This document shows, piece by piece, positions 1-37,187 of a stretch of DNA of 37,187 nt. The notes beneath the pieces were generated by a model, which saw only the letters and a program-made list of their open reading frames with translations, had not been told where the DNA came from and did no database searches. The first letter of the stretch is position 1; each line of letters starts with the position of its first letter. The DNA lies in the sequence record SRR20825006_2688; one strand, written 5' to 3'. The translations under genes and the position numbers were made by a program.

Positions 1-83
1 TTAGCCGATGGGCGTTAGCCCCGGTTGGCGCCTGACTAACCGGCGCTAACGCGGTGCGGCTCATTAAATTAACAGCCCGCTAG
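1..83. mobile_element. Right part of a MITE-like/REPIN-like repeat (palindromic core plus terminal inverted repeat)
   Basis: Nested inverted repeats: AGCCG 3-7 / CGGCT 57-61, GCGTTAGC 12-19 / GCTAACGC 45-52, CCGGTT 21-26 / AACCGG 38-43. Bases 1-49 match 37139-37187 at 46/49. Bases 65-83 (TAAATTAACAGCCCGCTAG) are the reverse complement of 37098-37116 at 15/19. Confidence 0.7.
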
Positions 84-110
84 GAAACGATTTGCGGCTA
101 CGATTGTTCC

Positions 111-2450
111 ATGACCAATCCGACTGAACGAGCGATTTTCCTGCAAGCGATCGAGGAAGATAACCCTGACGAGCGGCAGGCTTACTTGGACTCAGCCTGC
201 GGAAGTGACGCTGCGCTCCGGAAGACAATGGAGGAATTGCTCGCCGCTCATGATCAGCCTGCTGCTTTGCTGGATCATCCAATCGGAGCCAACCGCAGCC
301 TCCCATCATTCGCGGCCCCCGCCCCGGCGGAACTCGTCGATCACATCGGCATGCAAATCGGCACTTACACACTCCGTGAACAAATTGGCGAAGGTGGGTT
401 TGGGCTGGTCTTTGTCGCGGAACAAGAAAGTCCGGTCCGCAGACGCGTCGCGTTGAAGATTGTCAAACCGGGTGTGGGATCCAAAGAAGTGATCGCGAGG
501 TTCGAGGCCGAACGACAAGCGGTCGCCTTGATGAATCATCCCAATATTGCCCAAGTTTTCGACGCGGGAGTGACCGCCGATTATCGGCCTTACTTCGTCA
601 TGGAATTAGTACGGGGACTCCCCATCACCGAATTCTGTGACGAAAAACAGATGGACGTTCGCGAACGTTTGAATCTGATGATCGATGTGTGTTCCGCCGT
701 CCATCATGCTCATCAAAAAGGCGTTATCCACCGAGACATCAAACCATCCAACGTCATGGTGACACTGCATGACGATCGGGCGGTCGCGAAGGTGATTGAC
801 TTCGGTGTGGCAAAAGCGCTCGATCAAAAACTGACGGACAAGACGGTTTACACGCGGTTCTTTTCAATGATCGGGACACCGCTTTACATGAGTCCCGAAC
901 AAGCTGAGATGAGCAGCCTGGACGTCGACACCCGAAGCGACATCTACTCGCTCGGCGTTTTGATGTATGAGTTGCTGGTCGGCGCCACGCCGTTTGATCG
1001 CGGCCGTTTGGATTCGGCCGGCTTAGACGAAATGCGGCGAATCATTCGCGAAGAAGAGCCGCCGCGTCCAAGCACCCGGTTGTCGACTTTGACCGCAGAA
1101 CGCATTCGCAGCTTGGGTCTTCAGAACCACGGTGCGGGTGCCTCGCAATCACGAAGTCTGAGTTCCGATCTGCGGGGTGACCTGGATTGGATCGTGATGA
1201 AGGCATTGGAAAAAGACCGGACGCGTCGATACGATTCCGCTGCGTCGTTGGCCAATGACATTCGCCACTACCTCAACGGTGAACCGGTCACCGCCAGACC
1301 GCCCAGCAAATTCTATCAGTTTCAAAAGTTCGCTCGCCGCAATCGCGTGGTCATCGGTACCGCCACCTTGGTCGGCTGCACGTTGGTACTGGGCACTGCT
1401 GCGAGTCTTTGGCAAATGTCGGAGGCCATTCACGAACGCAACGCGAAAGACGAAGCACTCCGTGATGCGATGATCGCGAAAACAGAGGCGATCGCCGCGA
1501 AACAGAAGGTCGAAAGATTCGCGGAAGGTTTGACGGTTGCCAACGAATTGGTCGCCAGCGGCCAAACGCACGCCAACTCAGGACAATGGAAAGAAGCCGC
1601 TCGAGATTTTGACGCCGCGGTTGAAATCCAACCCAGCTACGACTTGCCACGGGTCCAACGAGCTCAGCTGTTTTCTCGATTGCGTCTTTGGCCAGAAGCC
1701 GCTCAAGACTACGCGATCGCACTCGACACCGGAGCGAGAACCTTCCAGCCACAATGGTGGGGCGTCCCGGCGTTGTTTCTTTATCAGGGATACACCGAGG
1801 AATACCGTCAGTTGGCAGAGCAATATCAAACGCAACTGCTGAACGAACCGGAGCGGCCTCATTGGTTGCTCATCCGTGGGTTGGCGGCCAGCGACACGAC
1901 TGAATCGTCGATCGATCGCAAAGCGATTTCGGATTTGGCCCACGTTTGGTTATGGCAACGCGAATTTGAACCGCCCCGGCGTGAGAATCGATCTCGGTCA
2001 TCGGATGATCCTCGAAAGAGAGATTACCTCGGACGACTCCCACCGACCGAGGATTCTCCATTGAGCGTTTGTCAATACAGCACCGGCTTGGCTGAACTTC
2101 GAACTGGCGAGTATGAATCCGCCGCTGAACTGCTTCTAGAAGCTGCGTCCGATCATCGTTGGCCGGCAAGCTACATTGTCGATTCGCCACTGGCCCTTGC
2201 CTATCACCACCAGGGCAACTCTGAACTGGCCCGACAAACCCTGGATCGTGCCTCGCAAAACCTGAAAGAGCAACTCGAGAAACTGCAACGCCCAAGTCAA
2301 ATGGCACGTTCATCACCTTGGTTTGATCTGATCGAAGCATTGTTGCTACATGAAGAGGCGTGCCGGACGATTGCCGACACGCCGTCGACGCTACGTCCCC
2401 AACTCGATCAACTTCGGCAAGCATCGTTGAAGCTGATCGAGCAAGGCTAA
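111..2450 (+). CDS. Hanks-type Ser/Thr protein kinase with C-terminal TPR-like region (planctomycete ECF-associated type)
   Basis: Kinase motifs IGEGGFGLV, VALKIVK, HRDIKPSN, IDFG, GTPLYMSPEQ and SDIYSLGV. N-terminus ERAIF...AYLDSACGSDAALR is typical of planctomycete STKs. A hydrophobic segment follows KFARRNR, then helical repeats. Confidence 0.95.
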   Translation: MTNPTERAIFLQAIEEDNPDERQAYLDSACGSDAALRKTMEELLAAHDQPAALLDHPIGANRSLPSFAAPAPAELVDHIGMQIGTYTLREQIGEGGFGLVFVAEQESPVRRRVALKIVKPGVGSKEVIARFEAERQAVALMNHPNIAQVFDAGVTADYRPYFVMELVRGLPITEFCDEKQMDVRERLNLMIDVCSAVHHAHQKGVIHRDIKPSNVMVTLHDDRAVAKVIDFGVAKALDQKLTDKTVYTRFFSMIGTPLYMSPEQAEMSSLDVDTRSDIYSLGVLMYELLVGATPFDRGRLDSAGLDEMRRIIREEEPPRPSTRLSTLTAERIRSLGLQNHGAGASQSRSLSSDLRGDLDWIVMKALEKDRTRRYDSAASLANDIRHYLNGEPVTARPPSKFYQFQKFARRNRVVIGTATLVGCTLVLGTAASLWQMSEAIHERNAKDEALRDAMIAKTEAIAAKQKVERFAEGLTVANELVASGQTHANSGQWKEAARDFDAAVEIQPSYDLPRVQRAQLFSRLRLWPEAAQDYAIALDTGARTFQPQWWGVPALFLYQGYTEEYRQLAEQYQTQLLNEPERPHWLLIRGLAASDTTESSIDRKAISDLAHVWLWQREFEPPRRENRSRSSDDPRKRDYLGRLPPTEDSPLSVCQYSTGLAELRTGEYESAAELLLEAASDHRWPASYIVDSPLALAYHHQGNSELARQTLDRASQNLKEQLEKLQRPSQMARSSPWFDLIEALLLHEEACRTIADTPSTLRPQLDQLRQASLKLIEQG

Positions 2451-2460
2451 ACGTTCCCGC

Positions 2461-4827
2461 TTACACCAACACGGCAAAGTCCATCCCGCGAAGAGACTCT
2501 TCGCCGTTGCTGACTTGCACGCTGAGCGAACCACTACCAAGCACGGTGTACTCTTCTGATGTCGCCATCTGGATGGTGTACGATCCGGACTCAGCAATGT
2601 CATTGAAGCGGTAGTTCCCACGTTCGTCAGTGACCGCGGTATCGACCACTTCGCCGTTGCTGTCAAGCAGTTCCACCATCACGCCAACCATCGGTTCGGA
2701 GCTGCTGTCATCCCGACGATCGCGCTGGCCGGGCCGGTTGCCGGACTGATCGCGAGCCAACAAATCCACATCCGATTCCGGCACGATCCCGGCGTCCCCG
2801 TCTCGAAGAAGCTGCCCACGGTTGCTGTTTTGTGGCGTTGACGGCTGCTGAGCAACCACCGAACCAGTAATTGTTGGTGAGAAGAAAAACACGTTTTCCT
2901 GCAATGAATCAACGTTGGTGTTGCGAGCGATGATGTCACCCAACGAAGTGTTTTCAATGTCGCGGACTTCGCGATCAGTCATGGTGTTTTCGTACCAGAA
3001 CCGATCGCCATCACGAAGCCTTTCGAATTGATCCGCGATGATGGCTGTCGCGGTTTCGCCCAACGATCCATCCTCGGTATGGTCTTCCGCCAACAAGCCA
3101 ACCCACAGATCGATGTTGTTCACATCTCCGTACAAGGCTTCCAAATTGGCAGCTACGTCGGCATCACTGGTGATTTGATCGAATGAATCAACTGCTTCCA
3201 ATCCATACGCTTCTCGCGTCGAGTTGAAATCAGCCAATCCGTGATCGCGACCACGCTGAATGTTGAGCGATACCAGATCAAATCCGCCGGCTCCGGGAGG
3301 CCCGAACAAGAAGTTCCGCAGGCTATCGACCACCTCCAAATCCACTTCTTGTGACAAGGTCGACGCGGCATATTTCAACAGTGGGTCGATTCCGGTGTCT
3401 TCCAATAGCCCCGATTGAAAAAAGGCATTGGCAAGGGCAATCAACTCGGCCGTCTCGTTGCCATCGTCGTCAACGAATCGGAATTCTTCATTGAGCGTCG
3501 TGTGACCGAACCGGAACGCGGCAGTCGAGAATTCATTGGCAATCGATGGGTCGACGGTTGAGTCGTACCCGGTGTATTCCGCGATCGCGTTTTCACCCAA
3601 CAATGCGGGCAAATATTCGTTCAACGTGATCGACTGCATCTGCGCGATGACGGTTGCCCGAGCTTGTTGGTAGATCTCCTCATCACTGAGCGAAGGATCT
3701 TCCGCAGAGATTTCATCCGCCAATCGGTTGTGTTCTCGCAAGAACAACGCGTGCATGGATGTCAGCACAACGTTCTCGGCTGCACGAATGTCACCCGCCA
3801 GCAGTCCATCGTTTTCATCCGTTGGCAACAATCCGTCGTCCGTAATCAGCAAATGCCCACCGACGAACTCACGCAGTGCATCGGCGGTTTCTTGATCGCT
3901 GCCATAAACTTGCGAACCATCGATCCAAGCCGTGATCGCGTTGACCTGTTCAGCCGGATTGTCGACGGAAGTTCCTGTTCCTTCCGCGAAATCGGAGCGT
4001 GTCAAACCAATCGTGGCTACGCCCGTGTTGAATGGGTCGAAGTAGGCGTCACCTGCGGGTACATCAATGTCAAACGATTCCCCATCGACGTCAGGCGACA
4101 AAGACAAGTCGATGTCATGATCGATGAATTGGCCCCACGCGAAAACGAATGAGCTCAGATCGCGATTGTTTGTGGTTCCATCGGGGTCCGCCGCGGCCAA
4201 CGCGTTGCTGATCTCACGTGCACTTGGTCGGTCTTCACCGCCGGGTTCTGAGATACCGTCGGCATAGTCATTCTCAGCGACCCGCAGTAGCTCCGTATCA
4301 GTCGATCCAAGCTCAGGATTCTCCACCTTGTTGCCTGTTCCATCGATCGATCGGACTTCGTCGGCAACGGAATCTGTTTCATCAGGATTGTCAGGACGAT
4401 CCTGCGGCTGATCATGACCACTGTGGAAGTCGCGATCGCGGTTGAGTCGATTGATCACCATCAATGCATCGAGCGCCGTATCACGACCATCGTTGTTGAC
4501 ATCCGTCATCCGGCCACGGGAAGGACGTGATTGATTGACGCGTTGACCTTCCGCACCTGCGCCATCGGCTCCCTGCAACTGGGAACTGAATCCACTCACC
4601 CCATCACTGTTCATCTGGTTGATGACCGCCAACGCGTCGATCGCAGACACCTGACCGTCTTCGTTGACGTCTTCTGGAAAAGCTTCATTGTGGAACAAAT
4701 TGGCGGCCAACAATTTCCTCGTTTCCAGCGTCTCGGTCCGTAATCGACGCCTCTGCGAACTTCGCCGCCGATTCTTTGAACGAGATGATTGGTGGCCTCC
4801 GATCCAACGATTCCAGAACTTTGTCAT
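2461..4827 (-). CDS. Secreted heme peroxidase of the peroxidase-cyclooxygenase (An_peroxidase) superfamily with dockerin-like N-domain and C-terminal SdrD/CnaB-like domain
   Basis: WGQFIDHD (distal His), GDIRAAEN (distal Arg), AAFRFGHT (proximal His), NIQRGRDHGL. N-terminal RRRLRTETLETRKLLA planctomycete motif and two DVNxDG..A.DAL.VIN dockerin halves. Start moved from 4956 to the ATG at 4827 (MTKFWNRW). Confidence 0.92.
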   Translation of the reverse strand: MTKFWNRWIGGHQSSRSKNRRRSSQRRRLRTETLETRKLLAANLFHNEAFPEDVNEDGQVSAIDALAVINQMNSDGVSGFSSQLQGADGAGAEGQRVNQSRPSRGRMTDVNNDGRDTALDALMVINRLNRDRDFHSGHDQPQDRPDNPDETDSVADEVRSIDGTGNKVENPELGSTDTELLRVAENDYADGISEPGGEDRPSAREISNALAAADPDGTTNNRDLSSFVFAWGQFIDHDIDLSLSPDVDGESFDIDVPAGDAYFDPFNTGVATIGLTRSDFAEGTGTSVDNPAEQVNAITAWIDGSQVYGSDQETADALREFVGGHLLITDDGLLPTDENDGLLAGDIRAAENVVLTSMHALFLREHNRLADEISAEDPSLSDEEIYQQARATVIAQMQSITLNEYLPALLGENAIAEYTGYDSTVDPSIANEFSTAAFRFGHTTLNEEFRFVDDDGNETAELIALANAFFQSGLLEDTGIDPLLKYAASTLSQEVDLEVVDSLRNFLFGPPGAGGFDLVSLNIQRGRDHGLADFNSTREAYGLEAVDSFDQITSDADVAANLEALYGDVNNIDLWVGLLAEDHTEDGSLGETATAIIADQFERLRDGDRFWYENTMTDREVRDIENTSLGDIIARNTNVDSLQENVFFFSPTITGSVVAQQPSTPQNSNRGQLLRDGDAGIVPESDVDLLARDQSGNRPGQRDRRDDSSSEPMVGVMVELLDSNGEVVDTAVTDERGNYRFNDIAESGSYTIQMATSEEYTVLGSGSLSVQVSNGEESLRGMDFAVLV

Positions 4828-5086
4828 CGCGATACCCGTGCGGTTTTCAGAAGAGAAGAGAGAAGGGCAAGCCGCGTCAGCCGAAAGCGACACGCCTCTG
4901 CTTACAGGTACGATTCGCGACACAATGCGCAACACTTCGGACGAGAAAATCCCCACGAATGTCGATGGACATTTTTTTGTTGCAAAAACTTTTCAAAATC
5001 GTCCTCCATTCCTTGGCCCGGTCGCCCCACCGACGACGCATTGGGTTTCAGAACAATCTGAAGTCGATCCAACCCCGAGCCGCCCC

Positions 5087-5734
5087 ATGTCCATTCATAC
5101 ACTTGATCCGTCTTCCACGGATGGCTCCGTCGAGCGGCGCATTGACGAAGTTCGACAAGGAAATCGGCAGTCGCTGGGGGACTTGCTGCAGATGTACCAG
5201 AGCTATCTCAGCCTTCTGGCGCAGGCACAAATTGACGGCCGACTTCGTCGACGGATGAGCGGTTCCGATTTGGTGCAAGAAACCATGTTGGCCGCTCACC
5301 GCGACTTCGATCAATTCCGAGGCAAAACCGAAGGAGAATGGTTGGCGTGGTTGCGGCAAATTCTTAGCAATTGCTTGGGTCATGCCATCGAAAGACACTT
5401 TCACGCCAAGAAACGTGACCTTCGCCGCGAAGTCGCATTGGAATCAATGGCCAAACGACTTGATGACAGCATGGCGAGGCTGTCTCATTTCGTCACCGCC
5501 AAAGGCAACACACCCAGCGAGGACATGCACCAACGCGAGATGGCAGACGCGTTGTCGCTTCAGCTATCAAAGCTGAAAGACAAATACCGAGACGTGATCG
5601 TGTACCGCAATTTGCAAGGGCTGTCGTTTGAAGAGATTGGCAGCTTGATGGATATGAAAACAGGAACCGCTCGAATGACCTGGGTTCGTGCCATCGCGAA
5701 ATTGAAAGAAGTTGCCACTCCGGTCAATCAGTGA
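5087..5734 (+). CDS. ECF sigma-70 factor, planctomycete-specific type
   Basis: Region 2: LGDLLQMYQSYL..LRRRMSGSDLVQET..FDQFRGKTEGEWLAWLRQIL. Region 4: LKDKYRDVIVYRNLQGLSFEEIG..RAIAKL. Start taken at the ATG at 5087; the upstream extension of the ORF overlaps the peroxidase gene. Confidence 0.93.
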   Translation: MSIHTLDPSSTDGSVERRIDEVRQGNRQSLGDLLQMYQSYLSLLAQAQIDGRLRRRMSGSDLVQETMLAAHRDFDQFRGKTEGEWLAWLRQILSNCLGHAIERHFHAKKRDLRREVALESMAKRLDDSMARLSHFVTAKGNTPSEDMHQREMADALSLQLSKLKDKYRDVIVYRNLQGLSFEEIGSLMDMKTGTARMTWVRAIAKLKEVATPVNQ

Positions 5735-5801
5735 GACATCCGGCCATTGATTGACGACTTGTTTCCCTCCACTACTTCTCTTCTTGTCAGAAGGCTTTCC
5801 A

Positions 5802-7061
5802 GTGACCCGATTCCTAGTCGCATTCGTTTGCTTGTTCGCAACATTGAATCTAGCCAACGCCGGAGATTGGCCCGAATTCCTCGGCCCCGCCGGAACCGCA
5901 CACTCCAACGAAGTCGTTCCTACCAACTGGAACGAATCAACCAACTTGGCCTGGAAGGTGGATCTGCCAGGAAGTGGATCTTCCAGCCCGATCATTGTCG
6001 GCAACCGAATCATCGTGACGTGCTATGTCGCCGAGGGTGCCACACCCAAGCGACAAGTGCTGTGCTTCGACAAGAGCACGGGCAAGCCACTCTGGTCTGC
6101 TGACTTTCCAATCGACTACCGCGAAGACGGTTACCAGGGTTACATCACCGAACATGGATACGCCAGCAACTCTCCGGTGACCGACGGAGAGAACGTCTTC
6201 GTCTTTCTCGGCAAAGGCGGTGTTCATTGTCTCGATTTCAACGGCCGAAAAATTTGGAGCGTCGACGTTGGAAAAGAATCCAGCAACCGTCGTTGGGGCT
6301 CCGCAGCCAGCCTGGTCATGTTTGAGAACATGGTCATCGTGAACGCTGCGGAAGAATCCAGCGCCATCTTGGCGTTGGACAAAAACACCGGCAAGGAACT
6401 TTGGCGTCAGGAAGCCGGCATGCTGGAGTTGACCTACGGAACACCTCGCGTGGCAACAACCGCCGGTGGCGATGCCGAATTGGTGATCAGCGTGCCCTCA
6501 GAAATCTGGTCGCTCAACCCCAGGACCGGCAAACTGAATTGGTTCGCCGAATCGCCAATGACCGGCAATGTGTCGCCCTCGGTCATCGTTGACGGCGACA
6601 CCGTTTACAGTTTCGGTGGATACCGCGCGTCCGGTAGCATCGCGGTTCGAGTTGGCGGTGATGATGACGTGACCGACTCTCACGTGCTCTGGACCAACCG
6701 ATCGAGTTCCTACGTTGCGACACCTTTGTTGCACGAGGACCGGTTTTACTGGATCGACGACCGGGGAATCGCTTACTGCACGTCAGCCAAAGACGGCGAA
6801 GTCATTTATCGTGAACGGGTGAACAATCTCGAGAGCGGGCGGCCTGTCTACGCCTCACCAGTCCTCATCGGTGACCAAATCTATGTGGTTACTCGCCGAA
6901 GTGGAACCGTGGTCTATCGACCGGGTGACTCGTTCACGCCGATCGCACAGAACAAGTTCGAATCTGATGACTCGGACTTCAACGCGTCTCCCGCCGTTTC
7001 AGATGGCAAACTCTATTTACGGAGTGATCAATCACTCTATTGCCTTTCCCAAAACGACTAG
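5802..7061 (+). CDS. Secreted PQQ-like beta-propeller repeat protein (BamB-like planctomycete family)
   Basis: Signal peptide followed by DWPEFLGP, WKVDLPGSGSSSP, repeated SP/G..W units and the C-terminal ASPAVSDGKLYLRS..LYC. Likely GTG start at 5802 after GAAGG (ORF open from 5751). Confidence 0.88.
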   Translation: MTRFLVAFVCLFATLNLANAGDWPEFLGPAGTAHSNEVVPTNWNESTNLAWKVDLPGSGSSSPIIVGNRIIVTCYVAEGATPKRQVLCFDKSTGKPLWSADFPIDYREDGYQGYITEHGYASNSPVTDGENVFVFLGKGGVHCLDFNGRKIWSVDVGKESSNRRWGSAASLVMFENMVIVNAAEESSAILALDKNTGKELWRQEAGMLELTYGTPRVATTAGGDAELVISVPSEIWSLNPRTGKLNWFAESPMTGNVSPSVIVDGDTVYSFGGYRASGSIAVRVGGDDDVTDSHVLWTNRSSSYVATPLLHEDRFYWIDDRGIAYCTSAKDGEVIYRERVNNLESGRPVYASPVLIGDQIYVVTRRSGTVVYRPGDSFTPIAQNKFESDDSDFNASPAVSDGKLYLRSDQSLYCLSQND

Positions 7062-7085
7062 CCTTTCGTGTGATCGTATCCGCTC

Positions 7086-7114
7086 AAAACCGCTGAACCT
7101 CCCCGGCAGTTTTT
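7086..7114 (+). terminator. Possible intrinsic terminator after the beta-propeller gene
   Basis: Imperfect hairpin AAAACCGCTG..CGGCAGTTTT ending in a T run, about 25 nt after the stop at 7061. Confidence 0.3.
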
Positions 7115-7257
7115 CGGATGAGCCTTCCGCCCGAAAGTTTGCAGAAGAGTAGGATGTATGTCTGAAATTCACAAACTGGTAGCATGCAGCTTGGGCACGA
7201 TTGTTCGTCGCTTCCCTGACGAACAACGCAAATTGGCGGCATGCGAAACGAGAGCCG

Positions 7258-10200
7258 ATGATGGAGGAAGATCGATCCGCAATTTTGATTGCCGAAAGCA
7301 ATGACCAACGACGAGCATACCTGAAACAGGTCCTCGATCGCCGACACGATTTGGTCACGGTGGATGGCGGCAAATCGGCATGGCAACAACTGACCCAAGG
7401 ACGCTTTGACGCCGTCGTTGCTGGCTTTGATCTTCGCGAAGTTTCCGGCGTCAAACTACTCGCTCAAACTCGTGCCCACGCCGAACTTCGCGGCGTACCT
7501 TTCATCTTGGTCGCGGATGAAGCCAGCCCGGTCGATCCGACAACTTGGCAGCAAGTCTTTGAGTTTGGTCGCAGCGACATTCTGTGCTGTCCGATCAACG
7601 AACACGAACTGCTAGCTCGAATTGACTCGATCATTCGACGAGCGAGGGTGAAGAACGAATCGGCTGACATGCTGCAACGTCAGAAGTCTCGCTTGCAAAT
7701 GGCACTGCTGGCTTCACGAATGGTTGCCGTCGAATGGGACATCTCGGCCGACACGGTTCTCTATTCCGAAAATGCGATTGAGATCTTTGGAATCAAGTTG
7801 TTGTCCGATCACGCGACTGGTCCAACCGCTCGGAAACTCGTTCATCCGGACGATATCGATACGGTCGAGAAGACCATCCGAAACACGCTGCAAGGTTCTC
7901 GCGAATTTCAGACTCAGTTTCGAATCATTCGACCCGACAATGGCGAGATCGTTTGGATCGAGGAACGCGGGTATGTCGCAACTGACACCTCAGGAAAACC
8001 TACCAAACTGATCGCCGTCGCGGTGGATATCACCGCAAGACGCAATGCCGAACAAGCGATCCAGGAACGAGAGCACTACCTGCAAGCGATTTTTGACACG
8101 ACACCAGAATGTATCAAGGTTGTGAAGTCCGACGGCACGCTCACACAGATGAACGCGGCGGGCCTGAAAATGATCGAAGCGAACCCGACCGCCAATGTTG
8201 CGGGTAACTCAGTCTACGAGTTGATCGCCCCCGAATTCCTTGATTGCTTTCGTGAGTTCAATGAGCGAGTTTGCAGTGGCCACAGTGGCGTCTTGGAATT
8301 CGACATCATCGGTTTGCGAGGCAGTCGCCGACACATGGAAACCCATGCGGTGCCGCTTTCACTGACAAGTGGCGAAACCGTCCAGTTGGCGGTCACACGC
8401 GATATCACCGAACGCAAGCGATCCGAAGCCACCCTTCGCGAGAACGAACGACGATTTCGAGCACTCACTCAGGCGACATCCGACATCGTGTTTCGGATGA
8501 ATGCGGATTGGAGCGAAATGGGCATGTTGGAAGGGCGTGCCTTTATCGATAGCACAACCGAACCGAGTCGTTCCTGGTTGGATCACTACTTTCACCCCGA
8601 CGATCAAACCGAAGTTCGAAAGGTTGTCCAAAATTCTGTTGAAAAGCAATCGTTCTACGAACTGGAACACCGCGTCATTCGGATCGATGGAACACTTGGG
8701 TGGATGCACAGTCGAGCGGTCCCGATTCTGGATGACGCCGGCAATGTCGTTGAATGGTTTGGTGCCGGCACTGATGTGACCGAAAGAAAGCAGAGCGAAG
8801 AGTTTCAGCATCGCGCCACGCAAACGCTCCTTACCGTGATCGAGCAATCCCCTCTGGGAATTTACTTGGTCGACGGCGACTTCAAGATCGCACAAGTCAG
8901 TTTGGGAGCGGGACCCGCATTCCAGAACGTCCAACCGGTCATCGGCCGAGACTTTGAAGAAGTGATGCACACGATCTGGCCTCCTGAATTTGCCAGTGAA
9001 GCCGTGCGGATCTTCCGGCACACGCTGAAAACCGGCGAACCGTATGTTTCACCGGGACTGACGGAAAAACGCAAGGACTTGGGCGAAACAGAATCCTACG
9101 AGTGGCAAGTCAATCGCATCACTTTGGCCGACGGCAGTTACGGCGTGGTCTGCTATTTCTTTGACACCACTCGTCTGCAACAAGCCGCGGACGCTCTGCG
9201 TGAGAGCGAGGTTCGATTCCGAATGCTCGCCGACAACATGTCACAACTGGCTTGGACCTGCTGCGATCTGGGCGAGTGCAATTGGTACAACCAACGCTGG
9301 TACGAATACACCGGTTGCACTTTTGAGGAAATGCAAGGTTGGGGTTGGCGACAGGTTCACCATCCCGATCACGTCGATCGAGTGGTCGAACGGATCCAGC
9401 GTGCCGCTACCGCCGGCGAGGTTTGGGAAGACACCTTCCCGCTCAAAGGCCGAGACGGTCAGTACCGTTGGTTCCTCTCACGTGCTGTCCCCATTCGTGA
9501 CGAAGAAGGCACGATCGTGCGGTGGTTCGGAACCAACACCGACGTCAACGAATTGCGTGAGACGCAGCAATTGCTCCACGACGCCGATCGTCGCAAGGAC
9601 GAATTCCTGGCCATGCTCGCACACGAGCTACGCAACCCCTTGGCTCCGATCCGAAGTGGATTGGATCTTCTCGCGATCGCGGATGATGACGAACACCGCG
9701 ATGTCGTTCGAGTGATGCAGGAACAGGTGACCCACGTCGTGCGGTTGGTCGATGACCTCCTCGATGTTTCTCGAATCATGCGAGGCAAAGTTGAACTTCG
9801 CAAGGAACGGATTGAGTTTCAATCGACGGTTCGAAAAGCCATCGATGCAGTCCGCGATGTGATTGAATCTCACGGGCATTCGCTCACGATCACTCTGCCG
9901 GAAGAGACGGTTTGGTTGGAAGCGGATCCGGTTCGTATCGTTCAGGTACTCGAAAACCTTCTCAGCAATGCGACGAAGTACATGGACGGAAGCGGAGCGA
10001 TTGAACTGTCTGCATCCGTGAAGAATGATTCTTTGTTCATTCAGATCAAAGATGAAGGGATCGGCATCGACCAGGAATTCCTCCCGAATATCTTTGAGCT
10101 GTTCGCCCAATCCGATCGCTCGCTCGACCGTTCCAAGGGTGGCCTGGGAATTGGGCTGACGCTTGTCAAACAACTCCTTGAGATGCACGGCGGAAACATC

Positions 10201-10713
10201 CATGCCGAAAGCGACGGTCTCGGCAAAGGCAGCAGCTTCCACATCGAACTGCCGATTGCCTCGCCTCCCGAACCCAATCAAAATGTTTCGCTGGAACTGG
10301 AAAGTGACGGTCAAACTCGCCGAATAGCGGTAATCGATGACAACCGGGGCGCAGTCCTACTGCTCTCGAAACTGTTTGAAAAACTCGGCGCTCACGAAGT
10401 GCACACTGGCAACGATGGCGAAGCGGCACTGAAACTGATTCGCGAAGTGCATCCCGAGATTGTCCTGTTGGACATCGGGTTGCCTGGTTTGAGTGGCTAT
10501 GAAGTCGCCGCTGCGATCCGGCAAGATCCTCAGTTCAATGACATTTTGATGGTGGCGCTGACTGGGTATGGACAGGATCAAGATCGATTGAAAAGCGAGG
10601 CCGCCGGCTTTGACGAGCATCTGGTCAAGCCTCCTTCGATTGATCAAATGCGGTTTGTGCTAGCACACCCAAAGCTCAAACCATCCGGCAAAGGCAACGG
10701 CGGCCAATCCTAA
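7258..10713 (+). CDS. Cytoplasmic hybrid histidine kinase: degenerate REC - 5 PAS/PAC - HisKA - HATPase - REC
   Basis: H-box FLAMLAHELRNPL, N-box ENLLSNATKY, G-boxes DEGIGI and GGLGIGL. C-terminal REC: VIDDN, LLDIGLP, HLVKP. Five PAS units end in DITAR, DITER, DVTER, DTTR and DVNE. No transmembrane segment seen. ATG at 7258. Confidence 0.95.
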   Translation: MMEEDRSAILIAESNDQRRAYLKQVLDRRHDLVTVDGGKSAWQQLTQGRFDAVVAGFDLREVSGVKLLAQTRAHAELRGVPFILVADEASPVDPTTWQQVFEFGRSDILCCPINEHELLARIDSIIRRARVKNESADMLQRQKSRLQMALLASRMVAVEWDISADTVLYSENAIEIFGIKLLSDHATGPTARKLVHPDDIDTVEKTIRNTLQGSREFQTQFRIIRPDNGEIVWIEERGYVATDTSGKPTKLIAVAVDITARRNAEQAIQEREHYLQAIFDTTPECIKVVKSDGTLTQMNAAGLKMIEANPTANVAGNSVYELIAPEFLDCFREFNERVCSGHSGVLEFDIIGLRGSRRHMETHAVPLSLTSGETVQLAVTRDITERKRSEATLRENERRFRALTQATSDIVFRMNADWSEMGMLEGRAFIDSTTEPSRSWLDHYFHPDDQTEVRKVVQNSVEKQSFYELEHRVIRIDGTLGWMHSRAVPILDDAGNVVEWFGAGTDVTERKQSEEFQHRATQTLLTVIEQSPLGIYLVDGDFKIAQVSLGAGPAFQNVQPVIGRDFEEVMHTIWPPEFASEAVRIFRHTLKTGEPYVSPGLTEKRKDLGETESYEWQVNRITLADGSYGVVCYFFDTTRLQQAADALRESEVRFRMLADNMSQLAWTCCDLGECNWYNQRWYEYTGCTFEEMQGWGWRQVHHPDHVDRVVERIQRAATAGEVWEDTFPLKGRDGQYRWFLSRAVPIRDEEGTIVRWFGTNTDVNELRETQQLLHDADRRKDEFLAMLAHELRNPLAPIRSGLDLLAIADDDEHRDVVRVMQEQVTHVVRLVDDLLDVSRIMRGKVELRKERIEFQSTVRKAIDAVRDVIESHGHSLTITLPEETVWLEADPVRIVQVLENLLSNATKYMDGSGAIELSASVKNDSLFIQIKDEGIGIDQEFLPNIFELFAQSDRSLDRSKGGLGIGLTLVKQLLEMHGGNIHAESDGLGKGSSFHIELPIASPPEPNQNVSLELESDGQTRRIAVIDDNRGAVLLLSKLFEKLGAHEVHTGNDGEAALKLIREVHPEIVLLDIGLPGLSGYEVAAAIRQDPQFNDILMVALTGYGQDQDRLKSEAAGFDEHLVKPPSIDQMRFVLAHPKLKPSGKGNGGQS

Positions 10714-10863
10714 CAGGACCACGTCGCGTTGGATGAATATCACCGTGAATTGTTGGCACCTGCATTCGCATGAACCGTTTCGGTGAAAGCTTCCAGCCTG
10801 TGTTCCGCGTAGTCGCAGGCTGGAAGACCATGCCACAGTTCCTCAATGAAAGCCAACCAAACC

Positions 10864-12474
10864 TCACTCCGTTTCAACTGGTTCGTAAAGCGGTAGATGT
10901 CGGTAGTAGACCTCCAGGCAATAGATCGACAGACACGTTGTGTACAACCGCCCTGCGTAGCTTCCCCAAGCATCGCCAGTGGGTGACCAACTCCCACGCT
11001 CTCGACCTTGTTTCTCTTGACGTGCCGGCAGCGTCGCTTTCATCTTTTCGTTCCATTGTTTCCACAATGGTCCACCGTAATGATGCAACGCTTGGGTCGC
11101 GTAGTACCAATAGTAGACATCGGCTTCTTTGGTGTTGATGGGATGGTTCTCTACCAGAGATCCCAAGCTTTGCGCCATTCCCGGCATGTTGCGATGCCGA
11201 CCGAGGTACTGATGGCACAGAACACCTTCGGCGGTCATCGAGGGACTGGCGGCGACGTTTGGCATGTAGGAATAGCCTCCTGAGTAGCCCTGGCTGACTG
11301 AATCGAAGTAGCGTTCAATCTTGGGCCAGATAGAGGGATCCACCTCCAACCCGCCAGCATCGCCGCTCTTCAGGCCCATGACGAACCATCCGCTGACCGA
11401 TGTATCGCTGTCTCGTCGAGGTTGATAGCGCCAACCGCCTTGTGGAGACTGCGACGCGACGGCGAAATCACATGCCGATTGCGCGTAGGGACGAATCCAC
11501 GAATCGCCGGTCATCGCGTACAGTTCGCAAAGCACAATCGTTGCTTGGGCTTGCGAGTACATTCGTTCGTGGCCCATCGTCGATCCCGCCAGAAAGCCTT
11601 GGTCGTCTTGATTGGCCACCAACCATCGTGCCGCTCGCAACAACTCTCTCTGGTACTGACCACCACGGTGTGTGCTTCCAGCGCCCATGAACGCGAGCAT
11701 GGCCATCGCTGTGGCACTGATTTGGTTCTCGCCGCGAGCACCATTGGCATACGGCCCGTGCAAACTCCAACTGCCGTTGCGAAGTTGCTGACGCTTCAAC
11801 CACACCAAGCCCGCTGCAACAGCGTCTTCGGTCGTCTCGTCGCCTCCGTACATCCTCAACAGACGTTCCTTCATCGTCCCGGATCGCCCCTGGAACATCT
11901 TGTTCGACTTGTCCAATTGGCCCGTCGAAACAACCACCGGATCAAATAGACTGGCATCCATCTTTGGCACCAGCGAGAACATCTTCGCTTCCGCGTCGAT
12001 CACGTCGATCGAGACCAACTGCGTGGTGTCAATTCGCTCTTCTTCCATGGAACGTTCGAACGATTCCAGTGGTGCCGCCGCGGCGATGGTGAACTCGGCC
12101 AATTCCATGCTGGAGCTTTCAGACGATTGCCGAAACAGCAATTCGATTTGTCCGACCTTGCTCGTCGAGCGTCCAACCAAAGCCAACACAAGCAGCAAGG
12201 TCAGGTGAACGACCATGCTGACCAACCACGACGGCATCTCCGTCAGCGTTTCACGTCCCAAGATTCGTAACTGGGATATGAGTGCGTGAAAAGATCGAGG
12301 TTCTTCTTCAGAACTCTGATCCTGCTCGGCACCCTGTGGCGATGCCGGTCGAGTTGGCTCGCTCCATCGAGGCGATCGCGATGCACGCTCCCGTGATGGA
12401 GCGGGATTCCGCAACTTCGATATGGCGACAGATGACACGAACATAAAAAGGCCTCCAAGAAAAGAAGGCCTCAA
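10864..12474 (-). CDS. Membrane-anchored prenyltransferase/squalene-oxidase-repeat protein (planctomycete family)
   Basis: TM segment SWLVSMVVHLTLLLVLAL, repeats WLKRQQLRNGSW and QSPQGGWRY, YYWYYATQAL, C-terminal GRLYTTCLSIYCLEVYYRHLP. Start uncertain (alternative ATG at 12444). Confidence 0.85.
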   Translation of the reverse strand: MRPSFLGGLFMFVSSVAISKLRNPAPSRERASRSPRWSEPTRPASPQGAEQDQSSEEEPRSFHALISQLRILGRETLTEMPSWLVSMVVHLTLLLVLALVGRSTSKVGQIELLFRQSSESSSMELAEFTIAAAAPLESFERSMEEERIDTTQLVSIDVIDAEAKMFSLVPKMDASLFDPVVVSTGQLDKSNKMFQGRSGTMKERLLRMYGGDETTEDAVAAGLVWLKRQQLRNGSWSLHGPYANGARGENQISATAMAMLAFMGAGSTHRGGQYQRELLRAARWLVANQDDQGFLAGSTMGHERMYSQAQATIVLCELYAMTGDSWIRPYAQSACDFAVASQSPQGGWRYQPRRDSDTSVSGWFVMGLKSGDAGGLEVDPSIWPKIERYFDSVSQGYSGGYSYMPNVAASPSMTAEGVLCHQYLGRHRNMPGMAQSLGSLVENHPINTKEADVYYWYYATQALHHYGGPLWKQWNEKMKATLPARQEKQGRERGSWSPTGDAWGSYAGRLYTTCLSIYCLEVYYRHLPLYEPVETE

Positions 12475-12565
12475 CCATCCGTGTCACGCGGTCAATTGGT
12501 TCACGCCCCTGTGTACAAGGGCGTTTTCAACAGCGGAATATCACACACGCTTGTCACTGCGATGT

Positions 12566-13015
12566 TCACAGCGTCAAAACCAAAACAAGGAGCGTCCCAA
12601 AAATCGCGATTGGAACCCACACCAGAACCAACGAAATAATGCCGTAGCCGAACAGCAATTTGGAGGGAAAACTGATCGGCAGATTGTTCGCCTGGCGATA
12701 CTCCACGCGGTCCTTCCACGCTAACAAGGCTCCCAACAATCCGCCCACGACTGAGGACAGGACCAGCAGCAATCCAATGGCGATCGGGTCGAAGTCATAT
12801 TGCTTGTCCGCATTTCGAACCATGAATCTCCGAGTCATGCCCCCGATAACCACCGGGGTGACGACCGCGCCGATCAGGACCTTTTTCCAAACACCGGTTT
12901 CAATCAAATCGGCCGCTTGGCCGTCAACGCCCATCCCGGCCGAATACGCCGTTGAAGCCGAGGTCGGAGACGAATTTGGATGCACAGCGGGTTGGTCAAA
13001 TGGGTCGTGGCTCAT
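12566..13015 (-). CDS. Hypothetical membrane protein (about 3 TM segments)
   Basis: 149-aa ATG-initiated ORF with three hydrophobic stretches that fills the intergenic space. Confidence 0.7.
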   Translation of the reverse strand: MSHDPFDQPAVHPNSSPTSASTAYSAGMGVDGQAADLIETGVWKKVLIGAVVTPVVIGGMTRRFMVRNADKQYDFDPIAIGLLLVLSSVVGGLLGALLAWKDRVEYRQANNLPISFPSKLLFGYGIISLVLVWVPIAIFGTLLVLVLTL

Positions 13016-13255
13016 GAAAAAGCTCCAAGGCAGCGGTCAGTTGTCGCCGGCAATTGTACGTATCGCCGCAGCCAATTTTGGCAAGACAGTCATGGAGCCC
13101 TGGTCTTGGAATTCATACTCGGACGTGATCGTCACACATGTTTTCCGTTGCAAAACACGTGTGTCAACGAATCAACGCCCGAGTTCTTCACTACTTTTTC
13201 ATAGGCTCTTTTAACGCGAGCGGATCAAAGCAGCCTGATCATTCGACGCGGTCCA

Positions 13256-14296
13256 TCAGTTCGCTACCGCGGTCTGCTCCGCTATCTCCGGAGCAACTTT
13301 GCTTCGCAGATCATGGACATAGGCCAGCTTGTCTAGCACCGCAGGCGGTAAGCGTTCCGGCAACAAGGGAGCAAGCCCCAAGTCAAAGTTGTATTCGCTG
13401 ACTTCAAGCACAATTTGCAACACCGAATTTACCAATTCTCGATGATCAGCACTGGCGGATAGATCTAGATTGCGACCGGCCAATTCGTTCGAAGTTGTCG
13501 CGATCGCCATAATGTCCAGATAAACATTTACCGTCTCAGCGAAGTCTTCCCAAGGATGCATCGTCGCGTAGGCACTGACGTGGTTGTCGGCCCAATTGGC
13601 CGGTGCTCCCACCTCGTAGTGCTTCTTCATCGCTTCTCCATAATCAACCGAATCGGGATCACCAAAGAGGGCATGGTATTCGTCGGGCGCAACTCGACTG
13701 GCCCAAGCCCAATCAATGTAGTGACCAACCTCGTGCCTCATGTGCCCGATCAGCGTGCGTTGTGGCTCTCCGAGCTTCACTCGCAATCGTTCCCGATGCA
13801 CACTGTCAGCTTCGGCCAAATTGATTGTGATCAAACCATTTTGGTGTCCCGTGATCACCTTCTTCGGCTTGCCCTTTTTGTCCACGGTGTTTTCCAAAAA
13901 CTCAAACAAGAGTGGATGAGTCGACTGTGTATCCGCGACGTAGGGAGGCAATCCCAGATCTTCCAACTGCAACAGCAACCGCCGCTTTGCGGATTCCATT
14001 CTCGCCCAACGCTGAACACTTTCAGAATTGTCGAGTGGCGGAATCACATTGGTGAGCTGACACCAACGACAAAGAGCGTCAGGTTCGGCGTTGTAAGATT
14101 GGCAAACATCGTGTTCTTGGTTGACGCACGAAAAGACCTCGGTCTTGCACGTGTCACATTGGCTCGATTTTTCCTCTTTGGAAAAGCTCGTGAGCGAGTT
14201 ACAAACGTTGCAGCGTCCGAGGGACGCGTCGCACGAGAGACAGCGGTGGTTGTTGAAGAAAATGCGATTGTCGCAACGACAAGTTCCAGTTTTCAT
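13256..14296 (-). CDS. Putative zinc-binding metallopeptidase with N-terminal zinc ribbon (Peptidase_Mx-like)
   Basis: Cys-rich N-terminus (CRCDN, CLSC, CNVC, CDTC), HEVGH (HExxH), GEPQRTLIGH and SAYATMHPWEDFAET. Start overlaps the AI-2E stop (ATGA). Confidence 0.88.
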   Translation of the reverse strand: MKTGTCRCDNRIFFNNHRCLSCDASLGRCNVCNSLTSFSKEEKSSQCDTCKTEVFSCVNQEHDVCQSYNAEPDALCRWCQLTNVIPPLDNSESVQRWARMESAKRRLLLQLEDLGLPPYVADTQSTHPLLFEFLENTVDKKGKPKKVITGHQNGLITINLAEADSVHRERLRVKLGEPQRTLIGHMRHEVGHYIDWAWASRVAPDEYHALFGDPDSVDYGEAMKKHYEVGAPANWADNHVSAYATMHPWEDFAETVNVYLDIMAIATTSNELAGRNLDLSASADHRELVNSVLQIVLEVSEYNFDLGLAPLLPERLPPAVLDKLAYVHDLRSKVAPEIAEQTAVAN

Positions 14297-15531
14297 TGAC
14301 TGACTGATTGTGTGATAGGAGTGTGTGAAGAGGGAATGTTTTCGTGTTGAACATGCTTCTTTGCCGAATCGGCGTTCGAAGCGGAAGCGTCATTCTCGGA
14401 CGCTTCTTTGGGTTTCTCTGGCTCAGGAATCTCCGCACCGAGAATCATCGCCAACGGCCGGAGATCTTCATAACCTTCGCAGGCCATTCGAGCGGCGATC
14501 AAAATGGGAACGCTTAGGAAGACGCCCATGATCCCCCACATCCAGCCCCAAACGACGATCGACAAAAACACCAGGACCGGGCTCATGCTCATCGAGCGTC
14601 CCAAGATGGCCGGCGTGATGAATTGTCCCTCAAGCGATGTCAGAGTCATGAAGGCGAGCGTCACAACAAAGGCGTAATAAGTGGGTTCGAAATTCAACAG
14701 CGCGACAAAGAAAATGATCAGCGCGCCCGCGATGGCTCCGACAATTGGAATGAAGTTGAAAGCAAACGCCATGACTCCCCACATGATGGGCGACGGCATT
14801 CCCAGCATCCACATTACAACAGCAACACAAACACCGAGCCCCGCGTTGATGGCCGAGACCTGAGCGAGGTAACTGCCTAAGCCTTCCTGCACGTTTTCAA
14901 TCACCTCGACCAGTTTTCGACGAGAAGAAAAGTTAGGCAACGAACGCATCACGCTACGCAACAAGTCATCACCCGTTGCGAGCAGAAAGTACAACAATGC
15001 GATGCAAATCGTCAGAAATGAAACCACATTACCGGTTCCGCTCAGATAGGACCAACCGCTCGTCCAGGTCGGTTGTTTGATCTCAACGGGCACCGGCTTC
15101 TCACTCGCGACTTCTCCCGCCGCGACGTCCTCCGTTTCAGCGAGCTCTTCTGTCGCTTGATCGACGTCCTTCAATCGATCGGTGATGAATGACAACTTCT
15201 GCTTCGCTACTGCCAAATGCTGAGGAGCCGCACCGATCGTTTCTTTGGCGGGTTCGAGAACCAAGTAAGTTCCCAAACCGAGTGTCAACAAGATCCCGGC
15301 AATGATTCCGATCGCTCCGACCGGTGAGGGGACACCGATGCGTTTGGCGTGGCGAACGATTGGCCGGAGCGTCAAGTAAAGAACGATGGCCGTTGCGACG
15401 GGGATCACCAACGATCGAGCGTAATACAACGCGTACAACACCAGCATGACAGCGCAGATACGCATGGAGATGAGACCGGCGCGATGATCGACCGACGAAT
15501 CGATCTCATTGTCTTTAGCGGGTGTATTCAC
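14293..15531 (-). CDS. AI-2E family transporter
   Basis: Multiple TM segments with LVIPVATAIVL..LRPIV, FNFIPIVGA, LEGQFITPAILGRSMSMSP and WGWMWGIMGVFLSVP. Confidence 0.92.
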   Translation of the reverse strand: MNTPAKDNEIDSSVDHRAGLISMRICAVMLVLYALYYARSLVIPVATAIVLYLTLRPIVRHAKRIGVPSPVGAIGIIAGILLTLGLGTYLVLEPAKETIGAAPQHLAVAKQKLSFITDRLKDVDQATEELAETEDVAAGEVASEKPVPVEIKQPTWTSGWSYLSGTGNVVSFLTICIALLYFLLATGDDLLRSVMRSLPNFSSRRKLVEVIENVQEGLGSYLAQVSAINAGLGVCVAVVMWMLGMPSPIMWGVMAFAFNFIPIVGAIAGALIIFFVALLNFEPTYYAFVVTLAFMTLTSLEGQFITPAILGRSMSMSPVLVFLSIVVWGWMWGIMGVFLSVPILIAARMACEGYEDLRPLAMILGAEIPEPEKPKEASENDASASNADSAKKHVQHENIPSSHTPITQSVSQ

Positions 15532-15582
15532 CGAACGTCTGCATTTCCAAGGTGGATGTTATGAAACTTTCATCCAATGAAA

Positions 15583-15598
15583 AGCAAAGGCCGTACCG
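15583..15598 (-). promoter_or_regulatory. Candidate sigma-54 (-24/-12) promoter for the AI-2E / peptidase operon
   Basis: Minus strand CGGTACG-GCCT-TTGCT with GG-N10-GC spacing, about 52 nt upstream of the GTG at 15531. Confidence 0.65.
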
Positions 15599-15769
15599 CG
15601 ACGGGTTGGAAACCAAACAATCTGATGAATCAGCTGCCAAGTCACGTCAAGAATGCGAGCTTCGACCCATAGAAAAGATCTCCGATCGGCCTAAGTGGTC
15701 AATCGTCGACCAGAAGCTGACGCAAGATGAATTGCAAGCATTAAGAAGATTTGGAGACCATTACCGAAA

Positions 15770-16672
15770 TCAAGCGTTTCGGTCGGTCACTCGGCGAGGG
15801 CGCTGGCGAAGTTTGATCTGCCCGTAAGCTTCACGAACGAGCGGTTGGCCGTGTTCCCGTTCAAGACGCCGAATTGTGAAGTGAGCTCGGGCAATGTCTT
15901 GGTAATGATCAATGAAGTAACTGTTGATCAAAGCCCCGCCAACCGCACCAATGATTGGAATCGCTTGGGCCGCGACTTTTTCACTGACCACCACGCCAAA
16001 ACGCTTCCCAATCTGCGTCACCAGACGAACCAAAGGCGGTGCCGCAGAATCCCGGATTCCGTGCTGGACGATGTACTGGGACGCATCCTTGATCTGCTTG
16101 GCCATCGCCGCTCGCACTGCGAAGTACCCGATTTCGGTTTCGTCATTGATATCCGACGACTGACCGGGATCCAGTGCGAACACTTCCAAACATGCCAAAC
16201 GTGACTCGACTTCGGACAAGTCCTCGCCTTCGCTGCGAGCGATGTCGGCAACGCTGCGCAGGATCAATACCGTTGAAACCGGCAATTCGGCAGCAACGGT
16301 CGCTCCACCCAAAGCACCGCCGGCGGCACCGCTAAGCCCCGCCAACAACTTGTGCGTCAGCAACTTCGGCTTCCCGCGTGCGGATCCGGTTGCGGAATCT
16401 TTGTCGTCACCAAGCGTCCGCAAGGCAACATCCAGAGCGACATGCAACGACTTTTCAATTGCTTGATGGATCGCCGACTCGACACTGTCCGGCAACATCT
16501 TCAACGACGCTGTCACCGGCGTCCCGATCATCTCGGTCAGACGATCTGCGATGCCATGGTGTTCCAGAACCTTCTTAGCTTGACGAAGCTCTTCCAACGT
16601 TTCCTCAGGAAGGCTTCCGGTGATCAAGTTGTTGCTCAAGGTTGATTCCAGTTGGAGGGAGATGGTGGACAC
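15770..16672 (-). CDS. EcsC family protein
   Basis: HKLLAGLSGAAGG, ELPVSTVLILRSVADIARSEGED, ACLEVFAL and QAIPIIGAVGGALIN..HFTIRRLER. Confidence 0.88.
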   Translation of the reverse strand: MSTISLQLESTLSNNLITGSLPEETLEELRQAKKVLEHHGIADRLTEMIGTPVTASLKMLPDSVESAIHQAIEKSLHVALDVALRTLGDDKDSATGSARGKPKLLTHKLLAGLSGAAGGALGGATVAAELPVSTVLILRSVADIARSEGEDLSEVESRLACLEVFALDPGQSSDINDETEIGYFAVRAAMAKQIKDASQYIVQHGIRDSAAPPLVRLVTQIGKRFGVVVSEKVAAQAIPIIGAVGGALINSYFIDHYQDIARAHFTIRRLEREHGQPLVREAYGQIKLRQRPRRVTDRNA

Positions 16673-16797
16673 TCAAATTCGAGCGTCCTCAGTGCTTGAA
16701 GCCGCCGCAGTATGACAATGAAAACGGCAACGTGTCTGAGCAAGGTTGCCGCCATGCCATCATTGAAAGCGACGAACTGCGAGCACGCCAGCCACCT

Positions 16798-16813
16798 TGC
16801 AAACCTCGCGCCC
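16798..16813 (-). promoter_or_regulatory. Candidate sigma-54 promoter for the EcsC-family gene
   Basis: Minus strand GGGCGCG-AGGT-TTGCA with GG-N10-GC spacing, about 126 nt upstream of 16672. Confidence 0.55.
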
Positions 16814-16821
16814 GTCGAACG

Positions 16822-16837
16822 TTGGCACGATGGTTGC
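16822..16837 (+). promoter_or_regulatory. Candidate sigma-54 promoter for the 93-aa protein / hydrolase genes
   Basis: TTGGCACG-ATGG-TTGC matches the TGGCACG-N4-TTGC consensus, about 140 nt upstream of the ATG at 16978. Confidence 0.72.
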
Positions 16838-16977
16838 GTCCGCACGGTTTATGTCAACTCTGCGTGATCTCGCATGTCGACGCACGAGCGTTGCTTTCCT
16901 GCGGAGAACACGCAGGCAGATTCGAAGTGATGGAATCATTTCCATCGACACCCCCGATCATTTCCTGAGGATAAACC

Positions 16978-17259
16978 ATGGCCAATACAACAACCGACCA
17001 CGAAACCATTCGCAATTGGGTTCACGAACGTGGCGGAGTCCCTGCGACAGTGGAATCGACCGCCGACTCCGACGAGGGCATCGGCATTTTGCGAATTGAT
17101 TTTCCTCACGGAGGTCGCAACGACACCTTGTCGACGATCAGTTGGGACAATTTCTTCAACAAGTTTGAAGAATCGAACCTCGCGTTTTTGCACGAGGACA
17201 AAACCGCCGGCGGCGAGCTCAGTCGGTTCTGCAAGTTCATCGATCGCGACCAAGCGTAA
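16978..17259 (+). CDS. Small conserved hypothetical protein (TTDH..IR.W...GG.PA.V..LRIDF..ISWD.FF.KF type)
   Basis: 93-aa ORF with a GAGG Shine-Dalgarno. The motif pattern resembles a widespread uncharacterised small bacterial/haloarchaeal protein. Confidence 0.82.
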   Translation: MANTTTDHETIRNWVHERGGVPATVESTADSDEGIGILRIDFPHGGRNDTLSTISWDNFFNKFEESNLAFLHEDKTAGGELSRFCKFIDRDQA

Positions 17260-17334
17260 CGTCATCCAACTCGCTTCTCTGGACGCACGCGTAAAGTTTC
17301 CTTGCACCGACCCGCATTCAACCACACTCGTTTC

Positions 17335-18186
17335 ATGGCCATTGCAATCGACGAATCAGCACTCAACACCCCCGACGGACGTCAACTGCACTGTCGCCGT
17401 GCCGGGCCATCATCCGCCGAGCTCACCTTCGTGGTCGTTCACGGGTTGGGTGAACACTCCGGGTGCTACGACGACTTCGTCAATCGCATGCAGGCACTGG
17501 ATCGTGGTGTGGTCATTTATGATCAGCATGGGCACGGCCAAAGTCCTGGTGCCCGCGGCGACGCTCCCAGCTTTGACTTATTGGTCGACGACATCGCAGT
17601 CGCCCTCGAATTCGCCGCGAAGCAATTCCCACGAGCGGAACTCGTGTTGCTGGGACATAGCATGGGCGGAAACTTGGTGTTGAATCACCTGCTTGGCCGC
17701 GATCATGAATATGTGAAGCGAGCGATCGTTACCAATCCGATGATCCTGCCGCCCAATCCTCCCACGCGCCCGCAAGCCTTCGCGGCGTGGTTGACCGGAA
17801 AACTCATCCCACACATTCGCGTTTCCGCGTCAATCGAACCAACGCAATTGACGCAGGACACCGAGGCACTGCGTGAACTCGCGGAGGACGATTTGATGCA
17901 CGAAAAGCTGTCGATTGGAATTGGCAGCCAGCTGGTCAACCATGGCATTTGGTTGACCGACCATGCGAGAGAGCTGAATGTCAAACTGCTGGTGCTGACC
18001 GGTGAGGAAGACGAGCTTTGCGATTCGGAAACCACGGACGAGTTCGTCGCCAGCGCCGGCCGACGCTGCCATCGTGTCTCCTTTGACGGCCTGCGTCATT
18101 CATTGCTGATCGAGGACGAACGCGAACAGGTTTACGACGCGATCGAAACCTGGTTGCTCGACACTGCCTCGCTCAGCATTGAATAG
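17335..18186 (+). CDS. Alpha/beta hydrolase, lysophospholipase/monoacylglycerol-lipase-like
   Basis: VVHGLGEHSGCY, DQHGHGQSPGARG, nucleophile elbow GHSMGG, catalytic Asp (GEEDELC) and His (GLRHSL). Confidence 0.92.
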   Translation: MAIAIDESALNTPDGRQLHCRRAGPSSAELTFVVVHGLGEHSGCYDDFVNRMQALDRGVVIYDQHGHGQSPGARGDAPSFDLLVDDIAVALEFAAKQFPRAELVLLGHSMGGNLVLNHLLGRDHEYVKRAIVTNPMILPPNPPTRPQAFAAWLTGKLIPHIRVSASIEPTQLTQDTEALRELAEDDLMHEKLSIGIGSQLVNHGIWLTDHARELNVKLLVLTGEEDELCDSETTDEFVASAGRRCHRVSFDGLRHSLLIEDEREQVYDAIETWLLDTASLSIE

Positions 18187-18201
18187 ATCGCAATGCCGAA
18201 G

Positions 18202-18555
18202 TCACTTCTTCTTTTTCTTAAGCAGCTTCCACAGCGATCGTCCGCTTTCGCGATCCAACCGCACCAATTCGTGTCGCCGGATGTCAAAGCAGGTGACCGG
18301 ACCACGCGGGCGTTTGGCGTAGACAAACGGCAAGCAAATCACGGTGACCTTGTATGGGGTCCCGGTGGCTGTTGAAAGGAAGCGAGCCCGTACGGGTTCG
18401 TCCGGTGGCAACGAGACGTCCGAGCGGTTCCAAAGAAAGGTTGGGACTTCAAAGATCTCGCTTAGAACGGTGACGAAGTCACCCTTTTGGATGTCTTCCC
18501 CCGCGACTCGTGCAGCGACCTTGGTCGCCGACTGGGTTTCGGATGTGATTCTCAT
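18202..18555 (-). CDS. Hypothetical protein
   Basis: ATG at 18555 (MRITSETQ..VAGEDIQKGDFVTVL..PYKVTVICLPFV). Fills the gap and converges on the hydrolase gene. Confidence 0.7.
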   Translation of the reverse strand: MRITSETQSATKVAARVAGEDIQKGDFVTVLSEIFEVPTFLWNRSDVSLPPDEPVRARFLSTATGTPYKVTVICLPFVYAKRPRGPVTCFDIRRHELVRLDRESGRSLWKLLKKKKK

Positions 18556-18801
18556 TGTTTCGCATTGTGTGAACAGTTGTTTGGGACAAATCGTTCTTGT
18601 CAGGCAAACGAGTGGCAATCACTCGCAACCTGACTTCGTTGCAAAACAGAATGGTAAAACTCGCATCATTTCAACTTTCGCGAAAGGCATAGCATCGGAT
18701 TCCTTGCCCCCATGGACCGAACTCACGACACCAAGGTTCGCGAAAGAATTTTGAATGCCGACACATCGAACGCGTCGACATCAACACCTACATTCGCGTT
18801 T

Positions 18802-18999
18802 CTAGATCTCGACTTCCGCCGCGTCGACCGGCAATTTCCGGCTCATCCAAATCGGTGTGAAGACGAACCATCCGATCGTGCCAAACAACGCGATGGATTT
18901 GACCATCGGAAGGTCGATCGCTCCCGCAAAATACAACGAACACGGAACGACGATCAAGCAAAGCGTGATCAGCGACATCATCTTGGCGAAGTTCTTCAT
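18802..18999 (-). CDS. Small two-TM membrane protein downstream of the permease
   Basis: 65 aa from the ATG at 18999, with two hydrophobic helices (SLITLCLIVVPCSLYF; IALFGTIGWFVFTPIWM). Co-oriented with the permease and 68 nt downstream of it. Confidence 0.75.
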   Translation of the reverse strand: MKNFAKMMSLITLCLIVVPCSLYFAGAIDLPMVKSIALFGTIGWFVFTPIWMSRKLPVDAAEVEI

Positions 19000-19066
19000 G
19001 GCGACGGTGAGGGTATGTTGTAAAAGTGCAGAGATGGATGGAATCGAATTCAAACGTCAACAACCA

Positions 19067-20491
19067 TCAGGTGATCGTTTCTTCAGCGGGTGAACGCTGA
19101 GTCATTTTGCTGAGGAGTAGGTAAAGGACTCCGCAAGTGGACCAACATGGGATCACCGCATAGGCCGCGAAAAATCCTTTTGCTAGAATGAAGTACAAAG
19201 CCACCGCCACCGGGAGCACCCAAGCGATCAAAACGGCGGCATTGATACGGGCTCCGGTGACTGCCGCGTATTCAGCACGCAGACCAAACCTTTGAATCAG
19301 GTAGAAGTCGACGACGATCACGGCTCCCATCGTTCCTAGGACCGTTCCGTAGGTGCCCACAAAATCGAGCAGTTGAGCCGACAGGTTTGGGAATGCTCCG
19401 GCGATGGTTGCAACGACCCCCGCAACCAACGTCATCGCGGTTCGTGAACTTCGGGGGAACATGCCTTGGAACGCGAGCCCCGCACGATAGATCGTTGGGT
19501 TCGCGGTCGTCCAACCTGCGATCACCACGCAAATGATCCCGGTCCATCCGATCGCTTGATAGGCCAGCAGTCCCGGATTCGCGGTGACTTTGCCGTCCTC
19601 ACCGACCACCAACGCCGGCTGCAACTTGATGAGCGCCGCGAGCAACAAAGCCGCCGCGATCCACGCCATGTAGTGACCGAGAAACATCCCAATCGCGGGC
19701 GCCCATCCCGCCGACTTGCTCTTTGCAAAGCGGAAGATGGTCAGGTCAGCCATCCCGAAATGCATCGCTCCGTTGCACAACCAAGCGAAGACCACGATCT
19801 GCCAGAAATCAAACGTCCCCGGTCCATTCTTTTCCTGAACAAACGTGATCGCATCGGACCAGAACTTGCCTTCGGACAATGCGGATGCGTTGGTGGCACC
19901 CATTTGAGTCAGCGAAACGATTCCGCAGCATGCGAAGACGGCGATCATCCACGGAGCCGCAATATTCGCGAATCTTGCCACTCGTTCATAGCCGCCGGCC
20001 GCGACAGCGGTGATCACCGCTCCGACAATGACAACCAACAACGTGAACGATGGGTTGCTCAGACCAAAGAAGCTCTCCGGAACATCGAAGCTGATGTCGA
20101 AGGGCACTCCCACGGCCGACGCAGAGACCGTGACCATCGCCCCGGCGAGAAAGCAGAAGAGCAGTCCGTTGACCAAGTTGTAGAACTTGACCAGCGAACC
20201 GCCGGCGATGCGTTCAAGCTGATAGTAAAGCGTCATTCGCTTCGCCATCGCGATCGGGACGACGAGGAATCGCCAAGTCAAAACGGCCAGCAAGTTGCCG
20301 AGCAACAGCCCCAGCAACAAATCTGACAGGCTGGCCCCCGCAGCGAGGAACAACGGCCCAATCATGAACTCGGTGCCCGCCGCATGCTCACCGGCGTACA
20401 TTCCCCAGAACTTTCCGTTTCCCATTTGTGCGGATTCGGGAACGGGTTCGCGTTCAAATTCGCCGCCCGCGTCTGAATTTTCTTCGCTCAT
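19067..20491 (-). CDS. Purine-cytosine permease (NCS1/CodB)-like secondary transporter; putative L-rhamnose uptake by context
   Basis: About 12 hydrophobic segments, EFEREPVP, GEHAAGTEFMIGP, GMADLTIFRF and AGWTTANPTIY. Lies directly downstream of rhaA. Confidence 0.8.
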   Translation of the reverse strand: MSEENSDAGGEFEREPVPESAQMGNGKFWGMYAGEHAAGTEFMIGPLFLAAGASLSDLLLGLLLGNLLAVLTWRFLVVPIAMAKRMTLYYQLERIAGGSLVKFYNLVNGLLFCFLAGAMVTVSASAVGVPFDISFDVPESFFGLSNPSFTLLVVIVGAVITAVAAGGYERVARFANIAAPWMIAVFACCGIVSLTQMGATNASALSEGKFWSDAITFVQEKNGPGTFDFWQIVVFAWLCNGAMHFGMADLTIFRFAKSKSAGWAPAIGMFLGHYMAWIAAALLLAALIKLQPALVVGEDGKVTANPGLLAYQAIGWTGIICVVIAGWTTANPTIYRAGLAFQGMFPRSSRTAMTLVAGVVATIAGAFPNLSAQLLDFVGTYGTVLGTMGAVIVVDFYLIQRFGLRAEYAAVTGARINAAVLIAWVLPVAVALYFILAKGFFAAYAVIPCWSTCGVLYLLLSKMTQRSPAEETIT

Positions 20492-20578
20492 CAATTCTCT
20501 CGAGTGCTAAAGATCGGTCGATTCACCGTCGTCTTTTGTTGGTCCGCCACGACCGTGAATTTGTCGGCACGGCTTCGA

Positions 20579-21862
20579 TCAAACCAAAGCAGAACTGTCA
20601 CTTCGCTGGGACAAGACTTGGCTCTCGTATTGCCGCACGTTCTCCAACCAATCCGATCCCGCAGGCACGTCGACCGATTGGCAATAGTGATTCCAAACGG
20701 CACCGAGCGGGAGCGTTTTCTGCTCTTCGAGCAACGCGAGCCGACCGGTCAGGTCTCCTTCCAGTTCCATCTTTCGAAGCTGCTCGGTTGGTTCCAACAA
20801 AGCCGCCAAGACCGCTTTCAATGCGTTGCGAGTTCCAATCGCCCAAGCCGCCACGCGATTGATGCTGGCGTCGAAAAAGTCCAACCCAATGTGCACGCGT
20901 CCCAAGTAGTCACCACGAACAACTTCTTGCATGATCGATTGCAGTTCATCGCTGTACGTGACCACGTGGTCGCTGTCCCAACGCACACCGCGACTGACGT
21001 GCAACAACAACTCGGGAACGTACATCATCACCGCCGAGATTTTGTCTGAGATCGTTTCGGTTGGATGGAAATGCCCCGCGTCCAGACACAGGACTTTGTA
21101 GCGAGACATCGCGTAGCCCATGTAGAACTCGTGTGAACCAACCACGTAGCTTTCGCTGCCGATGCCAAACAGTTTGCATTCGACGGCGTCGAGAGTTTGC
21201 TCGGCGGGATATTCGGTTGCGAAAATGGAGTCGAGCGAATCAGCCAATCTTTCTCGCGGTGCTTTTCGATCGGCGGGCACGTCCTTGTATCCGTCCGGCA
21301 CCCAAAAGTTGTTGATGCAGGGATTGCTTTGAGCGGCGCCCATCGCGGCCGCGATCTTTCGGCAAGCGATGCCGTGATCGATCCAGAATTGACGAATCCC
21401 TGAATCGGCGTGAGCCAGCGTGAAGCCATCCGCCGCGTTGGGATGCGAGAAGTAGCTTGGGTTGAAGTCCAAGCGGACCTTTTGATCGCGGGCCCAATCG
21501 ATCCAGCCTTGAAAGTGTTCGACTTCGATCTCGTCTCGATCGACGCGGCCTTTGAACTCGCCATAAAGAGCATGCAGGTTCAGCCGGTGGTTGCCTGGGA
21601 TCAGCGAATAAGCCAATTCCAAATCGCTCTGCAACTCGTCGATCGTGCGAGCCCGACCGGGGTAATTCCCGGTCACGGCCAATCCGTTTCCGAGTGCTCC
21701 GTCGTCGCCTTCGAAGCCCTTCACGTCATCGCCTTGCCAGCAATGAACCGAGATCTCGACGTCTCGCATCCGTTGCAAAGCCGAGTCGACATCGACTCCA
21801 ATCGCCTGGTATTCCTCTCGGGCCAACTCAAAAGCCTTCTCGATATTGCCAGCTCGATTCAT
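20579..21862 (-). CDS. rhaA: L-rhamnose isomerase
   Basis: [82 protein letters not shown] and [11 protein letters not shown] (E. coli-type RhaA motifs). Confidence 0.97.
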
Positions 21863-21931
21863 GATCTCAATGCCTGATCTAAGGGCGGTGCGTGTGTCTG
21901 TCCGGCCATCTGGTGTGGCCCATCTTTCCGT

Positions 21932-21993
21932 AGCCTACCCGGCGGAGCAACGCCAAACCTTGACATTCTTGCCGGCAACAAGACAATCGTGCC
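21932..21993 (-). promoter_or_regulatory. Candidate activator-dependent rhaA promoter with two tandem RhaS-like half-sites
   Basis: Minus strand: GGCACGATTGTCTTGTT (21993-21977) and GGCAAGAATGTCAAGGT (21973-21957), the latter overlapping a weak -35 AGGTTT, then a 17-nt spacer and -10 TAGGCT (21937-21932). The same layout occurs at 36929-36991. Confidence 0.65.
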
Positions 21994-22059
21994 ACCTGGA
22001 ATTGCTTTTTTAGCACAACCAATTCGAGCCAAAACTCCAGTCCAAACTGCCCCGGAGAC

Positions 22060-22932
22060 ATGCCCGAGATGATCCCGACGCTGAAAAAGGAGGACTGGTT
22101 TCACCCCGACGGATTTCCGATCGTGGTCGAACGGCGTGACCCGCAAGAGCCATTTGGCTTGCATTGCCATGAGTTCGCCGAGATTGTCATCATCACCGGC
22201 GGCAAAGGCGTTCATATCACCGGCGAGGACAGTTACGAACTGGTGACGGGAGACACGTTTGTGATCGGTGGCGACCGACCACACGATTACTTGAACATGG
22301 ATCAATTGAGCCTGATCAACATCCTGTTTGATCCGCTCGAGCTGCCGCTTTCGATTGGCGATCTGCAATCGTTGTCCGGTTACCACGCGTTGTTCACGCT
22401 CGAACCCGCCTGGAGAAAGCGGCATCAATTCACCAGCCGCTTACAACTCAACCCAGCGGAGCTGATCGAGACGCTTCGTTACGTAAAATCATTGGACCAA
22501 GAGTTGAAACAACGGTCGGCCGGTTTTCGAACGATGGCAACGCTCACGATGTTGCAATTGGTCACGTTCCTTTCGCGGTGTTACAGCCGAACACGCAATC
22601 CCGAGAGCAAAAAACTGCTTCGTATTGCCGAGGCCATCTCGCACATCCAGCGACACTTCGATCACCCGATCTCATTGGATGACTTGGTCGAGATTTCGGG
22701 GATGTCTCGCCGGAATTTCATTCGCACTTTCGAAGGCACGATGGAGACATCCCCGATCAAGTATTTGATCCAAGTGCGAATTCAAGAAGCCAGCCGTTTG
22801 CTTCGCAGCACCGATCGGTCCATCACCAACATCGCCTTTGATGTCGGTTTCTCGGACAGCAACTACTTCAGCCGGCAGTTCCGCACCCACCTTGGTTTGT
22901 CGCCTCGCGAATACAGGAAACAAATGCGTTGA
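22060..22932 (+). CDS. AraC-family transcriptional activator, RhaS/RhaR-like
   Basis: Cupin sensor [22 protein letters not shown] and C-terminal double HTH ..[28 protein letters not shown]. Divergent from rhaA. Confidence 0.92.
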
Positions 22933-22971
22933 GACATGCACGGGATACCGGCGAGAAGATCGTTCTCCGCG

Positions 22972-24264
22972 TCACGACAAATTGAACTGTTCGCAAAGTT
23001 CATCGATGACGTCTTGCTGCATCACCGACACGTCCCCGATCGATTTCGCATTTATCACTGCTTCGGCGGTGGATTCGAGCACTTCCAAACGGTCGAACGC
23101 GTCCAACACGGTGGTTCCGGTCACCAACACACCATCGTTTTCAAGAATCGCGGCTGGGTTACGACTGCACACATAGTCGGCAATGGATTCGTCGCCTGAA
23201 TACTGGACTCCATAAGGAGCACGTGCCACGTCACGCAGAAAGACGTAGCTTTCCGGAATGGTGCGAACATCCAAGGGAACGCTGGTGACACTGAACGCCG
23301 TCGCGTTGACCGGATGAGCGAACACGATCGCTTGCACGTGCGGATGTTTTTCGTAGATCGCGCGGTGAGCGTTGGCGGCTCGACTGGCCAGTTTGCCGTA
23401 TTCACGAAATTCGCCTTTGACCAGCACAAAGTCCTCCGCCCGCAGTAACTCACGGTCTCGCTGCGTTGGTGTGATCAAGAACGAATCGTCTTTCAAACGA
23501 GATGAAAAGCTGCCTTCGGTGCTGATCAACAATCGCTGGCGGCAACCTCGACGCACAAACTCACACAGTTGCCGTCGTAGTTCTTGCTCTCGCGTGGTGG
23601 CAGCGGGCGGTTCGTAGCTGATGAAGTCAACGCTCCGATGCGCCGCTTGGTCCAATTGAGAATCATTGAGGTATTGAACCTCGCCAATCTGCTTGGCTTT
23701 GATCAGCGTCTTGCCCGCGAACTCGAACGCTTCGAATCGTTGGAACGCGGATGCGAAATCTTCCCCTGCCACGACGACGCCGTGGTTTTCCAGGATCACA
23801 CTATCGCATCCGTCTTCGAACTGTTTCGCAATGCTGGCCCCGAGGGCTTCCGTTCCCGGGCACGCGTAAGGTGCAAACCCGACTTTGCCGCAAACACTGT
23901 GTGCTTGATGAAACAACCGCGTATCGGGTGTCCCGCGACAAATGCTGAAGGCGACCAACGCGACCGGGTGAGCGTGCACGATCGCTTTTACATCCGGTCG
24001 GGCTTCGTAGATCGCTTTGTGAAACGGGAACTCCGAGGATGGCGGGTGCGGGCCATCGACGGATCCATCGGCGCGAACGCAGATGATGTCGTTCCGAGTC
24101 AGGTTGCCTTTGTCGACTCTCGCCGGCGTGATCCAAATGTTGCCTTCGCTGTCTCGGATCGACAAATTGCCACCCGAAGTCGTCGTCATGCGGTAACGAT
24201 AGATCCGATCCATCGTTTGCATGATTCGGTCCCGTGGATGTTGGACATCTCGCGAATGGCTCAT
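22972..24264 (-). CDS. Tandem two-domain class II aldolase/adducin protein; probable rhamnulose-1-phosphate aldolase
   Basis: Domain 1: [30 protein letters not shown]. Domain 2: [29 protein letters not shown]. Substrate inferred from the rhamnose context. Confidence 0.85.
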
Positions 24265-24309
24265 TCTATTCCCGTCGGTGAAGGATCAATCAAAGGTCAG
24301 CGGAGGTGA

Positions 24310-25797
24310 TTACAGAGGTCGGACAACCGACGTGCTGCGGTAGTAATCCATCAGCGTTTCAGGCGATAGCACACCGCCGCCCATGCCGCTTTTCTTGACG
24401 CCGCCGTAGGGCACACCGTGTGCGAACACGTTGTGAGCGTTGATCCAACTGTTGCCAGCGATCATCGATTCGGCGACCCGGTTGGCTCGTTCGGCATCCG
24501 TCGTCCAAACACTGTTGGCTAATCCGTAGTCGGTGTCATTCGCTTTCGCAATCGCATCCGCTTCATCGGAGAACTTCGCCAGGTAAGCCACCGGCCCAAA
24601 GATTTCTTCACGAGCGGCGACGTTGTCCAGCGAACCGGCCAACAACGTTGGTTTGACATAGTTTCCGTTCAGCCCGTCGACGGTCGCGGGGCCACCACCG
24701 CAGAGACACTGAGCTCCTCCCGCAGTTCCCTTTTCTTGGTACCCGAGAACACGTTCTCGTTGTTTGGGATTCACGACCGGCCCCATGTCGCTGTTGGGAT
24801 CCAGCGGGTGACCGATGCGGACTTTCTCCATCAACTGTTTGCACTCAGCGACGAACTCATCGTAGATGTTTTCGTGGATCAGCCAACGCGTTGCATCGCA
24901 GCAAACTTGCCCGGTGTGGAACGTGATCGCACCGACCAAAGCTTGCGCGGTGGCTTTGACATCGACATCATCAAAGACAACCGCGGCGCCCTTGCCACCC
25001 AGTTCCAGTTTGACTGGCACCAAGTTGCGTCCACAGGATTCACCAACCAAACGGCCCACTTCGGGTGAACCGGTGAACGACATGCGTTTGATTTCAGCGT
25101 TGTTGGTCAGGGCGGCACCCGCCGTTGCACCTCGGCCGGTGACGACATTGATCACGCCATCGGGTACGCCGACTTCTTTGGCCAGTTGAGCCAAGTAGAT
25201 CGCCGAAAGTGATGTGTCTTCGGCGGGTTTGATGACCACGGTGTTCCCGGCAGCCAGCGCCGGGGAGATTCCCCAACCGATCAACAAGAACGGGAAGTTC
25301 CAGGGGAAGATGAAGGCACATGCCCCCCAAGGTTGTTTGACCGTGTAGGCATCATGACCGGGCACGTCCAACTTCGTACGCTTTTCGACTTTGTCAGACA
25401 GACCAACGAAGTATCGCATCGTTTCGACAAAGTTCTGCACATCGCCGGCGGCTTGGGCTTCGATTTTGCCGGCGTCGAGTGCCTCGATTTGAGCGATGAT
25501 CGCTTTGTGGCTCTCCACCGCATCGGCGAGTTTGAGCAGGATGCTGCTGCGTTCTTGTTGGGACAATCCAGCCCAAGCGGGGAACGCTTCATTGGCAATT
25601 TCCACTGCACGATCAATCTCGGCCGCATTCAAGTCGTGAATCTCAGCGAGCTGATCACCCGAGCCTGGATCGATCGTTGCGAGCACGTTTCCCTGTTCGC
25701 TCGGGTAGGGCTTTCCGCCGACGAAGCTCGCCAGGGGGGATTGATCCAGGAACGATTGAACTTCGGGAAGCAATGTGTGTTGGGTTGCGACGCTCAT
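24310..25797 (-). CDS. NAD(P)-dependent aldehyde dehydrogenase; probable L-lactaldehyde dehydrogenase
   Basis: PWNFP, KPAE, FTGS, LELGGKG, GQVCC, EEIFGPV and PYGGVKKSG. Immediately upstream of the aldolase gene. Confidence 0.92.
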   Translation of the reverse strand: MSVATQHTLLPEVQSFLDQSPLASFVGGKPYPSEQGNVLATIDPGSGDQLAEIHDLNAAEIDRAVEIANEAFPAWAGLSQQERSSILLKLADAVESHKAIIAQIEALDAGKIEAQAAGDVQNFVETMRYFVGLSDKVEKRTKLDVPGHDAYTVKQPWGACAFIFPWNFPFLLIGWGISPALAAGNTVVIKPAEDTSLSAIYLAQLAKEVGVPDGVINVVTGRGATAGAALTNNAEIKRMSFTGSPEVGRLVGESCGRNLVPVKLELGGKGAAVVFDDVDVKATAQALVGAITFHTGQVCCDATRWLIHENIYDEFVAECKQLMEKVRIGHPLDPNSDMGPVVNPKQRERVLGYQEKGTAGGAQCLCGGGPATVDGLNGNYVKPTLLAGSLDNVAAREEIFGPVAYLAKFSDEADAIAKANDTDYGLANSVWTTDAERANRVAESMIAGNSWINAHNVFAHGVPYGGVKKSGMGGGVLSPETLMDYYRSTSVVRPL

Positions 25798-25869
25798 ATT
25801 CTTTCTCGCTCAAACTTTCTGTGCGGTGAATGGGTTGAAATAGCAGTGTACAACGATTGTCGATGGACT

Positions 25870-27831
25870 TCATCGAGGCAGTGGGCGGTGGACGGGAAGC
25901 CCATCCAACAAACCGGGGCGGGCGGGCCCCGTTCGAAACCGGTACCAGAACGCTCCATCGTTCAAACCCCCGGCGGGTTGATTGCCAACTGTGATCCATC
26001 CCGGATCTGACAGCGCGAAATAAGTCGTGTTCGGCTTCAGTCGCGGGAGATCGTTGAATGAGATTTGTCGGGAGCCCTCGTCAGGGTGCCCAGGTTCAGG
26101 ATCCGCTTGCCAAATGACCGATTGGGTGTCACCGGCTTCGTACAAGCGAATGGTTTTGCCGGTTGAATTCGCGAACCGAATTTCCTTCGAAAAATGGAAG
26201 CTCAGTTCTGTATCGCATGGGACATCCATCGCGGACATCGCAGGAACGGCACGCACATAAGCGGGCATGATCATGCGAATGCGGTGGTATCCCCAACCTT
26301 CTTGATATTCTTTCAACGGTGCACGCCACGACGCAGGCATCTTCGTGTTTTCGCGAGCGAACTGGAACCAAGCGTCGCTCATCGCTGACAACACCTCGGG
26401 TCGCTCGGCCGCCAAATCCTGTGACTCCGCCGGATCGTTTTGAATGTCGTGCAGTCGCCACGGCCCATCACTGATGCTGGAAATTTTCCAGTTGCCCTTG
26501 GTCAGCGCCTTGCCAGTCTGGTTGAAGCACCAGAATATCTCGTCGTGAATCGCGAGATTCGGCAGGCCAGGTTTTCGAAGCAACGGCAACATCGAATTTC
26601 CATAAAGCGGTTCCAGCTTGCGATCACCATCATGAGTTGGATACGTCGCACCCGCCAATTCAAGCATCGTTGGATACAAATCCGTGACGTGCAATCGCTG
26701 TTTGCGAATGGCTCCTTCTTGTCCCGACAATTGCGCTGGCCAACGCACGATCAACGGCACAGACACGCCGCCCTCTTGCGCACACGATTTGTACCAACGG
26801 AATGGAGTGTTCTTCAGATACGACCAACCGTTGGAAACAAACGCGTTGCTGCCGGGTTCCCAAGGGATTTGTTGGTCGTAGGTGCGGATGTCGCCGTTGC
26901 TGTAAGCACCACCATTGTCCGCCATGAAGATCACGATGGTGTCCTCATCGAGTCCTTGGTCGCTCAAGTGTTGAAGCAATCGCCCCACGTTCCAGTCCAA
27001 TCGATCCAGCATCCCAGCGTAGGCTGCCATGCGTCGGCTTTCTTGCTCTTGAATCGTCGCCGGCAACTCGTCCCACCGTCGCACTTCTGCATCCGGCTGG
27101 GACATCACATAACGTTCGTCGATCAAACCCATCGCGATCATTCGGTCATAGCGATCTCGACGCAGCTTTTCCCAACCCGCTCGGTAGCGTTCGTAGTACT
27201 TTTCGACGCTCTCGCGAGGTGCGTGCAGCGGTGTGTGCGGCGCATTGAACGCGACTTGGGTGAAGAACGGTTTGCCTTGCCTTCGTGCCGAATCGATCTC
27301 TTCCATCGCACGGTCCGTGAACGCGTCCGAACTGTACCAGCCCTCACTCACAGGTTTGGGTGAATCCCGGTTCGTTTGAATCGCGGGTTTGCCTCGTTCG
27401 AAGCCGGTCCAACTGTCGATCGCACCGCCAAGGAATCCGTAGAAGGAGTCAAAGCCAGCGTCGAGCGGATTGTCGGGTTGATGCCACTTGCCCGAGAGCG
27501 ACGTCGCATAGCCGGACTTCTTCAGCAGACGAGCCACCGGTAGCGAGCGTCGATAATGATCCGACTGAGAATGCGTGTGGCCGGTCATCAGGCTGGTTCG
27601 CGTCACCACGCACATTGGGTTGACGTGAAATCCGCTGAAGCGAACTCCATCGGCTGCCAACTGATCCAAATGGGGCGTGTCGATTTCACCGCCATAACAA
27701 CCGAGATCCGAGTAGCCCACATCGTCCGCGATGATGAGCAAGACATTTGGCTGGTCCGCCGCTGAAACGTTTGGTTCAGCGGGCAGCACCAGCAACAGGG
27801 CGGCAACAAGAAGAAACAAACTTCGCACCAT
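25870..27831 (-). CDS. Secreted S1 sulfatase with C-terminal Ig-like domain
   Basis: Signal peptide, PNVLLIIADDVGY, NPMCVVTRTSLMTG, GKWH, APHTPLH and DNGG. Beta-rich C-terminal extension ending LKPNTTYF..FWYRFRT. Confidence 0.92.
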   Translation of the reverse strand: MVRSLFLLVAALLLVLPAEPNVSAADQPNVLLIIADDVGYSDLGCYGGEIDTPHLDQLAADGVRFSGFHVNPMCVVTRTSLMTGHTHSQSDHYRRSLPVARLLKKSGYATSLSGKWHQPDNPLDAGFDSFYGFLGGAIDSWTGFERGKPAIQTNRDSPKPVSEGWYSSDAFTDRAMEEIDSARRQGKPFFTQVAFNAPHTPLHAPRESVEKYYERYRAGWEKLRRDRYDRMIAMGLIDERYVMSQPDAEVRRWDELPATIQEQESRRMAAYAGMLDRLDWNVGRLLQHLSDQGLDEDTIVIFMADNGGAYSNGDIRTYDQQIPWEPGSNAFVSNGWSYLKNTPFRWYKSCAQEGGVSVPLIVRWPAQLSGQEGAIRKQRLHVTDLYPTMLELAGATYPTHDGDRKLEPLYGNSMLPLLRKPGLPNLAIHDEIFWCFNQTGKALTKGNWKISSISDGPWRLHDIQNDPAESQDLAAERPEVLSAMSDAWFQFARENTKMPASWRAPLKEYQEGWGYHRIRMIMPAYVRAVPAMSAMDVPCDTELSFHFSKEIRFANSTGKTIRLYEAGDTQSVIWQADPEPGHPDEGSRQISFNDLPRLKPNTTYFALSDPGWITVGNQPAGGLNDGAFWYRFRTGPARPGLLDGLPVHRPLPR

Positions 27832-29480
27832 CAGTTGGCTCGCTTTGATGGGTTCGATCCGTTCATTGAATCACGCAAAAACTGATCGCGTAATTCCCAC
27901 CAACGATCCGCCATTTGTTGGACTCGTTCAGGATGCTTGTCAGCCACGTCGTTTTGTTCAGCCCGGTCGTTGGCCAGGTGATAAAGTTGCCAATCACCGT
28001 CTTCTTTGGACTCATTGGCCGCGGTTTCGGAACGCAGCCAAGGAAAGGGGCGAGAGATGTTGGAGTGAATGATCTTCCAATCGCCTTGCCGCAGTGCCCA
28101 GTTGCCTTCGTGATAGAACCACAACTCGTCATGAATTGTGGCATCGCTGTCATCAAAAGATGGTTTCAAACTTTGGCCGCTCATCGGTGGGCCAGCCGTC
28201 TCGTCAAGCTCGACCCTGGCGAGATCTAGCACGGTCGGTGCAATGTCGATCGCGTGTCCAAGATTGGTCCGCAACTCGTTGTTCGAACGGATTCCCTCAG
28301 GCCAATGAACGATGAACGGCGTCGAGATGCCTCCTTCATGCACCCACGTCTTGTGCCGACGGAACGGGGTGTTCGCCGCGCTGCTGAATCCAGGGCCCAA
28401 GCACAGATACGTCGCTGCCGAGCCGGGTGACGCGGAAGGATCATGTCCTTCGCCACGGACCATGATCTCCGCACTCGCACCGTTGTCCGACAGAAAACAG
28501 ATCCAAGTGTTTTCGAATTGGCCCATTTCTTTCAACTGGGCGAGCACACGCCCGATCTCCCGATCCATGCGATCCACCATGGCCGCGTGGATCGCCATCT
28601 TGGTTGCTTGGAATTGTTGTTGCTCTTCGGTCAGCTCAACCCATGGCAACGGGCGAGTGATCTCCCCTTCGCCGAGCACCTCGATCTGGTCGGGGAAGGC
28701 ATAAGGCGGCCCCACCTCTTGCTCGATCGGGGACAGAGGTCCGACGTCCAGCCCAAGTTCGCGTTGCCGTTGTTTGCGTTCTTCCCGCAGTGCATCCCAT
28801 CCGGCGATGTATCGGTCTCGATAACGCTCGATGTCTTCCGGCAAAGCGTGCAATGGAAAGTGGGGAGCGTGGAATGCGAGGAAGTGAAAGAACGGCTGGT
28901 CAGCATGATCCTCGGCGTGTTCCTGCAAACAATCAATCGCGTGTTGAGCGGTCGCGGTGGTCCGATAGAATTTGGGATCGCGATTCTTCTTGCGGATCGA
29001 GTCAAAGAACCCCGGACTTCGGGTGGCTTCGTCGGAGAGATCAAACCCGTTGTTGGTTGGCTTTCCATCGATGTGCCATTTGCCCGAGTGATAGGTGCGA
29101 TACCCAGCCGGGCGAAGGTATTCCGCCAACGTCTGAGCCCAATCGGGGCGTTTTCCACCGCCGCCGTATTGTCGCGTCGCCCCCGGCATGCTGTCACGAC
29201 GCACCTGTTGTGGGTAGTAGCCCGTCATCACCGCCGCTCGCGTCGGCCAACACCTCGCCGTGTTGTAGAACTGCGTGTACCGCAATCCGCCGGCAGCCAA
29301 CGCATCCAAATTGGGAGTCGCAATCTCACCGCCGTAACATCCAGGATCTGAAAACCCCAGATCATCGGCCAGTATCACCAGGAAGTTCGGTCGCTCGGAT
29401 GCCATGGAGGGATTGCAAGCCACGCCCATCCAGGCGACTGCCATCACCCAAATTACATTCCGCACGTTTCGAAAGTTCAT
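27831..29480 (-). CDS. Secreted S1 arylsulfatase-type enzyme
   Basis: RPNFLVILADDLGFSD, ARCWPTRAAVMTG (CxPxR), SGKWH, APHFPLHA and SDNGAS. Start moved to the ATG at 29480 because the upstream extension runs into the REP array. Stop overlaps the next start by 1 nt. Confidence 0.94.
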   Translation of the reverse strand: MNFRNVRNVIWVMAVAWMGVACNPSMASERPNFLVILADDLGFSDPGCYGGEIATPNLDALAAGGLRYTQFYNTARCWPTRAAVMTGYYPQQVRRDSMPGATRQYGGGGKRPDWAQTLAEYLRPAGYRTYHSGKWHIDGKPTNNGFDLSDEATRSPGFFDSIRKKNRDPKFYRTTATAQHAIDCLQEHAEDHADQPFFHFLAFHAPHFPLHALPEDIERYRDRYIAGWDALREERKQRQRELGLDVGPLSPIEQEVGPPYAFPDQIEVLGEGEITRPLPWVELTEEQQQFQATKMAIHAAMVDRMDREIGRVLAQLKEMGQFENTWICFLSDNGASAEIMVRGEGHDPSASPGSAATYLCLGPGFSSAANTPFRRHKTWVHEGGISTPFIVHWPEGIRSNNELRTNLGHAIDIAPTVLDLARVELDETAGPPMSGQSLKPSFDDSDATIHDELWFYHEGNWALRQGDWKIIHSNISRPFPWLRSETAANESKEDGDWQLYHLANDRAEQNDVADKHPERVQQMADRWWELRDQFLRDSMNGSNPSKRAN

Positions 29481-29525
29481 CTCAGTTGTCTCTAGAGGTT
29501 GATTGCAATGTTTTGGAGGTGGTGT

Positions 29526-29636
29526 CCCGTAGGTTGGGCTTCCAAGCCCGACCAAAACAGAGGACGCTGTTTTTTCGACGGTCTAGGAAGACCATCGTAC
29601 TGTTTGCTCCCGACGGTCTTGGAAGACCATCGTACG
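29526..29636. repeat. REP array (BIME/REPIN-like), copy 1 of a 111-bp direct repeat
   Basis: REP-A GTAG-GTTGGGCTT-CC-AAGCCCGAC at 29529-29552 (+). Two REP-B GTAC-GATGGTCTT-CC-(A/T)AGACCGTC at 29577-29600 and 29612-29635 (-). Confidence 0.9.
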
Positions 29637-29669
29637 GTTTCTCGCGTTGCACTTGACCAGTCTCGTCGC

Positions 29670-30362
29670 TCATTTCCCGTCCTTCGAATCCCGAAATCCC
29701 CAGCCTTTCGATTCCCATTCGGGGTGAATCCAGCGAACCCATTGCCGCTCTTCATAACCGGCCTTCTTTGGGTTGTTGCCGATGTACTGAATGACGCGAT
29801 AGAGATGTTCTTCATCTCGGATAATTCGGTCGTGGCTTTCTTGCGTCCAAAGTGGACCCTCTCGATGCAGTTCTCGATTGACCATGCGGCTGACATACCC
29901 TTTCAAGTCTCGAAGAATCTTTTCAAGAAGGTGGTCACCCAAAGGTTTCATCACGAGGTGAACGTGGTTGTGCATCACGCAATAGCAAGACGTGAGATAA
30001 CGATCGTTTTGGAACTGCAACATCGACTTTGCCATCACATCGGCTAACGTAGGGTTCTCAAACACGCACTCGCCGTAGCCTTCGTCCAGCCAGGCTTCGG
30101 TACGGTGAGTGATCTGTTTTGCGAGCAGTTCCCAATCGGCGTCTGTTTGTGGTTGTCCGTTCGATCGCTCCCATATCTCTCGCCATCGTTGAAGGCTTCG
30201 AAGTTGATCTTGTGGAATCGAGTCTGACAGCCGAAATGTGATCGCATAGGTCGCTCCGGCCTGCCGCCAGTGTGGAAGGTGCCGGTGATAAGTTTCGATG
30301 GGCAGATCTGGGTGCAAACCGCGAAAACCGGGAGGAGCATTCAAGTGAAATGTTTCGCTCAC
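29670..30362 (-). mobile_element. REP-associated tyrosine transposase (RAYT / TnpA-REP, Y1 HUH superfamily)
   Basis: RHLPHW..ATYAITFRLSDSIP, YCVMHNHVHLV (HUH), LWTQESHDRIIR and YIGNNP (catalytic Tyr). GTG start at 30362 with an AAGGAG Shine-Dalgarno. REP arrays lie on both sides. Confidence 0.92.
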
Positions 30363-30409
30363 GTGAGACTCCTTATTCTGTTCGAAAGATCCTTCACGCC
30401 TGGTTCCTC

Positions 30410-30545
30410 GCAGGTTGGGCTTCCAAGCCAAGCACCCGTAGGTAGGGCTTCCAAGCCCGACCAAAACAGAAGACGCTGTTTTTTCGACGGTCTTGGAAGA
30501 CCATCGTACTGTTTGTTGACGACGGTCTTGGAAGACCATCGTACG
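30410..30545. repeat. REP array, copy 2 of the 111-bp direct repeat (30435-30545) plus a degenerate extra REP-A
   Basis: Degenerate GCAG-GTTGGGCTT-CC-AAGCC from 30410, REP-A at 30438-30461, REP-B at 30486-30509 and 30521-30544. Bases 30435-30545 match 29526-29636 at 105/111. Confidence 0.9.
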
Positions 30546-30548
30546 TGT

Positions 30549-33218
30549 TTAGCGGCCTGCGTCCGCGAAGTTCCATTCGTGAATGGGGACGCCGTTGCCA
30601 TCGAGCAAACGCATTTGCCGGATTTCGATTTGGCCAGCTCCATTGGACGGATCGATTCGGACGCCCTGCACTGGGCCTTGCGGCGAAAGCTGAATGGAAT
30701 AGGTGTGAACGTTGCCATCATGATTCACATCGAAGACCTGGCTTCGCTCCGCTGAATACGGCTGACCAACTTCCTTCCAGAACACCTGCCCGCGACCCAA
30801 TGAATTTGATTGCATTTCAACGGTGAACGTCATCGTGGATGCCTTCACCAGTTCGGGAAGCGAGAAACTCAAGTGCGGATCACCGCCGGTGCTGCTGACT
30901 CGCAGCACACTGTTGGCGACGGAAAGGTCGCAGGTCCCACCGGGCAACCAACCAGCGACCGGTTTCCGTTGAACTCGCTGCTTGCCCTTCTTGGGTTTGT
31001 TGCCGCTGCGTTTCAGATTGCCTTTGCCTTCGGCGCCCGCGTTGTACTTGGCGGGATCAAAGTTTTTGTTGACCAGCGGTCTGACGGCTTTGGTTTCAAC
31101 CAGATGCTGCTCGATCAACTTGTCCATTTGCTGGACCCGGTCGGGATGTTTTGCTGCCAGGTTGGTTCGTTCACCGAGGTCGTTCTTCAGGTTGAAAAGT
31201 TTGTAGCGATGCGAGCCGTTTGGACCGCCATGAAAGATGCGGATGAGTTTCCAATCGCCTTGATGCACGCTGACCGAAGGCGGCATCCAATTCGGCACAG
31301 GAGGGTCATGAGGAAAGTACGTGAAGATCGCGTCTCGCTGCAGCGGTTTCCCTTGCAATGCGGGAACAATGCTGACACCATCGAAACGCTGGTTCGGCTG
31401 AGCGTCGATCGACAACATCTCCAAAAGCGTCGGATAGAAATCGATGCTTTGAATGATCGCATCGCTTCGTGATCCGGATTCCACCACACCGGGTTGGACA
31501 ACGATCGCCGGGCCACGCACACCGCCTTCGTACATCGTCGCCTTGCCGCCTCGCAGAGGAGCGTTGCTGGTCGCGGTCGTGCCATCGACCTCGTTGTACA
31601 TGTTGCCACCGTTGTCCGATGCGAAAACGATGATCGTTTCGTCGCCGATTCCCAGACGGTCCAGCGTGTCCAGCAACGTGCCAATCGCATCGTCCATGCT
31701 TTCGATCATCGCGGCGTACGTGGGGCAACGTTGCGGATCCTTTGGGTCAACGCGATCTCGATATTCTTCGATCAACTCTTTCTTGGCATCAAACGGTGCG
31801 TGAACGCTAAACATCCAGTAGTTCAGGAAGAACGGCTCGTTTGTGTGTTGCTCGAGGAAGCGAACCGCTTCCTTGGCCATCCGATCCTCGAGGTGCTCGT
31901 CCGGGATCATCGGATCGTGGTCGAAGTCCTTGAACTTCCAAGGTGCGACATAGCTGCCCGCAGGACCTGGCCCGGGATGGTGCGGCACATCGACGTCGAA
32001 ACCATGTTCCAGAGGTGAGTAGGGTTCAGGGCCCAAGTGCCATTTTCCGAAATGCCCGGTCGCGTAGCCGTTGTCACGGAACATCTCCGCCAGCGTGTAG
32101 TACTTTGTGTTCAGACGTGTAACCGATTCGGGGACCGTTGAAAACTTATTCGGCGGGCCGGTCTCAGACACCTTCGGTTCCAAAACCACCTTCGGCAGGT
32201 GACAGGTCGGGGAAGTGATGCCGTGCCGCGCGGGGCTGAGCCCGGTTAAAACACTCGCTCGTGTTGGCGAACACAGCGGGCTGGACGAGTATGCCCGAGT
32301 GAACATCATCCCACGTTTTGCGAGTCGTTCAATGTTGGGTGTCTGATAAAGCTTGGTGGTTCCAAACAGCGTCGTGTCGCTCCATCCCAGGTCATCGGCC
32401 AGGATGAACAGCACGTTGGGACGCTTTGATGCACGGGCATTTGGTATTGCGGCGGGTTCTTTCTTGAGCTCTTTCACTCGGATGTTCTTCCACAACACGG
32501 TGCCTTTCGCACCTTTGTGAACCTGCAGACCGAAAAAGCCTTTGGGGTAGGATCCATCGTCGATCCAGTGAGCCGCTGGCACGCCGTTGATCCAGGTTTT
32601 GACGACGTTGCCCTGAGCAGAAATCGTCACGCGATTCCAAATGTCTTCTTTCGTGGCTGCTCTCGCTTCCTTGTGCTCTTTCAACCACAGTGGATAAAAG
32701 TAACCGCCGCAGCTCTGACCATAGATGCCGCCCGACCAATGACGATCTTGAGTGAAGCCCTCCATCTCTGCCTGAGGACCAAACACCGTTTCCGTTCCGT
32801 TCTTGCCCGGTTTGGATTGAGCACGGAACATCACGCCGCTGTTACAGGACTCTTCCCACTTCATATCGCAGGTAAAAATGAAGTCGTCGAAGTCATCTCG
32901 TTCGGTTGATAGATAAGTGCTGTTGGAACCTGGCACCACTTTGCCAACCAGGATCCCGTCTTTCACCTCAAACGTGCAGCTGCCACCTTTGGCTGTCCAG
33001 CCACTCAGGTCCTTGCCATTGAACAGCGAGGTGAATCCCTCCGACAGATCTGGCTCCGAGTCCGTGTTGAGCAACATCTCCTCGGGAAAAGGAGCGTTGT
33101 CTTGGCCTTTGTACTTTGCATGCCAAGCATGCTGTTGAGGGTCGAGTTCACCCGCCACGACATGGCCAGTGCAAAAGCACATCGCGAAAGCGAGCAGTGA
33201 GAGAGCGATTCGATTCAT
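30549..33218 (-). CDS. Secreted multidomain protein: DUF1080 (3-keto-disaccharide hydrolase-like) + S1 sulfatase + C-terminal beta-rich domain
   Basis: [38 protein letters not shown] (DUF1080), then [28 protein letters not shown] and GKWHLG. C-terminal TGGDPHL..QVFW..VRIDP. Confidence 0.92.
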
Positions 33219-33324
33219 GGTGGTTGTCCGGTGGGGATCGGCAGCCGGTGTGGCGGCAGGCCAGTGTTAAGGCAGGAGGGATGCGGGGTTGGTTGAAGTG
33301 GGAGTGGGACGGATGACTGAGCGA

Positions 33325-36300
33325 TCAATCGACCAGTCGATAAATCGAGATCGATTCGATCATCATTTCGCCAGCATTCGCGTACTCATCGTAAGTCGCG
33401 AAGGGATCGAATCGAAGTTTTCCCACGGTCAAGCCATCGGGAATTGCGAAAAGATAGGCATTCACGGCGTCCGATTGTCGAAGCAACCGCTTGGTTTGCT
33501 GCTGGCCGTTGAAACCTCGGCCGGGAATCGCCCAGTAAAATTGGCTGGTCGAATTCTGTGAGGGCGATGCCCGTAGCTCGATGACTAATTTCCCTTCAAG
33601 CGGTTTAGTCATTCGAACTGCCATCTGCGAATCGTCGCCAGTTGCGACCAGATAAGCCGAGCCATTTCGCTGTTCAATATCAACACTTTTTCGTTCGCCC
33701 CATTGAGCCAGGTCTTGTGGGTTTCGGAAGTCCCACGACTCCAGCTTTGTCGCATCGGTCAGATCGATCTCGCCTGGATTGATGGAGTTGTCTTTTGGCT
33801 CCGATGACTTCAGTGGAACTTTTGCTGGTGCGATGCCGCTGGACGCCGAAAACTCGTAGCTGCCCGAATGAACCGTTAATGCAACCGCATTGATTTCTTT
33901 TCGAAGAATGCTGACGTTCGCGGTGTCCGCTAAAGCGTTTCCACTCTCTGTGATGCTGTTGGCATCGTTCGTCGGAAGGTAGACCGTCGCCGTCGTGTTG
34001 GCCGGGATCGTGACGTTCAGATAAAATCTACCGTCGACCATTTTCCATTCGCTGCGAATCGTTCCGCGAATGGATTCATACGAAGCTTTGACCCAGTTGA
34101 TTGGTTCGTACATCGCGTTGCTTCCGGGTGATGGCGGCGTTGGCCGGATCACAATCCGCTTGAATCCAGGACCGTCGGATTGGATCCCCGCCAGCGTCGC
34201 AAACATCCATTCGCAAACCGCGCCGAAAGCGTAGTGGGAGAACGAGTTCATCGCCGCGTTGTGTCGACCAAATGCATCCTCTTTGGTGTAGCTGTCCCAG
34301 CGTTCCCAAATCGTGGTCGCACCGTTGGAGATTTCGTAACCCCAAGAAGGAAATTCGCGAGACTGCAACAGGAACGTGGCCAGATCATGTTGCCCCGAAC
34401 CTGACAAAACAGGCAGCAACGGTCGTGTGCCGAGGAAGCCGGTCGCCATGTGATTGCCGTTCTCCGACAAACGTTTCGCCAGGTATTTCCCCGTGGCTTC
34501 GCGTTGATCCGCGGGAACCAAATCCGCGAACAATGCCAATGCTTGAGCGGTTTGAGTTCGGACGGTGATGCTGCCATCTTCGTTCAGGTACTTTGCCTGA
34601 AACGCTGCTTGCGTCGCGGCACGCTGCTGGCGGTAAAGCTTGGCTTCTTCATCACGACCGGTTGCTTCGGCCATCTCAGCCATCATCCGTGCCGAGATTG
34701 CAAAGTAAACGGTGTCGATGTAGTCGAGCGGTGTTTCTTCGCCTTGAGACAACCAGTCGCCCCAAGCGTTTCCATGTGACACGCCGAGATCGTTCACGCT
34801 GGTTTGTTTCCGCCACCGCATGAAACGAGTCATCGGTTCCCAGCATTCATCGATCACTCGGGTGTCGCCGTAAAATTGCCAGATCGTCCACGGGCAGATG
34901 ACACCCGCGTCAGCCCACGCCGTTCCGAAGTCCCAACCGTGTTGAAAGGGATACGGAGCGTAGCCGGGGAAAGCCCCACTGGGACGCTGTGACTCCATCA
35001 ACTCGCGAAGCCATTTGGTGTAGAACGCACCGATGTCTGCGTTGTAAGCGGCAGTCGCGACGTAGGCCTGAGCGTCGCCTGTCCATCCCATCCGCTCATC
35101 GCGTTGCGGGCAATCAGTGGGCAGATCGAGGAAGTTGGCTCGTTGGGTCCAGAGCACATTTTTGAAAAGTTGGTTAACCATTGGGTCGCTGCATTCAAAC
35201 GTGCTCGCCATGGGCGTGTCGCTGTGCAGCACCAATCCGGTGACCATGTCCAACGGAGGCGTCTGATCATTCTGCGAGTCTGTCGCTTTGCCTGCGTCCT
35301 CGTTTGAATCCGACAAGCGTTTGACTTCCACGAACTGAAAGCCGTGAAAGGTGAATCGAGGTTGGTAAACTTCCCCGTCGGGATTGCCTTTGCAGGTGTA
35401 GTAGTCCGTCGCTCTTGCCTTGCGAAGGTTCTCGGTCATCAGGCGACCGTCGGGATGCAACATCTCTCCGTAACGCAGTCGAATTCGCTCGCCCTCGCGT
35501 CCTTTGACCTTCAGGCGAATCGTTCCAGCGAAGTTTTGCCCAAGGTCAAAGATGAACGTGCCCGGTTCCAAATTCGACACGGTTTTCGCGTGGATTTCTT
35601 GAGTGACACGAACCGGCACACCGGGAAACGCCTCCAGTTCGGGCCGTTTGAAACCAAAGTCACGTTGCTCGCCGACCTTCTTCACGCCGGCACCAGTCGT
35701 GGTTGGGTTGCGGAACTCGTAGAACGTGGCAGTCACCTGGCCATTTTGCTTCGCCAAAATCGCGTCGTCCCAATGGTCATGATCGAAACCAGGTTCGGAC
35801 CAACCAACCATCTCGCGGCGTGCGTCGTAGGATTCACCCATCAGAAGGTCAGCCTCTTGAATCGGGCCTTCGCCGGTTACCTTCCACGTCGTGTCGGTTC
35901 CGATGGTTTGTTTCGTTCCGTCTTCGAATTCGATCTCGAGTTGCGACATGAACGAAGGAGTCTTTCCGTAGGTTGATCGCCCGTTCTTTTCCGGCCCCAT
36001 CCCGGTCAACAATCCAAAACCTACATAGCCGCTGTACCAACCGTCAGCGACCCAAGCACCGATCGCGTTGTCGCCTTGGCGAACCAAGTCGGTGACGTCG
36101 TATGTGTTGTAGTAGGCTCGCTTTCGATAGTCCGTCCAACCAGGCGCGAAGCTGGCATCGCCGACACGTTGACCGTTTAGATGCAGCTCATAGATGCCGA
36201 GTGCCGTTGCGTAAACAGTGGCACGTTTGATCGATTTGGAAGCCGAGAACTCTTTTCGATACTGTCGCGCCGCTGGCAGGTGAAGCGTTGAAAGATCCGT

Positions 36301-36759
36301 GTGGATCGGCGAGTCGTCGCGATAGCTGATGTAGTCGGCGGACCAATCGCTTTGGTCGAGCAATCCCATCGACCAGGAGGCGACCTCGCTCTCGGTTGCG
36401 TTGCCAGCCCCATCCCAGACCTGGACCTTCCAAAAGCATTCTTGGCGACTTGAAAGCGGCCTGCCCGCGTACTCGACGAACAAGGTTTGATCAGATTTCA
36501 CCTTGCCGGAATCCCAAAGGTCACCGACGCCAGATCCAAGCTGCTCTTCCGAAGAGGCGACAAGCAACCGATACGCGGTCTGCGATTGTCCCCGTCGATC
36601 GGATGTGACCTGCCAACTCAATCGAGGCCGAGCGGAGTCGATCCCGGTCGGATTCTCCAGGTATTCACACCGCAATCGTTGTGGCTCGAGAGCGGAAACG
36701 GACGACGAGGCCGCGACGCAGATTGCCGTCAGAAACAGAATGGATAGGAGCGTCTTCAA
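33325..36759 (-). CDS. Secreted alpha-L-rhamnosidase, glycoside hydrolase family 78, with extra C-terminal domain
   Basis: LRCEYLENPTGID..PRLSW, LWDSGKV, TALGIYE, FDLGQNFAG, PRFTFHGFQFVEV, PTDCPQRDERMGWTGDAQ, GATTIWERWD and MNSFSHYAFG. TTG start with signal peptide. Confidence 0.96.
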   Translation of the reverse strand: MKTLLSILFLTAICVAASSSVSALEPQRLRCEYLENPTGIDSARPRLSWQVTSDRRGQSQTAYRLLVASSEEQLGSGVGDLWDSGKVKSDQTLFVEYAGRPLSSRQECFWKVQVWDGAGNATESEVASWSMGLLDQSDWSADYISYRDDSPIHTDLSTLHLPAARQYRKEFSASKSIKRATVYATALGIYELHLNGQRVGDASFAPGWTDYRKRAYYNTYDVTDLVRQGDNAIGAWVADGWYSGYVGFGLLTGMGPEKNGRSTYGKTPSFMSQLEIEFEDGTKQTIGTDTTWKVTGEGPIQEADLLMGESYDARREMVGWSEPGFDHDHWDDAILAKQNGQVTATFYEFRNPTTTGAGVKKVGEQRDFGFKRPELEAFPGVPVRVTQEIHAKTVSNLEPGTFIFDLGQNFAGTIRLKVKGREGERIRLRYGEMLHPDGRLMTENLRKARATDYYTCKGNPDGEVYQPRFTFHGFQFVEVKRLSDSNEDAGKATDSQNDQTPPLDMVTGLVLHSDTPMASTFECSDPMVNQLFKNVLWTQRANFLDLPTDCPQRDERMGWTGDAQAYVATAAYNADIGAFYTKWLRELMESQRPSGAFPGYAPYPFQHGWDFGTAWADAGVICPWTIWQFYGDTRVIDECWEPMTRFMRWRKQTSVNDLGVSHGNAWGDWLSQGEETPLDYIDTVYFAISARMMAEMAEATGRDEEAKLYRQQRAATQAAFQAKYLNEDGSITVRTQTAQALALFADLVPADQREATGKYLAKRLSENGNHMATGFLGTRPLLPVLSGSGQHDLATFLLQSREFPSWGYEISNGATTIWERWDSYTKEDAFGRHNAAMNSFSHYAFGAVCEWMFATLAGIQSDGPGFKRIVIRPTPPSPGSNAMYEPINWVKASYESIRGTIRSEWKMVDGRFYLNVTIPANTTATVYLPTNDANSITESGNALADTANVSILRKEINAVALTVHSGSYEFSASSGIAPAKVPLKSSEPKDNSINPGEIDLTDATKLESWDFRNPQDLAQWGERKSVDIEQRNGSAYLVATGDDSQMAVRMTKPLEGKLVIELRASPSQNSTSQFYWAIPGRGFNGQQQTKRLLRQSDAVNAYLFAIPDGLTVGKLRFDPFATYDEYANAGEMMIESISIYRLVD

Positions 36760-36928
36760 TGGTCGAACCAGGATGGAGGAAAGCTCAGCAGATCGCCCCT
36801 TAGCGAGTCAAATCCACGAAAAACGGGGCAACTGGCGTCGATCTTGCCAGCCATCCTCGTTCACGCGAAATCCGGCTAAGGGCCGTGAAAACCTTCGTCC
36901 GGCGCACTAGCGTCGCCAGGACATCCCC

Positions 36929-36991
36929 AATCTAGCTAGGGCCGTGACCGCAAACCTTTGCGATTGCGCAAGCGACCAGCACGATCGTGCC
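36929..36991 (-). promoter_or_regulatory. Candidate activator-dependent promoter of the GH78/sulfatase unit with two tandem RhaS-like half-sites
   Basis: Minus strand: GGCACGATCGTGCTGGT (36991-36975) and TGCGCAATCGCAAAGGT (36970-36954), the latter overlapping AGGTTT, then a 17-nt spacer and TAGATT (36934-36929). Mirrors the rhaA upstream region. Confidence 0.62.
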
Positions 36992-37097
36992 AAGTCAATA
37001 GAGGAGCGGTCTGGCGGTGGAGGTTGCCGTTGATTCAGTGCTCGCCACTCGCTTCGCTTCACTCGCCCCTCCCGGGGGGAGCGGTGGAGTGTGCTGT

Positions 37098-37187
37098 CTA
37101 ACAGCCTGTTGATTTAGTCGTACACCGGGTGACAACAATTAGCCGATGGGCGTTAGTCCCGGTTGGCGTCTGACTAACCGCCGCTAA
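37098..37187. mobile_element. Left part of the MITE-like/REPIN-like repeat, truncated by the window end
   Basis: CTAACAGCCTGTTGATTTA at 37098-37116 (putative left TIR), then 37139-37187 matching bases 1-49 at 46/49. Confidence 0.7.

Follow-up and report, generated by a model that had tools for sequence, protein, structure and literature searches.

A RAYT gene between duplicated REP cassettes in a planctomycete sulfatase gene cluster and its RAYT-free counterpart in Rhodopirellula europaea 6C

How does a RAYT gene come to lie between two nearly identical groups of REP hairpins in the narrow space that separates two sulfatase genes, and has it reached this position through its own activity? RAYTs are the textbook example of a transposase that has given up moving itself and that now serves, or is exploited by, the REP/REPIN repeats. 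To our knowledge, the gain, loss and relocation of RAYT genes are poorly understood outside the Proteobacteria. The locus discussed here is part of a stretch of DNA of 37,187 nucleotides (sequence record SRR20825006_2688; referred to as the window in the following). We consider it probable that this locus is an ordinary REPtron whose flanks were formed by the local duplication of a single block, and that it differs from the corresponding site of a sister species by an insertion/deletion mediated by these repeats. The term REPtron denotes a RAYT/TnpA-REP gene with its own REP/BIME-like flanks, an arrangement that is described in published work (PMC3333891, PMC8266576, PMC3733652, PMC6006769).

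A sequence-only reading of this DNA had placed an intact Y1/HUH RAYT between two direct repeats identical at 105 of 111 positions, each with the order REP-A (+), spacer, REP-B (-), REP-B (-). The unit was said to begin 3 nt past the stop codon of a DUF1080-sulfatase gene, to end about 45 nt before the next sulfatase gene, to disrupt no gene and to share the orientation of the operon. This anatomy was recovered in every respect. A repeat search and pairwise alignment returned two 111-nt repeats with 95% identity (6 of the 111 positions differ between cassette 1 and cassette 2) whose starts are 909 nt apart, and the positions of the GTAG and GTAC feet give the same order of hairpins. The measured gaps are likewise the same: cassette 2 is separated by 3 nt from the TAA codon of the DUF1080-sulfatase gene, and a gap of 45 nt divides cassette 1 from the next sulfatase gene, which starts with the ATG at 29480. 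From the rhamnosidase gene through rhaA, all genes are located on the minus strand; the RAYT gene is co-oriented with them, and none is disrupted (Table 1).

Table 1. Features of the RAYT locus and of its gene neighbourhood (positions in the window)
Feature	Position	Strand	Remarks
alpha-L-rhamnosidase	33325-36759	-	
DUF1080 (3-keto-disaccharide hydrolase) + sulfatase, 889 aa	30549-33218	-	PF06439, 1.4e-38; PF00884, 1.3e-56
Cassette 2, 5' side of RAYT	30401-30545		Extended repeat including the 28-nt tandem duplication; 111-nt part 30435-30545; repeat search, alignment
REP-B, outer copy, cassette 2	30521-30544	-	GTAC foot; 0 mismatches
REP-B, inner copy, cassette 2	30486-30509	-	0 mismatches
Spacer hairpin, cassette 2	30462-30485		
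REP-A, cassette 2	30438-30461	+	GTAG foot; 1 mismatch; REPIN/BIME-like inverted pair with the spacer and the REP-B at 30486
REP-A', truncated extra copy, cassette 2	30408-30432	+	GCAG foot; ends after CCAAGCC; 1 mismatch
RAYT / TnpA-REP gene, 230 aa	29670-30362	-	GTG start; HUH motif H133-V-H135; catalytic Y193
Cassette 1, 3' side of RAYT	29520-29636		111-nt part 29526-29636; repeat search, alignment, fold
REP-B pair, cassette 1	29577-29600, 29612-29635	-	Foot on the minus strand
Spacer hairpin, cassette 1	29553-29576		
REP-A, cassette 1	29529-29552	+	
Sulfatase, 549 aa, downstream neighbour	27831-29480	-	PF00884, 1.3e-53
Second downstream sulfatase	25870-27831	-	
Aldehyde dehydrogenase, class II aldolase	further downstream	-	
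RhaA	20579-21862	-	

The 111-nt repeats form one direct-repeat family, and their true start lies 6 nt earlier (29520 and 30401). Direct homology extends over 111-117 nt on each side of a unique segment of 764 nt that contains nothing except the RAYT gene. Each cassette consists of REP-A, a small spacer hairpin and two inverted copies of REP-B; as judged from the position of the foot, REP-A (GTAG) reads on the plus strand, while both copies of REP-B (GTAC) read on the minus strand. Internal tandem duplications of 28 nt and 35 nt are present at the locus, and the 28-nt duplication provides cassette 2 with the additional, truncated REP-A'. The REP-B sequence (GACGGTCTTGGAAGACCATCGTAC) has four matches with at most one mismatch, all of them matched on the plus strand, at the positions given in Table 1 (0 matches in 100 shuffles), and the REP-A sequence (GTAGGTTGGGCTTCCAAGCCCGAC) has one match in each cassette, where shuffling predicts 0. 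With a relaxed hairpin pattern, seven sites are detected over the entire 37 kb, every one at this locus, as compared with a mean of 0.23 in shuffled sequences; neither this pattern nor those for REP-A and REP-B detect a REP in the remainder of the 37-kb window.

Aligned with REP-B in reverse complement, REP-A is identical at 19 of 24 positions. Both possess a 10-bp stem with a T.G pair at the same position, and a stem pair has been exchanged between them in a compensated fashion (GGGCTT/AAGCCC versus GGTCTT/AAGACC). The spacer that connects REP-A and the first REP-B comprises 24 nt and forms a hairpin of its own (AAAACAG...CTGTTTT); REP-A (+), this hairpin linker and REP-B (-) together represent the inverted pair characteristic of BIMEs and REPINs. 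Both cassettes fold better than shuffled sequences on both strands (z-scores between -2.9 and -5.1), and the REPs pair in several alternative ways in the predicted folds. A search of positions 29300-30700 against Rfam returned only a sub-threshold match to RgsA (15 bits versus 88).

An AAGGAG motif (30374-30369) precedes the GTG start codon of the RAYT gene by 6 nt, and 36 aligned homologues begin at this very place. A longer open reading frame of 289 aa that starts at an ATG (30539) was rejected as the gene; its first 59 residues are translated cassette 2, and the homologues start at the GTG. The protein matches the Pfam family Y1_Tnp (PF01797) with 27.1 bits, above the cut-off of 23. Its best match in NCBIfam is REP_Tyr_transpos (NF047646; 6.8e-20, versus 0.0079 for IS200), with a score of 71.4 bits that falls short of the curated equivalog cut-off of 80. 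H133, H135, Y193 and N197 are invariant over 37 aligned sequences, and the translation contains the motifs NHVH and QYIGNNP. An AlphaFold model built from 37 sequences has a pLDDT of 84.9. A fold search was needed because a phmmer search of the PDB sequences detected neither a RAYT nor any other transposase at E <= 1. With Foldseek, the top match is 4er8_A (E 2.2e-5), the structure of the E. coli RAYT in complex with a REP hairpin, which ranks ahead of the TnpA structures of IS200, IS608 and ISDra2; the 16 PDB chains matched at E <= 0.001 are all Y1 transposases. Pfam, the model and Foldseek hence agree on the fold of a Y1 HUH nuclease, and the enzyme is predicted to be a Y1 HUH nuclease/ligase for single-stranded DNA. 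REPs with a 5' tetranucleotide foot and an imperfect palindrome, seven hairpins in all, are found on both sides of its gene. Judged by eye, the motifs NHVH and YIGNNP appear to fit those that Table 1 of PMC6006769 lists for subclass 2.4 (Bertels group 4).

These properties resemble those described for the REPtron of E. coli K-12 (yafM; Ton-Hoang et al. 2012, PMC3333891), in which a Y1 HUH gene is located in one intergenic space, REP/iREP pairs whose foot is GTAG and whose stem is imperfect flank it on either side, and the gene is present or absent between close relatives while the repeats are kept; it is also the fold of the E. coli enzyme (4er8) that best matches that of the RAYT studied here. 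There are differences as well. The two proteins share only 16% identity over the structural alignment, a relationship missed by the sequence search; the protein of the window has 230 aa in comparison with 165 residues in the 4er8 chain, and its motifs, by eye, fit subclass 2.4 and not 2.2. Both GTAG and GTAC feet are present here, and the flanks are one block duplicated together with its linker instead of independent BIMEs. The REPIN-RAYT systems of Pseudomonas (Bertels and Rainey 2011 and 2022 preprint) likewise have a spacer-containing inverted REP pair that adjoins the RAYT gene; their RAYT is described as typically single-copy and vertically inherited, and the spacer as variable among old REPIN copies. 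Unlike in Pseudomonas, the RAYT of the window belongs to a different group, its repeat unit carries an extra tandem REP, and a sister species lacks the gene in the corresponding extragenic space. Short palindromes with a GTAG foot that are associated with RAYTs have been described from the PVC superphylum (Di Nocera et al. 2013, PMC3733652), so that GTAG REPs in Planctomycetes as such are already on record.

Genome contigs were scanned with a degenerate 22-nt REP pattern; this yielded at least 122 loci, 80 of which have 4-kb flanks, and the genome from which the window derives is not among the loci listed. The loci listed stem from many assemblies of Pirellulales and other planctomycetes, from a few Poribacteria, and from MAGs labelled as Deltaproteobacteria. 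Among these matches, R. europaea 6C contributes five loci with exact copies of REP-B, and other Pirellulales assemblies contribute up to 32 loci each. Stem pairing is kept, since in the 192 distinct matches listed the variable pair is G-C in 184 cases, T-A in six and T-C in two, and never G-A; all six T-A forms among the matches listed are from R. europaea. In this species, the REPs are found singly, in inverted pairs and in tandem runs, and their linkers are unrelated. With no REP elsewhere in the 37-kb window and its source genome not among the loci, we infer the genome-wide REP population that belongs to the RAYT of the window from the sister species R. europaea 6C.

As regards RAYT genes, tblastn finds no match at 79 of the 80 loci with 4-kb flanks among the matches listed, and no close RAYT at any locus listed. 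At one locus (L014), a RAYT with 30% identity is placed between its own GTAG REPs, which are in direct orientation and 790 nt apart. For the protein of the window, 527 homologues were found at E <= 0.001, the best of which are 99, 79, 74, 71 and 70% identical, and the corresponding series for the neighbouring sulfatase is 92, 82 and 76%; the source names in both series describe cluster representatives and are thus silent on a close RAYT in R. europaea. Most of the 527 homologues are unnamed, and some are labelled 'REP element-mobilizing transposase RayT'. Of 18 homologues that were inspected, several exceed a length of about 240 aa, and their extensions at the N- or C-terminus are translated REPs (MAFQGRR, DGLGRPSY, VRWTSKSV); the C-terminal tail of one homologue (P0105) matches REP clusters at five loci of a single assembly. 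Flanking REPs therefore look like a trait of this RAYT family. As a side aspect, REP-coded peptides contaminate gene calls, with calls for sulfatases that begin inside REP-A and calls for RAYTs that begin inside REP-B.

In the window and the at least 122 loci listed, the core of the spacer hairpin is found with at most one mismatch only in cassette 1, in cassette 2 and in the orthologous cassette of R. europaea 6C; the one other match, with four mismatches, is at an unrelated site (L067). Because this hairpin is confined to the RAYT locus and the orthologous one among the matches listed, the two cassettes are a local segmental duplication of one block. For the same reason, chance and generic REP clusters were rejected as sources of the repeats. 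The inference of a block duplication from a private spacer, and the RAYT-free orthologous junction with a single cassette, are the new elements of this analysis.

A comparison with the orthologous junction of related strains, proposed in the sequence-only reading as a check, did uncover a solo-cassette allele. The locus in question (L076) from R. europaea 6C aligns to both flanks of the RAYT locus with 85-88% identity at the nucleotide level and 89-92% at the amino acid level (89% for the DUF1080-sulfatase, 92% for the downstream sulfatase). Between the two sulfatase genes, the RAYT gene is absent, and a single, rearranged cassette with the same spacer hairpin is present. In the plus orientation of the window, the conserved leader is followed by a REP-A that is both degenerate and truncated and by a 190-bp insert whose ends are inverted over about 12 bp; behind the insert come REP-A again, here as its 3' half, the linker hairpin known from the window, a single REP-B and the stop codon. 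A remnant of the 764-nt RAYT segment was sought in this junction and was not found (best tblastn E 1.3; blastn matches of only 8-19 nt); this led us to reject a decayed RAYT gene at this site. The 190-bp insert could not be assigned to a multicopy MITE, as a second copy is absent from the window and the at least 122 loci listed; Rfam finds nothing at the gathering score in L076. As shown by this comparison, the RAYT gene plus one cassette is a clean insertion/deletion when set against R. europaea 6C, and its two breakpoints fall within the repeats. Since L076 is RAYT-free and holds one cassette, the RAYT locus is not fixed within the genus, in which there is a solo-cassette allele. At least one further event beyond in-register recombination is necessary to derive the europaea cassette, because it has just a single REP-B, its REP-A is degenerate and truncated, and it carries the 190-bp insert.

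For the ordinary REPtron that we regard as the probable explanation, the following course of events can be envisioned. The RAYT gene and its cognate REP hairpins occupy the spacer between two sulfatase genes of a cluster for the utilization of rhamnose and sulfated sugars. By analogy with characterized RAYTs, the enzyme would bind REP hairpins in single-stranded form, with their 5' GTAG/GTAC foot and imperfect stem, cut and rejoin DNA next to them, and, acting in trans, spread and reshuffle REP/REPIN units at other places in the genome. At the locus itself, one BIME-like three-hairpin cassette (REP-A, linker hairpin, inverted REP-B, second REP-B) underwent a local duplication as one block. The difference between the two species would have arisen when the two cassettes recombined with each other, either through homologous recombination by the host or through REP-to-REP strand transfer catalyzed by the RAYT. 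A precedent is provided by E. coli, in which tnpA-REP is described as lost from some strains by precise deletion with retention of the flanking BIMEs (PMC3333891).

The europaea allele fits loss and gain equally well, because recombination between the repeats yields the same product in either direction. We lean towards loss in the europaea line. The identity series of the RAYT resembles that of the sulfatase, as vertical descent would give, and this is a weak pointer. Another weak pointer, to a young duplication or to gene conversion, comes from the cassettes: over the 45 nt that begin with the 3' half of REP-A and extend to the first REP-B, a single difference separates cassettes 1 and 2, and three to four separate either of them from the europaea cassette. 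These counts, which are too small to decide the matter, hint that the duplication, or the last homogenization, is younger than the split of the species, and they would be more in line with a gain or with gene conversion than with an old REPtron.

The sequence-only reading had gone further and proposed that the direct repeats originate from a circle. According to this proposal, a circular molecule of about 909 nt, made up of the RAYT gene and one cassette, integrated into a pre-existing solo cassette, through recombination that was either homologous or catalyzed by the RAYT, and can be excised again, making the RAYT self-mobile between cassettes. The 909-nt module would enter and leave REP cassettes through REP-to-REP recombination by means of its own Y1 enzyme acting on single-stranded DNA, for which the single-strand circle intermediate of the IS200/IS605 elements serves as the mechanistic model; the window and R. 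europaea 6C would then represent an occupied and an unoccupied site, respectively. The anatomy on which this idea was built has stood, and the solo-cassette allele that it predicts is present in R. europaea 6C with the same locus-specific spacer, but this allele is no proof of integration, since deletion between the repeats gives an identical product and the comparison comprises the window and R. europaea 6C. Consistent with a circle are the placement of both breakpoints within the repeats with no unique sequence of the RAYT segment left behind, the strand shared by the REP feet to the left and to the right of the gene, as in the IS200/IS605 topology, the slightly greater similarity of cassettes 1 and 2 to one another than to the europaea cassette, and the cleavage and rejoining of REP DNA in vitro described for E. 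coli TnpA-REP (PMC3333891). Against it speaks that, apart from the orthologue, the spacer that would mark a second copy of the cassette is found at 0 of the at least 122 loci listed, that tblastn finds no close RAYT at any locus listed, and that the parallel identity series of RAYT and sulfatase suggest mainly vertical descent. Furthermore, self-mobility of a RAYT is not reported in the available text of PMC8266576, of PMC6006769 and of the preprint by Bertels and Rainey, which state no evidence for it. Taken together, we view both the integration of such a circle and a module that travels between cassettes by its own enzyme as unlikely.

In another conceivable scenario, the RAYT gene was already in place, accompanied by one cassette or by REP flanks that were not alike, and the whole 111-nt unit was copied by the RAYT to the other flank, or the flanks were made alike by gene conversion; the absence of the gene in R. 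europaea 6C would then reflect a later deletion. REPINs are thought to be copied as units that include the spacer, with variable spacers in old copies (Bertels and Rainey preprint), and REPs accumulate beside tnpA-REP in Marinomonas, a finding interpreted by its authors as local multiplication (PMC8266576). At the locus itself, the 28-nt and 35-nt internal tandem duplications testify to local copying, and the low divergence of the two cassettes would also be in keeping with this scenario. It requires, however, two events, the copying and then the deletion in the europaea line, and no datum separates it from the other routes; we judge it to be quite unlikely.

That the locus is an autonomous insertion sequence of the IS200/IS605 type, with the cassettes as its left and right ends, is very improbable: as in IS608 and ISDra2, there is a Y1_Tnp domain with the Y1 HUH fold, subterminal hairpins are directly oriented on the same strand at both ends, and structures of the IS200 family are among the fold matches, but the score against the IS200-type NCBIfam model (NF033573) is 16.4 bits where the equivalog cut-off is 55, tnpB is absent, the putative ends are copies of a repeat that is dispersed without a transposase at 79 of the 80 loci with 4-kb flanks among the matches listed, multiple copies are not in evidence among the loci listed, and the RAYT-free orthologous site is not empty and retains one cassette, unlike the site expected for an element that moves with both of its ends.

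Returning to the REPtron as the preferred explanation, its setting may have consequences for the expression of the RAYT gene. The 38 nt between cassette 2 and the RAYT start codon leave no room for a promoter; hence, the gene most likely depends for its transcription on read-through out of the sulfatase gene that precedes it. A scan for promoters and terminators between positions 29300 and 30800 found sites no more numerous than in shuffled sequences. With only these 38 nt separating cassette 2 from the RAYT start, it is plausible that read-through also makes the RAYT gene inducible by rhamnose.

A self-moving 909-nt module would, if true, be the first RAYT that moves itself, a behaviour unseen in the available text of PMC8266576, PMC6006769 and the Bertels and Rainey preprint. 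Irrespective of this, two related marine planctomycetes now offer a clean pair of alleles, one with a RAYT gene between duplicated cassettes and the other with a single cassette, and the private spacer makes copies of this cassette traceable. The presence of REP hairpins and of a nuclease gene inside an operon for the utilization of polysaccharides may, in addition, affect the mRNA of this operon.

Gene callers place the start of the sulfatase downstream of the RAYT gene inside REP-A, both in the 574-aa ORF of the window (region 29481-29555) and in the homologous protein P0122 (575 aa); the REP-coded residues (…GSPTY…) at the head of these proteins therefore result from calls that begin within the hairpin. 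Just upstream of the …GSPTY… motif, the N-terminus of P0122 matches neither that of the window nor that of R. europaea 6C, a sequence difference that hints at a third allele of this junction. At its other end, the sulfatase (27831-29480, minus strand) shares base 27831 of its stop codon with the start codon of the next sulfatase ORF (25870-27831), an overlap that fits translational coupling within the operon. The solo cassette found at the orthologous junction of R. europaea 6C (L076) has its REP-A interrupted by a 190-bp insert with inverted ends; no further copy of this insert was found among the 122 loci listed and the window, and an Rfam search gave no match.

Features at loci recovered by the REP scan
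Feature	Position	Remarks
190-bp insert	L076:4063-4252	R. europaea 6C orthologous junction; ends inverted, ~12 bp: CACCCCACATCT / AGATGTGGGGTA
Long tandem REP array	L056:4001-4481	
Long tandem REP array	L059:203-476	
Long tandem REP array	L074:3900-4030	R. europaea
Unrelated REPtron	L014:6565-7557	Pirellulaceae MAG
RAYT of that REPtron	L014:6625-7287	30% identity to the window RAYT

The RAYT of the unrelated REPtron is bracketed by direct-orientation GTAG REPs at 6565 and 7355 (spacing, 790) that belong to a family different from the scanned REP, and inverted copies follow downstream of this direct pair. The scanned family is also present at this locus, as an inverted pair at 3942-4022. Among the RAYT homologues, P0107 (282 aa, 55% identity) contains an internal stretch (...ALEGHRT...ALECH...) resembling REP-coded sequence; a REP appears to have been inserted within the RAYT gene itself, and Table 1 of PMC6006769 describes such insertions for subclass 2.4. 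Among the 120 RAYT homologues listed, 37 have a longest contig shorter than 1400 bp, which leaves under 700 bp outside the gene; in 20 of the 37 this contig measures 896-1050 bp. Just 3 of the 120 listed sulfatase homologues have contigs below 2350 bp. The pattern would be explained if assemblies break at repeats that flank the RAYT on either side, although the comparison is only suggestive because short genes and size cut-offs for contigs bias it.

Outside Pirellulales, the exact matches listed for the 22-nt REP pattern include loci of Poribacteria (L034, L036, L049, L069, L087) and Gemmataceae (L071), and six loci in one 'Deltaproteobacteria' MAG (L015, L016, L028, L030, L044, L047). Since about four chance matches are expected in 596 Gb by our own estimate, single matches may be due to chance; the six loci within a single MAG are not. 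In the array at L056 the REP recurs every 62 nt, seven times in all, before one inverted copy; that of L074 comprises three REP-B in tandem. Together with the array at L059, they show that these REP hairpins are amplified locally, away from any RAYT.
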